Part shown: positions 1 through 64,000 of the stretch, one piece after another
Layout: each line of letters begins with the position of its first letter
Numbering within the stretch: position 1 is the first letter of the stretch
Origin: a virus
Lineage: Duplodnaviria > Caudoviricetes
Length of the DNA: 64,000 nt
Direction: 5' to 3' (one strand)
IMG/VR virus record: IMGVR_UViG_3300014205_000015
Location: 13,731 to 77,730 of that record
Program-made: the position numbers and the translations under genes
The notes under the pieces: model-generated
The model's input: the letters and a program-made list of their open reading frames with translations, nothing else
Told to the model about the DNA's origin: nothing
The model's database searches: none

Positions 1-22
1 TGTTAGTGTTATCGCTAAAAGT

Positions 23-343
23 CTACTTCTCTGAGTCTCTCCTAATGCGCTGCTTAGGACGGTAATCCCTCTTGGGTTTCAACTTAATCTCTGGCAGTCG
101 CGCAGCTCCCTCATGCGCGTTGTGCTCACTGAAGTAGCTCTTTAGCGCAATTCGAATCATCCAGTCTCCATCAACGAAGTAGTAGGTGTTTCCTACACAC
201 AGAACAGGATGTCCGAAGTGCAGGGATCTCGTAGTCGTGAATTTGCGCCATGAGCCTGCATATCTGCTTGGATTTCGCTGATAAGTAAGCTTCTCGTGCT
301 TGCAGACGTAGCATCGCAGTCCTGGCTTGATTGAGTATGTCAT
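23..343 (-). CDS. hypothetical phage protein (CxxC near N-terminus)
   Basis: ORF 23..379; start moved to ATG 343 (MTYSIK) because of the GAAAGGGA RBS upstream. Confidence 0.6.
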   Translation of the reverse strand: MTYSIKPGLRCYVCKHEKLTYQRNPSRYAGSWRKFTTTRSLHFGHPVLCVGNTYYFVDGDWMIRIALKSYFSEHNAHEGAARLPEIKLKPKRDYRPKQRIRRDSEK

Positions 344-992
344 GTCTGTCCCTTTCTGCATTTCAGCGCCAAAACACACAGGACTGACTGGCGCTAAATA
401 CCGGAGTGTACTGGATACTACTGATGTACTAACTAAAGCCTCGAAGACCCGGAACCGTACTAAAGTCTGGGCGCGATGACCCTATGCACAGGCACCCTAC
501 TGTTTTTCACCGAAACACTGGACCTCACGGTGCATATACGGGCATTATTCACGGGCCGTAGTGGGCATCCCCAGGCTGAGTTGCACAGCCGCTACGTCTA
601 TTCATAGCAGGTTTGTCTGCTACCGCTTGGGCGCGACCCCAGCAGCCGTTTTGGGCGTCTTGGGATGAACCGATAACACGGACAGAGCCCCACATACCGT
701 TTATGCTGTTTCGGCGGCAGACCTAAGCCGAGCCTCGCGCACGGTCGCGATATTCTTTGGGACGGGCTGAGAACTGCCAGCAATGTGCGGCTGAAGCCCT
801 GAAACACAGAAAGCCAAGATCTTGGGAGATCCTGGCTTCTGCGTGAGATACGGCTGCCTGACGAGCGAACCGGTAATAAGTTTAATACGATTCCGACTGT
901 CAGGCAACTGATACTTCTCAAGGCATCAGCCATTTTCTTGTAATCCACTAGGGGGCTTAGCCGGAGCCAAACCCCCATCGGGATTGCAAGAG
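344..992 (-). ncRNA. candidate large structured ncRNA (~600-650 nt), family unknown
   Basis: Many long stems on the minus strand with G-U pairs, e.g. GGGGGUUUGGC/GCUAAGCCCCC, GCUGAUGC/GUAUCAGU, UGCCUGAC/GUCAGGCA and a ~19-bp hairpin around 812-852; sigma70-like promoter directly upstream; overlapping ORFs look spurious. Confidence 0.6.
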
Positions 993-998
993 AGTTCA

Positions 999-1027
999 AA
1001 TATGACAGATTCTCGACCACAATGCAA
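999..1027 (-). promoter_or_regulatory. sigma70-like promoter (TTGCAT-17 nt-CATATT, extended TG)
   Basis: Spacing exactly 17 nt; predicted start near 992, just before the first stem of the structured region. Confidence 0.5.
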
Positions 1028-1036
1028 TACTTTAAA

Positions 1037-1270
1037 TCAGGGCGGGCAATTTTCTTCCAGGTTGCCGTCAAGCTCTTTCATTAGCAGTGCAGTCGCAGCC
1101 TTCATCAACCGCGTATCCTGCGATTTACAATGCTGGCAGAGCACCCACGGCGTTACGTTGTCCATGTGTAGCGATTCGCTGCCACAATCCCAGCATTTAC
1201 GCCAATGGGCTCTGGGGGCGCCTCTCAGTATTTGGATAGAGCTGGGGTTGGCGTAGTCTGGCTGTATCAC
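1037..1270 (-). CDS. small zinc-ribbon protein (CxxC...CxxC)
   Basis: CWDC and CQHC motifs; GTGA overlap with the csrA stop. Confidence 0.65.
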   Translation of the reverse strand: MIQPDYANPSSIQILRGAPRAHWRKCWDCGSESLHMDNVTPWVLCQHCKSQDTRLMKAATALLMKELDGNLEENCPP

Positions 1271-1452
1271 TTTGTTTGTTCCTTTAACTTGTCCCTCTGT
1301 ATCACGTCGTAGATTTCCTGACGGAAGACTGGGACTTCCTTAGGAGCCGTAATGCCGATTCTGATTTTGTCGCTGTCTACGCGGACGATAGTAACCTCAA
1401 TATCGTCGCCAATCATGAATTTCTCACCCTCTTTGCGGCTAAAGATTAACAT
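1267..1452 (-). CDS. csrA: carbon storage regulator CsrA/RsmA-like RNA-binding protein
   Basis: MLIFSRKEGEKFMIGDDIEVTIVRVDSDKIRIGITAPKEVPVFRQEI is a canonical CsrA sequence; AAGGAGGA RBS before ATG 1452. Confidence 0.93.
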   Translation of the reverse strand: MLIFSRKEGEKFMIGDDIEVTIVRVDSDKIRIGITAPKEVPVFRQEIYDVIQRDKLKEQTK

Positions 1453-1528
1453 AGCCCGTATCCTCCTTGTAAATGTAAAAACCAAACACTCGATGTTTTC
1501 TACCAATTTCCCGCAGTCGGGAACAAGG

Positions 1529-1813
1529 TCAGTTAACTGTTGCTGCTGATTTCAGCGTTCTGACATAGCCTAATCGTCGTAGCGCATCGACCGATAAATC
1601 ATCTGGCACTGTTTCGTAGTCGCGAATAAGCTCGCCGGTCTCGGCATCAACAATGCGAATAGTACGATACAAGCCTTGATGCTGACCAATGCCGTAACGA
1701 CCGCCCCATTGACCGCGAACCCGAATACTTGCGTCACGTTTTCCTTGCCGGCTAGAGAAAAATGAGTCGTGCTCGCAAACCATGTAGTCCAAATTTCCAA
1801 TTGTCACAAACAT
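1529..1813 (-). CDS. hypothetical protein
   Basis: 94-aa ORF in the co-oriented early operon. Confidence 0.6.
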   Translation of the reverse strand: MFVTIGNLDYMVCEHDSFFSSRQGKRDASIRVRGQWGGRYGIGQHQGLYRTIRIVDAETGELIRDYETVPDDLSVDALRRLGYVRTLKSAATVN

Positions 1814-1843
1814 AACTAAGCTCCAAAAAGCGTTGAGAAAGTT

Positions 1844-2134
1844 TCACTTGTCACAATAGCCAGCCCTGAAGTCACTCCGGACTGGAGGTAGGTTGTACGT
1901 CTTCACTGCTGCCAGGAACCTGGAACGGGTCGCCCGGCGCACAGTGACGCACCAGTAGCCCGTTCCCATGCGCTCAGGATGGTTCATCACAGTGGCCGCA
2001 GAGATACCCAGGATGTTACAAAACTCGATTAGCGCATCAGATTCCGTTTCCTCCTGAATAGCCTTGGTTACGTTGGTCACAAGCCCTCCTGGCAGCTCTC
2101 GGTGCGCTGATACTAGGTAGCGGGTGAGTTTCAT
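1844..2134 (-). CDS. hypothetical protein
   Basis: 96-aa ORF with GGAG RBS. Confidence 0.65.
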   Translation of the reverse strand: MKLTRYLVSAHRELPGGLVTNVTKAIQEETESDALIEFCNILGISAATVMNHPERMGTGYWCVTVRRATRSRFLAAVKTYNLPPVRSDFRAGYCDK

Positions 2135-2280
2135 GGTGCGATTCTCCAGGAGAGGTTATGGAAAGCCTACTATCGGTTGATTCTAGCACTGGGGGTTAAG
2201 CCGCGCGCACAGTGTCCCGGGGAGGTGCCCCGCCACAGCCGACCAACGAGGTAGCGGGCAGGGCACCTATCCCGGCTCGC

Positions 2281-2613
2281 TTAGTCCTGCGTGTCTTCTG
2301 CTTGCATCATCGCCAGTTCTTTCAGCTTCGGCAGTCCGCTTAAGAGATCGTCGACAATGGTAGCGCGACAGGAGTTTACTAGGTCTTTGGTTGGTTTTGG
2401 TGCCTTGTACCCGTCAGTAATGCCGACAGATGTAGCGTATGCCAGCAAGACGGCTTTAATGTCTTCGCCAAGCCACTCGCGCCCACCTGCTATCTTGGCT
2501 CGCCATGTATCCTTTAGCGCATGTGTTATCACGGAATGAACGTGGGTGATGAAATCTTCCGCTTTGCGCTGAGCTAATTTGTCGATTGTTTCCGACAAGC
2601 TTCTTTCGTTCAT
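2281..2613 (-). CDS. hypothetical protein
   Basis: 110-aa ORF preceded by the TACCCGGAGG start motif. Confidence 0.75.
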   Translation of the reverse strand: MNERSLSETIDKLAQRKAEDFITHVHSVITHALKDTWRAKIAGGREWLGEDIKAVLLAYATSVGITDGYKAPKPTKDLVNSCRATIVDDLLSGLPKLKELAMMQAEDTQD

Positions 2614-2724
2614 GGGATTACCTCCGGGTAGGGTGTATGCGTTGATTGGCTCGCCAGCCTTCGCCTAAAGTGAAGCGAGGAACGCGGCGTGGCCGAATGC
2701 CTCGCCGCGTGTCCTCGGCTCACG

Positions 2725-3684
2725 TTAGATATGGCAATCGAGAAGCGTAATCCACTGCGTAGGCTGAAGCGAAGCAACCATCTCGTTAAACTTCTCGTCC
2801 CACTGGTCGTCCTCGTTGCTGACGCAAGCCCACCAGCCCATTTCGCCTTGCTCGTACCATTTCCCGTCTTTGACGACAGCAAAGGCTGACAGCATCGGAG
2901 CGGAGTTAATCCAGTCGTCGAGGGTCTGTTCTCCGATTTCTGGTATCTCAAAGTTGTGGGAGTGAGCATCTGCCACGTTAGCATAGCCCGCATCGCGAAG
3001 CCACTGGAAGTATTCGCTACCACGCGGGCGGTCGCTGGCTGGAATCTCCATCCACTTGGCGTGTACCTCTTTGTGTAGCTGGCAGGCAGCACCAAAGTCC
3101 TCGCGTGACATTCCACACTTAGCGATACATTCATCAACCCAATTGGCTCGCCCTCGCTGGGCTTCCACCTTCATCTTGTCCCAGTCAATATCAGCAACAC
3201 ACGCTGAGTCAAAGCCCTCTGGTATCGTTTTCTCGTTCTTCCACTCCCAGCTTGGTTCGGTCGCCACGGCGGACGCTACACCGGATTTGACTTGAAGTCT
3301 CGCTCGATAGCGACCACCGACGCGCCAGTAATCCCATTTCTTGTTGGGATTAGTGCGGGTTATCACTTCCAGGACATTGCCATCGGCACCGACGCGCACA
3401 TAGCCGTATTTGTGCTCTCCCTCTTTGTCGGGATCGGCTGGAGAAACTACAGGCTCCAGTCCATACCAGCCATTAATCCATTCCAAGAAGCCTTCAGCCG
3501 GTTCGGTTGCATTCTCCGTGTACTGGGCATACTCCGCTTTAGCTTCCTCAGTGCGGTCGATTGACTGCACGTACTGGTCGTCGGTGCCAGTGCATTCAAA
3601 CTCATGGTATGGCTGCATGAGTTTGGTTAGGATTTCATCGGTGGGTTCGCTGTCAGTTACCACCATCACAGAAAAATGTGACAT
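2725..3684 (-). CDS. conserved-type hypothetical phage protein (MSHFSVMVV...NPNKKWDYWRVGGRY...LLDCHI)
   Basis: Long ORF; start moved to ATG 3684 by the TACCCGGAGG motif. Confidence 0.85.
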   Translation of the reverse strand: MSHFSVMVVTDSEPTDEILTKLMQPYHEFECTGTDDQYVQSIDRTEEAKAEYAQYTENATEPAEGFLEWINGWYGLEPVVSPADPDKEGEHKYGYVRVGADGNVLEVITRTNPNKKWDYWRVGGRYRARLQVKSGVASAVATEPSWEWKNEKTIPEGFDSACVADIDWDKMKVEAQRGRANWVDECIAKCGMSREDFGAACQLHKEVHAKWMEIPASDRPRGSEYFQWLRDAGYANVADAHSHNFEIPEIGEQTLDDWINSAPMLSAFAVVKDGKWYEQGEMGWWACVSNEDDQWDEKFNEMVASLQPTQWITLLDCHI

Positions 3685-3722
3685 TATTCTTTCCTCCGGG
3701 TAGGGTTTCAACGGGTTTAGCT

Positions 3723-3779
3723 GCCTCGTCAGGTCATCCCCACTACGGGATAACTACGCCCACAAGTGAGCGTTTCGGC
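3723..3779 (-). ncRNA. type II hammerhead ribozyme
   Basis: GCC-GAAA-stem III (6 bp)-GUA-stem I (8 bp)-CUGACGA-GGC; complete catalytic core; intergenic. Confidence 0.9.
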
Positions 3780-3780
3780 T

Positions 3781-4098
3781 TCAACCAAACATTGCCGAGA
3801 CACTAGCGACCACGGCGCCACCAGTAATCACCAGCCAAATCACACAGGTTTCGCCGTCAATCTTATGCGGCCAGGGCACGTTGCACTTGAGGCTATTGTG
3901 TACCTCGATGGCATTCGCATTGACCACCTCGGTCGCTGACCGATGGCGGGTAAGCAGGTCGACCGCTTCGTCAGCATGGCAGCCGAATAGGTCAATCATG
4001 GCGCTGACGCAATCGGCTTGGTCTGTCTTTGCCCGCTGCCAATCATGGCAAATTGCTTGCAATTCCGCAAAATCTTCGTCGCTAATGTGTAGTCTCAT
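3781..4098 (-). CDS. hypothetical protein
   Basis: 105-aa ORF in operon. Confidence 0.65.
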   Translation of the reverse strand: MRLHISDEDFAELQAICHDWQRAKTDQADCVSAMIDLFGCHADEAVDLLTRHRSATEVVNANAIEVHNSLKCNVPWPHKIDGETCVIWLVITGGAVVASVSAMFG

Positions 4099-4124
4099 GA
4101 TGTGTGGAGCCTTTGAGTAATTTG

Positions 4125-4520
4125 CTAAAGCGTACCTAATTTCGAGAGTAATTCTGCCACATGCGCGCGGGTGTCTGCCACGACATATTCATCGTGTAGT
4201 AGTAGGTTATCTTCGTCGCACTGGCCAGCGATATCCTGGTAGTCGATTTTAATTGCAGCAGGGAGCAGTTTCAGCAGTCCCACTAGCAGATTGCGCCCTT
4301 GTTCCACCGCCGTGTATCCTCCTGGTTGCACTTTACCATCGTGGCGCGGGTCGATGTTCCACCGCAATTGGCGCAATCCAGCTTCGACGGTGCAAAGCAC
4401 ATCGAGAACATGCGTTGTAGCCACTTCCTTGGTGGCTCGTGTTAGTGCCTGGACGTATTCAGCCTCAGACGCTTCAAGTGGTCTTAACTCTTCCATAGCT
4501 TCTCTCCGGTTAATTGACAA
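4125..4520 (-). CDS. hypothetical protein
   Basis: 131-aa ORF in operon. Confidence 0.65.
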   Translation of the reverse strand: MSINRREAMEELRPLEASEAEYVQALTRATKEVATTHVLDVLCTVEAGLRQLRWNIDPRHDGKVQPGGYTAVEQGRNLLVGLLKLLPAAIKIDYQDIAGQCDEDNLLLHDEYVVADTRAHVAELLSKLGTL

Positions 4521-4782
4521 ACAAAGTCACGACACCAGCCGCCGCAGCAGCACTAATCACGCACAGCACAGCCCAGCCCGCGAATTGCATAATCTCGTGT
4601 AAGACGCCGAATTCCCGTAGTTGCCCATCGTATTCTTGCTCGATTTCCAGGTGGCATCGCTGGCAAATACGAATACGCCCCCAGTAGTACGCGCCTGCTG
4701 CGCCTAATGGCTCTCCGCATCGACAGCATTGTTCATGTGGAGATGGGGTGTAAGACTCACTTTGCCACTTTGGATTGTCCAT
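4510..4782 (-). CDS. small protein with CxxC motifs and a C-terminal membrane anchor
   Basis: CCRC...CQRC followed by a hydrophobic C-terminus. Confidence 0.6.
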   Translation of the reverse strand: MDNPKWQSESYTPSPHEQCCRCGEPLGAAGAYYWGRIRICQRCHLEIEQEYDGQLREFGVLHEIMQFAGWAVLCVISAAAAAGVVTLFVN

Positions 4783-4796
4783 TGGTTTGCTCCAGG

Positions 4797-5021
4797 CTAT
4801 AGCTCGATGTCTAGGACATTGCGAAACGTATCCTTAACAGCCTCGATGAAGTCGGCAGCCGAATTAGCGGCTACTGATTCTTCTGGTTCATACGCGCCGT
4901 CTTCGTTGTACGAAAGGCGCTCGGCAATTTCCGTCAGCGCCTTTGCGAGCGTCAATAGTGACTTTCCTTGTATGTGATGCTCAGCGTCGACGATTTGATT
5001 GAATTCCATAATCTTGTCCAT
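4797..5021 (-). CDS. hypothetical protein
   Basis: 74-aa ORF with AAGGGAG RBS. Confidence 0.65.
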   Translation of the reverse strand: MDKIMEFNQIVDAEHHIQGKSLLTLAKALTEIAERLSYNEDGAYEPEESVAANSAADFIEAVKDTFRNVLDIEL

Positions 5022-5031
5022 TGGTTTTCTC

Positions 5032-5095
5032 CCTTGGCTTGTGGCTGGTCAGCGAAGTGCTGAGCCGCATTAGCGCCCGAAGGCGTCACTCTGCG
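5032..5095 (-). ncRNA. twister ribozyme, P5-type permutation
   Basis: CGCA-GAGUG-P1 (CGCC UUCG GGCG)-CUAA-UGCG-GC-P3 (UCAGC/GCUGA)-CCAG-CCACAAGC-CAAGG; the T1 pseudoknot shows compensatory UG/CA; P4 is imperfect. Confidence 0.75.
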
Positions 5096-5457
5096 TTGTT
5101 CACTTTGGCTTTGGCGATGGCGGCGCGGGTGGCTTTGATTTCGTTGGCGTAAACCGTCAGTAGTAGAGAGTCGTTATCAAACATCGAGTCGATCGACTCC
5201 AGCGCGGCCAGCAGTTCCGCCAGACGATCTTCGAGCATCATGCAGCGCTCAGCGTAGGCTGCCTCAGTGCGGGTGGAGAAACCGCCTAATTCATCTTCAA
5301 GGCCAGCGACAAACCATCGCTTTCCAGGGCAGTCGATGTGGTTATTGTGGACACAACCCACAGCGCCGTTATCGTAGCGGTTATTTGTGTACCATCCGCC
5401 ATGTCTCCATCGCTCTGGAAAGCTTGGCTGCCAGCGGCGCGTTTGTGTCGTGTTCAT
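5086..5457 (-). CDS. hypothetical phage protein
   Basis: 123-aa ORF preceded by the TACCCAGAGG motif. Confidence 0.75.
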   Translation of the reverse strand: MNTTQTRRWQPSFPERWRHGGWYTNNRYDNGAVGCVHNNHIDCPGKRWFVAGLEDELGGFSTRTEAAYAERCMMLEDRLAELLAALESIDSMFDNDSLLLTVYANEIKATRAAIAKAKVNNAE

Positions 5458-5544
5458 TATGTTTCCTCTGGGTAAAAAGTGGTAAGCCTGCGACGTTACA
5501 GGGGCTCGGCTACCGCTGGGGGTAGCTCCGCCGCCGAAACGTCA

Positions 5545-6093
5545 CTAGATAGGGTAGATAGAGCTGAAACTGACCGGCTGACCGTCACGCTCAAGCTGCT
5601 CACATTTGGCGATAATTTGCTTGGCGTGTGCTTTGTTTTCCTCTGTGTCATACAGCGCCGAGTGGCTATAGTGCTCGAATTGAATACCCCGCCAGTACAC
5701 GTAGCCGTCGTATTCGATTCGTAGTCGCTCGTCGATGCCGTAGAGTGGTTCGCCGCGGTCCTCTACTAGCGGTGGATTGTCGCGTTCCGTCTGGGCAATT
5801 CGGAAGTGTACGCCAGCTACGCCATGCGTACTCGATTCTGCGCCATTGGTGATATCGCCGCAGCAGAGCTCCACGCAATCGTCACAGAGTCCGTATCCAG
5901 GCTCCTGGTTCCACCAGTCGCGCCCCTGGAGCGATTCGCCACAGCAAGTGCAGGACAGCCACTTAATTGGCTTCTTGCGCTCGTTGGCGTAGTCGTCTAC
6001 TCTCGCTGCGCTGGCTTGCTTGTCTAGCGATTCCAGCCATGCGTTAGCTTGTTCTGTCGTCGTTATGGCGATTGTCTCGATTCCGTGTCTCAT
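5545..6093 (-). CDS. hypothetical protein with CxCC/CxxC zinc motifs
   Basis: 182-aa ORF preceded by TACCCGGAGA. Confidence 0.75.
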   Translation of the reverse strand: MRHGIETIAITTTEQANAWLESLDKQASAARVDDYANERKKPIKWLSCTCCGESLQGRDWWNQEPGYGLCDDCVELCCGDITNGAESSTHGVAGVHFRIAQTERDNPPLVEDRGEPLYGIDERLRIEYDGYVYWRGIQFEHYSHSALYDTEENKAHAKQIIAKCEQLERDGQPVSFSSIYPI

Positions 6094-6187
6094 GGTTTTG
6101 CTCTCCGGGTAGAGGGGTTTGGGGTAATTCCTGACGTTGCAGGGGTCACAGGGCTAGCAGGTGGGCTAGCCCAGGTCCCGCGAAACG

Positions 6188-6427
6188 TCAGAATGCGAGT
6201 ATGCGAGCTTTAATGTCATCTAATGCTTTAGCAAGTGCCGGGCATTCGTCGCTATACTTGTCGACACGAGCAAGCATAGCACAAAAGAGTAGGGCATCAG
6301 TCTTTCGCATACCTGTCGACCTAAGCGCGGCAACTACTCTATTGTTTGCCGCACGCATCGCCGTAGCTGATTCAGCGAAGTAACCCACTCGGTTACATTG
6401 CTCTGCGTACGTTGGGCATTGTGTCAT
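6188..6427 (-). CDS. hypothetical protein, first gene of the leftward early operon
   Basis: Start moved to ATG 6427 (MTQCPTY) by the TACCCGGAGG motif. Confidence 0.7.
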   Translation of the reverse strand: MTQCPTYAEQCNRVGYFAESATAMRAANNRVVAALRSTGMRKTDALLFCAMLARVDKYSDECPALAKALDDIKARILAF

Positions 6428-6685
6428 GATTCCCTCCGGGTAAGGAAAAAGGAGCCCCCAGCGCGACAGGGCTACACAAGACCAGCCTATGAAGTCGGCT
6501 AGAATTGATTGTCGCGAGGGGGCATAGTTGTTTGAGTCCTGTGTAGCTATCGTCATTGTACGCTTCGGGGCCCATAGTGTCTATGAGGAAAGTACAATAA
6601 TTCTTGCATATTGGGAAAATACATCCAGAATATTTCTAGTTAGACACTTAGTATTGCGGGTCCATGCTAATAGCAGGCTTGGATT

Positions 6686-6703
6686 TGTCCACAATTGTGG
6701 ACA
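6686..6703. repeat. palindrome TGTCCACAATTGTGGACA, copy 1 of 7
   Basis: Other copies at 8081, 8453, 8499, 24383, 41601 and 53370. Confidence 0.9.
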
Positions 6704-6891
6704 TTGCCAGTCCCCACCCGCCAGCGGGGGATTTTGGCTTCTTATTGAGATTGGAGCGGGTTTCGGGCATACTGAGGGCTAATCAGACGCACCAGAATGC
6801 CCCAGAATCGACGCGGAGCACTTCGCGTGACCCAGAACACCTGCCTTTTTCTCGTGCGTTGTACGCTCAGTCTCAATAAGGAATAGCAGCA

Positions 6892-7215
6892 ATGGTCCAC
6901 CGTCCCAACCCAGTTCAGTCTATCCAACAGCAGCCGCAACAGTTCGGACAACAGCGCTATCAACCGCTCCAAATGGGAGCCGCCCAGCAGCCGCTCGCCG
7001 ACCCAGCCGCAGCGATTCAAGGGCAGGTACAAGAACTGGCGTTAGAGATTTACGCTAGGCTGGTTGCCGGTCGCCACCTGGATCCCAGCTACACAACGGC
7101 GCTCGACCAGTCGCATTTGCGCCAGTTAGCCAAGGACAGCCAAGCCGCAGCCACCGCATACTTCAGCCAGCTAGGTGTACAATTCGAGGACCACCCCAAC
7201 CAACCAGGGAGCTAA
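6892..7215 (+). CDS. Gln-rich hypothetical protein
   Basis: 107-aa ORF with AAGGA RBS; first rightward gene. Confidence 0.7.
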   Translation: MVHRPNPVQSIQQQPQQFGQQRYQPLQMGAAQQPLADPAAAIQGQVQELALEIYARLVAGRHLDPSYTTALDQSHLRQLAKDSQAAATAYFSQLGVQFEDHPNQPGS

Positions 7216-7217
7216 CA

Positions 7218-8450
7218 ATGGCTAAACGCAAGACGACCACGAACGATGCCAGGCAGGACAACGGCGCAAAGAAGCCAAGAGCTAAGAAGGCAGCCAAGCA
7301 GACCTGCGGCAACTGTAAGCACTGGGTCAACGAAATGGGCGGCTGGGCTGATTGTGAGGTACACGACCTAAACCAGCCTGCATCGCAGTCATGCAGCGAT
7401 TGGCTCAGCCTAACAGCACCTGACAGCCCAGAAGCACCGAGCGACCCCAAAAACATCCAAGGCGCAATAAGCACTACTAAGACCACCAACAGTAAAGAAC
7501 CAACTAACCAGGCAGGCAGAGAAGGGGACAGCAGCGAGGACCAGCTAGCCACGCCAGGCAGCCGCACCCAGCAAAGCACCCCACAGCCAACCCCACCAAC
7601 ACGGCAAGCAGTCACCAATGACCCAAAACAAGACGAAGGCGCCAAAGCTCCAAGAGAGAAGAGAACGGGAAGTGTGGATACTAACCATCGAACTCGGGCT
7701 ATTCTGGACAAAGCCAGCGAAACCCCACCAGCCGCAACCAGCCAAGCCACCCCACAACTAGAGCCAACCACAAGGGAAATCAAAGCGGGGGACGATACCC
7801 TCTCCGTAGCCGAGTCCGCCACGAGCTACGTGGATAGCAGCCTCACGCGGGAAGAATCGCAGGCTGAAGCAACCAGGCGTTGGCGAAATTCAGGGATCGC
7901 CGAGCAGGTTGCGGTCTTTCGGGATCGGGTTCGCGAGGAGTACAAGGCGCAGAATCCAGGCTGCAAGCGGCGCGATGCCCATGAGTTTGCTTGGTCCAGT
8001 GCAATAGCCGCGTTTCCACCTCCAGGCGTTGATCCAGCCGAGCCCGAGCCCATAGCAGCCGCTGCGCCCGAGCCAGAAACGTCCACAATTGTGGACATCT
8101 CGCCCGCCCCAATAGCCTCGGACCAGGGCGTTCCAGGGCTAGGAACTCTGCCCGATAGCTGGGGGACGCTCGCAGCCAATGCCAGTCTCCAGGTTGAAAT
8201 CTCATGGGTATCCGCCAATCGCCTAAGAGTAAGGGATGGCAACGGGGTCGATTTATCCAAGGCATTGAGCCCGGCACCGTCTTATAGCGCTCTGAGCTGG
8301 CTGGAGACTTCCATCCTGTTTCCAAGCAAGTTTGCCGACATCTCAGTGAAGGCCACGCAGAACCAAGAAGACGAGAAAGAGCACATCCGCAGGGAAAAGC
8401 TGTCAATTGAGGAGGTCCGCGGGTTACTAAAGGAGATGCTGGAGGGCTAA
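7218..8450 (+). CDS. hypothetical protein, possible terminase small subunit
   Basis: 410-aa ORF with GGAG RBS, disordered N-terminal half and helical C-terminus; TerS call is positional inference only. Confidence 0.45.
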   Translation: MAKRKTTTNDARQDNGAKKPRAKKAAKQTCGNCKHWVNEMGGWADCEVHDLNQPASQSCSDWLSLTAPDSPEAPSDPKNIQGAISTTKTTNSKEPTNQAGREGDSSEDQLATPGSRTQQSTPQPTPPTRQAVTNDPKQDEGAKAPREKRTGSVDTNHRTRAILDKASETPPAATSQATPQLEPTTREIKAGDDTLSVAESATSYVDSSLTREESQAEATRRWRNSGIAEQVAVFRDRVREEYKAQNPGCKRRDAHEFAWSSAIAAFPPPGVDPAEPEPIAAAAPEPETSTIVDISPAPIASDQGVPGLGTLPDSWGTLAANASLQVEISWVSANRLRVRDGNGVDLSKALSPAPSYSALSWLETSILFPSKFADISVKATQNQEDEKEHIRREKLSIEEVRGLLKEMLEG

Positions 8451-8911
8451 ACGTCCACAATTGTGGATAAGGACAACCCAGCTTAACATTCCAGGGATGT
8501 CCACAATTGTGGATACTCACCCCTCTTCTGCTAGAAACTATCGTTTTCTCAGGGGTTTAGCTACTTTCTCCATCGTAGAGTATAAAGCCAATGCACAATC
8601 CAGCCTCGGCACCAGGGCAGGGATGTAGCGTAGGGGCAGCGTGGTAGGTGGGGCTATGGGCGAGGGAGCGTAGGCGCGTGGGGCTGGGCGAGGGCTGAGA
8701 GCCTGTGCGTGTAGTGGTGCAGGGGACGATGGACAGCGCCAAGTGCATGGCTGCTGGCTTCGAGGGCGATGAGAGGCAGCAAGGGAAGGCGACCACATCG
8801 AAGGCGGACCTGGCATCGGAACGGAAAACGAACCGGACCGCCCCGCCCCCAGCGCGGGACTCCTTCTAATGTCCCTCTTATCTGCCAACCCAATTTCAGC
8901 GTCATCTCACC

Positions 8912-8940
8912 TAGCAAGTAACAGGCATATATGTTATACT
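8912..8940 (+). promoter_or_regulatory. sigma70-like promoter (TAGCAA-17 nt-TATACT, extended TG)
   Basis: Directly upstream of AGGAG and ATG 8947. Confidence 0.5.
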
Positions 8941-8946
8941 AGGAGC

Positions 8947-9849
8947 ATGAGCAAACCAATGCAGATTACCGCTGGCGACAAGTACGGGCGACTGACTGTT
9001 ATTCGCGAGGTTGACGCGAAGTATTCTGGTGGTCATCGCCAGAGGTGCGTGGAGTGCCGGTGTGAGTGTGGGGTGGTGAAGGAGTATCGGCTTTACACGA
9101 TTCGGAACGGGAACACTAAGTCGTGTGGGTGCTTGGCTAATGAAGTAGCTGGTGCGAATTTGCGGACGCATGGTCTTTCGGATCGAGAGGAGTATCGGAT
9201 TTGGCAGGGAATGCTTAATCGTTGCCGCAACGAGAATGAGGGCAACTACCACAATTACGGAGGTCGCGGGATTGCGGTGTGTGAGCGCTGGAAGGAATCG
9301 TTCGAGAAGTTTTTTGAGGATATGGGTCCACGTCCGTCTGTGAAGCACAGCATTGACCGCATTGACAATGACGGCAACTACGAGCCAGGCAATTGCCGGT
9401 GGGCGACATCGAAGGAGCAGTCTAGGAATAAGCGGGTCAATTATCTCGTATCGCATGATGGCGAAACCAAGTGTGTGTCGGAGTGGGCGGAGAAGCATGG
9501 TCTCAAGTCTTCAGTGCTTTACTATCGGCTGGTTAAGCTTGGGTGGACGTTTGAGAAGTCGGTTAGCTGGCCGTCATTTAACCGTTCTTCCGCTAGGTCT
9601 TGTAATCCGCATTACCGAGTTCCGATGAAGGAGCGGGATGCTTCATGGCAGCGAGAGCATGAGCGACTTGAGGTGATTCGCATTGCGAAAGATCGCCGAG
9701 AACTGGAGTCGTGCGGAGAAAGCTTAGCCAAGTCGCATCGACTGGACGCGAGCGAGTTTAAGTCTCGAGTGGATGCTGCGCTGGTCGAAGGCTGGACGTG
9801 GAAAGGCTCGGTTTTGCGTGCATTGCAAGAGATGGGCTCCGTTGAATAA
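8947..9849 (+). CDS. HNH homing-endonuclease-like protein
   Basis: GDKYGRLTV...CRCECG...KSCGC module, YGGRGIAVCERW, SIDRIDNDGNYEPGNCRWAT. Confidence 0.85.
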   Translation: MSKPMQITAGDKYGRLTVIREVDAKYSGGHRQRCVECRCECGVVKEYRLYTIRNGNTKSCGCLANEVAGANLRTHGLSDREEYRIWQGMLNRCRNENEGNYHNYGGRGIAVCERWKESFEKFFEDMGPRPSVKHSIDRIDNDGNYEPGNCRWATSKEQSRNKRVNYLVSHDGETKCVSEWAEKHGLKSSVLYYRLVKLGWTFEKSVSWPSFNRSSARSCNPHYRVPMKERDASWQREHERLEVIRIAKDRRELESCGESLAKSHRLDASEFKSRVDAALVEGWTWKGSVLRALQEMGSVE

Positions 9850-9854
9850 TTGAC

Positions 9855-9883
9855 TTGCTTTCTGGGGTCCGTTCAGATATGAT
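9855..9883 (+). promoter_or_regulatory. sigma70-like promoter (TTGCTT-17 nt-TATGAT)
   Basis: Start site would fall immediately before the tRNA-like gene. Confidence 0.65.
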
Positions 9884-9890
9884 GCTTTAT

Positions 9891-9964
9891 GGAGTCGGTA
9901 GCTCAGGGGTAGAGCAGCGGGGCATGTAATCCGCGGTTGATGGTTCGAATCCGTCCCGATTCCA
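9891..9964 (+). tRNA. atypical tRNA (Thr-UGU-like, 8-nt anticodon loop)
   Basis: GGAGTCGG/CCGATTCC acceptor, GCTC/GAGC D arm, GCGGG/TCCGC anticodon stem with loop GCATGTAA, GATGG-TTCGAAT-CCGTC T arm. Confidence 0.75.
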
Positions 9965-10000
9965 TTTGTAGTACGTTACGGGCTTTGTGGGAGAAGAGGG

Positions 10001-10261
10001 ATGATTCCTAGACCGACCAACGATTGTTATGTCCCTATTGGCGACTTACCTATGGGTGAAGACAGGTTCAGGATGCTTTCGGAGGAAAACGCTAGGTTGC
10101 GGGCGGCTGGTGCACAGATGGCGATAGCGGCGCTGAGGGTGTCGACTGAGTACGACGGCGTTCATCGGTTGCTACTTGCTGTTTCTGTCTGGGCTAAGGC
10201 GATGGCTGATGAACATGGTCGTGGTGAGAAGGCAGGGGAGCAATCAGATGGTAGAGATTAA
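10001..10261 (+). CDS. hypothetical protein
   Basis: 86-aa ORF with GAGGG RBS. Confidence 0.65.
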   Translation: MIPRPTNDCYVPIGDLPMGEDRFRMLSEENARLRAAGAQMAIAALRVSTEYDGVHRLLLAVSVWAKAMADEHGRGEKAGEQSDGRD

Positions 10262-10577
10262 AGCTGGTGTGGAGTTGGATAGGGCGGTAGCAGAGGCGAT
10301 AGGCTGGCGGATTGAAGCATGTCGCCCATTGGACTGGATTGGTTCAAATGGCGTTTCTGTTGAGGAGTTTCGTCCTTCTGTGGATTTGAACTGGGCGTTT
10401 GCTGCTGCGGAGAAGGTGGGGCTGTTTGACCGCTGGGTAATTGGCCAATGGTCGAATCCACCACAATCTGGATGGGGCATAGAAGGCGATGATAGCCCAG
10501 TTACTTCCTTGTACCCTACCCCTGCACTTGCTATTTGCGCTGCGATACTTGCATTAGGGAAGGAGAGCGAATCGTGA
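10248..10577 (+). CDS. phage ABA-sandwich/DUF2591-like protein
   Basis: ELDRAVAEAIGW...FRPSVDLNWAF...TPALAICAAIL pattern. Confidence 0.65.
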   Translation: MVEIKAGVELDRAVAEAIGWRIEACRPLDWIGSNGVSVEEFRPSVDLNWAFAAAEKVGLFDRWVIGQWSNPPQSGWGIEGDDSPVTSLYPTPALAICAAILALGKESES

Positions 10578-10816
10578 GCATACGTGTTACGGCGGTGTTG
10601 ACTTGCGACACATGCGGTCGGGAATGTGGCTTGGAGCCAGTTTCTAAGGCTGGAGAGGCGACTGTCATTGCGCAACGGTTACGAGTCGCAGCGGAACATT
10701 GTGGTTGGAAGACTATTAGCCGTGGTAGATTCCATACTCCGACGCATTACTGTCCTTGTTGCCAGGACAAGCCGATGAAACCTGTGCCGCGGGCGAAGTG
10801 CGATTCGGGATTATGA
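10574..10816 (+). CDS. small zinc-finger protein
   Basis: CDTC...CPCC; GTG start overlaps the upstream TGA. Confidence 0.6.
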   Translation: MSIRVTAVLTCDTCGRECGLEPVSKAGEATVIAQRLRVAAEHCGWKTISRGRFHTPTHYCPCCQDKPMKPVPRAKCDSGL

Positions 10817-10852
10817 CCCCTGCACTCATAGGCTCATAAAGCCCGCCAGTCG

Positions 10853-11134
10853 CTAGATAAACGTAGTATCGCCTACAACGACAGCCACCGAGTCCTGGCT
10901 GTAGCTCTTGCGGCAGTTCGTAATGGCTTCCTGTAGTTCATTAACCTGATTGCCAAGAATCTCACAGACCCAGCAGGCGTTCTGCCACGGGGCGTCCCAG
11001 TCAGACCCACCGCAGAAGTGGACGCGATATACATTGCTCCGAACCACTAGGTTCATCGACGCGGCGAAGTTAGCCCAATCGCCCTGAGTAAGCTTGTTGT
11101 CGGAATTTCCGATTTGAACTACCACTGTCTTCAT
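10853..11134 (-). CDS. hypothetical phage protein (QIGNSDNKLTQ motif)
   Basis: 93-aa ORF. Confidence 0.7.
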   Translation of the reverse strand: MKTVVVQIGNSDNKLTQGDWANFAASMNLVVRSNVYRVHFCGGSDWDAPWQNACWVCEILGNQVNELQEAITNCRKSYSQDSVAVVVGDTTFI

Positions 11135-11138
11135 TGCT

Positions 11139-11846
11139 TTATTCCTGTGTTCGGTGGCTAGGAGAGTCAGCTACCATTTTTGCCAGCGCCCCAAACACTG
11201 CTATGAATGTCTCCTGTGAGACTGATCGCCAGTTGTCTGCGCGATGGCGGATGATGGATAGCTTGCACTGCTCGATTGCTTCGGCTAGGTCGTCTGGTAG
11301 GTCTCGCAAGGTATCCCAGTTGAGAATCATGGGCGGCGTTTCTTCTGATTTTGGTTCTGAGTGGCTTTTGTAGCGCTGGATTATCCGCATTGCAGTGTCG
11401 TATGCGCGGGCATCTTCCCATGAAGTCCATGAATTTAACCGGCAATCCATCTCTAGCGCTTCGGTAGTATTTGATTCGACCCAAGCCTCAAAAGATTCGA
11501 GTGACCCATCGGAGTTCCCGGCTGGTTTTGGTTCATCCAGTTTCGATTCAACGGTCCTGAGCCGCATGTCTAGTTCAGCGATTGCGTCCTCCACGGGTCG
11601 AGATGGCAGGCGTCCCCGTAACTCATCAATTAGCGCTTCGACATCATCAACATTGTCCCAACCATCACCGCCAATGGCACGAAACTCTTCACGCCACTCC
11701 GCGAATGACTTCTGTTGTGGTGATGCTTCCTTGTCCGCTAGTCGGGCATCCGCGCCCGAACAAGCGGATGCAATAGGTTGGCTACCTCCGCACTTGGTAC
11801 ACACAGGTCCATCGTTCATGTAATTACACTTGCATATCCAAGTCAT
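11139..11846 (-). CDS. hypothetical protein with an N-terminal RanBP2-like zinc finger
   Basis: WICKCNYMNDGPVCTKCG. Confidence 0.7.
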   Translation of the reverse strand: MTWICKCNYMNDGPVCTKCGGSQPIASACSGADARLADKEASPQQKSFAEWREEFRAIGGDGWDNVDDVEALIDELRGRLPSRPVEDAIAELDMRLRTVESKLDEPKPAGNSDGSLESFEAWVESNTTEALEMDCRLNSWTSWEDARAYDTAMRIIQRYKSHSEPKSEETPPMILNWDTLRDLPDDLAEAIEQCKLSIIRHRADNWRSVSQETFIAVFGALAKMVADSPSHRTQE

Positions 11847-12109
11847 CGGTGTTCCCTTTCCATTTCAATTTTAGAGCGTTTGACTTCTTGGATTGCTGCT
11901 TTAATTCCATCCTCTTTGGTTGGTCCGACACAATGCGTCATGGGCCAACCGCTGTGGAAGCGGTAGCTGTGCTGTCCGTCCATCTTCGGAGAGTGCATTT
12001 GCATCTGACCGAAAAAGAAGTCGAGCATGTCCGCTGCTTCGTCAATGTCTCCATCGTGGCATTTGTCGTAGTCACGTAGTCGCTCGAAAATTGGTCTCGA
12101 GTCAGTCAT
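11843..12109 (-). CDS. hypothetical protein
   Basis: 88-aa ORF with GGAG RBS; overlaps its neighbours. Confidence 0.7.
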   Translation of the reverse strand: MTDSRPIFERLRDYDKCHDGDIDEAADMLDFFFGQMQMHSPKMDGQHSYRFHSGWPMTHCVGPTKEDGIKAAIQEVKRSKIEMEREHR

Positions 12110-12398
12110 TGGGTTTCTCCATTCGGGTAATTAAGAACTCACAGCACTCTCTCCATCCACGCTTATAGTCTGCTGAAGCGTCGACATCGAAAAGGGCATC
12201 GGCAGCGCCTCTGATAAGCGTCTCTTCCTTGGACCATGTAACGGGTTGGTCGCTCACAGCATCTGGTGAGCTGGCGACGGGTTGCGGCGTGTTCACGCGT
12301 GGAAACAGGGGCTTCACTATCAGCACTGCCATGCAACTCGCAAAAAAGACGGCAAGAAACATAACCAGGACAGCAAGGGCGAAGTCGTACTTATTCAT
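12102..12398 (-). CDS. hypothetical protein with an N-terminal membrane anchor
   Basis: MNKYDFALAVLVMFLAVFFASCMAVLIV. Confidence 0.6.
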   Translation of the reverse strand: MNKYDFALAVLVMFLAVFFASCMAVLIVKPLFPRVNTPQPVASSPDAVSDQPVTWSKEETLIRGAADALFDVDASADYKRGWRECCEFLITRMEKPND

Positions 12399-12451
12399 TG
12401 GTTTGACTCGGCACAAGGGGTAATTCAAACAACGACACTAATCTTACCACA

Positions 12452-12480
12452 TTGACCCAAAACAGCAAGTTGGTTATGAT
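12452..12480 (+). promoter_or_regulatory. sigma70-like promoter (TTGACC-17 nt-TATGAT)
   Basis: Near-consensus; drives the tRNA-like RNA at 12491. Confidence 0.75.
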
Positions 12481-12490
12481 TCAGATTACT

Positions 12491-12648
12491 GGGGTGCAAG
12501 GAGCGGTGAAGTGTCCGCTACGGCTGCTAGAGGTCGACGTTGCCAGTTTCAACGGAATCAGCGAATTGATGCGAGGCGACATGACGCGAAGCACAAACAT
12601 TCGCTACCGGGCAGCGGCGCACGGTGGTTCAAGTCCATCGGCACCCAC
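12491..12648 (+). ncRNA. expanded tRNA-like RNA (~158 nt)
   Basis: GGGTGC/GCACCC terminal stem, CGGTGG-TTCAAGT-CCATCG T arm, AGCGG/CCGCT hairpin in the D-arm position, multi-hairpin insert closed by GCTGC/GCAGC. Confidence 0.65.
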
Positions 12649-12667
12649 TTAGTCAAACAATGGGAGA

Positions 12668-13021
12668 GTGATTGTGAACGAAAGCGATGATGGAGTTACG
12701 AGAGCTGAAAACATCCCTCAGGACGCAATGCAGTACATGGTCCTCCGTGGATGGATGGTTGAGAGTTTAACTCGCGACGATTCCACGGTTCCACCAACAC
12801 TGTACTACACTCTAAGGAGGAGTGATTCCATAGACTTGATGGACGTATTGCGAGACATGACAGCAGAGCTTCTGGATATGCTCAAGCGGTTTGCAGCCCA
12901 CGGCGAGCAGTTGTGGGATGACGAAAACTTCCGGCAAGGCTACAAAAAGGTTTCTAGCGGCGATCTTGTCGATTGCCGGAATTTGTTGCGGAAGTTCGGT
13001 GTCACAGAATTCAACGAATGA
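12668..13021 (+). CDS. hypothetical protein
   Basis: 117-aa ORF with GGGAG RBS. Confidence 0.65.
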   Translation: MIVNESDDGVTRAENIPQDAMQYMVLRGWMVESLTRDDSTVPPTLYYTLRRSDSIDLMDVLRDMTAELLDMLKRFAAHGEQLWDDENFRQGYKKVSSGDLVDCRNLLRKFGVTEFNE

Positions 13022-13341
13022 GGTGGAAGATGAGAGGTTTACTGTTCCTGATGGCGATTCTGTTTGCAGCGCCCTGCTACTCCCAAGACAGTTACAACTA
13101 CCGGGGAGGCTATGAACGGTTTGGTAGTCCCACGGCGAGATGGAGTACGAATCCACCCCGACTGTACTCAAGTGATGGGACGTATCTCGGGGAACTGAGT
13201 CAGAACAGGTATCGGGCTGACAGCGTGTCGAACCCCTATTCACGTTTCGGAAGCAGGTACAGCCCTGACTCAATCAACAATGTCCACGGACCTTACGGTA
13301 GGTATCGCACGCAGCCGATTTACGTTTATCCAAGGTGGTGA
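13018..13341 (+). CDS. secreted Tyr/Gly/Ser-rich protein (NPYSRFGSRYSPDSINN motif)
   Basis: Signal-peptide-like N-terminus; ATGA overlap with the upstream gene. Confidence 0.7.
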   Translation: MRWKMRGLLFLMAILFAAPCYSQDSYNYRGGYERFGSPTARWSTNPPRLYSSDGTYLGELSQNRYRADSVSNPYSRFGSRYSPDSINNVHGPYGRYRTQPIYVYPRW

Positions 13342-13347
13342 GCTATT

Positions 13348-13620
13348 ATGGTAAGTGGCGAACGGATTATTGGCGGGAACATACAGTTCAGGCGTTTTGC
13401 GTACCTGCACAAACGGGATCGCAGTAAGTTCGGCTTGCTGGACGCGGTTGATTATCGGAACGCATGCGATCATCTTGGCAGTGGCTATTACATTCGGACG
13501 ACGTGGCTCACGTTAGAGGAAGAACACGCCCAAGGCTCAGATTGTGATCGTCGGAGGGAGATAGTCTCATCGATATTTATGAATCCGGCATCAGTCGCAT
13601 TTGTCGGTCGTGCTGAGTAA
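13348..13620 (+). CDS. hypothetical protein
   Basis: 90-aa ORF with GGAG RBS. Confidence 0.6.
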   Translation: MVSGERIIGGNIQFRRFAYLHKRDRSKFGLLDAVDYRNACDHLGSGYYIRTTWLTLEEEHAQGSDCDRRREIVSSIFMNPASVAFVGRAE

Positions 13621-13789
13621 TGAGCCAACCAAATCGCTACGAAGAAGAAACCACGGACTACCGCAGAGGATTCGTGGAAGGACAAGCAGGCGAACGAGAC
13701 GTTTACCTGCTCTACACTGGATGTACTGACGTGGAATAATACTGCCGTGGTTACTTGGATGGGATATTGGAACAGAAACAGGAGCCAAA

Positions 13790-14260
13790 ATGAGCGAACG
13801 ATGGGACAATCATTTCTTGCGATTGTGTCAGGACCATGCAAGGATGTCGAAAGACCCAAGCACACGAGTTGGCGCTGTAATAGTCGGACCTGACGGGGAA
13901 ATTAGGTCGGCTGGATTCAACGGTTTCCCACGCGGAATTCTCGATAGCGACGAACGCCTGAACGACCGAGACACAAAGCTAAAGCTGATGGTCCACGGGG
14001 AAATGAACGCGATTTTAGCAGCTGCGAGAGTTGGGACGCCGGTGAAGGGATGCACGCTGTACCTCGCGGCTACTGATTCATCGGGGATTGTGTGGGGCGG
14101 TCCTCCGTGTGTGCGCTGTACAGTTGAAGTAATTCAGGCAGGCATAACAGAAGTGGTGTCTTACCCCAAACGCAGTGTTCCATCAAAATGGCATGAGGAT
14201 TTGGCAATGGCTGAAACTCTTTTACGTGAAGCGGGGATTGGTTACAGATGCGTCGATTAG
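13790..14260 (+). CDS. dCMP deaminase (cytidine/deoxycytidylate deaminase family)
   Basis: SKDPSTRVGAVIV, HGEMNAI, PCVRC zinc-binding motifs. Confidence 0.92.
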   Translation: MSERWDNHFLRLCQDHARMSKDPSTRVGAVIVGPDGEIRSAGFNGFPRGILDSDERLNDRDTKLKLMVHGEMNAILAAARVGTPVKGCTLYLAATDSSGIVWGGPPCVRCTVEVIQAGITEVVSYPKRSVPSKWHEDLAMAETLLREAGIGYRCVD

Positions 14261-14547
14261 AAATCAAACCCGGAGAAACCTACGGCGACCTCAAAATCAT
14301 CAAGGAAGTCGAATCCAGGGGCAAACGTCACTTTTTATGCCAGTGTGCCTGTGGCGGAAGTCCGTCAGTTCACCGACTGGGGCACTTACGCTCAGGTCAC
14401 GCCACGACATGCGGTCGCTGTGGTTTCGAATTTGAGGGACAGCGGAAGACAATCGCAGATTGGGCGGAATTGTATGGGCTGAAGGAGTCTACGTTGCGAG
14501 CTCGGCTAAAGGTGATGGGCGTTAAAGAGGCACTGGAGCGGACATGA
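14248..14547 (+). CDS. HNH-family derivative lacking the nuclease core
   Basis: N-terminal GETYGDL...CQCACG module joined directly to the C-terminal HTH (TIADWAELYGLKESTLRARL). Confidence 0.6.
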   Translation: MRRLEIKPGETYGDLKIIKEVESRGKRHFLCQCACGGSPSVHRLGHLRSGHATTCGRCGFEFEGQRKTIADWAELYGLKESTLRARLKVMGVKEALERT

Positions 14548-14927
14548 GCCAAGCCGACGAATACATCCAGGAAGCACTGGAGCTAGCAGAGGACAATGCT
14601 GGTGACCGCTGCCCGCTGTCGTCCGATGCGTGTGGTGCATACTTCGAGCAGATACGGGACTTGTTACGGAAGGTGAGCGAAAACGCCGGACAGAACGTGA
14701 GCCAAGCCGATTCCGAGGAAATGCACACTGCCCTAGAGCAGATAGCAGCGCTAGCCCATCATGGTGGACTGATAGGATTCTCGGACGTAGACAAGTGCCT
14801 GAGAGAAGTACGGCGGATTTCGTTGAAGTGGTGGGACAAGAGCGAGTGTGCTAGGCTGCAAGAGGAAATAGACGCAGTTCCACCAGGGTTTTCAGATTCT
14901 TCGCACTTTCCTATTGACCCACAGTAG
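14544..14927 (+). CDS. hypothetical protein
   Basis: 127-aa ORF, ATGA overlap. Confidence 0.6.
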   Translation: MSQADEYIQEALELAEDNAGDRCPLSSDACGAYFEQIRDLLRKVSENAGQNVSQADSEEMHTALEQIAALAHHGGLIGFSDVDKCLREVRRISLKWWDKSECARLQEEIDAVPPGFSDSSHFPIDPQ

Positions 14928-14942
14928 CAAGCTGTATAAAGT
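14914..14942 (+). promoter_or_regulatory. sigma70-like promoter for the RAMP/array operon (TTGACC-17 nt-TAAAGT)
   Basis: Shares TTGACCCA and AGCAAG with the 12452 promoter. Confidence 0.55.
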
Positions 14943-14949
14943 ATTAAGT

Positions 14950-15018
14950 GTTGGCTCCCGGAAAAGACTCAACAATACAAACCGTCGATTTACTGTGCGT
15001 TTCTTTCCGGGAGCCAAC
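14950..15018 (+). repeat. 15-bp perfect inverted repeat in the leader
   Basis: GTTGGCTCCCGGAAA at 14950-14964 and TTTCCGGGAGCCAAC at 15004-15018. Confidence 0.85.
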
Positions 15019-15053
15019 GCAGTGATTCGGCGGTTTTTTATTGGAGTGATGCG

Positions 15054-15539
15054 ATGGCTATTGTTGAAAAAGCAAGAGTGAAATGGGCAGATAAAGAGGC
15101 GGCAATTCGGTCGCTCGAGTCTGGCGGTAAAATCGACCCACTGGATTTGATTGAAGCCGCTCGCGATCCTGAACATCCGTGTCACTCTGATTTCACTTGG
15201 GACATCGACCAAGCGGCTGCCGAACGGTGGCGGGATCAAGCCCGTGAGTTGATTCGCTCGTGCAAGTTTGAAGTGCGAGTGGAAGACGTAGGCAGCAGGG
15301 TTTGCATGTACGTTCCATCTGGCGACGAAGATGCAACATTCGTGTCACTACCAAAGATTCGCAGCAAGGCTCAGGCGTCTGCGGTTGTTCTAGCGGAGGT
15401 TGCCATGTTGCTTGGGAATGCTTCTCGGGCATACGGGATAGCGTTGTCGAAAACGAACATTGTTGGCGCTGACGTTGTTGTTCAGTTGAAAGCGATTCGC
15501 GAACTGGTGGCTACGCTGAAGGCTGAGCTAGAGGATTGA
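15054..15539 (+). CDS. partner protein of the RAMP/array locus
   Basis: LIEAARDPEHPCHSDFTWDIDQAAAERWRDQARELIR motif; lies immediately upstream of array 1. Confidence 0.8.
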   Translation: MAIVEKARVKWADKEAAIRSLESGGKIDPLDLIEAARDPEHPCHSDFTWDIDQAAAERWRDQARELIRSCKFEVRVEDVGSRVCMYVPSGDEDATFVSLPKIRSKAQASAVVLAEVAMLLGNASRAYGIALSKTNIVGADVVVQLKAIRELVATLKAELED

Positions 15540-15545
15540 TTCATT

Positions 15546-15863
15546 GGTCAAGGAATGTCGGGGCGTGGTTCGGCGTGGTGTTTCAGGTTTCGGTATGCTT
15601 GGGCGGTCATGGAGAGGTCGGGCTAGGTGCGCTCTTGCGAGTCGAGTCGAGGCGGTCGAGTCCGTGCGGGGTGCGGAGTGCTCTGGTTGGGTCGGTCCAG
15701 GTTGGGTTCGGCGGTCGCGGTTAGGAATGGCGTGCTGCGGCGAGTCGGGGCTCGTTCCGGTTGGGCGGTCAAAGTGGGTCAAGGCTTGGTGCGAAGTGGT
15801 GCGTCCTGGAAAGGCGGTCGAGGCGGGGATTGGAGTGGCCCGTATTGGTCCGACAAGGCGGTC
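15546..15863 (+). repeat. pentamer-coded array 1: six units of GGTC+(NN-GGY-like)x8-11; putative guide RNAs
   Basis: Units start at 15546, 15605, 15654, 15713, 15767 and 15816; lengths 59, 49, 59, 54, 49, 44 (all 5n+4). Confidence 0.9.
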
Positions 15864-15951
15864 AGAGAGAGAAGGTTTTTGGTTTGGAGAGTGTTTCTCC
15901 AGACTCCTACACAACAGGGGTGTTTCACCCCGCAATTAAGGAGAAGCCATT

Positions 15952-16716
15952 ATGGCAAAAGCATCTGGTGTTTTGGAAGCGATTGAAGTTGAACCACTAC
16001 GAGTTGGCAGTATGCAAGTCTGGCTGCGTGGTATCACGCCGCTGATCTGTAATCGATTGGCGGCAAAGGCACGGCGCGAGCTGTTGCTTCCGAAGGGACG
16101 AAAGTCGACGGCGGAAAAGCAGCAATCGCTGAAGCATGATCCGGTAGCTGAGTTCCGAGACAGCATGAATGTGCGATCTGGTGTTGGACCTACACGAGTA
16201 GTGTTTCCTGCGCCCGCAGTGAAGGGTTCTATGGCTACTGCCGCGCTGGAGACGAAAGGCACGAACAAAACGCAGATTGGTCGTTTGGTTCGTGTGGCTG
16301 GTTATTCACTGGATGTCTACGGAATACCAGAATTATTCATGGCTATTGTTCGTTCGGCGGACATGGCTCGGACGCCCGACGTTCGGACGCGAGCGATCTT
16401 GCGCGAGTGGTGCATGCCTGTTACCGTTCAGTACGTCAAGCCGCAGATGTCTGAGCAGGCTATTATGCAATTGCTTGCCAACGGCGGAATTATCATCGGA
16501 GTAGGTGATTTTCGTCAAGAAAAAGGCAAAGGCGATTTTGGCTGCTACGAGGTCGTCACCGAAGCCGATTGTAAGGACATTATCAAAAATGGCGGGTTGA
16601 AGCAGCAAGACGCTGCGATCAAGACTCCCGTCTGCTTCGACAGTGACACTGAAGAACTTTTAGGCTGGTTCCAACAGGAAGTTAAAGTTAGAGGAAAGGG
16701 AGAACTGGTTGCCTAA
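15952..16716 (+). CDS. RAMP/Cas7-like RNA-binding protein (Vipr-like effector)
   Basis: N-terminal VWLRGITPLICN strand and C-terminal Gly-rich loop GIIIGVGDFRQEKGKGDFGCYEV; flanked by pentamer arrays. Confidence 0.75.
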   Translation: MAKASGVLEAIEVEPLRVGSMQVWLRGITPLICNRLAAKARRELLLPKGRKSTAEKQQSLKHDPVAEFRDSMNVRSGVGPTRVVFPAPAVKGSMATAALETKGTNKTQIGRLVRVAGYSLDVYGIPELFMAIVRSADMARTPDVRTRAILREWCMPVTVQYVKPQMSEQAIMQLLANGGIIIGVGDFRQEKGKGDFGCYEVVTEADCKDIIKNGGLKQQDAAIKTPVCFDSDTEELLGWFQQEVKVRGKGELVA

Positions 16717-16725
16717 CTGTCAATT

Positions 16726-17376
16726 GGTCGCGGAGAGGTATGGCAACATAAGTCACGGTCCGGCGAGTCATGTCCGGGCGGTCATGGAATGGTTGGGCAC
16801 GGCACCATATGGTATGTCGCGGCTTGGCGTGGCGGTCCCGGTTGGGTCCGGTAAAGCTGGTCGGGGCGGGGTGTTGCGAGCCCGGGTTTGGCGGTCGGGG
16901 TACGGTTCGGCACGGCGGGTCGGAGCATGGAATGTTGCGGCGGTCGCGTCGAGGTGCGGTGCGTTTGGGCGAGTCCAGGCGCGTCGGGGTATGGTTGGGC
17001 GGTCGAGGTGAGGAAAGGCTGCGCTAGTTCAGGCGAGTCATGGCACTGGCGGTCGCGGTATGTCCTGACTAGTCATGTGAGGAAAGGCGAGGCGGGGCGG
17101 TCGAGTCGGGTCTTGGAGAGGTTCGGTCCGTTGCGGTCTGTCCGGGCGGTTTGTCAAAGCTAGGCTGCGCGTGGCGGTCATGGTGACGAGAGGCTGGGTA
17201 TGGTACGTCGCGGCGGGTCTGGGGCCGGTGAGGCGGTCAAGATTCGTCAGGTCGCGGACAGGCGGGGCGGGGTACGCTTAGGCGGGCCTAGTCCTGGCGG
17301 TCGCGTCGGGGTCTGGAGTGGCACGGTCGGGCAAGGTGAGTCGAGCTCTGGCGTGGTGAGTATCGGCAAGCCGGTC
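16726..17376 (+). repeat. pentamer-coded array 2: twelve units of GGTC+(NN-GGY-like)n; putative guide RNAs
   Basis: Units start at 16726, 16780, 16834, 16893, 16942, 17001, 17051, 17099, 17148, 17176, 17235 and 17299; three units (17001, 17051, 17148) carry 1-nt irregularities. Confidence 0.9.
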
Positions 17377-17415
17377 GTGATTGACTGTTAAGAGGTCATG
17401 CAGCACAATTGCTGC

Positions 17416-19329
17416 ATGACCTCTCCTTTTTTTGATTTAGTCCCAAAAGACCCAATTGAGAATCTCCGTTGGCGCATTCGTTGCCGCGAGCGTGCATTGG
17501 CTGATAAGCGGTTTCGAGACTCGCTATATCAAGCGTGCATGAGTGATCTTTGTTTCTGGATGGCATTTGCCTGTTGGGGATACGACCCGCGAGCCCGCTT
17601 CAAGATCGTTCCATTTGTACCCTATCCACATCAACAAGCTGTGTTCGTGGCGATGGATGAAGCCATAAGCACTGCCGAACGTGAAGAACGATCGGTCGAC
17701 GTGATCCTGGACAAAAGTCGGGCTCAAGGTGGATCTTTTGGATATCTTTGGGTCGACCTTCGGCGCTGGCTGCGCGATCCAATGTTTTCAGCAGGTTTTG
17801 TTACGAAAAATGAAGATTCGATTGATTCAAAGAGCGACTCATCGACGGTGCTGTGGAAAGTGGCATGGGCGATTGAGCGATTGCCTTTCTGGATGAAGCC
17901 CAATTACGAACGGCATCTTGGTCAGCACACTTTCATTAACAACGACAACGGTTCGTTATTGCGAGGATACTCTGCAGGGCAAGACGTGGCAGCCGGTGGC
18001 CGTACGACTGTGTTCACAGTGGACGAAGCTGGCGCGAGAGACTTCGTTTCAGGTGGCAAAGACGAAGCGGTTCAGGAGTCTATTCAAGACGTGTCCAACT
18101 GCATTCGCATGGTCTCTGCTCGTTACGTGGATGCAGGTGTCTTTCACGAAGCCTGCGAAAACCCAGACACGAAAAAGAACGGTATTCATCTTATACTGGA
18201 CTGGAAAGACCACCCCGCTCAAAGCAAGCACTCTTACATTGTGCGAGAGGGAATCGCGGTTGCCATAAAGCCGGAAGATCAAGCGGCGGTCACGGAATAC
18301 CACCGAAAACACCCTGACCTGCGATCCCGACTGGAAAGAAAAGGATTTAAATTTGAAGTGGTTGTTCGCAGTCCGTGGTACGACTCTCGATGTTTGCGCC
18401 CGACAGCCACCCCGCGACTGATAGCTTCGCAGCTCGACCGCAACCCTCGCGGAGCAGTAGGTAAAGTTTTCGCATCAGACCTCTTGGACCGCATGAAGCG
18501 AGAGCACTGCAAGGGTCCAGTTTGGGTGGGCAATCCAGTATTTGACTCAGAAACCTGCAAACTAACGGGATTGATTCCCAGGGATGACGGCTTGCTGAAA
18601 CTGTGGTTCAAGCCGGGCATCGACAACTCACCGCCGCTGGGACCGTTCACCGCGGGATGCGACATCGCTTCGGGTGGAGTTGGGGCGTATTCCTCAAACT
18701 CGGTCATAACGGCGCTGGACGACAGAACCGGGGAGCAAGTCTTGGAGTACACGGTCAAGGGACTCGAGCCACGACCGTTTGCACGCCGGGTGGTTGGGCT
18801 GTGCATGTGGCTTAGAAACGCACTGCTTGGCTGGGAGGATTCCGGGGTGTCTGGTGGTTTTGCTAAGGAAATCATGGAAGTTCTTTATTATGGTTCCGTG
18901 TTCTATCGGGACGTAAACCAGCTCGGTTCCCAGAAGAAAAGCCGCAAGCCTGGCTGGCCGTGCCGTGACGCAGACAAAGCGGACGATTTTGAGCAAATGG
19001 CGCTGGCGATGGAGACTGGGAAGTTCGTTCCGCGTTCCGAGGAAATGATTGTCGAGTGTTCTGAATATGAGTGGGACGGCACCAAAATCATTCACGCACC
19101 GTCGAAAAACAAGGGGGCGGCTGACAAGAATCACGCCGACCGCGCTATAGCAATGGCAGGCTGTTGGAAGGTCTTTAGCACCGATAATGCAACCCGTAAG
19201 ATTGACACAGACGTGGAAAACGGTCAGAATCCAGAGTACGGCTCGTTTTTATGGCGAGAGCAGCAAGAGCGCCGGAACGTGAAAACGGGTAGCCCGAAGT
19301 TCGGGATTAGGGACATTATTGGACGCTAA
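17416..19329 (+). CDS. terL: terminase large subunit
   Basis: DKSRAQGGS Walker A-like, VDEAG Walker B, GCDIASG and HADRAIA RNase H-fold acidic motifs; lies upstream of portal and capsid. Confidence 0.9.
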   Translation: MTSPFFDLVPKDPIENLRWRIRCRERALADKRFRDSLYQACMSDLCFWMAFACWGYDPRARFKIVPFVPYPHQQAVFVAMDEAISTAEREERSVDVILDKSRAQGGSFGYLWVDLRRWLRDPMFSAGFVTKNEDSIDSKSDSSTVLWKVAWAIERLPFWMKPNYERHLGQHTFINNDNGSLLRGYSAGQDVAAGGRTTVFTVDEAGARDFVSGGKDEAVQESIQDVSNCIRMVSARYVDAGVFHEACENPDTKKNGIHLILDWKDHPAQSKHSYIVREGIAVAIKPEDQAAVTEYHRKHPDLRSRLERKGFKFEVVVRSPWYDSRCLRPTATPRLIASQLDRNPRGAVGKVFASDLLDRMKREHCKGPVWVGNPVFDSETCKLTGLIPRDDGLLKLWFKPGIDNSPPLGPFTAGCDIASGGVGAYSSNSVITALDDRTGEQVLEYTVKGLEPRPFARRVVGLCMWLRNALLGWEDSGVSGGFAKEIMEVLYYGSVFYRDVNQLGSQKKSRKPGWPCRDADKADDFEQMALAMETGKFVPRSEEMIVECSEYEWDGTKIIHAPSKNKGAADKNHADRAIAMAGCWKVFSTDNATRKIDTDVENGQNPEYGSFLWREQQERRNVKTGSPKFGIRDIIGR

Positions 19330-19561
19330 AACAATCTATTCCAGCGGTAAAACCTGGAGGGAGAGAACGATGGAAGAACTGTTTGAAGAGAAGATGAAAG
19401 TCGTGTTGGAGCGGCTACGCACGAACAACACTGGCGATGAAGCGCTGAAGTACACGCAGGCATTGGATAACCTTGCCCGCGCACGAACCACATGGTTCGC
19501 AAACGAGAAATCAGAACCAACGGAAGCAAAAACGACCAAGAAACAAGGGGCCGGCGCGTAA
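19319..19561 (+). CDS. hypothetical protein
   Basis: 80-aa ORF overlapping the terL end; start uncertain. Confidence 0.55.
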   Translation: MDAKTIYSSGKTWRERTMEELFEEKMKVVLERLRTNNTGDEALKYTQALDNLARARTTWFANEKSEPTEAKTTKKQGAGA

Positions 19562-19580
19562 GGCGTCCGACAACAATAAG

Positions 19581-19680
19581 GGCATAAGACGGAGTAGCTA
19601 CCGTCCAGAATGCCTCTAACATTCGCAGCCTTAGAGGGGTCGCGACGCTGAAAAAGCGTTTCGGCCCCCTTTTCTTTTTT
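19581..19680 (+). terminator. structured leader ending in a Rho-independent terminator-like stem upstream of portal
   Basis: GGCAT/ATGCC enclosing GACGG-AGTAGCTA-CCGTC; TCTAA/TTAGA; AGGGGTCG...CGGCCCCT followed by a T tract. Confidence 0.55.
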
Positions 19681-19690
19681 AGGCTGCTAG

Positions 19691-21490
19691 ATGATTGACC
19701 TCTCCAATCCCGAACGACGAGCAAGGCTGCAGAAGGCTATCAGGTCGTCACGAGACGCACTTGAGCCATTTCGTCGGGTACGGAAAGAACTAATCAAAGA
19801 CTATGTTGGCTCGTGGTATCCAGGTGGAAGAGACAGCGAGAACGAAAGAGTCCTCGTTAATCTCATCAATCAGACTGCCCGTATCTACACGATTGCCCTG
19901 GCAGCGAACAACCCGCAAGTCTTAGTCTCCACCCCACGGACTGAAAACATCGCCTTCGCTCGCAGGTTCGAAGTGAACCTGAACAAGCTGATTAGCGACA
20001 TGACCCTGGACAAGACGTTCCGGCAGATTGTCACAGACGCCTTCTTCTGTCTGGGTTGTGGCGTGGTGATGATGCGAGACACCAGTACCCGCTTCCACGG
20101 CTTACTAGAGTCTGAGGAGGACGTGTGGTTGGATCCAGGTGAACCGTGGCTCAATCGGGTTTCGCTGGACGACCTCATCTTAGACATGCCAGCCAAAGAG
20201 CTTTCGAAGATGCGCTATTGCGGGCATCGCTACCGCGCCGACTACGAAAAGGTGATGGACGAGCCCGGCTATTCGAAGAAGGCTAAGGACAAGCTCAAGC
20301 CAACCGGGAGAGAACACCACGACAGCACAGGCGCAGCTCGAGACATTGCTTCGGAGTACGGCAGCGCCCAAGACGACGACCTGAAAGACATGATTTGGCT
20401 CATGGATATTTGGGTGGCTGAGAACAATTCAGTCGTGACGATGGCATGTGACCAAGTTGACCTGGAACCTCTGATTGAGCGCGAATGGACTGGCTCTCAG
20501 GCGGGACCGTACAAGTTCCTCTCCCTGGGAGATACTCCAGACAACGTAATCCCAACGTCACCTGCAATCAATCTGAAGGGAATGCACGACCTACAGAACA
20601 GGCTGCATCGCAGGATGGAGGATGATTCCGACGCGCACCGATTGGTGAACGTGTATCCGCCTGGCAAGGAGGATGATGCGAAGCGAATTCAGACGGCAGA
20701 GCGCAATTCGTGGCAAAGGATGACTAATCCTGCGGATATTAAGCAGGTTGAAGTTGGCGGTATTGACCAGCGCGACATGGCGATGGCTACGTTCATTCAA
20801 ACGGAATACGACCGTTTCGCTGGTAACCTTCAAGCGATGGGCGGACTTGGAGCGCAAGCTGGGACAGTGGGGCAAGAGGAGTTGATTCACGGTCAGCTAT
20901 CCAAGAACGTGGCTGACATGCGGATGGGTGTGGTGAACTTCGCGGCTGATTGCATCTTGGACCTGGGGAGGTTGATGTGGGAGGACCAGACGCTTGAACT
21001 GCACACTTCAATGCCAGTGGGCAACAGCGGGATTCAAGTCACCTCTGACTGGTCACCCGACTACCGCATGGGTGAGTTCGATGACTACGATTTTCGGGTC
21101 GAACCGTACTCGATGGTCTTCAAAACTCCCCAGCAGCACCTTCAGGAGTATTTCCAGGTGCTACGTGAGATTGCCCCGCTCTGGCCTATGTTCCAGGCGT
21201 CGGGAGCTAGCCTCAACGTCCAGGTTTTAGTGGAAGAGATGGCACGTCTGTTGAATAAGCCGGAAATTACGCAGTTGATTACGTTTGCGACTCCCGCTGA
21301 GATGCTCGGTGGAGACCAGAATACAGTCAGACAGAGCCCGAACACGACACGAACTAACATCCGCAAAAATATTTCGACTGGCGGCACCGAGCAATCGCGC
21401 AGCAATTCCTTGATTCGCGACCTCATGGCAGGGCAGTCCTCAAGTACCAACGGACAGCAACAAGCAGCTATGGAAAGGGCACCCGCATGA
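19691..21490 (+). CDS. portal protein
   Basis: 599 aa, helical, between terL and scaffold/capsid; Gln-rich tail. Confidence 0.75.
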   Translation: MIDLSNPERRARLQKAIRSSRDALEPFRRVRKELIKDYVGSWYPGGRDSENERVLVNLINQTARIYTIALAANNPQVLVSTPRTENIAFARRFEVNLNKLISDMTLDKTFRQIVTDAFFCLGCGVVMMRDTSTRFHGLLESEEDVWLDPGEPWLNRVSLDDLILDMPAKELSKMRYCGHRYRADYEKVMDEPGYSKKAKDKLKPTGREHHDSTGAARDIASEYGSAQDDDLKDMIWLMDIWVAENNSVVTMACDQVDLEPLIEREWTGSQAGPYKFLSLGDTPDNVIPTSPAINLKGMHDLQNRLHRRMEDDSDAHRLVNVYPPGKEDDAKRIQTAERNSWQRMTNPADIKQVEVGGIDQRDMAMATFIQTEYDRFAGNLQAMGGLGAQAGTVGQEELIHGQLSKNVADMRMGVVNFAADCILDLGRLMWEDQTLELHTSMPVGNSGIQVTSDWSPDYRMGEFDDYDFRVEPYSMVFKTPQQHLQEYFQVLREIAPLWPMFQASGASLNVQVLVEEMARLLNKPEITQLITFATPAEMLGGDQNTVRQSPNTTRTNIRKNISTGGTEQSRSNSLIRDLMAGQSSSTNGQQQAAMERAPA

Positions 21491-21684
21491 CCGACGTACC
21501 GAAGGATGGAGAATCGCAAGTGACCGTCTACGTCCGCGTTAGGTTGAGCGATGCAGACAGAAGCGTTAGCTGGAGGGCGGTTAAAGCGGATTCGCTAACA
21601 GCCGGCGTCAAGGTTGCCGAGCAAATGGATGATGTGGAAGTGTGTTTGGAAGCTAGTTTCATTGCAGGGGGTGCGGTGACGTGA
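21487..21684 (+). CDS. hypothetical protein
   Basis: 65-aa ORF, ATGA overlap. Confidence 0.6.
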   Translation: MTDVPKDGESQVTVYVRVRLSDADRSVSWRAVKADSLTAGVKVAEQMDDVEVCLEASFIAGGAVT

Positions 21685-21836
21685 CCGTTCACGTACTCCC
21701 GATAGAGGACTGGATTGAACACACGGAAGACACAGCCTGCCTGTGTGAGCCAGAAGTTCAATTCGTTGACCCAGAGACAGGCGAAGAGTATTCGGAAATG
21801 CTGGTAATTCATAACGCGATTGATGGACGTGAATGA
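21681..21836 (+). CDS. small His/Cys protein not in the ORF track (MTVHVLPIEDWIEH...CLCEP...VIHNAIDGRE)
   Basis: Translated by hand; GTGA overlap upstream and ATGA overlap downstream. Confidence 0.65.
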   Translation: MTVHVLPIEDWIEHTEDTACLCEPEVQFVDPETGEEYSEMLVIHNAIDGRE

Positions 21837-22177
21837 TGAGCGGAATAGTCCAGAAGTACAACGGCAAGGTAGTCACTCAGGAAGAGTTAGACAAATTGCT
21901 TCCAAGGAAGAAAGACTGGCTCGAAGCGCCACCGATGTCAGCTAACACGTACACCGAACACGACCCGCTGATTTCCGAAGCGCTGGGTGTTATGAGAAGC
22001 CAAGTACCGGAAATGAGAAAAACACTTGAAAAAGAGAAGATCCCTGGGGTTTCCATTTTGGACAACGGACAGGCTCGCATCACAAGTCGCCGTGGTCGCA
22101 ATCAACTGATGAAGCTTTACGAAGAGATGCGAGGAATGAAACACCACGATATTGATGGCGGATTTGGCGATCATTAG
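21833..22177 (+). CDS. hypothetical head-region protein
   Basis: 114-aa ORF. Confidence 0.7.
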   Translation: MMSGIVQKYNGKVVTQEELDKLLPRKKDWLEAPPMSANTYTEHDPLISEALGVMRSQVPEMRKTLEKEKIPGVSILDNGQARITSRRGRNQLMKLYEEMRGMKHHDIDGGFGDH

Positions 22178-22221
22178 GGCGATTCAAAGCAAGTAAAGCA
22201 CAACACACGGAGAACGATTCA

Positions 22222-23238
22222 ATGGCAGTCTCAGACCTACAAGACATCAATGCAACCACCAGCACGGACGAAATCAAGGCTTTTGCTGAGCAAGTGGCTA
22301 AGGAAGTAGAGCAGGAGCGCAAGGGCGAGCCTGAAACTAAGTCTGATGCGCAGATTACCAACGAACAAGCTGGTCTTCCACAACCAGCCGCCAAAACAAA
22401 AGAAACACCTGCCGAGGATAAGTCCGGCAGTGACACCGCCCTGGAGGGCGAGGATACCGGCGACACGCCAGAAGCCACTGAGTGGCTGACTGATGACGTG
22501 AAAGCCGAGGCAGCCGCGTATGGACTTGAAGAATCGGAAATAGCCGACTTCACCAGTCGCGAGGAGCTTGACCGGGCATTACGCCTATTTGACAAGACTG
22601 CACTAGAAGCCGGTCGCAAGGCATTGGCGGAAAGTGACGCAAGTCCTACTCGTGACGAGAAAGGCAAGTTTGTCAAACAGGAAGCACCGAAAGCTGAACC
22701 ACCCAAGGAGGCAGCTCCGCAGGATGGACGGTATCAGGTTGCACTGGAAAACGAGGATATATGGGACGAGGACATCGCGTCGGGTGTGAAAAAACTCGCA
22801 ACCGGACTGCGCGACCACTTCGATTCTCGTTTGGAGGCATTGGAAGCATACTTTGCAGAGCAGAGGGTCGTTGCTAAAGAGCGGCACTTTGACAGCTTGG
22901 TTGATTCCCTTGGTCACCCCGATTTGTTCGGTGCGACGGACAAGGAAACTGCTCAGGAGAAGCAGCGCCGAGAAGACCTATTTGTAGAGGTTGAAACCTA
23001 CCTAAAAGGTCGCGAAGCACTGGGTCGCCCAGCAGCAATGAATGACGCAATTATCAGCCGGATTGCTCGGTCCCTCTTTTCGGAGGAACTCGGCAAGAAG
23101 GAACTAAAAAAACGGACCAGCAAAATTTCCAAACAGAGCAACATGCGACAAGGTGGCAGTCCCACCAAGCCGCTGCCGCCACGGGATGACCCTCGTGACG
23201 AAGCGGACCGGCTCTACAAGGAATTGAGCAGGTCATAA
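22222..23238 (+). CDS. capsid scaffolding protein
   Basis: Acidic, helical, low complexity; immediately upstream of the major capsid gene. Confidence 0.7.
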   Translation: MAVSDLQDINATTSTDEIKAFAEQVAKEVEQERKGEPETKSDAQITNEQAGLPQPAAKTKETPAEDKSGSDTALEGEDTGDTPEATEWLTDDVKAEAAAYGLEESEIADFTSREELDRALRLFDKTALEAGRKALAESDASPTRDEKGKFVKQEAPKAEPPKEAAPQDGRYQVALENEDIWDEDIASGVKKLATGLRDHFDSRLEALEAYFAEQRVVAKERHFDSLVDSLGHPDLFGATDKETAQEKQRREDLFVEVETYLKGREALGRPAAMNDAIISRIARSLFSEELGKKELKKRTSKISKQSNMRQGGSPTKPLPPRDDPRDEADRLYKELSRS

Positions 23239-23258
23239 CCATATAAGGAAAGTGCATC

Positions 23259-24377
23259 ATGGCACTAGGCATTGAGCAAATTGATGATTTCGTAGCCAGT
23301 ATCCACGATAAATTCGCTGGAGAAGACCGGCTTGCCGCGCAGGATATCTCCCTGCCGCTGCAAGAGTACAAGTACGCATCGCGCCTTTTCAGCGGAAATC
23401 TGAAGAAGGACACGATGAGCACTTCGCAGTGTAAGTGGAAGGTCAAGGTTAACACCAACGACAACTTCCAGCCGGTCGGACTGTATCACCGAGATTCATC
23501 GACTCGGGTGAACGTCCTCAGTGAAGGCGAGTTGAAGTGGGCGTTGACGACCAACAACTACCACTACGACATCGACGAGGAAATCTTCCAGACTGGTGGT
23601 CGGCAGATTTACGACTACATCGAATCCATGGAGCGGGATTTGATGACTTCGTTCTACACAGGAATGGAAGACTTGATTTTCGGACCTGGACCAGCCGGAC
23701 CGACTGAATCCCCGTTCACGGTCGCTTCTCTGTTGTGGTGGATCACCGCTACGGACGACAGCACGACCGAGAACAATTCGGAAGAAGGGTTCGACGGCTA
23801 CGCTCCGGTTGGTTGGGGCTCGACTGGTGTTGGTGGAATCGACCCCACGGTTTACGCACAGTGGAGGAACCGAACGTTCCCCTACACCAATGTGGACCGG
23901 GACGATTTTGTGGAGAAGGTCATCAACTCGATGGACCTGTGCCAGTTCACTCCTCCTGTTCAGCGCCCTGACATCGTGGACCAGAAGCGTCACGACTGGG
24001 AACTGCTGACCACCCACAGCCGTTTAGCCGCTGCACGCCGTCTGCTCCAACTGGGCAACGATAACATCGGTGACGACATGGCGGCGCACAGCGGCACGGT
24101 TTATGTCCGTGGTGTTCCGCTCAACTGGGTTCCAGCCTGGACTAATGCTGCCAGCGAAAATGCTCGCACGGACGGTATCATCCTGGGCGTTAACTGGGCT
24201 ACCTTCCGAGCCTACTACGCTGCCGGTCGCCAGATGCGCAAGCGAAAGGCGTTCCAGCATCCTGAAATGAGCAACGTTCGCGTTCGCTGCATGGACGATG
24301 CAGTGCAGATGGTGTGCTTCAATCGCCGCGGTAACTTCCGTGGATATTGCACAAGCACTGTAACTGAAACCGCTTAA
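23259..24377 (+). CDS. major capsid protein
   Basis: 372 aa after the scaffold; AAGGAA RBS; capsid-like composition. Confidence 0.8.
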   Translation: MALGIEQIDDFVASIHDKFAGEDRLAAQDISLPLQEYKYASRLFSGNLKKDTMSTSQCKWKVKVNTNDNFQPVGLYHRDSSTRVNVLSEGELKWALTTNNYHYDIDEEIFQTGGRQIYDYIESMERDLMTSFYTGMEDLIFGPGPAGPTESPFTVASLLWWITATDDSTTENNSEEGFDGYAPVGWGSTGVGGIDPTVYAQWRNRTFPYTNVDRDDFVEKVINSMDLCQFTPPVQRPDIVDQKRHDWELLTTHSRLAAARRLLQLGNDNIGDDMAAHSGTVYVRGVPLNWVPAWTNAASENARTDGIILGVNWATFRAYYAAGRQMRKRKAFQHPEMSNVRVRCMDDAVQMVCFNRRGNFRGYCTSTVTETA

Positions 24378-24513
24378 GGTTTTGTCCACAATTGTGGACA
24401 AATCTGAGGCTCAAGAAAACGTCGTATGGGGGCGGTGACGTAAAACAAAACGCCCCTTGTTTCGGTGATTACTGTAACAGCCGCAAACATTCTAATGCGG
24501 CAAAGGATTTGAA

Positions 24514-25410
24514 ATGGCAATGCTTACTTTTAGTGAACTTCATGGTGACCGACTGTACTCTCCGAAGTTGTGGCGTGGGCTTGCGCCTCCGCTGACTTCG
24601 GGACCGTTCACGTCTCCATCTGGGAATCCAGCCATCGGCGTGTTCGATGACTTTGTGGGATTTGGCGGCACGCTCAGTACGAATACTGGTTCGTACTACA
24701 GTGGGGTGAACCGCTACATCTCCTACCAGACCGCCAGCACTTTGCTGACGAACGTGGCTTTGACGCCGACTCCGGCTAGTGTCGCACCAACAAGCATTGG
24801 GGCGGTTATCTTCCAACCGGCTTCGGGCATTACGGACAATGACCAAATCTCCTTGCAATGGGGCGGTCACGAACTGACTCCGTTTGGGTCGTTCCCGTTT
24901 GCGGTCATTCCTGGCATGAGCAAGGACTTGGCGTTCGAGTGCCGTTTGAAGGTGAACACTATCTCCAACAGTATCGGGGATATCTTCATCGGCTTGGCTG
25001 GTGCAGCTGGAGTTGCTCCAGCAGCTCAAAATGTTCCTATTACTGCGACCGCCGACACGTTGGCGACTACAGTGAGCCTGTTGGGCTTCCATAAGCTCTC
25101 TGGTGACGGTGACAAAGTTGATTTTGCTTACGAGCGTGCCAGTGGTACGACCGCATACAAGACCGACGTGGCTACCCTTGTTGCGGACACCTACATCAAG
25201 CTGGGCTTCCGCTACTCGGGACGGACTAAGACTGTCTCGCTGTTTGTGGATGGTGCGGAAGTGACTGCCTCTCGCGTGGCTGCTTCGGTAACGGGTGCAA
25301 CTCCGTGGCCGAACGACTTCATGGCGCCGATGCTTGCAACCATGCAAGTCGATGGCACAACCGCAATGACGCCGACAGTGGATTGGTACGCCTGCGCTCA
25401 GTACGTGTAA
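24514..25410 (+). CDS. putative capsid decoration / minor structural protein
   Basis: Beta-rich 298-aa protein right after the MCP. Confidence 0.55.
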   Translation: MAMLTFSELHGDRLYSPKLWRGLAPPLTSGPFTSPSGNPAIGVFDDFVGFGGTLSTNTGSYYSGVNRYISYQTASTLLTNVALTPTPASVAPTSIGAVIFQPASGITDNDQISLQWGGHELTPFGSFPFAVIPGMSKDLAFECRLKVNTISNSIGDIFIGLAGAAGVAPAAQNVPITATADTLATTVSLLGFHKLSGDGDKVDFAYERASGTTAYKTDVATLVADTYIKLGFRYSGRTKTVSLFVDGAEVTASRVAASVTGATPWPNDFMAPMLATMQVDGTTAMTPTVDWYACAQYV

Positions 25411-25489
25411 CAGTCTGTAGAGTGGGGGCGGGCACTGGCTCGCCCCCAAGCTACGCTGGTTTTTAGTGTTGTCGGGTGAGAGGGAAGCT

Positions 25490-26740
25490 ATGACCACAAA
25501 AGCGGTAATCTCGACCTACACAACGGGGCAGACTCTGTACTGGTTCCCGATTAGCCGTTCGCTAGCTGACTGGACGACATATCGAGTCTTAGCTACGGAA
25601 GCTAGTGCGCCCAATTTAGGCAGATACTCAGCCACACTGGACTCTGACAATGCTGACTTAACAGCAGATCCAGACGCAACGTTTGTATTGTTTTCGGGTA
25701 CGGCTCAGCCGAGCAGTTTCACCGAAGCCTTGCAGACAACCGATGTAATCGACCAAACGGATACAGCATCAAGTGGCGTTGTCGATGCAAGCTCCTCAAC
25801 GCTAGGGCAGCGAGTGGGGCATTACTTGTTTGGCATTCGCAGTGGGTTCTCGACAGACCAAGAGGACGACATCAACGACTGTGTGCATGATGGGCTGTAC
25901 CGGGTGTACACTGCGCACGCATGGTCTTTCCTGCGACCCGTGGCTGACGTGACCACTACAGCGCCTTACGCCACTGGAACTATCACGGTAGCGTCAGGGG
26001 TGGTAACGCTCTCAGGAGGGACGTTCCCGTCATGGGCTGCAGATGGCACGCTGCAGGTTAGCAACCAGTATTACTCGGTATCCAGCCGAGACAGTGACAC
26101 ACAAATCACTCTGGATTCGACATCAGCAACCGTTTCCTCTGCCGCAAGCTATCAGCTAGCCAGACCGGAAATACCACTGGACGCTGCGTTCGACTCGGTG
26201 GCGAATGATAGCGACTTGACCTACTATCCAAGTCCCGACTACTGGTATCCGCCAGTGAGATGGCGGCACGACTCGTTGATTCGCCAGCTCGAGGGCAACA
26301 ATCCAGAGTTTGACCGACCAGTGTACTATTCGGTCAGAACGGTGACGTTCGATGCAACAGTCGGCAGTCGCAAGGTACTGGCGCTATACCCAGCACCAGA
26401 CCAAGCCTACACGCTCAGGGTGCCGATGATTCTGAGACCAGTGCTGATTGACGATACAAACCTCTATGCAATTGGCGGAGAGGTTCTGAGCCAGGTTATC
26501 TTGGAAGCGTGCTTGGCAGCTGCTGAGCACAACTTCGAAGAGAGAGAACACGTTCACGAGAAGCGGTTCATGGAATTGATTGGTCTGGCGATTCGTGAGG
26601 ACCAAGAGCGTTCTAGCCCTACGAGTTTAGGACCAGACGGCTCACGCTTTGGACGCGGCGGTTTTGGTGTGGTAGATTATGCGTACCGACTGCGAGAGCA
26701 GCGAATGGGTGGATTAACGCTGGATGGCACGAGTCTATAG
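25490..26740 (+). CDS. putative head-tail adaptor protein
   Basis: Position; C-terminal half with LYPAPDQAYTL and LEACLAAAE adaptor-like motifs. Confidence 0.55.
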   Translation: MTTKAVISTYTTGQTLYWFPISRSLADWTTYRVLATEASAPNLGRYSATLDSDNADLTADPDATFVLFSGTAQPSSFTEALQTTDVIDQTDTASSGVVDASSSTLGQRVGHYLFGIRSGFSTDQEDDINDCVHDGLYRVYTAHAWSFLRPVADVTTTAPYATGTITVASGVVTLSGGTFPSWAADGTLQVSNQYYSVSSRDSDTQITLDSTSATVSSAASYQLARPEIPLDAAFDSVANDSDLTYYPSPDYWYPPVRWRHDSLIRQLEGNNPEFDRPVYYSVRTVTFDATVGSRKVLALYPAPDQAYTLRVPMILRPVLIDDTNLYAIGGEVLSQVILEACLAAAEHNFEEREHVHEKRFMELIGLAIREDQERSSPTSLGPDGSRFGRGGFGVVDYAYRLREQRMGGLTLDGTSL

Positions 26741-26763
26741 CTCACTAGGAAGAGACCAATACT

Positions 26764-27147
26764 ATGTTTTCATCAGCCAAGGTTGACATTCTTACAGACG
26801 CCAGCGGCGATGCGACCGTTTACATTTCGCACGCGCAGAGCAGAGGGGTTAACGGTTTCCTGGTAATGCTGAAGTACACCCCAGGAACGCTGGCAACCGG
26901 GGCAGACTTGACGATTACCGGAGAGGCTAGTGGAGTGCCGATTTTGACGGTAACAAACGCTGGCACCGACAATGTGTTTTACTACCCTCGCGCACTGAAC
27001 AATGCAGTAGCGGACGCCGCAGCGGGTTCTGCTGGCACCGAATTCATACCGATTAAAGACGAACGCATTAAAGTTGTCATTGCTCAAGGTGGCAATGCCG
27101 GGGCGGGTTCAATTGAAGCCACCCTGATGGTTAATTCACCTTACTAG
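26764..27147 (+). CDS. virion structural protein (hypothetical)
   Basis: 127 aa, Gly/Thr/Ala-rich beta protein. Confidence 0.6.
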   Translation: MFSSAKVDILTDASGDATVYISHAQSRGVNGFLVMLKYTPGTLATGADLTITGEASGVPILTVTNAGTDNVFYYPRALNNAVADAAAGSAGTEFIPIKDERIKVVIAQGGNAGAGSIEATLMVNSPY

Positions 27148-27204
27148 ACCTTTGTTACTTCGGGCGCAAGCCTGTTCCTCCCCTTTTCCAAAAGGAATGC
27201 TGAA

Positions 27205-27564
27205 ATGTCACATCGAATCCACTACGACCTGTATAGAGCCGCAAAACAAATGGCGGACCCAGGCAATACGAAAACCATTCGCGTCACAGAAGACTTGAAA
27301 ATCTGCGAGATGACGACTGGCGGTTCTGGCGAAACTCGCACACTCGCTAATCCAACCAAGGCGGGGCTGCGATTTGTTCTGCGCCTGCATACTGATGGTG
27401 GCGGGGATGCAGTTGTTACTGCGGCGAACGGTCTGAACGTGACCGGCAACACTCAGGCTACCTTCGCTGACGCTGGCGACCTGCTGTCCTTGGTGTCTGT
27501 CACTCATACCACTGGTTACAGGTGGGAAATCGACGTAAACACTGGGAGTGTAGCACTCGCTTAA
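27205..27564 (+). CDS. structural protein, paralog 1 (SHRIHYDLY...ETRTLANPTK)
   Basis: Clear similarity to the next gene. Confidence 0.7.
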   Translation: MSHRIHYDLYRAAKQMADPGNTKTIRVTEDLKICEMTTGGSGETRTLANPTKAGLRFVLRLHTDGGGDAVVTAANGLNVTGNTQATFADAGDLLSLVSVTHTTGYRWEIDVNTGSVALA

Positions 27565-27611
27565 TATCTGGGTATTTAACCCTATTCCTCTTTTCCGAAA
27601 GGAAATGTTCC

Positions 27612-28238
27612 TTGAGTATTTCACCTCATCGTATTTTGCACGACCTTTATAGGGGTCCGAAGCTAATTACCGACCCTGGTAACGGCGGCACCATTCTTGC
27701 CAACGCGGATCTCCAGGTATGCGAACTGACCAGTGGCGCGTCCGCTGAAACTCGCACACTTGCCAATCCAACCAAGCCTGGGATACGCGCGGTTTTACGC
27801 CTTCTCACCGATGGCGGTGGTGCTATTACGGTCACTTCGGCAAACGGATTGAACGTAGCACTGACTACGACCGTTGTATTTGCAGATGCTGGGGATAGCG
27901 TGTCGCTGATTTCCGTATCACGGACAGCAACCACGTATCGCTGGGAAGTGCTTGTGCGGACCGGCGCGGCGGTAGCTACAGCCACCGCAACAGCTACGTC
28001 CAGTGCAACGTCTACATCGTCCGTGACTGCCACTGGAACTTCGACTTCTACTGCCACAGCCACTGCAACGAGCAGTAGTACGCAGTCGATATCCGGTTCG
28101 GATACGGCTTCTGGAACGTTCAGTGCTTCGGCATCCAGAACTTCCACTGCAACAGCAACGTCCACTGGAACGAGCACGACTTCGGTATCTGCAACTGGCA
28201 CATCTTCGTCCACCGCAACGGCTACAGCAACTCAGTAA
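27612..28238 (+). CDS. structural protein, paralog 2, with a Ser/Thr/Ala-rich tail
   Basis: TTG start after GAAAGGAA; paralog of 27205; ~90-aa S/T-rich C-terminus. Confidence 0.75.
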   Translation: MSISPHRILHDLYRGPKLITDPGNGGTILANADLQVCELTSGASAETRTLANPTKPGIRAVLRLLTDGGGAITVTSANGLNVALTTTVVFADAGDSVSLISVSRTATTYRWEVLVRTGAAVATATATATSSATSTSSVTATGTSTSTATATATSSSTQSISGSDTASGTFSASASRTSTATATSTGTSTTSVSATGTSSSTATATATQ

Positions 28239-28253
28239 AGGAAGGTTCAGTCC

Positions 28254-28862
28254 ATGGCTTTTGATAAAACGCCAACCACATGGCTGGCAAGCTGGTCGGA
28301 AAACGGCACGGACATTACCGTGCCGATTGCGACCTTTCCAGAGTTGACTGCAGCCGAGGCAGATGCGGCTACCGGAGACATTCGCAAGATTGCCTTCGCC
28401 ATCATCGAAAAGCTCTACAGTGTGTACAACAGCACGGTGGAAGCAGACCGTCCTATAAAATGGACGATTAGGAAATCTGCCTCAGTAGATGCTGTTCGCA
28501 ACGTAATGAAGAGTCAGTACGTTGTCTGGTTCGAGACGGAAATCGGGACACAGGAAGTAGCTGACGAGACTTCCAGTTCCGCGACGGCTACTGGTACATC
28601 GACAGCTTCGGCTACAGCAACATCGTCGTCCACTTCCACGGCAACTCCAACTGCTACGTCTACCTCGACAGGCAGCAGCACGAGTACCAGCACACAGTCG
28701 ATCTCTGGGTCAGATACCGCTTCTGGTACATTCAGTGCTTCGGCTACTTCTACGGGTTCAGCTACCTCGACATCGACATCGACGAAGACTGCAACACCGA
28801 CAGCAACTTCCAGCAGCACGCTTTCAAGCACCGCAACAGCGACGGCTACAGCTACTCAATAA
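28254..28862 (+). CDS. structural protein with a Ser/Thr/Ala-rich tail
   Basis: Shares STQSISGSDTASGTFSASA and the terminal TATATQ with the previous gene. Confidence 0.75.
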   Translation: MAFDKTPTTWLASWSENGTDITVPIATFPELTAAEADAATGDIRKIAFAIIEKLYSVYNSTVEADRPIKWTIRKSASVDAVRNVMKSQYVVWFETEIGTQEVADETSSSATATGTSTASATATSSSTSTATPTATSTSTGSSTSTSTQSISGSDTASGTFSASATSTGSATSTSTSTKTATPTATSSSTLSSTATATATATQ

Positions 28863-28871
28863 GGATGGGCT

Positions 28872-29504
28872 ATGCAGTTTCAAGAGGCACTGGCAAGACG
28901 CTTCAATTTCGTTGGCAGGGCGGACAGGGACAATCTCCCGTCCGCTGCTATCCACCGAGCCAATTGGGGTCCGGCTGGAGACCACGGAAGGCAGTCGCTA
29001 GCTAGGATGCTTGGCGACTTGGGGTATCGGGAAGGAGTGGAAATCGGTACGCATCGCGCAGAGTCGTCAGTAATGTGGCTCAAGCGTGCCCCTGGTTTGC
29101 ATTTGACGTGCATTGACCCGTATGCAACGTATGCCGCTAGACAATCCCAGAGGCTACAGGATTCTATCTACGCTGGGGCGGTCGAAAGATTGAAGCCTTA
29201 CAATGCAGACATTATCCGCGCAGCTAGCCTGGATGTTGTTGGTAGCTTCGAAGATGGCTCGATTGACTTCCTCTACATTGACGGGGACCACGAATTCGAC
29301 CCTGTTATGCAAGACTTAATCTGTTGGGCGCCCAAGGTGCGTAGTGGCGGAATGATTGTGCTGCACGACTACTGTGTAGTGTGGCGCGGCGGTGTGATGA
29401 AAGCAGTGGACGCTTACACTTCAGCGCACCGCATTGACCCGTGGTACGTCACTAGGGACGCCAACCCGTGTGCCTTCTGGGAGAAGGGAACAGAGCGGGC
29501 ATGA
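28872..29504 (+). CDS. class I SAM-dependent methyltransferase (Methyltransf_24-like)
   Basis: GVEIGTHRAES, IDPY, DFLYIDGDH, GGMIVLHDY. Confidence 0.85.
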   Translation: MQFQEALARRFNFVGRADRDNLPSAAIHRANWGPAGDHGRQSLARMLGDLGYREGVEIGTHRAESSVMWLKRAPGLHLTCIDPYATYAARQSQRLQDSIYAGAVERLKPYNADIIRAASLDVVGSFEDGSIDFLYIDGDHEFDPVMQDLICWAPKVRSGGMIVLHDYCVVWRGGVMKAVDAYTSAHRIDPWYVTRDANPCAFWEKGTERA

Positions 29505-30121
29505 AGCGGCTATCAATTGGTAAATTGTGTGAATGTGGGTGCGGAAAGCCTGCGCCAATCGCAAAAAACACAGATAAGCGCCGTGGCCATATTAAGGGAC
29601 AGTCGCTCCGATTCATTCGCGGACACCACCCAGTTCCAAACAGGTATCGGTTCTGCGAGCAGGACAGAGCAAAGAGTGGTACGCCGCGAGGGTACAAATA
29701 CTCCAGCGAACGCAATCGAAAGATTCGTGAGGCTAAGCTCGCTCGCGGCTTCAAGGGACCGACGTTTGGTCTTAAAAGTTCTACCGAAACAAAGGCAAAG
29801 CATAGGAGCATCGCCATTGAAAATAAACATCACCGGCACTTCCCGAACAGGACTGACGAAGCGTCGGCCAACTGGAAGGGTGGAGGGATGTCGTACTGGA
29901 GGCGCAAAGCTCTGAAGCGTGATGAATATACGTGCCAGCGCTGTGGCCTGAGAGATGAAGACATTATGTGCGTAGACCACATAAAGCCAAAGGCTCTATA
30001 TCCAGAACTGTACTTAGATTTGGAAAACCTACAGACATTGTGCCCTAATTGTCATGCGCGCAAAAGCAATGCCGAGAAGAAGGTTATCCTGCAAGCAAAA
30101 AGGGCTTCTCAATGCGGTTAA
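29501..30121 (+). CDS. HNH endonuclease with NUMOD3-like segment
   Basis: CECGCG, CQRCG...VDHIKP...ENLQTLCPNCH. Confidence 0.85.
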   Translation: MKRLSIGKLCECGCGKPAPIAKNTDKRRGHIKGQSLRFIRGHHPVPNRYRFCEQDRAKSGTPRGYKYSSERNRKIREAKLARGFKGPTFGLKSSTETKAKHRSIAIENKHHRHFPNRTDEASANWKGGGMSYWRRKALKRDEYTCQRCGLRDEDIMCVDHIKPKALYPELYLDLENLQTLCPNCHARKSNAEKKVILQAKRASQCG

Positions 30122-30852
30122 GTTTGGTCGTGCCCGTACTCAACAGCCACCAGGCACTGCACAGGCAGCTGCTTCACCTGGAGCGCATTGGCTTACCAGA
30201 GGGCACGGAGGTAATCATTGTCGACGATGGAAGTGAACCTCCCCTAGAGAATACTTCCAATCTGCCAGTAACCATTCATCAGACGCACGATACCCGCCCC
30301 TGGACGTGGGCACCAGCCAGGAATGCCGGCGCGAGGCTAGCCAAGGGCGAATACCTGCTGATGTTCGACCTGGACCACATTATCACCCGCGAACTGCTAG
30401 ACTTTGTTGTGGCTCAGGATGCGCCCCGCATTCACTTCCAACGGCGCTTCGGAGTCCTGGACGAGAATGGTGAACTGCACACTGACCGCCAAACACTGAA
30501 GGACTGGGGGCTAATCGGTGAGCGCTCCCGAATCGAATCGCACCAGAACAGTTTTGCGATGAAGAAGAATCTGTTCTGGGAACTGGGCGGATATCGGGAA
30601 GACTTGATTGGCAAGCCGTACCCACAAGGCGAAGACAGTGGTTTCTACGCCAAGTGGAAGGAGTACAGCGAGAAGACGGGTGTATCGTCCGTAGAAGGTC
30701 CAACGCTGTATGTCTTCCCGACTGGGCGGTTTTGTGGGGATGTCGACCATGATGAGCACGGGCTGTTTCACAGTCTGTCGCGCAAAAGCAAGAACAATTA
30801 CTGGTGGAATCGTCAAAGGAAACAGGAATGTCAGGATTTGCCAAAGACCTAA
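30112..30852 (+). CDS. glycosyltransferase family 2 (GT-A)
   Basis: LSLVVPVLN, IIVDDGS, ARNAG, FDLD (DxD), GEDSG. Confidence 0.88.
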   Translation: MRLSLVVPVLNSHQALHRQLLHLERIGLPEGTEVIIVDDGSEPPLENTSNLPVTIHQTHDTRPWTWAPARNAGARLAKGEYLLMFDLDHIITRELLDFVVAQDAPRIHFQRRFGVLDENGELHTDRQTLKDWGLIGERSRIESHQNSFAMKKNLFWELGGYREDLIGKPYPQGEDSGFYAKWKEYSEKTGVSSVEGPTLYVFPTGRFCGDVDHDEHGLFHSLSRKSKNNYWWNRQRKQECQDLPKT

Positions 30853-31844
30853 GCGTAATCGTTGCGGGGCGCAATGAGGAATTTCACGCCCAGACCGTCG
30901 AGGACGTGCTGGCTCATGCCCACGCCGATACAGAGGTTATTTGTATTTTGGACGGTGGTTGGCCGCCTAACCGGGGAATCCAAGACCATCCTCGAGTGAA
31001 GGTGGTCAAGACGACAGAAGCTATTGGACAAAGAGCAGCCACGAACCTTGGCGCGTCCATGAGTCGCGCAAAGTATATTCTTAAGCTGGACGCCCATTGC
31101 CACATGGATGACGGGTTCGACGTGAAGATGATGAATAGGATGGAGCCTGATTTCACCGCCACCCCAGCCATGTATCGCTTGCATGCTTTCGACTGGGCGT
31201 GCAATGAGTGCGGGCATTGCGAGTACCAGGGTAGTCAGCCAGAGAAGTGCCCAACGTGTGATGCGAACAGCTGGTATAAGCTCTTGAGATGGGAACCGAA
31301 GTGGAAGGCTGGTCAAACAGTTTCATGGCGACTGGACAACGAACTTCACTTCCAATATTGGAATGACCACCGGAAGCAACCAGAAGTCCAAGAACAGATG
31401 AAGTCAGGGGTTGTTGAAACCATGACCTGTATCGGCTGCTGCTTCATGATGGAGCGAGAGCGGTTCTGGGAACTTGGTGGCATGGATGAGGGGCACGGCG
31501 GGCAGGCGGGCTGGGGGCAGTACGGCTGCGAACTAGCCCTCAAGGCGTGGCTGTCAGGCGGCAAGATGGTCACGATAACTGATACGTGGGTGGCTCATCT
31601 CTTCCGCACTGGAAACTTCTCAGCGCGAGGTGAGAGCACATTCCCTTACCCCCTTTCGGGTTCGGACCAAGAACGGGCTAGGCTGTATTCGCGGGATTAC
31701 TGGCGCAATGGTCGCTTTGACAAACAAGTACGTCCCTTGTCCTGGCTAGTAGAGAAGTTCTTCCCGATTCCAGGCTGGGACGAAGAAGACCTAGCGGAAC
31801 AAAAGAAGAAAGAGCAATCACTGGAACTGGTGCATGCCGACTAA
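30828..31844 (+). CDS. glycosyltransferase family 2 with zinc-ribbon insert
   Basis: LSVIVAGRNE, ILDG, RAATNLGA, LDAHC, GGMDEG, WVAHLFR; resembles polypeptide GalNAc-transferase-type GT-A. Confidence 0.85.
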   Translation: MSGFAKDLSVIVAGRNEEFHAQTVEDVLAHAHADTEVICILDGGWPPNRGIQDHPRVKVVKTTEAIGQRAATNLGASMSRAKYILKLDAHCHMDDGFDVKMMNRMEPDFTATPAMYRLHAFDWACNECGHCEYQGSQPEKCPTCDANSWYKLLRWEPKWKAGQTVSWRLDNELHFQYWNDHRKQPEVQEQMKSGVVETMTCIGCCFMMERERFWELGGMDEGHGGQAGWGQYGCELALKAWLSGGKMVTITDTWVAHLFRTGNFSARGESTFPYPLSGSDQERARLYSRDYWRNGRFDKQVRPLSWLVEKFFPIPGWDEEDLAEQKKKEQSLELVHAD

Positions 31845-32316
31845 GGAACTATTACCGACCCCACTCACGGAATTGATTGCGGGAACTTCGTTCGCAGACG
31901 GAAACCGCAAGGATGGCAAGCATTACTGGTTAACACCGCCAGACGTGCTTGCCAGACTGGATGAGGAATTTGGTTTCACGTTTGATGCGTGCCCATTTCC
32001 CAAGCCAGACGACTTTGATGGACTCATCGGCGAGTGGGGCGAATCGACGTATGTAAATCCGCCGTTTGGCTCCATTATCCATGACGGAAAGAAGAAGGGT
32101 CCAACGGCGTGGGCAAGGAAAGTAATCGAGGAAGCGGCTAAAGGCAAGACGGTCGTGATGGTCTACCCGATTCCGAAGTGGGTGTTAATGCTCTTGGAGG
32201 CTGGCGCTGAGGTCAGGAATTTAGGCGACGTGAAGTGGTGTGCAACCGAAGACGGCACGCCTGGACCTGGGATTGGTCAGCACGTCGCGTGCTTCGTCTT
32301 CAATGCAAAGGCGTAA
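31834..32316 (+). CDS. phage Dam-type DNA N6-adenine methyltransferase
   Basis: YWLTPP...FTFDACP...YVNPPF catalytic motif. Confidence 0.8.
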   Translation: MPTKELLPTPLTELIAGTSFADGNRKDGKHYWLTPPDVLARLDEEFGFTFDACPFPKPDDFDGLIGEWGESTYVNPPFGSIIHDGKKKGPTAWARKVIEEAAKGKTVVMVYPIPKWVLMLLEAGAEVRNLGDVKWCATEDGTPGPGIGQHVACFVFNAKA

Positions 32317-32320
32317 TGTG

Positions 32321-32947
32321 TTATCTCTTTACGGGTTCAGTCAAAGCACGCTCTATGGACCAGCCACGCTTCAGTCGCATGTGCACCGTTTTATAGTTGA
32401 TCCCCGATTTGATAGCCAAGTCCTTCAGGCAGAGGGTTTCACCCTCGAACGTCAGAAAGATGGTTGTTCGCCTGTTGCGAGCTTGCTCTCCTGGAGTTGC
32501 CCATCGGCAATTTTCAGGGAAATAGCCTTGCGAGCCATCTATTCTGTCAACGGTGTGAGACGGGGATGGTCTAGGACCCATATCAGAGTAGAAGTTCTGA
32601 AACGACTTCCATCTAGCGCATACTGCGATGCCGTTTTGCCCATAGCGATGGAAAGACTTGCAGTTCTGGTTGTTGCAGCGTTCCTTCATTTTTTGCCAAG
32701 AACAGTATTCTGGTGTGCCTTTCATGCCGTGCTGTTCTTGATTGCACGATTTGCAACCACGGCTACGATCCCCAGTCAGTGCGGTTCCGTTGATCGCCTT
32801 TTCTATTCCGCACTCGCACCGGCAGTTCCAGTAGGCATGCGTAGATGGATGGTTTGCTGCCTCACTAATGACCGTCCATTTACCGAACCGTTTCCCGGTC
32901 AGGTCTTTGAATCTATTTCCCCGACGAGTAGAATCTCTGTCAGCCAT
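32321..32947 (-). CDS. HNH homing-endonuclease-like protein
   Basis: DLTGKRFGKWTV...CRCECG, TVDRIDGSQGYFPENCRWAT; inverted in the structural operon. Confidence 0.85.
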   Translation of the reverse strand: MADRDSTRRGNRFKDLTGKRFGKWTVISEAANHPSTHAYWNCRCECGIEKAINGTALTGDRSRGCKSCNQEQHGMKGTPEYCSWQKMKERCNNQNCKSFHRYGQNGIAVCARWKSFQNFYSDMGPRPSPSHTVDRIDGSQGYFPENCRWATPGEQARNRRTTIFLTFEGETLCLKDLAIKSGINYKTVHMRLKRGWSIERALTEPVKR

Positions 32948-33047
32948 GATTTTGTTCCCTTGAAACAAGTTGTGGTTAGAACAGCCCTGGCGCTACAACG
33001 CCTTGGCTGTTTGTATTTTAACACTTCTGTCGTGGGAGAAGCAAGCC

Positions 33048-34202
33048 ATGGCAGTTAAAGAGATAGTCTGGCCCTCCGGAGTTGGGCGAGGACTTTCATT
33101 CAGACAAGAGGTCGGCAAGAGAGATCGATACACGGCTCCATGGGCTATGAACGTTCGCACCGAGGACTTCCAGGGTCGCAAGCGCGGAGGTTCCTGGACT
33201 CCAACAGCCGCAGCGGCGACAGTCGGAGTGGTCCACAGTGGCGGTTATATCGTTGCTGATCCAGGGGATGATGCTCCAGGTGTGAGTAGCAACGCAGATT
33301 GCATTTTCCGCGATAGGTTCATTAGACCTGTTGGACAGGCGATATACGCAAGCCGTCAGGGCGACTACACCGATTGGGCCATGAGTGCCGATATAAGTGA
33401 TGTGGCTCGACCGTTTGTGATTCAACTATCCGAAGCTGGTGAGCAGGGAGGCAGTGTAACTGCGCTGATTCCCCACAAGGACTCCTACCTTCTGGCTGCA
33501 ACTGCTAGTTCTCTGTGGGTGGTTCGAGGCGATCCGACCGCAGATGGTAGCCTGCAAAACATCTCCAGAGACGTGGGAACGGTCGGTCCAAGAGCGTGGT
33601 GTCGGGACCATATCGACAGGTATTACCTGCTTTCGTCACATGGAGTCTATACGCTTAGCGCCGATGGATCGTCTTTGCAAGCCTTATCCGAAGATGTCAT
33701 TCCTGAGGAGCTAACAGATATTGCGGACGAAGACACGGTGCTCGAGTACGACCATGCAACGCGGGGAGTTCGCATTTACATCCCTACAGCTGCGGTGAAT
33801 TGGCTGTTTGAAACAGAAGAGAATGCTTTCTGGCCATTCAAAGTTATCGCTGGGTCACACGTTGCTATAGGTCCAGTGCGGATGAATGACGGGGACACCT
33901 ACGGACGGCTGCTACGGATGCACGGCATCACAGCATCGGGGAGCGCCAATGTGATGTGGCGGGTGTTGGTGGGCGACACAGCGGAAGAGGTCAGTGTTAA
34001 CGCCAAGGCGGCTATCGAAGCCCTGGTAGCAGGAGGCACACCATCGAACATTCACAGCAGCGGCACCTGGACGGCAGGGGTTAATCATCGCAGTTACCCT
34101 CGCGCTAGGGGTCTGTTTATGATCCTGCTGCTATCGTCTGGCGGCGACTGGAGTTGGGAAGGTGCCGTGTGTTTTATGGAACCATCAGGAAAGTGGAGAT
34201 AA
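33048..34202 (+). CDS. putative tail stabilisation / nozzle-like protein
   Basis: Beta-propeller-like repeats; position in the podovirus-like tail region. Confidence 0.55.
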   Translation: MAVKEIVWPSGVGRGLSFRQEVGKRDRYTAPWAMNVRTEDFQGRKRGGSWTPTAAAATVGVVHSGGYIVADPGDDAPGVSSNADCIFRDRFIRPVGQAIYASRQGDYTDWAMSADISDVARPFVIQLSEAGEQGGSVTALIPHKDSYLLAATASSLWVVRGDPTADGSLQNISRDVGTVGPRAWCRDHIDRYYLLSSHGVYTLSADGSSLQALSEDVIPEELTDIADEDTVLEYDHATRGVRIYIPTAAVNWLFETEENAFWPFKVIAGSHVAIGPVRMNDGDTYGRLLRMHGITASGSANVMWRVLVGDTAEEVSVNAKAAIEALVAGGTPSNIHSSGTWTAGVNHRSYPRARGLFMILLLSSGGDWSWEGAVCFMEPSGKWR

Positions 34203-36416
34203 ATGTCAACACAAGAAATCCCACAAGTACCAGCGCAGAATCCAGGGCAAACGCCTATCGTATTCGACCGTATCGCCAATCCATTTCTGAGCATTTGGTG
34301 GAGTACGCAGACTGTTAGCCAAGTCCCAGAGAACGTCATGGGGTGGCTGGTTGCGCAAGGGTACGAAGTCACTGGCATCACGCAGGATACCACGACAGTC
34401 CCGCCAACGAACTACTTTGCGTTGACTCGTGAGGGAATGCGTCCTTTACAGGTTCTGCTTAGCCTGTGCAATTCCTACACGATTGCCGCCAACGAAGCGA
34501 GGGAGGCTAACCAGGCTCGGTATAACGAGGTGCTGGTCAACTGGACGCAGATGATTGACAGTTCTCATCAGCAGTTCAATGCGCAGACAGATGAGCAGAA
34601 CGCGCAGGCTGGCGTGTTCATGACTGACCTAGATGACTACATGACGGCGATTGAAACGCTCATAGCGGACAACCAAGCACAGGTTGTTAGTGATGCAGCC
34701 GATGCACAAGTCTCGCTAGAGTACATGGATTCCAGGCTAGCTGACCTAGAAACCAATGCAGCCGCTAATGCCGTCACTATCGGGACGTTGTTGACGGAGC
34801 AGGATACCAATCTTCAGACGTACATCACCGACTACGACAGCCATCTCGCGGAGTTGGAAGCGAACGTTACTGCGCACATAGTCACGGTTCTGGCGGATGT
34901 GGCTTCGCTTGAATCGGTGCTAGATGTCCATGTTTCTGATTATGAGCAACGACTAGCGCTACTGGAGACGAACTACAATGCGCACCTAGTAGACATAGAC
35001 GCCCTGCTGGCGAACATTGATGAGCATGTCGATACCTACGTCACGGATGTCAACGCAATCCTAGCTTTGCTAGCTGCGGACTACCAGGATATTGATACAG
35101 ACCTGGAGGCAATTAGGACGAGTGCTGGAACCCTAGTCGACACTCATGCTTCGGACTACCAAGCAGTCTTGGACCTGCTGGCTACCGACTACTCCACAAG
35201 CGCGACGTTAACTAGGAGCATTATTGCCTTCCTGGCTACCGACTACACCCCGCACGCGACAACGACCAGAGGCATTACTGATTCCCTGGATGTTGACTAC
35301 ATCTTGCACGAAGACTTAGCGAGGGGCTTTCTGACTGGTCTTGGGGCAACGGAGCTTGCCAGAATCAACGAGGAGTTTGCAGCTAGACTTGGAACACAGT
35401 TGCAGATGCTGACCACGCGGGGGCTGTACACGTCCACGCTAGCGGCAGACATCACAGAGCGCAATGGACGAGACCGAGACGAGCAAATCCAGTTACTAAA
35501 CGACCGCTTGAATCGTGAGAAGTTCGAGAATCAACACAAGCTGTACGACCAGCAACGAGCCATGCGTTCGCAAACGATGGACAACGAGCATCGACTGTAC
35601 GAACAGCGCCGTGTCATGCGAACCCAGACGGCAGACAATGAGCACAGGCTGTATGAGCAGCAGTTGGGTATGAGAACGCGGACGCTGGACGGTCAAAACC
35701 AGTTACACACGGTTCGCCAGGAGGTACTGCGGTATCAGGCATCGCTAATTAGCGGGGTCTACGCGCTACTTCAGGACATTCGCAATCGTACCTTGTCAGG
35801 CAAACAGGCAATCTTCAGCGCTAGAGACGCTGCGGAGCGACTAGGGATAGAAGTCAAATCCCAGCTGTACACACAGATTCAAGACGTTAGGCAGCGGACA
35901 CTAGATGCGCTTGACCGTATTTACCAGCTACGGGACGTGTACGCGAAGTGGTCCACCACCGAGACGCACAGGCTTTACGAGCAGCTACAGCAAGTAGAGC
36001 AGTTGTTCGTGGAAGCAGCCCAGCGACAGCACGCAGCCAAGCAAGAGGTTACGCGGGGCGAGATGTCACAGCGGGACATTCTCCTTCAGCAGCTACAGAC
36101 AGCGCTTACCGGGCTCCTGGGAGGCAAGGAGCGGTTCTCCCAGCTTCTGATGCAGAACGCCAACACACTAGCCGAGCACAAGCACCGAGCTATTGTCGAG
36201 AGGATGAACACAGCGACACAGCGGCTTGAGGGGTGGAAGTCGGTGGCAGACGACAATAGGAAATTGATGAGTTATATGCTCGACGAACGTAACAAACTAC
36301 TCATCGGACTTTATTCCTTCGTCGAGCGGCGCGAGGATGTTGGACCGGAGTTTAGCGACATGGCTCGGTTAATTGCTGGCGTCGGCGACAGCGGTGGAGG
36401 CTGGATCCAACCCTAA
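34203..36416 (+). CDS. long coiled-coil virion protein (putative internal/ejection protein)
   Basis: 737 aa with heptad patterns and 18-aa NEHRLYEQ repeats. Confidence 0.65.
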   Translation: MSTQEIPQVPAQNPGQTPIVFDRIANPFLSIWWSTQTVSQVPENVMGWLVAQGYEVTGITQDTTTVPPTNYFALTREGMRPLQVLLSLCNSYTIAANEAREANQARYNEVLVNWTQMIDSSHQQFNAQTDEQNAQAGVFMTDLDDYMTAIETLIADNQAQVVSDAADAQVSLEYMDSRLADLETNAAANAVTIGTLLTEQDTNLQTYITDYDSHLAELEANVTAHIVTVLADVASLESVLDVHVSDYEQRLALLETNYNAHLVDIDALLANIDEHVDTYVTDVNAILALLAADYQDIDTDLEAIRTSAGTLVDTHASDYQAVLDLLATDYSTSATLTRSIIAFLATDYTPHATTTRGITDSLDVDYILHEDLARGFLTGLGATELARINEEFAARLGTQLQMLTTRGLYTSTLAADITERNGRDRDEQIQLLNDRLNREKFENQHKLYDQQRAMRSQTMDNEHRLYEQRRVMRTQTADNEHRLYEQQLGMRTRTLDGQNQLHTVRQEVLRYQASLISGVYALLQDIRNRTLSGKQAIFSARDAAERLGIEVKSQLYTQIQDVRQRTLDALDRIYQLRDVYAKWSTTETHRLYEQLQQVEQLFVEAAQRQHAAKQEVTRGEMSQRDILLQQLQTALTGLLGGKERFSQLLMQNANTLAEHKHRAIVERMNTATQRLEGWKSVADDNRKLMSYMLDERNKLLIGLYSFVERREDVGPEFSDMARLIAGVGDSGGGWIQP

Positions 36417-36435
36417 CAATGCCCCAGACTTGAAA

Positions 36436-37455
36436 TCATGGCTTACTGTAATGCTCGACAATTTGCTTCATAGTCCAACCTTGCTTGAGTCGCATTGCGA
36501 TAGTTCCATGAGACACTCCGATTCGTCGACCCCATTCCCGAAGCCCACAAGTTATGCCGTCATGTGTCAACAGCCGGGTTTTGCTGGTATTCTGTCCCTG
36601 TTCCATCGCGGATGCCCATTTGCAGTTCGCAGGCCAGCCATTTGCGAGGCATTCCGTACAGTTTCCGCACGAATAGTTCCCGTCGTTATTTATTCGCTCG
36701 ATGGTTGCCTCTGGAAACGGCTTCGGTCCCATGTCAGCCATAAAGCTGACGAACGAGCTCCATCTCTTGCAGAAGGTTATCCCACGCCCGCAGTATCTGT
36801 GGTAACTGCGGTTGCTGCAGCGATGTTTCATGTGCTTCCAAGACTTGTATTCTGGGGTTTGGTTCCCCTTGCGAGCCGCGCCGCCAGATCGCGAGCGATT
36901 ACAACCACAGGACACTTGGTCGCCCCTACGAAGGACAGACCCGCAGACAACGACGGTCTTGCCGCACTCACAGCGACATACCCAGTGCAACTTCCCCCAA
37001 TTGCGCACCGTACTGAGTTCCACGACTGTCAGCTTTCCATAGACGCTCCCAACTTCATCGGTGGTATTTACGCATCCGCACGAATTTGTTACTCCGGCGC
37101 GAAGATCTCTGCCGAACAACACAGACTCGGTGCCACACTCGCATTGACAGTTCCACTTTGCGCCGCCTTTGCTTCTAGCGCGACTGATAACAGTCCACTT
37201 TCCATAGACATTCCCAGTCTCGTCTTTCATTCTTGGGTCGATCCGCAGTGGGCAGCTAAATCCGCAGCGTTTGCTACCGCCCGATGTAAGGTTGTTCCCA
37301 GCGACAAGGTTAGTCACGCCGCAGTCGCACAAGACGCTCCAGTAGGCGACCTTACCCCGCTTCTCTCCGAAGCCTGTTACCACAAGACTGCCGAATCGCT
37401 GCCCAGTGAGATCTTTGAAATTGTGGGCGCGTCGGATAGAATTACCCGCAGACAT
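36436..37455 (-). CDS. HNH-like protein with three tandem N-terminal Cys modules
   Basis: Three G.(F/Y)G.(L/W)(T/V)V...W.(C/V).C(D/E)CG...CG modules, then TIERINNDGNY. Confidence 0.85.
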   Translation of the reverse strand: MSAGNSIRRAHNFKDLTGQRFGSLVVTGFGEKRGKVAYWSVLCDCGVTNLVAGNNLTSGGSKRCGFSCPLRIDPRMKDETGNVYGKWTVISRARSKGGAKWNCQCECGTESVLFGRDLRAGVTNSCGCVNTTDEVGSVYGKLTVVELSTVRNWGKLHWVCRCECGKTVVVCGSVLRRGDQVSCGCNRSRSGGAARKGNQTPEYKSWKHMKHRCSNRSYHRYCGRGITFCKRWSSFVSFMADMGPKPFPEATIERINNDGNYSCGNCTECLANGWPANCKWASAMEQGQNTSKTRLLTHDGITCGLREWGRRIGVSHGTIAMRLKQGWTMKQIVEHYSKP

Positions 37456-37573
37456 GATTCAACTCCCATAAAGTTGGATTATTGTGAGAGCCAAAGCGGT
37501 CCCCAAGACCTCTTTGGCTCGTTTCATTATAGCAGCTACGGAAGGCAGGTACAGCATGTGGCGTAAAAGGAAG

Positions 37574-38383
37574 ATGGCTGCGCCGAACTTCGGCCACGTT
37601 CCATACAACCCAATTCACGGCGACCAGGCTAGTCTGCGCCAGGACGGAACGTCGCCATTCTGTGCCATGTTCCAAATCGCCGCCGAAGATGTCTATGACG
37701 ACTACGTAATATGCCGAGGGTTTGACCCAAGAATACTACGGTTTATTGATTACGCGGCAGGTGACGCCAATAAGCCAGGCATCTCTGTAGCGAAGCCGTT
37801 CGGGAAGCGTACAGCTGGGACGTACGAGATTGCGGAAGTCTACCCAGCGTTCCTTCCGACACAGGGGAATGCTGGATTTGCTGACTTTAGGCAGGTGGTT
37901 TACATGCCTCCGTCGCCTGAAACGGTTAGCTGGCGCGTTGGTCAGAATCCTGGAGTTGTGACTGGCGGTCTGGCAGGCGGTCAACCAGATAGTTTAAGCG
38001 ATGCGATTGGGATACTGTATGATCACAATGAGAAGGTGGTCAATTGGCTGTTAATTGATTCGTCTAGCAGCACCGCGTTAGGCACGTTGACTGGCAAGGC
38101 AACAGCGGTTGGAACGCAGAGTGGTGGCGACCATGACGGGCTGGAATACGCAGACCTGCTTGTGTTTGAGTCCTCGGACCCAGCGTTAATTGGGACAACG
38201 GAAAGAGTGTGGGACCGCAAAGGGTGTATCTTGGAAATAGACGTGACCGACTACACCGTATGGGCACACGAAACGTGGGCAGCATCAATGGATACGGCGA
38301 AGGCTTGCGATGAGTTGGTAAAATACTGGGCAGCAGATGACCGCTGTTGTACAGCGTCTACGGCGGTCTATCGCGCATGTTAA
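37574..38383 (+). CDS. hypothetical virion-region protein
   Basis: ATG after AAAGGAAG. Confidence 0.6.
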   Translation: MAAPNFGHVPYNPIHGDQASLRQDGTSPFCAMFQIAAEDVYDDYVICRGFDPRILRFIDYAAGDANKPGISVAKPFGKRTAGTYEIAEVYPAFLPTQGNAGFADFRQVVYMPPSPETVSWRVGQNPGVVTGGLAGGQPDSLSDAIGILYDHNEKVVNWLLIDSSSSTALGTLTGKATAVGTQSGGDHDGLEYADLLVFESSDPALIGTTERVWDRKGCILEIDVTDYTVWAHETWAASMDTAKACDELVKYWAADDRCCTASTAVYRAC

Positions 38384-38402
38384 AGTAAGAAAGCAGAACA
38401 AA

Positions 38403-39800
38403 ATGCCAATAACATTCAGACACCAAGCAGCCGGGGTAGTACCTCCTTCCAATGAGACTACTAGGAAGTATGGGCAGTCGCTTGTCTTACAGCAGCAGCA
38501 ACAGAAGTATGCCGGTCAACAAGCAGGATACGACCGATTGTTCCGAGCTGGTTCGCAGCTGCAGCAGCAGGACTGGCAGATGGGCAGGGATAAGGCGCAG
38601 AACGACTTCCAGTTGGGCAGGGACAAGCAGCAGTTCGATTGGAAGCAGCAAGAGGCGGAAGCGGCTAGGCAGCAAGGGTTTCTCGACGAGGCTAGGAAAC
38701 AGAGCAGCCGATTCATTCTTGACGCGATTGACAAAGGGGAGTTTGACCCTGGTACTGCCCGAGAGCTACGGCAGAATCTGGTAGCCGAGTCAGAGGTGCT
38801 AGGCAATCCGCGACTGGACGCCACGCAGAGAGCCGAAGCGATTCAGAAGCTTCGTGCGCAGCGGTCAATGCTGTTAGCCAATCGCGCTCCAAAGGCACCA
38901 GAGCCAACACCACAGGAACAATTCGACCAGGGTGTTGTTACAGGTCCAGATGGCGCAAAGTATCGTCGTAACTCAAAGGGAGACTTCGAGCCTCTACCAG
39001 TACAACCTCAGCAACCAGCACCACCAGCGACCGCTGATGATGCGTTTAAGGCTGACCCTAAACTGAGGAAACAGTACATTGATGACGCGGTAAACGTACT
39101 CACAGAAGGCGGAACGAAGTCGCTTACTGTCGATATTCGCAAGCAAGCCGCCGAACTGGCAAGGGAACTGTACGACAACGACAACCCGCAACCAGCACAG
39201 ACGCCAGCTACCACACCTGCTGCTGGGCAAGCCCCACCCGCTGCATCAGGAGCCTTTTCGCCATTACTGAGTGCGATTCAGGGTGCTGCGGCTGGAATAA
39301 CGGGGCAGACCCCTGCTACTATTGGGCAGTCAGCGGACATACCAATAGCATCTCCAGATCCAGGCCGACCGCCAGCACCATCGACAATGCCCGCGCAAAA
39401 CCAGTGGGCGGACGTGGCAACACCACCGCCACCGGCACAAGTTTCGCCATCGCCACCACTGAGTTCGCCTGCCGGAGCGAGTCCACAGCAGGCTCCAGCT
39501 ACATCGCAAAGCGGACTACCACAAGCTGAAAAGCCAGACTTTGGCGCTATGGTAGCCAGTGCAAAGGACGATGCAGACAGAGCGTTCGTCAGCAAGATGC
39601 AAGGTGTGTACGAGGGGCAGTCGCCTGCTATTCAGTCTGCAATAAGTGTCCTTATGAGCCCAGACTCGCTTGACGAGGATGCTGCACGCGCTCTTGCGTA
39701 TCTAAAGGAAAATGGCATTGATATTGACCAACTGGCTGCGACTCCGAAGCTACCGAAGAAGAAAAGCAACAGGGATTGGCAGAGCGGAAAGGGAATGTAG
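38403..39800 (+). CDS. putative internal virion protein (Gln/Pro/Ala-rich)
   Basis: Precedes the giant protein; low-complexity helical sequence. Confidence 0.65.
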   Translation: MPITFRHQAAGVVPPSNETTRKYGQSLVLQQQQQKYAGQQAGYDRLFRAGSQLQQQDWQMGRDKAQNDFQLGRDKQQFDWKQQEAEAARQQGFLDEARKQSSRFILDAIDKGEFDPGTARELRQNLVAESEVLGNPRLDATQRAEAIQKLRAQRSMLLANRAPKAPEPTPQEQFDQGVVTGPDGAKYRRNSKGDFEPLPVQPQQPAPPATADDAFKADPKLRKQYIDDAVNVLTEGGTKSLTVDIRKQAAELARELYDNDNPQPAQTPATTPAAGQAPPAASGAFSPLLSAIQGAAAGITGQTPATIGQSADIPIASPDPGRPPAPSTMPAQNQWADVATPPPPAQVSPSPPLSSPAGASPQQAPATSQSGLPQAEKPDFGAMVASAKDDADRAFVSKMQGVYEGQSPAIQSAISVLMSPDSLDEDAARALAYLKENGIDIDQLAATPKLPKKKSNRDWQSGKGM

Positions 39801-39802
39801 CT

Positions 39803-42800
39803 ATGGGAACGATAACTGACAGAATAAGACGACTTGGCAGGCAGGATGCAGCCCCAAGTGAGGATGGCGCAGGTATTGGTCAAATCGATGAACGCGAGCA
39901 AGCTATTATCGACAGGTATACAAGTGCAGCGCCAGGCGTGAGCTTCTTGCAAAAAGCTGCCCGTGGGTCGGCTAAATTAGAAATAGATACTCGGCGACAG
40001 CAGCGAGCCTACGCCGAGAAACCAACGTCACCGCTCGCAGCTATAACGGTGGATCCAGCCAGGGAGATGGTTGCGAATCTTGGGGACCGAGCAAAGGTGC
40101 TCGACACCTACCGTAAGCTGTCACCTGAGCAGCGCCAGGAAGCATTGAGTTTGGCTCCTGGTATTGCACAGCAGTTAGGCGATGACCGAGGCGGAGTAGT
40201 TGGGCGTACTCTCGGCGCAGTAAGTCGTGGGATAAGTCATGGCGTATCGCAGCCACTCGCAGAGTTAGTTGGACTAGGCGGAACGCCAGAGGAGATTGAG
40301 TACATTCGCCAATTGGATGCGGCAGCGTCTCAAGAGTTTAGTCCTGCCCGTCCAGGCGACCCGTGGTATGAGCGTGGACCGCTACAAGCCGTGGAGATGG
40401 CTCCGTGGATGGCAACAGTGGTAGGCGGCGCTGGCGTAGGGCGTGCTGCGGCTACGGGGATTGCTGGGCGGCTTGGCATGGCAGCCCGTGGCACAGCGGC
40501 AGCCGCGAAGACTGGAGAGCTTGCGGGTATCACCACGGCAGCATTCCCCGGTCAGTACGCGCAAGAGGTGGACCAGCTTAAAGAACTGGGCATGGAAGAC
40601 GGGACGAACCTGCGCCTGCTTGCTGGCGGGACAGCGGCAATTGCTGGTCTTATTGAGGGAATCGTACCCAATCCGTTCAAGGCTGGACCCGTTCCGTTGA
40701 CCGAAGGGGCTGTTAAGGCTGCCCGTCAGTACCTCTGGGAAGCAGCTAAGAGGGCTCCTGGGGAAATGTCTGAAGAATACCTACAGGGCGTTACAAGCGG
40801 TCTGGGCAGCCATGTAGCGCAATACCTCGATGAGAATGCTGAGGATAGGTCAATCGCAGACGCATTCCAGACAGGCTGGGAACAAGCCAAAGAAGCAGCG
40901 CTACCAATGGCGTTCCTGCTTGGTGTTCCTGCTGTCGGCGGTGCTGGGCTATCGGCAGCGCGAGCACGGCGATTGACTCGTTTGCAAGAGGTTCTTGCTA
41001 AGGGACCAGTTTCCAGGAAAGCCGGTCGGGAACTTGGCATTGAAGGCAACCAGGATGAACGCACGGCGATAGCTGCCGCAGAGAAGGCACAGCTAGAGCA
41101 AGAAGCAGCTCAGGTCAGCGCAACACCACCACTAACACAGGGACCAACAGATGCCAGCCAAGTACCAGCGGATGAAGCACGCAATGATGTCCAAGGGGAT
41201 GGAGGAGAAGGAAGCCAAGTCGATAGCGGCAGCGAAGTATATCAGCCAGGGCAAGAGCAAGGAGTCTCGCAGCCAGAGAGCAAAGAGCCTGAAGCACAGG
41301 AAGTACAAGTAGCGCCATGGCAACAGACTCCCAGTGAATACGTTGCCGGCGAGACGGACGCAGATGCGGTAGCTGTCAGGAGGGCATCACACCCACAAGC
41401 TGTGAAGCGAGCGCTAACGGAAGGAGAGCAGGTTCCGCGTGCAGTGCTAGATGCTTATGCGAACAACACTTGGGCGAAGAAGGCTATCGAGCGGCTGTAT
41501 CCTAACGAGCCAGGGCAGTTACCTACAGAGCCAGAAGCAGCAGCCACTCCCCCAGTCGCTCCAGCTACAGAAGTATCGCAACAACCATCGGAGGGGTCAG
41601 TGTCCACAATTGTGGACAAAGCCGAGAAACTACCAGTACCAGCCACACCAGAGCAGGCAGAGCCAGCAGCAGTCCCAGGAAGTCGGTTTGCAGGCAAGTC
41701 TGATAAGGAACTAGCTTCTATTCAGCAAATGTACGAAGACAACATCAAGACTAAAAAAGCCAAGAATGAGAAAGTCTCGCCTGAATGGGAGCGAGGGCTT
41801 GATGAAGTCAGAGCATTACGGGCTGGAGCGGATCCACAAACAGAAATAGTGACGGATACTAGCGTCTATGGGCATCCACAAAACCCGTCGTCGCGAGAGG
41901 GGCACCAAAATCTAATCCCAATCAAATTTGGCGCTGATGCAGACTTAGCGTGGCGATGGGACGAGATTCAAAAGCGAGCAGCCGTTCTGATGGCTGAGAT
42001 AGGTGATGCGCAAAACCGGGCGTTGCGTGGCAAGACACCAGCGATACGCAAGAAGGCTTCTGACGAATTAAAGTCAGCTAATCATTCGGACAAGGAACAG
42101 GAACTCAAAGACCTGAAGGAAGCCCAGGCGTATCTCAATGAACTGAGTAAGAAACAGAGTGGACTAACTAAAAAGCAAGCAGTAGAGACAGGAAAGCCGT
42201 CGACGGCTGGGCTTTCGGAGGAAGTAATCGGTTCCCCGCCCGTTAGTCCCGACGCACTGGGGGAAACCCCAGAGACGAGTATGGGCAAAGCGGTAGGTAA
42301 TGAACTGCCCTCCGAAGCCCGCGCCGAGGAAACTGAGCCGCAGCAGCCTGACTCCAAGTGGCAGTCCGAAACCAGAACACTCCTAGAGGCTGTCCCAGCA
42401 CTCAAGGGCGCCAATGTCGAACCAGACGAGAAGGCTGGAACGGTCAAGGTAACACGCCCAGACGGGCTCTCTACGACGATTCACTTCAATGCCGATAAAG
42501 AACTGGCAGAAGCGGCTAAGTCGAAACTGCGCAATCCTGAGTCGATTCACGGCTGGTATGTACGGAAGCCAGGAGAAGCCGAGGGACGCATCTACGTGCG
42601 CTCCGACGCCAACCACAGCAACATCCTTAACCATGAAGTAATGCACTGGCTTGAAGATGAAGGTGTTGTAACCAAAGAGGAAGTCGAGAAGTACGGCGGA
42701 CGGGAAGCAATTGCCGAGAAGTACGGCAAATGGGCTGAGCTAAAGAAGCGGAAAAAGGATTCAGTGTTCCAGCGAATCTACGACACGCTAGAGCCAGTGT

Positions 42801-45800
42801 TCTCAGCACAGCGCAGATTCTTTGAGGATGTGTCTAAGCGGCAAGCAGCCGAGAAACCGTCCGAGAAGCGCCGTGGTCCTAAAGACCAGCCAGGGGCACG
42901 AAGGATGGAGCCCACGGAAGAAGGTCGACCTGCGGATGGAAAGCCGATAATGCCAGGGGACCGTTTCTTGACCAATACAGGTCGCGAAACAACGCCATAC
43001 CCCAAGTACAGCGGCGCTACGAATCGCCAAGTAATCAATGCTGAGAAGAAGTCACAGCTATGGCTGATTGAGAATGCTATCGCTGAGGCTGAGTCTCGCG
43101 GTGACGACTTCAACCTCACGACATTCCGAGGTGAGCTTGAGGATGCACGCAAAGGAAAACTCCCTCCAGCGTCAAAGGACTCTGCGACCCTCTACGTGTT
43201 TGGAGAGGACATCCCAAAGGTTCCTAAACCATTCCTGAAGGAGCCAGGGGCAAAACCACTTTCGTCCGCAACGGAACAGGCTCGGGAGAACCTTCGCAGG
43301 CGAGGTAAACGCAAGCCATCCCAGGCGGAACTGGACGCAGAAACAGCATCGGTGATTCGTGAGCGAGAGGCAGACAACAAGGTTCGTCAGGACTTCCAGT
43401 CGGACAGGGATGCCCAAAAAGCACAGGAAGCAAGGCGTGAGTTCGTCGGAAAGCAAAAGGCTGCTGCGAACCCAGCTACCGTCGATTCGCTCGGTTATGG
43501 CGACATCGCTCAGGTGAACGATGACATCGAACGCGGACGGGTGAGCTACGAAGACGCAATCAAAGTAGCAGACGCATTCGTGGAAGCGGGTTATCTTCCA
43601 CAGCTTCGTCGCGACCAGATCCGTAAGCCTACCCAAGCCAGTGCAAATCAAGTTAACGTCGATTCTGGCTCAGAAAGTAAAGTTAAGCCAGCAGAAGACC
43701 GTGTGAAAAATTTTACACAAGACTTACCTAGCTTAACACCGGAAGGGAAGGCTACTGGGAAACAAGTAGGGAACAAGCCAAAGCCAAAGCCAGAGCTAGC
43801 ACCTGACACGGCACGTATTCAGGCTGAGCGGGAAGCAAGGGAGCAAGCCAAGGCAGGGAAGAAACAGCGAGTGGCTCCAGAAGGGTACGCTGCGCTACCA
43901 GAGATGACTCGCGCAAAGTTCGAAACAGCATGGGATGGAAGCGACCAGCAAGCGATGAAGGACCTACTTCATTTGCCCAATAAGTCTCTGAGAGCTGAGT
44001 TCGAGCGGCGCACAGAACGCAAGCTACCGCGAACCATCAAGGGCACGTCAGAAGTTGTCGAGCAGGTTTATGCTGCGCGAGCCAAGCCAAGTGAAGCGGT
44101 AGGAGTGGAAGCGGAACCGAAAAACGAAGAAACACAGCCCGCCCCCGTTTCTGTCAAAGCCGACTTCATAGAGCTTAAAGGTCAGAACGCGACTGGAGTG
44201 AAGCAAACGATTCGGGTAATCGCTGGAGAACGCACGTTACTGATGGAACGCAGTAAGCACGACAGCGAGTGGTCGATTAGGGAAGGGACAAAGTACACCG
44301 GCGCAATCAAAGGCAAAACACCAGTAAAGACAGGCGGTGAAATCCTCGCTAGTGGGATTGGCGAAACCAAAAGAGCAAAGGAAGTCGCACAGCAGATTAT
44401 CGACGGCACTTTCGACAAGGACGCTGATAGTCTGTTTGTGCGAGAGGACACAAGAAACATTGGACTCCCTAATGCTAAGCTTGCCGCCGCAATAAAAGAT
44501 TACCAGATAGCAAGGCGAGGCAGTTTCGCCAAGTTGCTTCGTGAGGAAAGACTGTACACCGATGGTCGTTTGCTGATGAAAGTGAACGACAAGGACCGAG
44601 ACGCGATTCTGAAGGGGATTGGAGAGACTGACGAAGGCAGGGAGATGGGTGTCGTTGCGCAAATGATGGTCGACGGCAAGAAGGCGCTAAGTCGCTCAGC
44701 TAACGCCATGAAACCAATCGGATACCGTGGAGGCAACCTAACAACACGAACCGTTGTGCTTCAAAGCCAAGATGGCGATGCTGTAACCCTCGACAAGTCT
44801 TTACACGACACGGTTCTGAAAAAGCACCCCGACGCAGTGCCGTACTTCAGGGAAGAAGGTCGTCCGGTGTCCTACGCCAGTAACGACGACGTGGTGGCGA
44901 TTGTGATGCCGATGAACATGGACAAGCCAGACGCCAAATTAAAGGAGTTGGTGGCTGGTAAGTATGACTTCGAGGCTGAAGCCGCCGTAGAGGACGAGAC
45001 TGGCGATGGAGAGGGTGGCGCTGAGTTCGGGAAGGACGTTGGGTCGACGCTGGGAATCACGTCAGGCGTTCCGCTGGCTGGTCCACACCGAGGAATGGGG
45101 CGTTCTGTGCGGCATTTCTTCCAGCGGTTCTTTACCTCTCAGGGAGAACTTCCAGCTGACGTGTATGATGCAAAGGTACGGAAGGAAGGGCGGGCTGCCA
45201 AGGAAATGAACCGTCTTCGGAATCGCGCAACTGACCTCCGGCGTGGCATCAAGAAAGCCTTGAACGGCAGGGAATTGACTCAGGCAGATATCGAGAGAAT
45301 GAACGCCGTGCTTCGCGGAGAGAAGGCTATGACCACTGTGCCGGTAGCAGTACGCGCACCACTCAAAGCGATGCGAGACCACATTGATTCCCTATCAAGC
45401 CACTTGATTCTGGAAGGCGTGGCGCAAGGCGACTTAGTGGGAATCATCACGGAAAGCATGGGCGTCTATGCCACCCGGTCATATCGCGTATTCGACAACC
45501 CCAAGTGGCGCGACCAAGTTCCTAGTGCTGTTCGCAATCGTGCAGTAGCCGCTATTCGGGCGCTCGACCCATCCAAGTCTGACGCTGAGGTAGCAGGAAT
45601 CCTAGAATCGCTACTGTTCCGCGGTGCAGCAGATACCCCCGTGGCACTTCTGAAGGGTTCGAAGCTGGGAAGCAAGGACTTGAGCACGTTCATAGCACGA
45701 AAAGACATTCCGGAGTGGCTTCGGGACTTGTGGGGGGAGTACAAGGATGCTGGTGTGAATTACGCTCGCAGCGTGTTCAAGATGGCGCACTTGCTTGCCA

Positions 45801-47851
45801 ATCAACAGTTCTTAAATGAGGTACGAGACGCTGGGCTAGGCAAATGGCTTCGCACGGACGAGGAAGGACCAATCATCAACGAGTATGGCGAAATCATCAC
45901 GCCTATCGCAGCCGAGAGCAGTTCTGTCATGGAACCTCTAAACGGACTGCTCACTACGCCAGAAATAAAGAAAGCATTCGAGCGTTTCGATTCTCCTGGT
46001 GCCATGCCGGAGTGGCTGCGGGTGATGATGTCGGTGAATTACGCAGTCAAATACGGAAAGACCGTAGGGTCGGTAATGACGCACGTTCGTAATACTGTCT
46101 CTAACGTAGGGTTCGCAGTAGCCAACGGGCACTGGCGGCTTAGTAAGGCTGGAAGGGCGGTGTGGGGCACAGCGACAGGAACATTCCAGCTTTCTGATGC
46201 AAAGTTCCGTGAATACTACAACCGACTCGCAGAACTGGGGATTGTTGGAGAAGACGTTCGAGCTGGCGAGCTAAAGGATGCGCTGCGGGACGCTTCGCAG
46301 GCAGATATCGACGAGTTCCTGTATAACCGCGAAGCGCGCCACGCAAAGAGGTTGGTCGGCATGGGGAGGGCTGGATTCAGGTTCCTAAACTCCCTATACC
46401 AAGCCGAGGATGGCGTTTGGAAAATCTACGCATGGGAGAACGAGAAGGCTCGCTACGCCAAGGCGTATCCAGGATGGTCGGAGCAGAAGGTTGAGGAGCA
46501 CGCAGCCAATATTGTCCGAAACACCTATCCGACATACAGCAAGATCCCTGAAGCGATTAAAGCGCTTCGTCGGTTCCCGTTAGTTGGTACGTTTGTCAGC
46601 TTCCCGTCTGAGGTGGTTCGAACGACGTTCCACACTGTCGCGCTGGGCGTTGAGGAGATGCAATCGCCGGAAACACGGGCTATTGGAGCGCAAAGACTGG
46701 CTGGTACAGTGATGTCCATTGGAATACTGTCTGTGTTATCCCGCGCCATGATGGCGATGTACGGTATTGATGATGACGAGGACGAGGACTTGAGGTGGTT
46801 TGTTCCTCCGTGGCAGGAGAATAGCCGATTCGTCTACCTTAACAAGCCGCAGGACGCCACGTTCCATTTTGTAGACTTGGGCTACTCCGACCCGCACGCA
46901 TACCTCACTGACTCCGTGGTTGCGTTCATGCGAGGTGGCGACTGGAAGGACAGGCTAGGGAAAGCTACTGCGGAATTCCTTAGTCCATTTGCGTCGGAAG
47001 AGATATTAGCAAAGGCTCTAATGGACCTACGCAGTAATGCTGGCGACAAGATTTACAACACAAGGGATGAGATTGGGGAGCAGGCTAAGGATATTGTTGC
47101 GCATCTGTGGACCAGTGCTCTGGAACCAGGGACCGTTTCATCGGTGCGTCGAATCGTAACAGCCATAGGAGGAACTGACCCATCCAAGAGCGTGCGGGAT
47201 GAAGTTTTAGCCGTCGCGACTGGGCAGCGACTACAGAAAGTCGATGTCGAGCATTCTCTTGGATTCCGTGCCAGGGACTTCGGTAAGACGCTGACTCAGA
47301 TTCAAGGTATTGCCCGCAAGACTGTCACCTCGCGCGGAACAGCCACCGGCGCAATGGTCGCAACTGACTTGGCCCGCATGGAGAGGCTGCGGCTTGCGGC
47401 GTTTTCGGAAATGCAGCAGATCGCTGGGGCAGCGAGACGACTGGGTGTACCAGAGGAGTCTATTCGGACGATGTTGACTGCGGAACTGCCGGACGATGTT
47501 GCGGAACAGTTGATGACGGGTGACTATTCATCCTACGAGATGACGCCCGAGACAGTGCGACAGATGATGGACGCGAAGCCGGAGGAATTTATGCAACGTT
47601 TCTCCGCATGGCACGGACAACGGACGCCAGAGGCGATACGGTCATACGTTGGCCAGAGGCTTGCAAATAGCGAGCCAGCTGATATTAAGGGCGAACTGGA
47701 TTTGCTGGGAATTACGCTTGAGGAGTGCAAGCAGGCACTGAAGGATTACTGGAAGTTTCGAGAGTGGCCGATAAGTGAAAAAGGCATAATGGTAGACGCT
47801 TTGCAGAAAAGGTTTCGGAAACTGGAGGCACTTTACAAAACCGAGAACTAA
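39803..47851 (+). CDS. giant (2682-aa) multi-domain internal virion / large polyvalent-type protein
   Basis: Size, position, N-terminal hydrophobic Ala/Gly helices, helical C-terminal region. Confidence 0.75.
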   Translation: MGTITDRIRRLGRQDAAPSEDGAGIGQIDEREQAIIDRYTSAAPGVSFLQKAARGSAKLEIDTRRQQRAYAEKPTSPLAAITVDPAREMVANLGDRAKVLDTYRKLSPEQRQEALSLAPGIAQQLGDDRGGVVGRTLGAVSRGISHGVSQPLAELVGLGGTPEEIEYIRQLDAAASQEFSPARPGDPWYERGPLQAVEMAPWMATVVGGAGVGRAAATGIAGRLGMAARGTAAAAKTGELAGITTAAFPGQYAQEVDQLKELGMEDGTNLRLLAGGTAAIAGLIEGIVPNPFKAGPVPLTEGAVKAARQYLWEAAKRAPGEMSEEYLQGVTSGLGSHVAQYLDENAEDRSIADAFQTGWEQAKEAALPMAFLLGVPAVGGAGLSAARARRLTRLQEVLAKGPVSRKAGRELGIEGNQDERTAIAAAEKAQLEQEAAQVSATPPLTQGPTDASQVPADEARNDVQGDGGEGSQVDSGSEVYQPGQEQGVSQPESKEPEAQEVQVAPWQQTPSEYVAGETDADAVAVRRASHPQAVKRALTEGEQVPRAVLDAYANNTWAKKAIERLYPNEPGQLPTEPEAAATPPVAPATEVSQQPSEGSVSTIVDKAEKLPVPATPEQAEPAAVPGSRFAGKSDKELASIQQMYEDNIKTKKAKNEKVSPEWERGLDEVRALRAGADPQTEIVTDTSVYGHPQNPSSREGHQNLIPIKFGADADLAWRWDEIQKRAAVLMAEIGDAQNRALRGKTPAIRKKASDELKSANHSDKEQELKDLKEAQAYLNELSKKQSGLTKKQAVETGKPSTAGLSEEVIGSPPVSPDALGETPETSMGKAVGNELPSEARAEETEPQQPDSKWQSETRTLLEAVPALKGANVEPDEKAGTVKVTRPDGLSTTIHFNADKELAEAAKSKLRNPESIHGWYVRKPGEAEGRIYVRSDANHSNILNHEVMHWLEDEGVVTKEEVEKYGGREAIAEKYGKWAELKKRKKDSVFQRIYDTLEPVFSAQRRFFEDVSKRQAAEKPSEKRRGPKDQPGARRMEPTEEGRPADGKPIMPGDRFLTNTGRETTPYPKYSGATNRQVINAEKKSQLWLIENAIAEAESRGDDFNLTTFRGELEDARKGKLPPASKDSATLYVFGEDIPKVPKPFLKEPGAKPLSSATEQARENLRRRGKRKPSQAELDAETASVIREREADNKVRQDFQSDRDAQKAQEARREFVGKQKAAANPATVDSLGYGDIAQVNDDIERGRVSYEDAIKVADAFVEAGYLPQLRRDQIRKPTQASANQVNVDSGSESKVKPAEDRVKNFTQDLPSLTPEGKATGKQVGNKPKPKPELAPDTARIQAEREAREQAKAGKKQRVAPEGYAALPEMTRAKFETAWDGSDQQAMKDLLHLPNKSLRAEFERRTERKLPRTIKGTSEVVEQVYAARAKPSEAVGVEAEPKNEETQPAPVSVKADFIELKGQNATGVKQTIRVIAGERTLLMERSKHDSEWSIREGTKYTGAIKGKTPVKTGGEILASGIGETKRAKEVAQQIIDGTFDKDADSLFVREDTRNIGLPNAKLAAAIKDYQIARRGSFAKLLREERLYTDGRLLMKVNDKDRDAILKGIGETDEGREMGVVAQMMVDGKKALSRSANAMKPIGYRGGNLTTRTVVLQSQDGDAVTLDKSLHDTVLKKHPDAVPYFREEGRPVSYASNDDVVAIVMPMNMDKPDAKLKELVAGKYDFEAEAAVEDETGDGEGGAEFGKDVGSTLGITSGVPLAGPHRGMGRSVRHFFQRFFTSQGELPADVYDAKVRKEGRAAKEMNRLRNRATDLRRGIKKALNGRELTQADIERMNAVLRGEKAMTTVPVAVRAPLKAMRDHIDSLSSHLILEGVAQGDLVGIITESMGVYATRSYRVFDNPKWRDQVPSAVRNRAVAAIRALDPSKSDAEVAGILESLLFRGAADTPVALLKGSKLGSKDLSTFIARKDIPEWLRDLWGEYKDAGVNYARSVFKMAHLLANQQFLNEVRDAGLGKWLRTDEEGPIINEYGEIITPIAAESSSVMEPLNGLLTTPEIKKAFERFDSPGAMPEWLRVMMSVNYAVKYGKTVGSVMTHVRNTVSNVGFAVANGHWRLSKAGRAVWGTATGTFQLSDAKFREYYNRLAELGIVGEDVRAGELKDALRDASQADIDEFLYNREARHAKRLVGMGRAGFRFLNSLYQAEDGVWKIYAWENEKARYAKAYPGWSEQKVEEHAANIVRNTYPTYSKIPEAIKALRRFPLVGTFVSFPSEVVRTTFHTVALGVEEMQSPETRAIGAQRLAGTVMSIGILSVLSRAMMAMYGIDDDEDEDLRWFVPPWQENSRFVYLNKPQDATFHFVDLGYSDPHAYLTDSVVAFMRGGDWKDRLGKATAEFLSPFASEEILAKALMDLRSNAGDKIYNTRDEIGEQAKDIVAHLWTSALEPGTVSSVRRIVTAIGGTDPSKSVRDEVLAVATGQRLQKVDVEHSLGFRARDFGKTLTQIQGIARKTVTSRGTATGAMVATDLARMERLRLAAFSEMQQIAGAARRLGVPEESIRTMLTAELPDDVAEQLMTGDYSSYEMTPETVRQMMDAKPEEFMQRFSAWHGQRTPEAIRSYVGQRLANSEPADIKGELDLLGITLEECKQALKDYWKFREWPISEKGIMVDALQKRFRKLEALYKTEN

Positions 47852-47853
47852 CC

Positions 47854-48039
47854 ATGAAAGACTCTGACCACCCAATCTGGCCGCTAATCCGCATGTCCCT
47901 GATTCTCGGGACGTTGATATTCGTCCTGTGGATGAACGCCTCGCATTTTGACGACACCGAGATTAAGACCATCCTGACCATGTTCCTAGCATTGCTGGGG
48001 GCAGAGGGTCTAGCTAAGACGTTCGCCGGCAAGTCCTAG
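47854..48039 (+). CDS. small two-TM membrane protein (holin-like candidate)
   Basis: Two hydrophobic segments in 61 aa at the end of the structural operon. Confidence 0.5.
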   Translation: MKDSDHPIWPLIRMSLILGTLIFVLWMNASHFDDTEIKTILTMFLALLGAEGLAKTFAGKS

Positions 48040-48104
48040 ACTCTATTGCCTAGCCAGTCAAAACGGTTAGTATAGACGTGGCGTTCTGGCACGAACGCTA
48101 AGTT

Positions 48105-48145
48105 AGCCTCCCAGCGACCGGGTAATTCGTTGGGAGGCTTTTTTG
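48105..48145 (+). terminator. Rho-independent terminator
   Basis: AGCCTCCCAGCGA / TCGTTGGGAGGCT stem followed by TTTTTT. Confidence 0.85.
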
Positions 48146-48183
48146 CATAAATAAGGAATTTTGCTTTTTTGGGTCAATGCCTA

Positions 48184-48212
48184 TTGATTCCCAATTTGCA
48201 CGTTGTTATGAT
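48184..48212 (+). promoter_or_regulatory. sigma70-like promoter for the recombination/replication operon (TTGATT-17 nt-TATGAT)
   Basis: Near-consensus; upstream of ATG 48258. Confidence 0.7.
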
Positions 48213-48257
48213 GGCTCCCGGTTAGCGAACATTACCCATATCTAGTTAGGAGCTACC

Positions 48258-48953
48258 ATGTCGAGTGCCGACGACAGGAATTCTACTGCTATCCCAGCAG
48301 AGCTAATCCAGGGAACGCCAGAGTGGTATGCCGTGCGCTGTGGCAAGATTACAGCTAGCTGCTTCGGGAAGCTAGCTGGACAAGGGCGGTCTGGTGGAGG
48401 CTTTACCCAGACAGCGATTACCTACATGACGCAGGTATTGGCTGAACGGATTACTGGGAAGCCACAGGACGAAATCTCTTCGAAGTATCTGGACCACGGC
48501 AATCAGCACGAGCCTACAGCACGGCAGTTGTACCAGTGGCATCTCAGCGCCAGACAGGAACTCAAGCAAGTGGGCTTCGTGGACCATCCGACGATTCCAT
48601 TCTGCGGTGGTTCACCAGACTGTTTGATTGGCGACGACGGGTTATTGGAAATCAAGTGCCCGTACAACGTCCACAACCATTTGGCGAACATCGAGAGCGA
48701 CGGAACGAGCGACCGTGATTACATCTGGCAGATGCAGGGCAATCTGTGGATTACGGGGCGCAAGTGGTGTGACTTTGTTTCGTTCCATCCCTTCGTACCA
48801 GAGTCACTGCGGTTTCATGTGGTGCGGTACGAGCGGGACGAGGATGTTATCGATGAGATTGAGGAACGGATTCCAAGAGCGCTAGAGCAGGTGGAGATTC
48901 GAGTGAAGAACATCGAGCAGCGAGTAAGACTGTCAGTGGAGGGTGGTAAATGA
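48258..48953 (+). CDS. YqaJ / lambda-exonuclease family protein
   Basis: QGTPEW...KITAS, HGNQHEP, GGSPD, LEIKCP, WQMQGNL. Confidence 0.92.
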   Translation: MSSADDRNSTAIPAELIQGTPEWYAVRCGKITASCFGKLAGQGRSGGGFTQTAITYMTQVLAERITGKPQDEISSKYLDHGNQHEPTARQLYQWHLSARQELKQVGFVDHPTIPFCGGSPDCLIGDDGLLEIKCPYNVHNHLANIESDGTSDRDYIWQMQGNLWITGRKWCDFVSFHPFVPESLRFHVVRYERDEDVIDEIEERIPRALEQVEIRVKNIEQRVRLSVEGGK

Positions 48954-49180
48954 GTAATCACGAAGCATTCATAACCGGCTCGCATGCTTACGGCACTCCA
49001 ACGGACGAGAGCGACATTGACTTAGTTGTTTGGGTTGGAGGCGATGCAAAAACGCTTCTCGCAAAGGAAGGCTACCCGATTCGCTTCGGAAATCTCAATT
49101 TAATCCTGGTTGACAGCGAGGAGCAATGGACTGCATGGGAAGCGGGGACGAACGCACTAAAGAGGATTGCTCCTGTATAA
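48950..49180 (+). CDS. minimal nucleotidyltransferase-like protein (possibly truncated)
   Basis: ITGSHAYG...SDIDLVV motif. Confidence 0.65.
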   Translation: MSNHEAFITGSHAYGTPTDESDIDLVVWVGGDAKTLLAKEGYPIRFGNLNLILVDSEEQWTAWEAGTNALKRIAPV

Positions 49181-49295
49181 AGAGACGCAGCCGTAGCGTT
49201 TTTCATCGAACTCGGTGTTATTCAAGGCTTACAACCAAGCAAACCAAAATCGCAATTAATCGCTGAAGGCGAAATGGAAGGGACAATGAATCATT

Positions 49296-49976
49296 ATGAG
49301 TAAAGATACCGAGCTAGCAGCAGAAACTAGTGCTGAAGGCAAAGAGAACCTGAAGCTCTGGAGGTCTGTGGAGAAAACGCCACCAGACATGACAAAGAAT
49401 GTCAGCTTTGGCAAGCGGCATTACACCACGGTCGACCCGCAGTGGCAAATGCGAGTGGCTACAGCCTTGTGGGGACCGTATGGCGCGAGATGGGGCATGC
49501 GCAACCTGGACTGGAAGATTGTGGAAACCCAAGAAAAGGATGCACAGGGGCAATACCAGTCCAGCGCTATCATCATCAAGGCGGAATTCTTCTATCCACT
49601 CGACGGCGAAGAAGTGTCGTTCGAGATACTGAACGATGACCGCTTCAAGGCGGATGATGAGACGCTGAAGAAGCTGGTAACGAATACCCGCTCTAAGGCG
49701 CTCAGTTGGCTCGGGTTCTCCGCTGACGTGTTCCTGGGCAAGTTTGACGACACAACTTACGTCAAGGATTTACAGACGAAGTTTGGCGAGCAGGACGCAT
49801 TCATGAACACTATAGCCACTGCGATTCGGACAGCGAAGGATATGGCTGCGCTAACCAAGTGCAAGGAGCGACTGGAGGAAATCATTGCGGATAACACTCT
49901 TGATAATGTGGAAGCGGCTCAGGAGTTGATGGAGTTGGTTGCGGAACGTAAACGAGAACTAAAGACATCGGAGTGA
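49296..49976 (+). CDS. Rad52/Sak-like single-strand annealing protein
   Basis: VEKTPP...TTVDPQWQ...WGPYG...KALSWLGFSADVFLGKFD; adjacent to the exonuclease. Confidence 0.6.
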   Translation: MSKDTELAAETSAEGKENLKLWRSVEKTPPDMTKNVSFGKRHYTTVDPQWQMRVATALWGPYGARWGMRNLDWKIVETQEKDAQGQYQSSAIIIKAEFFYPLDGEEVSFEILNDDRFKADDETLKKLVTNTRSKALSWLGFSADVFLGKFDDTTYVKDLQTKFGEQDAFMNTIATAIRTAKDMAALTKCKERLEEIIADNTLDNVEAAQELMELVAERKRELKTSE

Positions 49977-49979
49977 ACC

Positions 49980-50204
49980 ATGATGGCAGGAAAATTCCGC
50001 GAATACAACTGGCGAGACATTCAGCGATTGATATTTGAGGACGCTGGATTAAAGACAGAGGTTGAAATGAGAACTCGCGGTGAGATGTGGCATGTCGGAG
50101 GGTTCGTCTCTCCGGCGCATGAGCGAGATACGTGCATCCGAGTGCAGGTATTCGACAAGCCGTTTGCGGAGCGCATAGAAGACCACGCAGGCGAAAAGCA
50201 ATAG
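49980..50204 (+). CDS. hypothetical protein
   Basis: 74-aa ORF in operon. Confidence 0.55.
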   Translation: MMAGKFREYNWRDIQRLIFEDAGLKTEVEMRTRGEMWHVGGFVSPAHERDTCIRVQVFDKPFAERIEDHAGEKQ

Positions 50205-50249
50205 CGATTACTTATTCATTTAGAACTATCAGATAGGAAAGCAAGAGAA

Positions 50250-51638
50250 ATGAAAATCATTAGCTACGAAGCACACAACGTACTTGGCGTAAAAGACATC
50301 CGATTCGACATGGAGGGACGCCACCTGTTCCTGGTCGGCGGGAAGAATGGGCAAGGAAAAACGTCGGCACTGACGGCGCTCGTCATGACGCTCTGCGGGA
50401 AGTCTGGCATGGGAACCAAGGACTATCCAGCCATCGCACTGCGCGACGGACAGAAGAAAGGTAAGGTTACGATTGAACTGACTGGTTCCGCTGAGTTAGC
50501 CGAGGACACAGGGCTGACCGCCGAACTGTCATTGCGCCGTAAAGCCAGCGGTGTGGTCGTCGAGGAGTTCCGACTGCTGGATTCAACGGGCGCTGAAGCC
50601 CCAGAGCCACGCAAGACGCTCCAGAGGCTATTCCAGCTAAAAGCGTTCGACCCCTTGGAGTTCGAGCGCATGAAGCCCAAGGAGAAGGCTAGCTGCGTAC
50701 AGCAGATGCTTGGACTGGACCTGTCGAAGTATGACAAAGAGCACAAGGAAGTCTTTGAGGAGCGGACTATTTGCGCCAGATACGGCAAGAAGCTAGCGGC
50801 TCAGCTGGAAGGCATGGAGAAGCACAAGGACGCACCTCAAGAGGAGGTTAAGGTTGCGGACCTGATGGCTGAGGTGGATAAGCTCCAGGAAGAGAACAAG
50901 GCGAGAGACGCGGTGGACAGGTTGGCTGACGACCTGAAAGAGAGCCAGGTAAAGCTGACGGCTGAGGCGGACTTCCTGGTTGATAAGATTGCCGGTCTGC
51001 AAAAGCAATTGGAGGAAACCAGGGAACTGATTGCCTCTGCTGAAAAGGGCGAAAAGGAAGCTCGCAAGCAACTAGAGAAGCTACGGGACCGCACACCGGA
51101 CATCACAGCAGTCAAGGAGAAGATTGCCAGCGCCGACGCTACCAACCGCAAAGTACGCGAGAATCAAGCCTACGACAAGCTAGCCAAGGAAGTGAAGGAT
51201 TCCCGAGGGAAGTGGCAGGAGCTAACTGATAGGCTGAAGGAAATAGCCGAGGAACGTGCCGAGGAAGTGGTAAATGCCGACTGGCCAATCCCTGGCATGG
51301 AACTCCAAGAGGACGGCTTGGTATGGAATGGACTACCGTTCGAGCAGGCGAGCACCAGTCAGCGCATAATGGCGTCTGTAGCGGTAGGGATGCGACTGAA
51401 TCCAGAGCTACGGCTGTTGGTCTGTGAACATGGCAGCGACCTGGACCTGGATACGCTCAACGCGCTAGATGCTGTCTTGAAAGAACGGGACTTCCAAATG
51501 GTCTGTGAGGTGGTTTGTCGCTCAAATGAGGACGAGGAGCGCTGTGCCGTAGTTGTTCAAGATGGGCGATTAAAGGGTGCCGCGCAAAGCGAAGAAGACG
51601 AGGAAGACGAAGATTCAGAGGATGAGCAACAGGAGTAA
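50250..51638 (+). CDS. SMC/Rad50-like coiled-coil ATPase
   Basis: GKNGQGKTS Walker A, long coiled coil, ASTSQ signature, degenerate Walker B. Confidence 0.85.
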   Translation: MKIISYEAHNVLGVKDIRFDMEGRHLFLVGGKNGQGKTSALTALVMTLCGKSGMGTKDYPAIALRDGQKKGKVTIELTGSAELAEDTGLTAELSLRRKASGVVVEEFRLLDSTGAEAPEPRKTLQRLFQLKAFDPLEFERMKPKEKASCVQQMLGLDLSKYDKEHKEVFEERTICARYGKKLAAQLEGMEKHKDAPQEEVKVADLMAEVDKLQEENKARDAVDRLADDLKESQVKLTAEADFLVDKIAGLQKQLEETRELIASAEKGEKEARKQLEKLRDRTPDITAVKEKIASADATNRKVRENQAYDKLAKEVKDSRGKWQELTDRLKEIAEERAEEVVNADWPIPGMELQEDGLVWNGLPFEQASTSQRIMASVAVGMRLNPELRLLVCEHGSDLDLDTLNALDAVLKERDFQMVCEVVCRSNEDEERCAVVVQDGRLKGAAQSEEDEEDEDSEDEQQE

Positions 51639-51733
51639 CAACAGGACGCCCATTGCAAGGTTGCAGTAGCCCGCAACGGAAGGCGAAGCATGGATGGTTT
51701 TAATTCTTTGCTCTCACTAGCGATAGGTTTGAT

Positions 51734-52027
51734 ATGACAATTGCACGAATACTGTTAGCGATGATTCCCGTGGCGCTTGTTAGCGTAATCGTAGCGACCA
51801 ACTCAGCTTTAGTGCTTGGATTCCTAGACGCTTGGAAGTTTGTTGGTCGGGTGATTGGACTGGAATTCGCCATGACAGAGTTCGGGCCTACTACACTACC
51901 TCCGTTCCTTTATGCGATTGGTATTGGGTTTGGCGCACTTAGTATCGTTATTTCGTGCGTTGCAGCCATTATTTCCTTTGGAATTGTGTGGGGTAAGTGC
52001 GGTCCCAAGAAACGTGATAGCGAGTGA
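51734..52027 (+). CDS. membrane protein
   Basis: Two to three hydrophobic segments. Confidence 0.6.
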   Translation: MTIARILLAMIPVALVSVIVATNSALVLGFLDAWKFVGRVIGLEFAMTEFGPTTLPPFLYAIGIGFGALSIVISCVAAIISFGIVWGKCGPKKRDSE

Positions 52028-52407
52028 GAACTATGAGCATGGCAAGACTTGAAGCGATGGTGAAGCGTTCCAGAATGCCGGGTGAGTGCAGCCTAAAGGC
52101 GTGCGCTGCGATAGACGCGAGGATTGGCGAACTACACGCGGAGATGGAACCGTTCAAGCGTGAAGTCCGAGAACTGGAGCAACTACGGAAGAAAGCGACT
52201 ACACCGAAGTGCTCTCTATTGAAGCCGCTGGTTGCGCCCAAGGAAGGACTAGAGCCTGTAGCTGTGTTCGATGGCGACGGCGTGTTGTTTTATTGGTGCG
52301 ACGAGTACGACGATGAAATGGTCGAGTTTGCAGAGTGGCCGGTAGACCGTGAATACGTCTGGACATCTGACCTTGAAGAACTTGGGTTCCGAGTAGAAAC
52401 GGCATAG
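52024..52407 (+). CDS. hypothetical protein
   Basis: 127-aa ORF with a coiled-coil N-terminus. Confidence 0.6.
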   Translation: MRTMSMARLEAMVKRSRMPGECSLKACAAIDARIGELHAEMEPFKREVRELEQLRKKATTPKCSLLKPLVAPKEGLEPVAVFDGDGVLFYWCDEYDDEMVEFAEWPVDREYVWTSDLEELGFRVETA

Positions 52408-52409
52408 AC

Positions 52410-53135
52410 ATGACTAGCGAAGCACAACAATCAATTACTACCAGACCAATACTGTTTTCTGGTCCGATGGTTAGAGCGATACTTGAAGGGCGTAAGACGC
52501 AGACGCGACGGATTGTTACTGACAAGCATTTCAAAAGGCTTGGGCTGGAAAGAGACGGCGATTTCATCTACACAACTGATGGACCGCTGTGGAACGGCGA
52601 ATTCGAGGGCGGGCGAGTCCCGTGGTGCCCATACGGAACAGTTGGCGACAGACTCTGGGTGAGAGAGACGTGGGCGCGAGTCAATTCCGAATGCGGACCC
52701 GGCTTTGCATACAAGGCGGATTCCGCGTTTATCCAGCCAGAATTTGACGGCAAGAACTTTGGGGCAGGACCATCGTTCAACTACGAAAAGTATCCCGGCG
52801 ACTATTGCATGTGGTACTCGGATTTAGTTGGCGGTGCCGATGCCAGCGAGGGATACCGATGGACGCCAAGTATCCACATGCCGCGCTGGGCTAGTCGCAT
52901 CACGCTTGAGATTACCGGAGTGCGCGTTGAACGATTGAATGAGATTAGCGAGGAAGATGCAATCGCAGAGGGCGTGGTGTTTGGTACGGGTAAGCCAAAT
53001 GAATGTAGGACGTGCGCCAAGGGAGCTTTCATGGACCTGTGGAATGCAATCAATGGCGCAGATTCCTGGATGGAAAACCCTTGGGTCTGGCGCATTGCGT
53101 TCAAGGTAATCAAGTCACAATCAACAGGAGCATAG
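52410..53135 (+). CDS. ASCH/PUA-like phage protein
   Basis: RPILFSGPMVRAILEGRKTQTRR...PSIHMPRWASRITLEITGVRVERL. Confidence 0.8.
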   Translation: MTSEAQQSITTRPILFSGPMVRAILEGRKTQTRRIVTDKHFKRLGLERDGDFIYTTDGPLWNGEFEGGRVPWCPYGTVGDRLWVRETWARVNSECGPGFAYKADSAFIQPEFDGKNFGAGPSFNYEKYPGDYCMWYSDLVGGADASEGYRWTPSIHMPRWASRITLEITGVRVERLNEISEEDAIAEGVVFGTGKPNECRTCAKGAFMDLWNAINGADSWMENPWVWRIAFKVIKSQSTGA

Positions 53136-53140
53136 AAAAC

Positions 53141-53797
53141 ATGAGTGTTAACGACAGATTGATAAAATCCGAGCTAGCCAGGCATGAAGCGGTGATTGAG
53201 CGCGGCATGAGGACAACCATCGAAGTCGGGCTGTCGATGAAAGCCATTCGCGACGAAAAGCTGTATGAGGGGGCGTACAAGACCTTCGAGAACTATGCCA
53301 GCGAGCGATGGGGGTACGGTAAATCCAGAGCATATCAGCTAATCGAGGCTGCCGAGGTTGACGCCAATTTGTCCACAATTGTGGACATTGACCGACCTCA
53401 GAACGAAGGACAATTGCGAGAAGTAGCCAAAGCCCCCCCCGAGAAGCGGGCAGAAGTGGTCAAGAAGGTAGTTGAGACGGCTGCCAAGGAGAACCGGAAG
53501 CCAACAGCCAAGGATTATAAGCAGGTAGTTGCCGAGCTGGTATGGGAGGATGTCGAGGCAGAGGATGGCGGCGAAACCACTGAAGCTGAAGAAAAACCAG
53601 CGCCAAAGCCATCGAGGGGAAAGCCTGTGCAGTCGTCCGCTCAGTTTTGCGACCAAGTAACCAAGCAGCATATTGGACCGCTGGCGCGTGACCTACTGAA
53701 GCTGGCAAAGATGACCGGAGGACAGGACGGGCAATACGAAACGGCAGCGGGTCACCTGGATGAAGTACTCCAGTACGTGAAAGAGAAGCGGAAATGA
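53141..53797 (+). CDS. HTH DNA-binding protein (ParB/KfrA-like HTH region)
   Basis: EVGLSMKAIRDEKLY...TFENYASERWG..KSRAYQLIEAA; contains a copy of the 18-bp palindrome (STIVD). Confidence 0.75.
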   Translation: MSVNDRLIKSELARHEAVIERGMRTTIEVGLSMKAIRDEKLYEGAYKTFENYASERWGYGKSRAYQLIEAAEVDANLSTIVDIDRPQNEGQLREVAKAPPEKRAEVVKKVVETAAKENRKPTAKDYKQVVAELVWEDVEAEDGGETTEAEEKPAPKPSRGKPVQSSAQFCDQVTKQHIGPLARDLLKLAKMTGGQDGQYETAAGHLDEVLQYVKEKRK

Positions 53798-55323
53798 TGG
53801 ACCTCTGGCCGCACCAACTGAAAACACGCGCAGCGATTAGCGAGGCGATTGAGGCTGGACATCGACGGATAGCCGTAGCTGGACCAACAGGTTGCGGCAA
53901 GACTATCATGATGCTCGACCGAATGGAGCACAGCGGTCGCCCAACGTGCCTCTACACAAACCGCACCATGCTGATGGAACAGCTCAGTAGAACGCTCACC
54001 CGCGACGGATTTAACCACGGAATAAGGGCATCGGGACACAAGCCACGGCTGCTAGATGACATCCAGCTGGCGATGGTGCAGACCGAGGCATCGCAGGTGC
54101 TTGGGCAAGAGCGGAGAGATGTTCACCGCGCCGCCGAAGTGTTCTGGGATGAAGTCCACAACAATGTGGCGGACACTTCGCTACAACTGCGAGAAAAGCA
54201 CGGGGACTGCGTTGATATCGGCTGGACAGCAACACCGCTAGGCATTGGGCACGTTTATGAGCATTTGATTGTGGCGGCGACTAACTCCGAGCTACGGGAA
54301 TGTGGCGCGCACGTGCCAGCGTACACCTATGGTCCAGATGAACCAGATACAAAGCTGGTCGGAAAAATTGTGATAGGTGAGGGGGAGTGCGGCATTGGCT
54401 TACGGAAACGCGCGATATTTGCCCAGCGAGTTTTCGGGCGCGTAGTCGAGAATTACAACGCACTCAACCCGGAAAGGAGGCCTTCATTACTGTTCGCCCC
54501 AGGGGTCGCGGAGTCTATCTGGTTCGCAGAGCAGTTATCCGAGGCGGGTATCCCAGCAGCACACATCGACGGCGAGAACTGCTGGATTGATGGAATGCTT
54601 GTTGAATCGTCCAACGAAGTGCGAGACGAGATTGCCGCACGTTCGGAATCTGGCTCAATCAAGGTCGTCTGCAATCGATTTGTGTTACGGGAGGGTATCG
54701 ACTGGCCGTGGATTTATCATGGAATCTTTGCCACGGTGTTCGGGTCTTTGACCAGTTACCTACAAGCTGGTGGCAGGCTGCTGCGCTCGCATCCCTCGAT
54801 GGACCACGTTTGTGTGCAGGATCATGGTGGAAACTTCTGGCGGCACGGTTCGCTCAATGCTAACCGCGAATGGGGGCTAGAACTGACAGACCGAATCGTG
54901 GCAAACCTGAGACTGGCACGTATTCGTGAGCAGCAAGACCCAGAACCTATCCATTGTCCAAAGTGCAACATGATGCGGTCGCATGGGAAGACTTGCCCTA
55001 GCTGCGGCTACGCGGGATGCAAGACAACCCGCCCAGTGATGCAAACGGATGGCTCGCTGCGGGAAATGAAAAACGACACGTTCAGGAAACGACGGCGGGC
55101 GAGTCGCACAAAACAGGTAGAGCAGGACTGGATAGGGCGCATCAAGGGAATTCGCAACAGCAAGAAGGAAACGGTCCAGACGATGACCTTTGCGCAGGCT
55201 GAGGTTAGCTTTGCACGCGACCACAACTGGCAGTATCCTCCGCGTGACCTGCCCATGATGCCGAAAAAGGACATTGACTGGTTCCTACCCGTTAAGGACG
55301 TTCCTCGAGAGCAGCTAACATGA
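53794..55323 (+). CDS. superfamily 2 (DEAD/H-like) helicase with a C-terminal zinc ribbon
   Basis: GPTGCGKT, DEVH, TATP, LREGID.P, QAGGRLLR, CPKC...CPSC. Confidence 0.9.
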   Translation: MMDLWPHQLKTRAAISEAIEAGHRRIAVAGPTGCGKTIMMLDRMEHSGRPTCLYTNRTMLMEQLSRTLTRDGFNHGIRASGHKPRLLDDIQLAMVQTEASQVLGQERRDVHRAAEVFWDEVHNNVADTSLQLREKHGDCVDIGWTATPLGIGHVYEHLIVAATNSELRECGAHVPAYTYGPDEPDTKLVGKIVIGEGECGIGLRKRAIFAQRVFGRVVENYNALNPERRPSLLFAPGVAESIWFAEQLSEAGIPAAHIDGENCWIDGMLVESSNEVRDEIAARSESGSIKVVCNRFVLREGIDWPWIYHGIFATVFGSLTSYLQAGGRLLRSHPSMDHVCVQDHGGNFWRHGSLNANREWGLELTDRIVANLRLARIREQQDPEPIHCPKCNMMRSHGKTCPSCGYAGCKTTRPVMQTDGSLREMKNDTFRKRRRASRTKQVEQDWIGRIKGIRNSKKETVQTMTFAQAEVSFARDHNWQYPPRDLPMMPKKDIDWFLPVKDVPREQLT

Positions 55324-56210
55324 GCGATGGAATGACCAAAAGCACATGGATACGTGTAAGTCGCGCCGAACCATGTCCGATATGCGACAGACCCGACTAC
55401 TGCACTAGGACGACTGACGGCACAGCGGTCAGGTGCATGCGCGTTGAATCGGAGAAAACAACAACAGACAAGAATGGTGGACTCGGCTGGTTACATAAGC
55501 TGTCGGATCCACTACCACCGCACCCACCGCCCAAGAAGGTCGAGAAGAAACCAGATTGGACAGAGGAGTGTCGGGCGCTGTACGAGCACGACAAAGCCCA
55601 CGACAAGCGTTGTGCGGTGGCTGAGCAGCTAAAGGTGTCCGTGGAAGCCCTGGACGCTCTGAGAGTCGGTGTGGGCTGGGATTCGTGGGATGGTAGGGAA
55701 TTTTCGAGCTGGCCGTCTCGGGACAGTGACGGGCGTTGCATTGGGTATGTGCGGAGGTACGCCGATGGTACTAAACGCACCAATCAGGGTGGCTCGACGG
55801 GGGTGTTCTACGTGCCGACGTGGTATTGTCATCCCGGTCCAGTGTTCATTGTCGAGGGTGGTTCTGACGTGGCAGCCTGTGAATCGCATAACCTGAACGC
55901 CATAGGACGCGCCAGCAACACGCATGGTGGCGCATGGATTAAGAAGATGATTCTTCAATGCTGTCCTGAAAAGCTAGTGATTGTGGTTGGGGAGCGAGAC
56001 GAGAACCCAAGCCGTCGAGGTACGGTGTCCAGTTGTACGGTGAATTGCCGTGGATGCGCTTTTTGTTATCCAGGGTGGTTCGGAATGAAAAAGGTTACTG
56101 CGGAACTGGGCGGCAAGACGGTGGGCGTACTGGTGCCTCCTGGAACGAAGGACATGCGGGAAGTGTTGACTGGCGGTCAGTGTTGGGTCGAATTACTGGG
56201 AGCTTTGTGA
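55320..56210 (+). CDS. DNA primase-like protein (zinc-binding + TOPRIM)
   Basis: PCPICDRPDYC, FIVEGGSD, GERD, KDMRE. Confidence 0.8.
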   Translation: MSDGMTKSTWIRVSRAEPCPICDRPDYCTRTTDGTAVRCMRVESEKTTTDKNGGLGWLHKLSDPLPPHPPPKKVEKKPDWTEECRALYEHDKAHDKRCAVAEQLKVSVEALDALRVGVGWDSWDGREFSSWPSRDSDGRCIGYVRRYADGTKRTNQGGSTGVFYVPTWYCHPGPVFIVEGGSDVAACESHNLNAIGRASNTHGGAWIKKMILQCCPEKLVIVVGERDENPSRRGTVSSCTVNCRGCAFCYPGWFGMKKVTAELGGKTVGVLVPPGTKDMREVLTGGQCWVELLGAL

Positions 56211-56211
56211 A

Positions 56212-56496
56212 ATGGCGAATCGCGTGGACATCTGCTACGGCACTGCAAAGAAAGGCAATCCGCTCAGTGGATTTGAGGACGACGGAAGCCCAGGGTACAG
56301 AATAAGGGTCCACTTTGGCGATAGGCGAGCGGTGTTTGCTATTCGGTTTGCCCGCAGGCGAGATGCTGAGCAAGGGCTCAAGGCACTGCGTAGCATAATG
56401 TCGTTCGAAGGAACCTATAAAGAAGTGCGGGCGAGAATTATCGACATTGGACCAAGGCGGATTAGACAGGCAGTCTGTGAAGTACAGGCGTGGTAA
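56212..56496 (+). CDS. hypothetical protein
   Basis: 94-aa ORF. Confidence 0.6.
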   Translation: MANRVDICYGTAKKGNPLSGFEDDGSPGYRIRVHFGDRRAVFAIRFARRRDAEQGLKALRSIMSFEGTYKEVRARIIDIGPRRIRQAVCEVQAW

Positions 56497-56524
56497 TGAA
56501 ATTCAGGTTACTGGGAGCTTTGTA

Positions 56525-56881
56525 ATGCGGAAACATACCCTGCCTTGGACATTCGAAGAAATCGGCAATGGCGAGAATAAGTCGCTAGAAGTGGAGTTCG
56601 AGTGTCACGTAAGCCCTGGAAGTCCAGGCAGCTACTGGGAGCCACCCGAGCCACCGGAAGTGGAGTTTGCCGATGTGACGATTATCGCATTCCGCAACGA
56701 GGACGGCGATATCGAGCTTAGTCCCGATTTGCAGCACACCCTGAAAGATGTCGCTTTTATCTTAGCCGAGAAGCACCGAGAACGTTTAGAGGAAAAGCTT
56801 CTGGAGCGTATCGGGGATTACGAGGAAGCGGCGCTGGAGGATTACTATGACCGGAAACGCGATGAACTGAGGGGATGCTGA
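56525..56881 (+). CDS. hypothetical acidic protein
   Basis: GSPGSYWEPPEPPEVEF motif. Confidence 0.65.
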   Translation: MRKHTLPWTFEEIGNGENKSLEVEFECHVSPGSPGSYWEPPEPPEVEFADVTIIAFRNEDGDIELSPDLQHTLKDVAFILAEKHRERLEEKLLERIGDYEEAALEDYYDRKRDELRGC

Positions 56882-56882
56882 A

Positions 56883-57263
56883 GTGGGGCGTAAAGCGAAG
56901 ACGGAACGAGTGCCGCGGACTCGAGCTGGCGGGGAGTGGACCGAAGCTGCCTTTTGGGGCTTTCTAAGGTCAAACCTACGGCTGGCATCAAGGAAGTGGC
57001 CGCCACGCAAAAACGCGCTATTAGCTGTCCGCCGAAAGTCACAGAGTGAAAACAAGCGATTGAAGTGGGAGCACCAATGCAGCGAGTGCAAAGGCTGGTT
57101 TCCTGCGAAGGAGGTAGAGGTCGACCACAAGCTCCCGTGTGGGGCATGTACTAGCTGGGACGAGTTTAGAATATTCGCAGAGCGATTGTTCTGCGAAATC
57201 GATGGATTGGCTATACGTTGCGAGACGTGCCACCAAGATAAAACCAATCAGAGCAGACAATGA
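56883..57263 (+). CDS. HNH-type endonuclease (T7 gp5.3-like)
   Basis: QCSECKGWF...VEVDHKLPCG...CETCHQDKT. Confidence 0.75.
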   Translation: MGRKAKTERVPRTRAGGEWTEAAFWGFLRSNLRLASRKWPPRKNALLAVRRKSQSENKRLKWEHQCSECKGWFPAKEVEVDHKLPCGACTSWDEFRIFAERLFCEIDGLAIRCETCHQDKTNQSRQ

Positions 57264-57562
57264 ACAAACGTACTTATCGCAAGTTCTGTGAAACAGGTGT
57301 CGCCGAGCGGACTAACGCGCAAATGAGAAGAGTATTACTGGTCGCTCAGATACTGGATGCTGAGCGGTCATGGCTGAAGATTGACGATGTTCATCGAGCG
57401 TACTTGTCCAGAGTCGGGGAGGCGTGTCGGCGAACGATAGCTCGAGACTTGCAACTGCTCGTATGCACAGGGATTGCCGAAGAACGGCAGGTAAAACAGG
57501 AGCGATGCAAGCCGCTTCATGAATTCAGATTTGAGGGTTGGCCCTTACCTTTGGGCGGATAA
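57260..57562 (+). CDS. putative winged-HTH protein
   Basis: CRRTIARDLQLL recognition-helix-like segment. Confidence 0.55.
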   Translation: MNKRTYRKFCETGVAERTNAQMRRVLLVAQILDAERSWLKIDDVHRAYLSRVGEACRRTIARDLQLLVCTGIAEERQVKQERCKPLHEFRFEGWPLPLGG

Positions 57563-57587
57563 CTAACTTTTTTAGGAGAGAAACCGA

Positions 57588-57869
57588 ATGGCTGGTAGAC
57601 CGAACTATCGAGTTGTTGCGAAATCAAAGACATCTGGAAAGTTCCAGGACATCGCTGCATTTTGGATTGGAGACAAGGGGATTAGCGGACAGCTTGACAA
57701 AGCTATCGAGAAAATCGTGCTAACCAACGGCACTGTGATTAAGCCAGATACCTGCTACTTCAACCTGCAAGAAAACAAAGAAGAGAATTCGGCTGAGCAG
57801 CATTCAGGAGGCTCATCGCGCCAGCAAGCTCCAGCAGCGGAGGACGACAGTTCGGGAATCCCTTTCTAG
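57588..57869 (+). CDS. small ssDNA-binding-like protein
   Basis: Beta-rich core plus acidic tail ending DDSSGIPF. Confidence 0.65.
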   Translation: MAGRPNYRVVAKSKTSGKFQDIAAFWIGDKGISGQLDKAIEKIVLTNGTVIKPDTCYFNLQENKEENSAEQHSGGSSRQQAPAAEDDSSGIPF

Positions 57870-57984
57870 GCTGCCCATGCGGAGTAGACCGTTCACTGTG
57901 GCTGGAGCAAGAGGACGCTGAGTATGGCTGGCTAAGAACAACTTGCAGGGTGTGCCATAAATTTATCGGAAGACGAAGGACCAA

Positions 57985-58533
57985 ATGAGACCAGTAAGCA
58001 AAAAGCGGCAAGAGCTGATGAAAAAGGTTAAGCCCATTCGGGATGCCTTGCGCGAAGAAGTCGGCTGCTGTGAAATCTGTGGTTGTTCTCGCGGAACACT
58101 GGATGTGCATGAAATAGCGCGGGGGCATCTCCGCGAACGGTGCCTTGGTGAGCGCTGTGCTTTGCTCGTAGTATGTCGAAGCTGTCACTCCGAAAAGCTC
58201 AGCCAGCCAGCGGAGTGGACGGAAGCCCGTCAGTTGGCGGTACTTGCTGATTCACGTCCGTTAGACTTTAACTTGGTGCGTTTTTTAGATATCACGTCAC
58301 CCAACGCGCCAAGACGCATTGAGATTGAAGATGTTCTGGACTGGCTGCCAAATGAGTATTTGAGCAAGAGCGACATAGCGGAACGACTTCAGGTAGACAG
58401 GAGGAGCGTCCAGAATTGGATAGACTCTGGGTATCTGGCTGCTATCGACGCCAGGACGGTGGGAGCAAGCAAGCCTCTGTACAGAGTAGCATGGAGAGAC
58501 TATTTGGAGTTCTGTAAGACTAGGAGAGTGTAA
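57985..58533 (+). CDS. HNH-like nuclease fused to an excisionase-type HTH
   Basis: CEICG...DVHEIAR...CRSCH, then YLSKSDIAERLQVDRRSVQNWIDSG. Confidence 0.75.
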   Translation: MRPVSKKRQELMKKVKPIRDALREEVGCCEICGCSRGTLDVHEIARGHLRERCLGERCALLVVCRSCHSEKLSQPAEWTEARQLAVLADSRPLDFNLVRFLDITSPNAPRRIEIEDVLDWLPNEYLSKSDIAERLQVDRRSVQNWIDSGYLAAIDARTVGASKPLYRVAWRDYLEFCKTRRV

Positions 58534-58535
58534 CG

Positions 58536-58916
58536 ATGTGCTTTTCTTACGACGACTATGCGGAAATGTGCGAGTCAAAGGTTGTGACCTGCCGCAAGCC
58601 TCATAGGTGCTGCGGGTGCCATAGGCAAATCGCGGTCGGAGAAACCGCTAACGCTAGCAGCGGGAAGTTCGATGGTTCGTTTTTTCGAGCTTACGAGTGC
58701 GAGGATTGCAGAAGGTTGATTTTATCAATAGCCGCTGAAGAGATTGAGCATGGATGTTCATGGAATGAGTCATGGTGCGCTGCCGAGGGCTTGAGTGAAT
58801 ATATCGCAGAACGAAGCAAGCCGGTTGTAGTGTTAGGCGGCTCGCTCGAGGACTGTTGGTCGCATGTGAATGAGCTATGGAAACAAAAGGTGGAACAGAG
58901 ACTACCGAATCGCTAG
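58536..58916 (+). CDS. Cys-rich hypothetical protein
   Basis: CRKPHRCCGC...CEDC. Confidence 0.65.
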   Translation: MCFSYDDYAEMCESKVVTCRKPHRCCGCHRQIAVGETANASSGKFDGSFFRAYECEDCRRLILSIAAEEIEHGCSWNESWCAAEGLSEYIAERSKPVVVLGGSLEDCWSHVNELWKQKVEQRLPNR

Positions 58917-59038
58917 TCTGAGTCTACGCCTAGCCGTGAGTGGCGTTAAATAACCGCGGCGAGAAACCTCCTTGGGTACGCGGCGCAGCGGCGCGGGAAA
59001 TCCGCTGCATTTACTATCACACTGAAAGGGAATTGCAA

Positions 59039-59407
59039 ATGCTAAAGACAGGTGACACGTTTGAGTTTGACGGTAAGACATGGCGATTTGTGGGCGTTGG
59101 CGTGCCGGAGGAAAACCAGCCGTTTATTGGTGTCGGCGATAAGATATTCGTCATCCATGAGCCTTCTGGTTTCATTCGCCCCATTGTCGAAGAAGTCCTC
59201 CCCGAATGGATTACACCCACCGATGAACATGCCAAGCAGCGGGTGGAGTGTGAGGTACGGGACTATGAATGCGATGTGTGGCAACGGCGAACACTGATTC
59301 GCGTAAGAGACAACCGCAGCTATTCATTTGTGACAGAAACTAATGATAGCGTGTTTGCAGCCTGGAAGTTCTGCCGTATCCGCAACCCAGACTTGCCAAA
59401 GCAATAA
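59039..59407 (+). CDS. hypothetical protein
   Basis: ATG after AAGGGA; ends AWKFCRIR. Confidence 0.6.
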   Translation: MLKTGDTFEFDGKTWRFVGVGVPEENQPFIGVGDKIFVIHEPSGFIRPIVEEVLPEWITPTDEHAKQRVECEVRDYECDVWQRRTLIRVRDNRSYSFVTETNDSVFAAWKFCRIRNPDLPKQ

Positions 59408-59596
59408 TCAATACAATGGCTCGGCGGTTAGCTGAGTCACGTCCCGCCGTCGCGATCATTCCCCCGATGCGCGTCTGGCGGGACAAATATACTTCTCGCG
59501 GACTAAAATAGCCCCAGTGGTGGGTATTGTCACGCAATATCAGACCTGCTAGCGTAGAGTGCGGTAGCCGTTCTGTCTTAATTTATAGGCTGGGCT

Positions 59597-59938
59597 ATGG
59601 CAACTTTGCTTATGCTCTCCGTATATGCTATTCTTACTGGTGGTGATTCTCCACCGCGCTGCGATCTCGTCGAAATAAATCACTACCAACCAGCGGATGG
59701 TTCTGGTTTTGTTCAAGTCATAGCGTGGGACTGGGATAGCCAGTACAGGCGGTGGCACGCACAACAGTGGGCTATTGTTTCGGACTGGAAGCGAGTGGGC
59801 AGGGTTGTGTATTGTGTGGGATACACTGGTGAGGTGCGAGTTTCATCGAAGCTGTTTCGTGAGACATGGACGGAAACAGACCCTGAGCGGGCGAACAAGG
59901 TGATTTTTCCTGAGAATCTAAGAAGGCAGGTGTGGTAA
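59597..59938 (+). CDS. secreted hypothetical protein
   Basis: Hydrophobic N-terminus. Confidence 0.65.
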   Translation: MATLLMLSVYAILTGGDSPPRCDLVEINHYQPADGSGFVQVIAWDWDSQYRRWHAQQWAIVSDWKRVGRVVYCVGYTGEVRVSSKLFRETWTETDPERANKVIFPENLRRQVW

Positions 59939-60561
59939 TGCAGCGGTCAGTCATTGGTCCCGTCCTCGCCTGTGTCGTTGCTCTCGTATCGACACTTCTC
60001 TTAGCTGACGAAACTCGACCGCTGACGATTACCAGCAGCGGTTACTATCTAACTATGGTTGGCGAAGACGGAACGCCTGTCTACGTAAAATTCGCCACCG
60101 TAATCAATTTGACCGATGGCAAGACCCCACCAACAGACCGACCTGACGAACCATCTGTGGACAAGGAAATCGTTTCCAAGTCCAAGGGCTGGGCTGTGGC
60201 TGTGGCGGATCCCGCATCAGCTCAAGCAATTGCGGCGGTCTATGCCCATGTGCGAGGGGCGGTTGCTGATGGAACACTGACCAGTGCGACCGTCTGGCCG
60301 GCGCTCAAGCAGGCTACTGATTCAGCTCTGGCATTGATGAATGGCAAATCCTGGACACCGTTTCGGGACGGAGTAACGGCAGTGGCAACGTTGGCTCAGC
60401 AGCGTGGAAAGCTGAACACCCCAGAGCAGATTGAGCAGATGTTGCTGTCAGTGCAACAGGGCGTTGAATTAGCTGCGGACGGTGCTACAGCAATAAGTAT
60501 GGACCAAATCATCGAGATTGCACGGCGGACGAACACTGCGATTGATGGAGCGACCAAATGA
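59938..60561 (+). CDS. secreted hypothetical protein
   Basis: Signal peptide-like VLACVVALVSTLLLA. Confidence 0.7.
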   Translation: MQRSVIGPVLACVVALVSTLLLADETRPLTITSSGYYLTMVGEDGTPVYVKFATVINLTDGKTPPTDRPDEPSVDKEIVSKSKGWAVAVADPASAQAIAAVYAHVRGAVADGTLTSATVWPALKQATDSALALMNGKSWTPFRDGVTAVATLAQQRGKLNTPEQIEQMLLSVQQGVELAADGATAISMDQIIEIARRTNTAIDGATK

Positions 60562-61460
60562 CACCAGCGCAAATCATCGAACGGCTCTACAAGCTAGGGC
60601 ACTTCCATAATCCGAATCATCTGACCGGCGTATCGGAAGCTGAACTGCCAACGCTCAGGCTGCATCACAGCCAAGTGCGGCTAGCAATCCAGTCTTACGT
60701 GGACTTCATGACTGGCATCAAGGGAGCGGACCCAGAAGACCCAGCTGCACTGGCTTTGATTGAGGAGCCTCGGTGCGGATTTCCAGACTATCCGTACCCC
60801 GAGGGCATTCTGCCGGCGCAGATGGAAGCCAACTGGCCGACCGCCTGCCGTGGAAAGCTGAAGTTTGGGCGCAACTTCCGCCAGTTACCAGGTATGAGCG
60901 AAGCTGACACCGACAAGGTGTTCATAGCAATGACCAATAACTGGTCCTACGCGCTAGAAGACGTGGAAATCGTCATCAGCAGCTACCAGGAAGCTCACAT
61001 CTACGCCGGTCTCAAGTCGCTAGGCGGCGGAACACTGGCATGGTCGTTCCTGGCTCGCAACAGTTGCTCTGAACGACTCGAGCAGGCTTACGACAATTCT
61101 CGCCAATGGACTCTATCGCTGGGCTGTCCGGTCGCAAGTCACGAGGTTGGGCATGCGTTAGGTCTACCGCACAATAATGACCGCGATGCGCTGATGTATC
61201 CGAGCATCCATGACCGCAGTATTTCGCGGAGAGGCTATCCAAACGCGACTGATTTGAAACAAGCACAGGGGCTGGGCTACAAGCTGTCGGGCAAGGCAGC
61301 CCCTACACTGGACGACCTCTATCGACCAAGACCCCATACACCTGCGGACCCGACCGACCCACCACCAGATGGGAAGTTCTGGTTTAAGGGCGGTTTTACC
61401 TTGATGCACGGCGAGAGTGAAGTTGAAGATTTTATCCTCGTCCCTAAGCCAAAGGCGTGA
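60558..61460 (+). CDS. matrixin / M10-family zinc metallopeptidase with cysteine switch
   Basis: PRCGFPD propeptide, HEVGHALGLPH zinc motif, ALMYP Met-turn. Confidence 0.9.
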   Translation: MTPAQIIERLYKLGHFHNPNHLTGVSEAELPTLRLHHSQVRLAIQSYVDFMTGIKGADPEDPAALALIEEPRCGFPDYPYPEGILPAQMEANWPTACRGKLKFGRNFRQLPGMSEADTDKVFIAMTNNWSYALEDVEIVISSYQEAHIYAGLKSLGGGTLAWSFLARNSCSERLEQAYDNSRQWTLSLGCPVASHEVGHALGLPHNNDRDALMYPSIHDRSISRRGYPNATDLKQAQGLGYKLSGKAAPTLDDLYRPRPHTPADPTDPPPDGKFWFKGGFTLMHGESEVEDFILVPKPKA

Positions 61461-61461
61461 A

Positions 61462-61782
61462 ATGCGATTCATAATCCTCACACTGATTGCCCTGTGCTCT
61501 TTGCCAGCCAATGCAGATGAGCGGTACGAAATCAAGTCCTTCGACAGCTACCTCGTGCCACTCCTGAGTGTGGTCGACAACGAGAGCAGCAAGACAGGCT
61601 GGGGCAGCGTAGTGTCAAGGCCGTATGGAGGCGGGGCAGGAGTAGTTCCGCATCTGGAACGCATGGTCAGGAAGTGGAACAAGCGTGGCATACGCCCTGA
61701 AGATGAGCGGAACCTGGAGATCAGACTAAAGCACCTCGGGATGTTTACCTTTCCCGCAACCGCCAATCCGGCTGGAGAATAA
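61462..61782 (+). CDS. secreted hypothetical protein
   Basis: MRFIILTLIALCSLPANA signal peptide. Confidence 0.6.
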   Translation: MRFIILTLIALCSLPANADERYEIKSFDSYLVPLLSVVDNESSKTGWGSVVSRPYGGGAGVVPHLERMVRKWNKRGIRPEDERNLEIRLKHLGMFTFPATANPAGE

Positions 61783-61784
61783 CC

Positions 61785-62576
61785 ATGCGACTTACATTAG
61801 CCCTAATTGCGGTGCTCTGTGCCGCACCCGCTATTGCTCAAGAACGTATCTTCCGCGCTAGTTCCATCGATGTGGAGCAAGACCAGCGGCTAGACGCCAT
61901 TGAGTCCAGGGTATCTGCACTGGAGGCTGTTCCGACTAGCCAGCCACCACGCCCACAGGTGCCATCACAGCCACGCCAGACGATTGTACCAGCCAATATG
62001 GTCAAGTCGCAGGCTAAAGCGAAGCCAGCAGTATCTAAGCCTTATGCGGTGATTACGATTGAATCCCTCCCAGGCTGCCCGCCCTGTGAGGCGTGGAAGG
62101 CGAAAGAAGCCCGAGAACTGCGAGCCCAGGGCTGGACGGTGATTGAAGCACCGCTGACCAGTTCAAAATCAGCCCCGTACTTCCGAATCTGCATTGGTGA
62201 TAAATGCTACACGCACAGCGGGTTCATGTCACATGGCGTCTTGCGAGGCTTCCTCGGTAGATTGGGTCAGGTTACTGCCCAAAGCGATGGATGGCGCCAA
62301 TCCAGAGCTACACGAATTCCTGACCAGCCGAGCCTAGCGGTATCGTCGTATTACACCACGGCTGAACTGCGGGCACTAATCAATCAAAAGCGTCCTGGCG
62401 GCTGGCGTGGTCCAGTCTATGCCGATGTAGCGCCAAGTTATGCTAAGCAGCATTTAGTGGAGCCGAAGCATGGATTTAGGCGAGAGCAAGTCAACGGACT
62501 GACTACCGAAGAAGCGTTGATTTTGCACGACTTAGCGCCAACACATGGCAATCAGATATTTCCAACTCGAAGGTAA
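61785..62576 (+). CDS. secreted thioredoxin-like (CPPC) protein
   Basis: Signal peptide; LPGCPPCEAWK. Confidence 0.65.
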   Translation: MRLTLALIAVLCAAPAIAQERIFRASSIDVEQDQRLDAIESRVSALEAVPTSQPPRPQVPSQPRQTIVPANMVKSQAKAKPAVSKPYAVITIESLPGCPPCEAWKAKEARELRAQGWTVIEAPLTSSKSAPYFRICIGDKCYTHSGFMSHGVLRGFLGRLGQVTAQSDGWRQSRATRIPDQPSLAVSSYYTTAELRALINQKRPGGWRGPVYADVAPSYAKQHLVEPKHGFRREQVNGLTTEEALILHDLAPTHGNQIFPTRR

Positions 62577-62588
62577 AGGGGATTGTAG

Positions 62589-62933
62589 ATGAGTGAAATT
62601 AAGGCATTTTCTGCTTTTGCAGACGACGCGACACTGGCGGTGTCAGACTTCCGCGCTGAAGTAGCCAAGTCCATCCTGCAAGAAGCTGAGAAGTCCGACA
62701 AGCTTTCGCGTGGAGAGAAGCGACGCATTGCCCGTGTCATGCGTGGTGGCTGGTTCAACGATTCCCGGCGCGAAAAGATTATTGATTCAGTCTCGGAAAA
62801 GCTGCACGCTGAGCGAGCGGTAGTTGTAATGCCAGACGGCGTTCAGGCGGCGGTGGACTGGGACGCGATATTGGCTTTTATCGAGAAGCTGATGCCCTTG
62901 ATACTGCAGTTAGTCAAGCTATTTGGTGGCTAA
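62589..62933 (+). CDS. hypothetical protein with an amphipathic C-terminal helix
   Basis: VDWDAILAFIEKLMPLILQLVKLFGG. Confidence 0.65.
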   Translation: MSEIKAFSAFADDATLAVSDFRAEVAKSILQEAEKSDKLSRGEKRRIARVMRGGWFNDSRREKIIDSVSEKLHAERAVVVMPDGVQAAVDWDAILAFIEKLMPLILQLVKLFGG

Positions 62934-62935
62934 CC

Positions 62936-63088
62936 ATGAACGCAGACTTCGAGGATGTGTACGGACAGCGCCTAAGACGCACAATAAAACGCAGGCGCAT
63001 TGTGAGTGGCTTCCTGTGCCCTGCATTTATCGCGATTGCAATCATTATCGTCCTCTCAGTGATTAACATCTTGATTAAAAGCGGCTAG
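62936..63088 (+). CDS. small membrane protein not in the ORF track
   Basis: Translated by hand: MNADFEDVYG...AFIAIAIIIVLSVINILIKSG. Confidence 0.5.
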   Translation: MNADFEDVYGQRLRRTIKRRRIVSGFLCPAFIAIAIIIVLSVINILIKSG

Positions 63089-63091
63089 AAA

Positions 63092-63445
63092 ATGGATATG
63101 TTCACTCCCCTGGTTGAGATAATCAACGCTGTCGGCGTTCCTGGTGTGTTAGGCTGGTATTTATGGTATGACACAGCGGTAGCTCGACCAAAGCGGCAAG
63201 AGGCGGAGTCACTACAGATTCAAAACCTGGCTCAACATTACAACGCGATGACCGAGCGGATAGCCAAGGATTTCACTGATACAATTCGTGAGGAGCGAGG
63301 GATTCGCGTGAGGGAACTACAGATATTCCGTGACGAAATGCGCTCCGCGTTGGGTCTGAGCGATAGTGTGCATAGATTCACGGAAAAGAGCAATCGCGAC
63401 AATCCGCTAGCTGATAACAAGAAGAACCGGGAAACAGGCGAATGA
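63092..63445 (+). CDS. membrane-anchored coiled-coil protein (holin-like candidate)
   Basis: VGVPGVLGWYLWY followed by a coiled coil. Confidence 0.55.
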   Translation: MDMFTPLVEIINAVGVPGVLGWYLWYDTAVARPKRQEAESLQIQNLAQHYNAMTERIAKDFTDTIREERGIRVRELQIFRDEMRSALGLSDSVHRFTEKSNRDNPLADNKKNRETGE

Positions 63446-63577
63446 ATACAGTATCAGCAACAGTGGTCATCCTCACAGGGTCGAGTGGCGGTACGTCTTC
63501 AACCCCATCAAATTACGTTACATCGGGCGGCGTGCTCGTAACATCAGGCGGCGTTCAAGTAACATCAGGATCGTAAA

Positions 63578-64000
63578 ATGACAGTCTCACTCGATGCAAT
63601 CGCAACTACCGAAGACATTGGTTGGACAGGTGGCACAGTTCTTGAATGGCTAGCAGCTAACCATATTGGTTCAGCTAACCGACATACATTCAGCATTGCT
63701 GGTGCTGCCTCTGCTCCGGCTGTGCATCTATCCGGTGCAATCTTCACTGGTGGCAGTGCAACAACGACCAAGCCGCAATTACTGATTGAGCCAAGCGGTG
63801 CCACAAGTACGGGATGGAGTACGGCTGGAACGGGTGTAGGTGTCAACCTACCCAGTGGTTCAACTGCGAATCTCTTCGACGGCCAATTGAATGGTGTATC
63901 GAAGTTTAAAGTTGACTACACAGGTGTCGCCACGCATTTTATCAATGGTTTGGCAGTAAAAGTTGGGGATAATGCTGGAATTGGAAACGGAATTGGATCG
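63578..64000 (+). CDS. partial tail-fibre-like protein, runs off the window end
   Basis: Open frame from ATG 63578 to the end; Gly/Thr/Ser-rich beta sequence. Confidence 0.55.
   Translation, partial: MTVSLDAIATTEDIGWTGGTVLEWLAANHIGSANRHTFSIAGAASAPAVHLSGAIFTGGSATTTKPQLLIEPSGATSTGWSTAGTGVGVNLPSGSTANLFDGQLNGVSKFKVDYTGVATHFINGLAVKVGDNAGIGNGIGS

Follow-up and report, generated by a model that had tools for sequence, protein, structure and literature searches.

The locus described here raises a single question: which gene is addressed by a phage guide whose pairing bases spell the catalytic motif of a patatin-like lipase, and could that gene belong to a host defence? The guide was found in a 64-kb stretch of viral DNA, called the window below. 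The complete virus record measures 77,730 bp with direct terminal repeats, and the locus is phage-borne. Its gene order is a 161-aa vap-like gene, a first array of guide RNAs (vrRNAs), the vipr gene and a second array, after which come the terL and portal genes. The main features are the following:

14914-14942, plus strand: putative promoter-like site (TTGACC, 17 nt, TAAAGT) 5' of the locus, from a consensus scan only
15054-15539, plus strand: vap-like accessory gene, 161 aa, phrog_15946 (PHROG match, 3e-14)
15546-15860, plus strand: vrRNA array 1, six staggered units, each with GGTC and 8-11 NN-GKY pentamers
15952-16716, plus strand: vipr gene, 254 aa, phrog_4652, its predicted product resembling a lone Cas7-like RAMP
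16726-17372, plus strand: vrRNA array 2, about 12 staggered units
17145-17175, plus strand: non-periodic element GGTTTGTCAAAGCTAGGCTGCGCGTGGCG of about 29 nt inside array 2, common to two relatives (L091:2628-2656 and L094:2985-3010)
17391-17434, plus strand: intrinsic terminator closing array 2, with a 15-bp stem and a T-run

The promoter-like site is followed, before the vap-like gene begins, by a 15-bp inverted repeat, GTTGGCTCCCGGAAA ... TTTCCGGGAGCCAAC, which surrounds a loop of about 40 nt (14949-15022). At the other end of the locus, the longest terL ORF begins with an ATG located inside the array 2 terminator hairpin (17398-17430), and the true start is probably more downstream. Elsewhere, the phage carries genes for an HNH endonuclease (8869-9849; phrog_374, 1e-68), a tRNA (9892-9963) and a dCMP deaminase (13790-14260; PF00383, 1.6e-16), as well as a 2691-aa ORF (39776-47851). 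No tyrosine integrase was detected in the phage genome, and the lifestyle is probably virulent. When sequencing runs were searched, a landfill metagenome, which may be the source sample, was the only one to contain the whole stretch, and no RNA sequencing run contained it.

Both arrays are G-rich, non-coding and periodic over 5 nt on the plus strand. The autocorrelation of G at lag 5 is 0.23-0.31, with values of 0.31/0.21/0.22 at lags 5/10/15. Each unit is made of GGTC followed by 8-14 NN-G-K-Y pentamers, which gives lengths of 4+5n (44, 49, 54, 59 and 64 nt), and a spacer of a single base lies between neighbouring units (GGC-G-GTC). A chain parser recovered only two such arrays within the 64 kb, and Rfam contains no family that matches them. 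A TRAP-like protein-binding array, a pac site and G-quadruplex DNA were considered and dropped in view of the matches in codon phase, the Cas7-like fold and the published VIPR work described below.

The content of the arrays varies strongly among relatives. In loci with a 77-97% identical Vipr, the NN sets are almost entirely different, and the triplets are kept. Array 2 spans 680 nt here (16716-17398), as against about 310 nt in L091 (2504-2818; Vipr 97% identical) and about 220 nt in L094 (2885-3104; Vipr 90% identical), and whole guides come and go quickly. The GGTTTGTCAAAGCTAGGCTGCGCGTGGCG element is kept in these relatives although all surrounding guides differ; its candidate roles are those of a tail, of a signal or site for processing, or of a promoter within the staggered array. 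In addition, three consecutive units in 17001-17134 have single-base indels that break the pentamer frame (lengths 50, 48 and 36). These may be decaying guides or reflect another unit boundary.

Neither the 254-aa nor the 161-aa ORF gave a Pfam match, and both fall in PHROG families of unknown function. The AF2 model of the 254-aa Vipr (pLDDT 80.8, from a 16-sequence alignment) retrieved 38 Foldseek matches at E<=1e-3, nearly all of them Csm3/Cas7 proteins, the best being subunits of type III and VII complexes (E 2e-5). VIA-align gave Z scores from 8.7 to 7 against Csm3, Cmr4, Cas7-11 and Csf2, a Z of about 8 being moderate and indicative of the fold level only. As modelled, the protein resembles a lone Cas7-like RAMP. 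It has 1482 homologues in metagenomes, and pentamer arrays adjoin the gene in 14/14 IMG/VR loci encoding a homologue (40-89% identity). By tblastn against 50,697 phage records, Vipr matched only hypothetical proteins of Gordonia phages (24% identity), without detectable similarity to Escherichia phage records.

A homologue of the 161-aa ORF stands beside vipr in 28 related loci. The AF2 model of this accessory protein is mostly helical (pLDDT 86.9). It has no fold match in the PDB at E<=1e-3, nor one that would tell among vap1-6, and PADLOC gave no match. A reading as a winged-helix-type regulator was set aside, the top fold rows reaching only E ~0.7. No nuclease domain was detected in it. As the accessory protein has neither a nuclease domain nor a significant fold match, silencing rather than cleavage is the default expectation.

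These components correspond to those of VIPR (Viral Interference Programmable Repeat), as presented in three preprints (bioRxiv 10.64898/2026.04.26.720920, 10.64898/2026.04.26.720927 and 10.64898/2026.10.15.759431). VIPR comprises a lone Cas7-like Vipr, vrRNAs in which GGY alternates with NN, and a vap accessory gene (10.64898/2026.04.26.720920). According to the VIPR preprints of 2026, Vipr protomers polymerise along the RNA, bury the GGY-like triplets and present the NN. The NN pair with double-stranded DNA, every third base, usually the wobble, being skipped, and Vipr binding inside a coding sequence silences transcription (10.64898/2026.04.26.720920). According to the legend of fig. S18 of the VIPR paper, adjacent vrRNAs overlap by 1 nt in staggered arrays, a description with which the spacer and the 4+5n lengths observed here agree. 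This shared architecture places the locus within VIPR. Hence, the locus is a VIPR system, and the assumption of a new system made in companion descriptions of this DNA does not stand. The minus strand also carries, at 3715-3780, a hammerhead ribozyme of type II (Rfam RF02276, 50.6 bits, E 1.8e-7); it is 11 kb away from the VIPR locus, which is on the other strand, and no pentamer array is close to it. Hammerhead-interspersed vrRNA arrays are a known VIPR arrangement, according to the VIPR paper.

The coding logic of the guides was examined by comparing the NN series of each unit with every position of the window, for target periods from 2 to 6 and with 100 order-shuffles as control. Only period 3 gave matches beyond all 100 shuffles. 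The 1-nt skip of VIPR thus holds in this locus, as seen in the period-3 matches to terL and in two guides with 59 and 19 exact in-frame matches in IMG/VR. The gapped, wobble-skipping reading proposed in the preliminary description is this published rule (bioRxiv 10.64898/2026.04.26.720920). The units of array 2 most relevant to the question are:

16726-16779, plus strand: first unit of array 2, vipr-like, matching codons 136-145 of the resident vipr at 15/20
16834-16892, plus strand: unit with the NN code PCP(K/N)CGGVDRF, that of a primase-helicase zinc ribbon
16893-16941, plus strand: nine-repeat vrRNA unit of array 2, its NN code that of the patatin nucleophile elbow
17235-17372, plus strand: last two units of array 2, terL-like, with in-frame, colinear matches to the resident terL

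The unit at 17235 matches terL 17713-17748 at 19/24 positions (79.2%), and the unit at 17299 matches terL 17791-17832 at 22/28 (78.6%), in both cases just below the 80% cut-off used by the VIPR authors to call targets. Such sub-80% self-matches fit guides directed at relatives and not at self; the margin could result from self-avoidance. Neither of the two guides had an exact match in IMG/VR. When they are compared with L002:5230 and L091:2660-2729, the differences are CG versus AG at an arginine and CT/TA/TT at an aromatic/aliphatic position. From these comparisons, the terL guides appear to follow the protein-level variation of the rivals' terL. For the vipr-like unit, the match to the resident vipr is not significant alone (p ~0.4); an identical unit in a relative (L001) matches that relative's own vipr at 16/18 (p <0.01).

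For the zinc-ribbon unit, IMG/VR gave 19 exact matches, on contigs of 41-59% GC. Each is in frame and falls on the GPCP(N/K)CGGVDRF zinc ribbon (GPCPNCGGVDRFW) of a primase-helicase of about 640 aa, a conserved motif of other viruses. The target ORFs contain Zn_Ribbon_Prim with Toprim and AAA_25, or Zn_Ribbon_Prim with DUF5906 and Pox_D5. The matches of this sister guide indicate that guides of the array do sit on conserved motifs. The unit at 17177 had no exact match in IMG/VR, which leaves its reading as an AlpA/excisionase guide, put forward in a companion description, without support.

The unit at 16893-16941 reads GGTC followed by GGGGT ACGGT TCGGC ACGGC GGGTC GGAGC ATGGA ATGTT GCGGC. It is fully in frame, with canonical boundaries at both ends, and is very probably a genuine vrRNA unit. 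Its NN are GG AC TC AC GG GG AT AT GC, exactly the set listed in the preliminary description; placed at the first two positions of codons, they encode G T S T G G (I/M) (I/M) A, so that the two positions formerly given as I read I/M. No patatin gene is present in the window, as had been stated, nor anywhere else in the 77,730-bp genome.

The search pattern GGNACNTCNACNGGNGGNATNATNGC holds the nine NN under the 1-nt skip rule and specifies 18 bases. It gave 59 exact matches in IMG/VR, 59/59 of which are in frame in patatin-like ORFs of about 300-400 aa reading (F)D(L)(I)(A)GTSTGG(I/M)(I/M)A. The GC content of the matched contigs goes from 0.19 to 0.67; it is because wobble positions are ignored that one 18-base guide matches lipase genes at 19% to 67% GC. 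The reversed pattern, a composition-matched control, had no match in IMG/VR.

Could a G-rich string of nine dinucleotides resemble a common motif by chance, its true target, if any, being elsewhere? About 17 units were inspected, among which the best-looking decoding could be picked, GG is frequent among the NN, only 18 bases are specified, and the best match of the guide within the window itself, 15/18, is unremarkable. Against this, the contrast between 59 matches and none for the reversed pattern is sharp, and the same catalytic motif is hit, in frame, at every match. Moreover, the patterns of two other guides had no match and that of a third had 19 in a single family, which indicates that multi-hit patterns mark conserved motifs, not noise. 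Chance is very unlikely, and the decoding is real. The guide is nevertheless an isolated one. When 322 units from 30 VIPR loci were decoded, none besides this one gave GxSxG, and the pentamer form of the guide was found nowhere else in IMG/VR or in JGI metagenome contigs; patatin thus does not recur as a target.

What kind of patatin-like genes are matched? Among the 59 IMG/VR matches, 39 full-length target ORFs were used for profile searches and alignment, and G-T-S-T-G-G is invariant in the alignment of these 39 targets. The PADLOC models for the CBASS "Effector: Phospholipase" (PDLC00757/758) matched 39/39 (best 2.4e-113), as did, at E<=1e-5, the NCBIfam model NF041079 CBASS_lipase (CBASS cGAMP-activated phospholipase). 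In a sample of ten targets, four were above the 200-bit curated equivalog cut-off of NF041079, and the others scored 164-198 bits. The NCBIfam matches of the targets included no family of housekeeping patatins. Judged by these profiles, the predicted target genes are of the CapV/CBASS type and not housekeeping. The gapped search suggested in the preliminary description thus returned exact matches in patatin genes only, none of them housekeeping.

Around the targets, we looked for CD-NTase cyclase genes among same-strand ORFs of at least 150 aa within about 2.6 kb, and found such a neighbour in only 8-9 of the roughly 43 IMG/VR targets examined. Other neighbours include a GAF-PAS histidine kinase, a type I methylase, an M78/HTH regulator and, on several contigs of 270-280 kb, a non-specific endonuclease in place of the cyclase. 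These contexts bring forward another reading, in which the target would be a patatin-like gene of another element (a rival or jumbo phage, a prophage or a satellite), and the guide a weapon of competition between elements and not a means to disarm the immunity of the host. All 59 exact matches come from a collection of viral contigs, further guides of this array are directed at terL, vipr and primase-helicase, which are phage genes, and the natural VIPR targets reported so far (satellites, prophage regulators and other VIPR systems) are all mobile elements. On the other hand, IMG/VR holds proviruses with host flanks, so that the label "viral" leaves host islands possible, and a CBASS borne by a prophage is still a defence, so that the two readings overlap. 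To these points is added the location of the only exact match in the candidate host phylum, to which we now turn.

The nearest homologues of Vipr in species-representative genomes lie on MAG contigs of Planctomycetaceae and Thermoguttaceae (73, 73 and 61% identity), which makes a planctomycete host likely. Accordingly, on the basis of protein similarity, the host is likely to be found in the Planctomycetota. The three MAGs with these homologues contain no match to GGNACNTCNACNGGNGGNATNATNGC at <=1 mismatch. In 401 Planctomycetota genomes, the pattern matches exactly in one and the control pattern in none. The matched gene is a patatin (Pfam Patatin, 4e-27) that scores 224.6 bits against CBASS_lipase. 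It stands directly downstream of a CD-NTase cyclase gene (PADLOC 6.7e-62), and a Gabija GajA gene (3e-212) is located about 1.4 kb from it. From its gene content, the matched gene belongs to a CBASS operon that lies within a defence island and looks chromosomal, which speaks against a guide dedicated to rival elements; a target confined to such elements is, in our opinion, rather unlikely. Whether the matches sit in CBASS or other defence islands, as the preliminary description asked, can be answered for a part of them: the 8-9 IMG/VR loci beside a cyclase and the genome operon near GajA do, and no cyclase was seen beside the rest within the neighbourhood covered.

The guide also comes close to some other planctomycete lipases. 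CapV-like genes were found in nine genomes of a 151-genome Planctomycetota sample. Together with the exact match, these make ten CapV-like loci, which agree with the guide at 18, 17, 17, 15, 15, 14, 14, 13, 13 and 11 of 18 positions, at least 15/18 being reached in 5/10. The mismatches mostly arise from AGC serine codons, and lipases with an AGC serine score 13-15/18.

The history of the unit can be followed in L091, a relative from another sample, in which the array 2 containing the patatin unit is much shorter and differs in the rest of its content. Between L091 and the present phage, 0/18 NN positions of this unit have changed, as against 8/27 scaffold positions (Fisher p = 0.014). In the terL-directed units, by contrast, the NN are not the same in the two phages. 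Such a pattern is the one that would be expected if the NN of the patatin unit were held by an invariant target, and it is not expected of a neutral string, a further argument against chance resemblance. It is likely that selection keeps the unit 16893-16941 matched to CapV-like lipase genes.

The unit could also be a relic, which once matched its target and is now no longer processed, no longer loaded or too short. The vrRNAs of VIPR are composed of 9-16 pentamers (10.64898/2026.04.26.720920), so that the patatin guide, with nine repeats, is at the published minimum; its neighbours in 17001-17134 have lost the pentamer frame, and array content turns over fast between relatives. However, the unit itself is perfectly in frame between canonical boundaries, and its NN have remained unchanged in the differently composed array of L091. 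In addition, SUSP1 vrRNA4, whose 18-bp footprint covers conserved codon positions in the recombinase gene of a satellite, is functional in vivo (10.64898/2026.10.15.759431). A non-functional remnant is thus an improbable explanation.

Overall, we consider it rather probable that 16893-16941 is a guide of a phage VIPR system directed at a CapV/CBASS-type lipase gene, the expression of which it would lower. The guide would lead the Vipr filament onto the lipase gene in the host chromosome, in a defence island or in a resident mobile element; Vipr binding would then reduce lipase expression, and the benefit for the phage would be a weakened abortive-infection response. Since the guide reads, within the catalytic serine motif, just the bases that determine the codons, many lipase alleles would be covered and synonymous escape would be impossible. 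Whether the unit works as an anti-defence device against a host or island CBASS is a more tentative proposition, which we regard as plausible though still doubtful. At least as tentative is the broader scenario, in which a virulent phage would use one guide to shut down CBASS-type phospholipase genes across many alleles and hosts.

The timing of infection, in a phage that is probably virulent, speaks against this proposed function. CBASS effectors are usually present before infection and, as they are made beforehand, silencing that began after entry would leave the pool of lipase intact. Some CBASS operons are transcriptionally induced by infection. An infection-induced CBASS operon, or a lipase encoded by a co-resident element, would rescue the logic of silencing. 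In the published in vivo example, VIPR silences a gene that is newly expressed during infection (10.64898/2026.10.15.759431).

If the anti-defence function were true, it would be the first RNA-guided anti-CBASS mechanism, and the role of VIPR would be widened from war between mobile elements to suppression of host immunity. A guide on the catalytic codons of an immune effector would add a new class of VIPR targets, and counter-defence would here be RNA-guided and exerted at the level of the gene, whereas the anti-CBASS factors known so far are proteins that inhibit the signal. If silencing fails, the locus is still a well-resolved staggered-array VIPR locus of a probable planctomycete phage, and the case shows the logic of the gapped code clearly.

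Compared with the VIPR systems already described, the locus shares a phage-encoded lone Cas7-like RAMP, GGY/NN pentamers, a small accessory gene, targets in codon phase, guides on rivals' vipr and on conserved catalytic codons, and a staggered array. It differs from type II VIPR (SUSP1, P. fulva), in which vrRNAs of about 100 nt end in a pseudoknot tail, by units of 44-64 nt without a tail on each. The words patatin, CBASS, phospholipase and anti-defence are absent from the main texts of the VIPR discovery and competition preprints. The system itself is known, and the target class, an immune effector, may be new to it.

Outside VIPR, phage-encoded RNA-guided repression of a host gene has a precedent in TldR, which acts on flagellin; TldR (PMC13418256) is reported to derive from TnpB/Cas12; it uses contiguous guides, is carried by temperate phages and has a non-immune target, in all of which it is unlike the present system. 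An RNA-guided system turned by a phage against a host-resident anti-phage element is the other point of comparison.

Vibrio phage ICP1 reportedly directs a CRISPR-Cas system against the PLE island, an observation said to go back to Seed and colleagues in 2013. The ICP1 system is a canonical type I-F CRISPR-Cas with contiguous spacers, which destroys DNA and has a satellite as its target. Unlike it, the guide described here is gapped, would presumably silence, and has as target a single effector motif across a protein family. As for CBASS, the protein factors Acb1 and Acb2 act after infection on the cyclic-nucleotide signal, which is degraded by the former and sequestered by the latter. The end result proposed here, escape from CBASS-triggered death, is the same; unlike Acb1 and Acb2, the guide would act on the DNA of the effector gene, and protein already made would stay.

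Follow-up and report, generated by a model that had tools for sequence, protein, structure and literature searches.

A phage VIPR array with a guide that may be directed at the 3' half of a tRNA gene

The VIPR locus and its guide arrays

VIPR (Viral Interference Programmable Repeat) systems were described in three 2026 preprints (10.64898/2026.04.26.720920, 10.64898/2026.04.26.720927 and 10.64898/2026.10.15.759431). Vipr is a minimal RAMP protein that polymerises on a guide RNA, the vrRNA, in which GGY triplets alternate with NN dinucleotides to form pentamers; these NN positions base-pair with double-stranded DNA and leave out one target base in three, and rival mobile elements are thereby silenced. 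The preprints report filament assembly, binding of double-stranded DNA through an R-loop triplex, transcriptional silencing and the use of either strand, and cryo-EM structures are available (10.64898/2026.04.26.720927).

The locus analysed here lies in a 64,000-nucleotide stretch of DNA (the window, from whose first letter positions are counted) taken from a virus record of IMG/VR (77.7 kb, complete, 54% GC) whose ends are direct terminal repeats; the locus was found near-complete in a single metagenome, from a landfill. The locus is a VIPR system (Table 1), because its arrays repeat an NN dinucleotide and a G-rich triplet with a period of five, its RAMP protein is homologous to the SUSP1 Vipr protein and has a Cas7-like fold, and the 1-nt skip rule holds for its guides. 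The tract of array 2 (~650 nt, G-rich and non-coding) has a period-5 autocorrelation of 0.44, compared with 0.26 in a control region, and 18 units in total parse as GGTC followed by n repeats of NN plus a G-rich triplet, those of array 2 ending in GGC. An Rfam scan of the array gave nothing relevant, and a coding reading of the array was rejected because it contains no long ORF. The profile of the 254-aa protein family matched PDB chain 36pp_D ('SUSP1 Vipr protein', E=1.1e-6), its AlphaFold model (pLDDT 77) matched Csm3/Cas7 RAMPs (Foldseek E ~1e-4, probability 1.0), and more than 1,400 homologues were found. The 161-aa candidate vap protein, encoded upstream of array 1, is conserved, with 118 homologues; searches for a protein family and for a PDB match by sequence or fold returned none. 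In relatives of this phage the pentamer grammar is retained and the NN content has changed. A search for a close cultured phage relative found none, and terL, used for host inference, was not found in 301 Planctomycete genomes.

Table 1 Features of the VIPR locus in the window, and tRNA-like genes near IS1-family transposases on other contigs
Feature	Location	Strand	Remarks
161-aa gene, candidate vap (accessory)	15054..15539	+	Upstream of array 1; phrog_15946
vrRNA array 1	15546..15859	+	6 units, grammar as in array 2
vipr gene, 254-aa RAMP protein	15952..16716	+	Between the two vrRNA arrays
vrRNA array 2	16726..17372	+	12 abutting units, GGC/GGTC junctions, without conserved 3' tail
vrRNA unit (guide 17099)	17099..17147	+	GGTC + 9 pentamers, each NN + G-rich triplet
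Intrinsic terminator-like hairpin (15 bp) + T run	17391..17434	+	Closes array 2, just before/overlapping the annotated terL start
terL (large terminase)	17398..19329	+	Outside the VIPR system; relatives' alleles apparently spelled by the last two guides
tRNA-like gene	L025:5624-5709		Near IS1-family transposase
tRNA-like gene	L008:5268-5359		Near IS1-family transposase
tRNA-like gene	L017:4077-4171		Near IS1-family transposase
tRNA-like gene	L023:6664-6753		Near IS1-family transposase
tRNA-like gene	L083:about 4728-4816		Near IS1-family transposase

Several local features of the window deserve separate mention. Units 17001 (50 nt) and 17051 (48 nt), named like all guides here by their first position, are each one base off the 5n+4 length rule, and unit 17148 begins with GGTT and holds only five dinucleotides; these irregularities, all within 17001-17175, may mean that the array has decayed here or that it is processed differently. 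The terL ORF has its first ATG inside the terminator-like hairpin, and the true terL start is probably further downstream than 17398. The hairpin itself would be in keeping with expression of the vrRNAs. Arrays interspersed with ribozymes have been published for VIPR, and at 3715-3780 on the minus strand, outside any pentamer array, Rfam finds a type II hammerhead ribozyme with a score above threshold (50.6 bits). The sole tRNA of the phage, at 9891-9964 on the plus strand (Rfam tRNA, 45 bits), has an 8-nt anticodon loop (GCATGTAA) for which ARAGORN calls a 4-base anticodon; it may be frameshift-suppressor-like or Met-derived.

The skip rule was tested on the terL guides, where a gap of one base scored higher than gaps of zero or two and higher than shuffled guides. 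Read against the phage's own terL, guide 17235 matches in codon phase at 19/24 NN bases and guide 17299 at 22/28. These two guides, the last of the array (17235-17372), agree at ~79%, a little short of the 80% cut-off, with window positions 17713-17832 in terL, where the Walker A region and a motif downstream of it are encoded, and the differences between guides and own terL include Ser and Arg codon-family switches. The data fit a reading in which both guides would be aimed at the terL of relatives and the phage's own copy has been recoded; the Walker-A guide had no perfect match in IMG/VR. Self-matches were judged against the published VIPR self-targeting threshold of 80% NN match for the 17 full-length guides, unit 17148 being too short to score and left out. 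The highest self match, 83% for unit 16893 (15/18), equalled the maximum reached by shuffles (p=0.065); next came the two terL matches at 79% and 78.6%, and no self-targeting at an NN match of at least 80% was counted.

Two further guides point to rival phages. Guide 16834 (16834-16892) spells PCP[KN]CGGVDRF and matches at 22/22 in 19 IMG/VR contigs (L105-L123), where ~0.01 matches would be expected by chance; all 19 matches are in frame and lie in the zinc ribbon (PCPNCGGVDRF) of ORFs that reach ~650 aa where the contig is complete, which we read from this motif as putative primases, in phages of mostly ~48% GC. Guide 16726 (16726-16779) spells ADMNKTPD[IM]R and matches at 20/20 on vipr genes of two phages (L106:3257 and L115:3351) that also carry the guide 16834 primase match. 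These rival vipr genes are 43% identical to the vipr described here, and the phage's own vipr differs at the motif, in what looks like VIPR-against-VIPR targeting with self-avoidance. The array would thus appear to be a working weapon against rival, VIPR-bearing phages.

The unit at 17099 and a tRNA 3' half

Guide 17099 has a clean grammar, with nine regular pentamers and a GGC end. Its letters are GGTC GA-gtc GG-gtc TT-gga GA-ggt TC-ggt CC-gtt GC-ggt CT-gtc CG-ggc, which yield the NN string GA GG TT GA TC CC GC CT CG; an earlier note on this DNA, made from the letters of the window, had given both the coordinates and the dinucleotide string exactly. [quoted passage not shown] On a serine-type, class II tRNA (GGAG...CUCC-G73) the decoded NN bases span positions ~48-73, from the T arm through the 3' acceptor strand to the discriminator base, and the 3' end of the guide is the last base before CCA, discriminator base 73. 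Within the T loop the guide fixes T54 T55, G57 A58 and T60 C61, with GG and CC flanking, and its dinucleotides TT, GA and TC satisfy the T-loop invariants (T54 T55, R57 A58, C61). The earlier note had called the tRNA fill-in self-consistent, which is stronger than the letters allow: of the T-stem pairs only one (G51-C63) is fixed by the guide, and the rest of the fill-in is free choice.

A homologous unit, GA GG TT GA TC CC AC TT CG, is kept in relatives L030/L031 (= L129/L130), whose Vipr is 89% identical and in which most other units differ; IMG/VR held no homologous guide units beyond these two. The changes GC>AC and CT>TT (G66>A and C69>U in tRNA numbering) are transitions, after which acceptor pairing would persist as U7-A66 and G4-U69. 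Within its own phage genome guide 17099 had no matches at up to 2-3 mismatches (two or fewer over the whole genome), with a best self score of 13/18.

In 0.87 Mb of phage DNA the strict core of the T arm, GG.TT.GA.TC.CC (ten bases), has a frequency of 1.1e-6 per position, and the product of the arrays' own dinucleotide frequencies gives 7.6e-7 for the same core. By chance it would be met at ~1e-4 for 18 guides in this phase, at ~6e-4 over all phases and strands and, by rough estimate, at a few per cent over several hundred guides or more. We therefore consider the T-arm core improbable by chance. The acceptor match beyond the core adds only modest weight, because, with tRNA genes numbering in the millions, a few perfect extensions are expected by rough estimate. 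No other clear tRNA-like guide was found in a set of 217 distinct guides from the Vipr family, and a loose T-arm test gave three hits compared with 1.4 in shuffles, which is no enrichment.

Matches in tRNA genes and at provirus ends

Scans for exact 18/18 matches returned 4 viral, 24 genome and 39 metagenome matches, numbers of the same order as the chance expectation for 18 specified bases. The matches are of two kinds, a scatter over apparently unrelated ORFs and intergenic DNA, and a coherent tRNA class. The earlier note would have counted as refuted had no tRNA gene of plausible hosts or phages matched the full gapped pattern; real tRNA 3' halves do match it. On the viral side, a gene at 10794-10878 on the minus strand of G001, a 45.5-kb viral contig of 61% GC, matches at 18/18 and lies within a cluster of 27 tRNAs; Rfam assigns it to tRNA-Sec (50 bits), and by reading its anticodon loop is GCU (Ser). 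In genomes and metagenomes, nearly all perfect matches of the tRNA class belong to one family of tRNA-like genes (86-98 nt), found at 18/18 in five Planctomycete genomes and in 15 of the 39 metagenome matches. In its alignment the acceptor helix is 9 bp and the T stem 3 bp long, the D and anticodon stems show compensatory changes, the variable arm is long and base 73 is G; most anticodon loops read CUUAUAA, and scores on the Rfam tRNA-Sec model are 30-34 bits, which is sub-threshold. Allo-tRNAs are reportedly tRNA-Sec-like, with 8/4 or 9/3 acceptor/T-stem geometry. The perfect-match family shares the 9/3 geometry with them, a likeness by fold alone, and a literature search on allo-tRNA in Planctomycetes yielded nothing useful.

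The tRNA-like gene is present in several copies per genome, and in five of five contexts examined (Table 1) an IS1-family transposase gene of the same orientation follows it at a distance of a few hundred bases; an ImmA/IrrE-DUF4411 pair stands on the other side of the tRNA-like gene in two of the five. The family may be a mobile element carrying its own odd tRNA. One copy was also seen on a 93-kb viral contig (L222). In the phylum the family is rare, with no T-arm-like match in 300 sampled Planctomycete genomes. The variant guide of the relatives had three matches in IMG/VR, chance-looking and none tRNA-like, and in 300 Planctomycete genomes it had no tRNA match and one non-tRNA match at one mismatch.

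A last scan of IMG/VR, with the T arm filled in and the first dinucleotide left free, found 19 contigs. In 12 of these ARAGORN called complete tRNA-Ser genes (GCU, GGA or UGA) with 16-17 of the 18 NN bases matching. Together with the GCU loop read in G001, which Rfam classes as tRNA-Sec, these genes bear out the earlier guess of a tRNA-Ser type. Other contigs of the scan carry tRNA-Ser 3' fragments at provirus ends: in L224 a 3' fragment of the 16/18 class (26-48) sits at the contig end with a tyrosine integrase (212-1324) 160 nt away, and in L214 a tRNA-Ser 3' fragment adjoins an integrase (1478-2707). L216, L217 and L212 hold fragments without a 5' half, and downstream L216 has the same flank as L209 and L223, in which the gene is complete. 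The neighbours in L219, L218 and L212 are endolysin genes. In most of the 12 tRNA-Ser genes and in the provirus-end cases inspected, the mismatches fall in the 5'-most dinucleotide of the guide. The proviruses with matching fragments are mostly of 57-67% GC, with one at 44%.

tRNA-gene 3' ends are established integration sites of temperate phages and islands, and the identity block at such attachment sites usually runs from the T loop to the discriminator base. The string decoded from guide 17099 covers the same span, and IMG/VR proviruses end in matching fragments. From the 3' fragments beside integrases at provirus ends we infer that this class of tRNA-Ser 3'-half sequence is a real attachment core of temperate phages, in keeping with the role the earlier note had given to tRNA 3' ends. 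Its further proposal, that the guide serves to block integration or excision, found no such backing: no other guide of the array matches the contigs with perfect matches, and no tyrosine integrase was found near the 18/18 tRNA-like genes in the five Planctomycete genomes.

Candidate targets and comparison with described systems

In the mechanism that we propose, Vipr protomers would polymerise on the RNA, burying each G-rich triplet and presenting each NN, as published for VIPR and as we infer here; the NN bases would then pair with double-stranded DNA under the 1-nt skip rule, and once bound the filament would block transcription or access to the DNA. The target could lie on rival mobile DNA or in the host, and the candidates are the tRNA cluster of a rival phage, the IS-linked tRNA-like gene and the tRNA-Ser attachment core flanking integrated phages. 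Bound there, the filament could obstruct the tRNA operon of a rival, cover an attachment core or achieve nothing useful.

We lean, with limited confidence, towards a natural target of tRNA type for guide 17099, i.e. a gene of the tRNA or tRNA-like kind or a stretch copied from its 3' half, because the core is improbable by chance, because the guide ends exactly at the discriminator base and because the two guide changes in the relatives would keep acceptor pairing. The preprints keep the most prevalent target type, a rule that would here choose the tRNA class because the only recurrent class of match is tRNA-like; as a rival target, no recurrent in-frame gene family was found except a tail fibre of AT-rich phages. 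Several observations weigh against a tRNA-type target. Published natural VIPR targets lie overwhelmingly in coding sequence, where the skipped base falls on the wobble position; the other guides of the array had no matches in the perfect-match contigs (the G001 tRNA cluster and the G002 tail fibre); no second clear tRNA-like guide was found among the 217, the variant guide had no tRNA match in IMG/VR or the 300 Planctomycete genomes and the tRNA-like family is rare; and the guide read as codons gives a plausible peptide, [DE]G[FL][DE]SPALR. An alternative interpretation, which we hold to be rather unlikely but still to be taken seriously, is that the guide is directed at a rival element's gene for a protein containing this peptide, with the wobble base skipped and the T-arm look coincidental. 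It would agree with the sister guides, which match coding sequence in frame in every case where a match was identified (primase, vipr and terL), with the mostly coding targets of the preprint, with the variant of the relatives, whose changes as codons are conservative (A>T and L>L/F), and with a tail-fibre ORF (phrog_30742) in L001-L003 that matches at 18/18 in frame. However, the strict T-arm core has a chance frequency of ~1e-6 per position, and the tail fibre, the sole recurrent coding match, belongs to phages of 37% GC, compared with 54% here. The other in-frame matches lie in seemingly unrelated ORFs and their number is near chance; the one identified, a biotin carboxylase (L005), has nothing beyond the 10-residue motif in common with the tail fibre and was treated as a chance match. 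Nor does the rival phage family struck by the primase and vipr guides contain a match to guide 17099 at three or fewer mismatches (five records); tRNA genes were likewise absent from these five records.

Within the tRNA-type reading, a narrower form would have the guide occupy the tRNA-Ser attachment core (attB, attP, attL or attR), blocking the integration of temperate rivals or the excision of resident satellites and prophages. Such a Vipr filament would be an RNA-guided occlusion of a recombination site rather than gene silencing, and we regard this form as unlikely, although the 16/18 tRNA-Ser 3' fragments without a 5' half at provirus ends, with integrases in L224 and L214, speak for it, as do the end of the guide at base 73, where such identity blocks end, and the published action of the VIPR of phage SUSP1 against an integrated satellite. 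The mismatches in the 5'-most dinucleotide would also be compatible with it, as this dinucleotide would pair last according to the cryo-EM description. On the other side, the matching proviruses are mostly of 57-67% GC (one of 44%), the perfect matches in the five genomes have no adjoining tyrosine integrase, and none of the three VIPR preprints describes an occlusion of recombination; moreover, this phage has direct terminal repeats. Very improbable in our judgement is a guide without a useful target, either a decaying or drifting unit or a Vipr sink on an abundant host tRNA-like sequence, like REP decoys. The irregular neighbours on both sides, the multi-copy, IS-linked state of the tRNA-like family in its carriers and the decoy guides published for satellites would suit such a guide, but the grammar of the unit is perfect, it is kept in relatives with an 89% identical Vipr, and a decoy in the phage's own array would harm the phage.

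If a tRNA-type target is borne out, VIPR warfare between phages would extend to where and whether rivals integrate or excise, or would choke the tRNA supply of rivals, and natural guides would be exploiting the most conserved non-coding sequences available. The system itself is known and non-coding targeting is published, so that a tRNA or attachment-site target is a plausible, as yet unproven, new target class for a known mechanism; the word tRNA is absent from the main text of the three VIPR preprints. The view of the earlier note that the code is not limited to codons stands insofar as the code is positional and not codon-based, but it is not new, as REP targets have been published (10.64898/2026.10.15.759431). 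In that work, solo vrRNAs encoded by satellites direct VIPR to REP elements. Guide 17099 resembles them in that its best matches are conserved, structured, non-coding, multi-copy sequences and not a gene, but the REP vrRNAs are satellite-borne decoys against the VIPR of a phage, whereas guide 17099 stands in a phage's own array and matches a tRNA 3' half.

Set beside the described VIPR systems (10.64898/2026.04.26.720920; 10.64898/2026.04.26.720927), the locus differs in its triplets, which are GGT, GGC, GTC and GGA in place of the strict GGY of published VIPR, and in an accessory gene without a recognisable fold. Unlike type II vrRNAs, which have a conserved 3' tail, the units of array 2 abut and are tail-less, in what looks like the published 'staggered' layout (fig. 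S18). In other respects the locus is a clean, well-documented example of a tail-less VIPR array with guides matching rival primase and vipr genes, and it shares with the described systems a RAMP protein homologous to SUSP1 Vipr, arrays of G-rich triplets and NN dinucleotides flanking the gene for that protein, the 1-nt-skip code, and guides against rival phages, including their vipr genes.

Follow-up and report, generated by a model that had tools for sequence, protein, structure and literature searches.

The window analyzed here is a 64,000-nt stretch of a 77.7-kb phage genome, and it carries a compact cassette between an HNH gene and the terminase gene terL. The elements follow in the order HNH gene, candidate vap gene, first repeat array, vipr, second repeat array, and terL. 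The vipr gene (15952-16716, plus strand) encodes a Cas7-like RAMP protein of 254 aa, an assignment that draws on a PDB match, the predicted fold, and the adjacent arrays. The upstream array (15547-15860, plus strand) contains six guide units, and the downstream array (16727-17373, plus strand) contains about 11 to 12 contiguous guide units that meet at GGCG/GTC junctions. VIPR has been described as a phage-borne system that comprises a minimal RAMP protein (Vipr, homologous to Cas5-7), an accessory vap gene, and vrRNAs of 9 to 16 GGY/NN pentamers, with the GGY triplets conserved and the NN bases hypervariable (10.64898/2026.04.26.720920).

The only sequence match of the 254-aa protein in the PDB is the SUSP1 Vipr protein (36pp_D; E = 0.0027 with the single sequence), and a profile built from 17 sequences recovered the same entry at E = 9.6e-07. 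About 54 residues align by sequence between the two proteins. An alignment-based AlphaFold2 model reached a pLDDT of 80.2, and its top Foldseek matches were all subunits of Csm3, type VII Cas7, Cmr4, or gRAMP, 44 of them at E ≤ 0.001. The protein is accordingly modeled with the Cas7/Csm3 RAMP fold. The Vipr family comprises 1,482 proteins at E ≤ 0.001, and G-rich arrays with a period of five adjoin the vipr homolog in all 14 viral loci that we fetched. Cultured phages are only distantly related on both counts: Vipr matches occur in five Gordonia phage records at 24 to 25% identity, and the closest TerL matches share 22 to 26% identity.

The 161-aa open reading frame at 15054-15539 (plus strand; phrog_15946) has no Pfam family. 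Of 14 related VIPR loci, 11 have a homolog of this frame next to their vipr gene, either upstream or downstream, and this co-occurrence suggests that it is the vap gene of the system. Terminase relatives at 47 to 89% identity (L001-L014 and L015-L020, among them one complete genome of 72.9 kb) carry the HNH gene directly upstream of terL, and they lack vipr, the vap candidate, and any array with a period of five. The 161-aa frame and vipr were both missing from the set of 14 terL relatives and from two related genomes examined whole. Because the HNH gene of these relatives directly precedes terL, the VIPR cassette of about 2.4 kb (within positions 14248-17398 of the window) is best read as an insertion.

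The downstream array occupies the roughly 650 nt between the vipr reading frame and terL, whose start codon lies at 17398 or 17416. Base autocorrelation across 16720-17380 is 0.436 at a lag of 5, compared with 0.23 to 0.30 at lags 1 to 4 and 6 to 9, and further peaks appear at lags 10, 15, 20, 25, and 30. The period-5 structure is thus far above chance. The plus strand of the array is rich in G (45%), with 21% C, 21% T, and 13% A. We resolved the arrays into units with a dynamic-programming parse, according to which abutting guides take the form gtcNN (ggyNN)n ggcG and neighboring guides join through a 4-nt unit, which offsets the register by one base. The upstream array has the same gtcNN...ggcG form. 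The legend of fig. S18 of 10.64898/2026.04.26.720920 names "staggered arrays" that overlap by 1 nt, and this junction form agrees with them. No Rfam family matched within the arrays.

In total, 184 guides were parsed, 16 from the window and 168 from relatives (L021-L034). Their inner triplets carry G at the first position in 91%, G or T at the second in 89%, and C or T at the third in 86%, and T occupies the second triplet position in 23% of the units (GTC or GTT). All 16 dinucleotides occur at the NN positions across this set, and their use is uneven: GA (13.8%), AA, GC, and AT lead, while CC is the rarest at 3.5%. Such a bias would follow if most guides took their dinucleotides from codon positions one and two of the sense strand. 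The guides differ between close relatives.

Immediately downstream of the second array, a perfect 15-bp hairpin is followed by a T-run (17391-17433, plus strand), which probably serves as the terminator of the array transcript. Both candidate ATG codons of terL lie inside this hairpin, an arrangement that could couple termination of the array to translation of terL. Two other accounts of the repeats were considered and set aside. A protein-coding reading was rejected, since the four open reading frames inside the array have no Pfam or PHROG family and a 5-nt period is unlike coding sequence; the ideas of a packaging signal and of an RNA wound about a ring protein like TRAP were dropped after the Vipr match and the target calibration described below.

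The guide unit of interest occupies 17177-17235 on the plus strand and reads gtcAT ggtGA cgaGA ggcTG ggtAT ggtAC gtcGC ggcGG gtcTG gggCC ggtGA ggcG. It has the general form gtcNN(ggyNN)x10 ggcG, with 12 triplets and 11 NN dinucleotides. The preliminary description had placed this unit one base too early, at 17176-17234, with identical content, and our rereading of the sequence returned the same list of dinucleotides (AT GA GA TG AT AC GC GG TG CC GA). Its decode was likewise formally correct, namely, (I/M)(D/E)(D/E)(C/W)(I/M)TAG(C/W)P(D/E), except that TGN permits Cys or a stop codon where W and C had been given in the peptide IEEWITAGCPD. The first bases of the dinucleotides are purines in 8 of 11 cases, as expected for a reading of sense-strand codons. 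The third triplet, cga, departs from GGY. Internal degeneracy of this kind is common among the 184 parsed guides and is also mentioned for vrRNAs in the published description (10.64898/2026.04.26.720920). No counterpart of the unit was found among the 168 guides parsed from the relatives' arrays, where the best score was 13/22.

According to the published accounts, pairing with DNA is confined to the NN bases, and between successive dinucleotides the guide passes over one target base, usually at the wobble position of a codon (10.64898/2026.04.26.720920). One Vipr protomer binds each repeat, with the GGY bases flipped out and the NN bases paired to the target strand (10.64898/2026.04.26.720927), and binding represses transcription (10.64898/2026.04.26.720920). 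Guides matched to codon periodicity have also been described, and the excision recombinase of a satellite is among the targets (10.64898/2026.10.15.759431).

We calibrated this targeting rule on the sister guides of the downstream array by scanning for dinucleotides separated by one skipped base, with shuffled guides as nulls. The guide at 17236 matches the terL genes of relatives at up to 23 of 24 positions, compared with 19/24 (79%) on the terL gene of its own phage (17713-17747). Similarly, the guide at 17300 scores 25/28 on relatives' terL and 22/28 (79%) on its own (17791-17831). The self-scores of these last two guides fall just below the 80% line used for natural targets in 10.64898/2026.04.26.720920. 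The relatives that they match include those without the cassette and some that bear a VIPR system. The first guide of the array (16727-16780) scores 18 to 19 of 20 on the vipr genes of four relatives (L021:846, L022:7047, L023:10406, and L024:789), at a conserved motif, ADMN(K/R)TPD(I/V)R, versus 15/20 on its own vipr gene at about position 16357. By these matches, it is predicted to act against the vipr genes of other phages while leaving that of its own phage unaffected, a class of guide that has been reported for phages of Enterobacteriaceae (10.64898/2026.10.15.759431).

All three sister-guide matches are in the sense orientation and in frame, and the skipped base falls at the wobble position. 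The matches are imperfect, at 80 to 96% of the NN positions. Off-consensus triplets are frequent in guides that have targets; the guide at 17236, for example, contains gat, gct, and gcc. The six guides of the upstream array had no target at 80% or more in their own genome or in the related loci, and altogether 13 of the 16 guides parsed from the window had no target in the data searched. Both the published one-base-skip rule and the three sister guides bear out the earlier proposal of a guide at 17177-17235 with dinucleotides that stand for the first two bases of target codons.

These observations identify the locus as a VIPR system: a Vipr protein encoded beside repeats, tandem GGY/NN vrRNAs, and the skip rule are all present, and the stretch at 17177-17235 is a true vrRNA guide, a class of element that has been published before. 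Further likenesses to published VIPR systems are the sequence match to SUSP1 Vipr, GGYNN arrays on both sides of vipr, and 8 to 14 NN dinucleotides per guide, together with the wobble skip, guides directed at related phages and rival vipr genes, carriage by a phage, and self-copies that score below 80%. The locus differs from the systems of SUSP1 and P. fulva (type II), whose vrRNAs are described as about 100 nt long, each ending in a conserved 3' tail or pseudoknot. In the present array, by contrast, one unit directly follows another at the GGCG/GTC junctions, and a single hairpin comes after the last unit. The protein is also longer, at 254 aa compared with 202 aa.

A broader comparison is with the Cas7 filaments of class 1 CRISPR systems (Csm3, Cmr4, type VII Cas7, and gRAMP), which the modeled protein resembles in its predicted fold and in its top 50 Foldseek matches. 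Both arrangements place one protomer on each RNA segment of fixed length and periodically disrupt the pairing between guide and target. They differ in that the period here is 5 nt with two pairing bases and an asymmetric 3:1 skip, compared with 6 nt and five pairing bases in the Cas7 filaments. We found no CRISPR repeats, no cas1 or cas2, and no nuclease partner at the locus.

We then asked where the guide at 17177-17235 might bind. The exact gapped pattern, with all 22 specified bases, returned no match in viral_contigs, genome_contigs, or metagenome_contigs. In its own 77.7-kb genome, no site had three or fewer mismatches; the best score was 16/22 (73%), which is the level of shuffled guides (mean, 15.7; maximum, 18), in frames that contain stop codons. 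The guide therefore does not target its own genome at 80% NN or more. The related loci (454 kb) held no site of at least 18/22, and 14 whole records of relatives held none with three or fewer mismatches.

Relaxed searches of viral_contigs used four block-wildcard patterns that jointly cover every site mismatched in one dinucleotide only. These patterns (A, B, C, and a fourth) returned 6, 22, 9, and 0 loci, with a best score of 20/22 and no site of 21/22, and a reversed control of pattern A returned 2 loci compared with 6. An 18-base pattern, composed of dinucleotide 2 and dinucleotides 4 to 11, returned 15 loci in genome_contigs (596 billion bases), where by our own arithmetic about 17 are expected from size, and 17 loci in metagenome_contigs. 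Among these 32 hits, 2 scored at least 21/22 compared with about 1.6 expected, and 11 scored at least 20/22 compared with about 8 expected, again by our own arithmetic. The numbers of near-matches are about what chance predicts. The preliminary description had named hits no better than background as grounds for doubting its family assignment, and the hits indeed do not exceed background, with no exact match in the three collections and 15 loci against about 17.

The published 80% NN threshold was applied to host-restricted pangenomes (10.64898/2026.04.26.720920), and for a guide with 22 positions it is passed by chance in collections of 10^10 to 10^12 bases. In-frame matches are favored in any case by the codon-like pattern with its purine-rich first positions, a feature that the guides of the clade share in general. 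At the same time, even the genes hit by the sister guides match incompletely (80 to 96%), so one of the near-matches of 18 to 21 of 22, though indistinguishable here from noise, could be the true target or lie close to it. Convergence of a second guide offers an independent criterion: the rival genome that served as a positive control (G001) is hit by two guides, and no other guide of the window rose above chance on the five viral records that hold the methyltransferase, L099, and L078 sites discussed below.

The near-matches comprise 69 sites with scores of 16 to 21 of 22, at which we scanned 98 in-register open frames against Pfam (sense and antisense, at least 40 aa, with duplicates removed). 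The families that they fall in are unrelated to one another: N6_N4 DNA methyltransferases, hypothetical proteins with a "...WITAGCP..." motif, and one small phage protein. PF01555 is the only Pfam family above its curated cutoff at sense-strand sites. An additional viral protein of 846 aa (L078) scored 20/22, and the remaining sites lie in frames with stop codons or antisense to unrelated genes. The antisense decode, S-G-H/Q-P-A-V-I/M-H/Q-S-S-I/M, was rejected because it falls on unrelated genes (metallophosphatase, DUF11, secretin, and RNA-virus RdRPs) with no convergence; the RNA-virus polymerase sites could not be targeted by a DNA-binding system.

We consider it probable, at roughly 0.8, that the stretch at 17177-17235 represents a single vrRNA guide from the VIPR system of a phage and is an orphan in the collections searched, most likely aimed in the sense orientation at a coding gene of an unsampled competing mobile element, and not demonstrably at an AlpA or excisionase gene. 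We infer that the guide is expressed, loaded, and functional. More specific proposals for its target, and the proposal that it has none, were weighed against this reading.

The most interesting candidate, although a weak one, is the beta-class DNA methyltransferase (N6_N4, PF01555) of a competing phage or element, which the guide would bind just upstream of the DPFxGSGTT motif, leaving the rival DNA unmethylated. The site has the form ...FPPEL-x-E-x-C-I-T-A-G-C-P-E-GG... and is seen as FPPEL-V-E-R-C-I-T-A-G-C-P-E-GG-x-VLDPFGGSGTT. The last eight dinucleotides of the guide match this single PF01555 motif perfectly and in frame at seven loci, with scores of 19/22 for L038 and L049 and 18/22 for L039 and L040 (identical to each other at the site and in the open reading frame), L056, L060, and L072. 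Wobble bases differ between the sites of L038 and L039, which places the conservation of the motif at the protein level. The phage has no PF01555 gene of its own, so such a guide would carry no risk of self-targeting. However, no site in these genes exceeds 19/22, and the first three dinucleotides (I/M, D/E, and D/E) face V-E-R, A-E-R, A-E-T, or I-R-P in the methyltransferases. The hit counts are at chance level overall, and a few hits are to be expected in a family as large as PF01555. In addition, no related phage locus carries the motif, and the three viral methyltransferase records lack a match to a second guide. On balance, we regard a methyltransferase target as unlikely.

If it were true, the methyltransferase reading would amount to RNA-guided epigenetic disarmament, which goes unmentioned in passages of three VIPR preprints (10.64898/2026.04.26.720920, 10.64898/2026.04.26.720927, and 10.64898/2026.10.15.759431); the main text of the first contains neither methyltransferase nor methylase. 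Through the C-I-T-A-G-C-P-E segment of a phage or plasmid methyltransferase, the guide would switch off the self-protective methylation of a rival and expose it to the restriction enzymes of the host, a scenario that we hold to be a little less likely still. As a separate observation, the methyltransferase at L038:1-1686 carries an HNH/LAGLIDADG-like insert within the PF01555 enzyme (a phrog_5046 match over residues 114-225 and a weak PF14528 match), possibly an intein or the insertion of a homing endonuclease.

The highest scores belong to genes that encode [IL]-[ED]-x-W-I-T-A-G-C-P-[ED], either in a cellular "...RMP...IExWITAGCP..." family or in small viral open reading frames, and a target of this kind could be a host gene. 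Two homologous open frames of 378 to 388 aa score 21/22 (L061, IEKWITAGCPD; L069, IEAWITAGCPE). Scores of 20/22 were obtained for L047 and L055, which come from Pirellula MAGs and have a weak Cytochrome_CBB3 match just upstream, for L068, for a site in a 238-kb viral contig (L037, identical to L059; IESWITAGCPD), and for a 115-aa acidic protein of a 42-kb viral contig (L099, IEEWMVAGCPD). Leu, Ser, and Arg, the amino acids with more than one pair of leading codon bases, are absent from the decode, and any protein that carries the decoded motif therefore scores 22/22 automatically.

Against these genes stand the counts given above, which are near chance at both score levels, and the fact that the proteins do not form one family. 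A protein search with a 45-aa region of L061 returned two proteins, as did a search with the L099 protein, and the exact motif occurs in none of them: the close relatives of L099 (AIEEWTVAGFPD and AVEEWAVANYPD) do not keep it, nor does the one relative listed for L061 (IESWIQAGCPD). The L099 and L078 records had no second-guide match above chance. For a cellular target, a search of 401 genomes from the phylum of the Pirellula MAG returned no Vipr homolog, and the targets published for phage-borne VIPR systems are mobile elements (10.64898/2026.04.26.720920). We consider this group of genes an improbable target.

The guide might instead be decayed or spare, its target lost after a rival escaped or died out, and its cga triplet might weaken the loading of Vipr. 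The lack of a target in its own genome and in related loci or records, the lack of a perfect site in the collections, the lack of a counterpart in the relatives' arrays, and the one off-consensus triplet are all compatible with decay. The same lack of a target applies to most guides of the window, a sign of sparse sampling more than of decay, and triplets that depart from the consensus occur often in guides with targets, including the one at 17236. The purine bias of the dinucleotides also remains as it would be for sense-strand codons. Decay is, in our estimation, hardly more than an outside chance.

AlpA proteins (PF05930) are regulators of integrative elements and satellites, and the preliminary description had tentatively placed the target in the part of such an element's AlpA-like or excisionase HTH gene that encodes the C terminus. 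None of the 98 in-register open frames belongs to Phage_AlpA, an excisionase, or an HTH family, while the positive control of the same scan, E. coli AlpA, was recovered as PF05930 at 6.9e-24. The proposed resemblance is real over a short stretch: the C terminus of E. coli AlpA, ...EIDEWLSQRCKLI, fits the first four guide codons as I-D-E-W (8/8). Beyond these codons it shares only one Cys with the decode, and the best site in E. coli K-12 alpA, IDEWLSQRCKL, which is the sole member of the family that we scored, reaches 13/22. Patterns that require dinucleotides 1 to 9 returned no viral hits, and those that require 1 to 6 together with 10 and 11 returned nine, none in a small HTH protein. Neither AlpA nor excisionase is mentioned in the main text of 10.64898/2026.04.26.720920 and 10.64898/2026.10.15.759431. 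An AlpA or excisionase target is very improbable.

The preferred reading, an orphan guide aimed at a competing mobile element, implies a mechanism like that of published VIPR systems. Vipr protomers would polymerize along the guide RNA, one per GGYNN unit, hiding the GGY bases and presenting the 11 NN dinucleotides. These dinucleotides would base-pair with a DNA strand, passing over every third base of it, and binding would silence transcription of the bound gene. The cga triplet of the guide could weaken the binding of Vipr at that unit; perturbation of GGY motifs has been reported to abolish silencing (10.64898/2026.04.26.720920).

Since VIPR was described only in 2026, each natural locus with a well-resolved anatomy is of help. 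The present one offers a compact cassette between an HNH gene and terL in a 77.7-kb phage, with tail-less, abutting guides that flank vipr and with guides whose targets are terL and vipr in the nearest relatives of the phage. It also illustrates a general difficulty in assigning targets: a degenerate decode of 11 codons is short enough to have in-frame look-alikes in several unrelated families in terabase collections. With look-alikes so abundant, a family name suggested by a motif or an 80% NN score on huge databases identifies a target only when it is joined by a host-restricted search or by several converging guides.

Two RNA features lie elsewhere in the window. A type II hammerhead ribozyme (3715-3780, minus strand; RF02276, 50.6 bits) occupies the gap between two minus-strand genes. 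Arrays of vrRNAs interspersed with ribozymes are mentioned in 10.64898/2026.04.26.720920, and the hammerhead here is not part of such an array, with no period-5 signal around it. A tRNA gene is located at 9892-9963 on the plus strand (RF00005, 45.1 bits).
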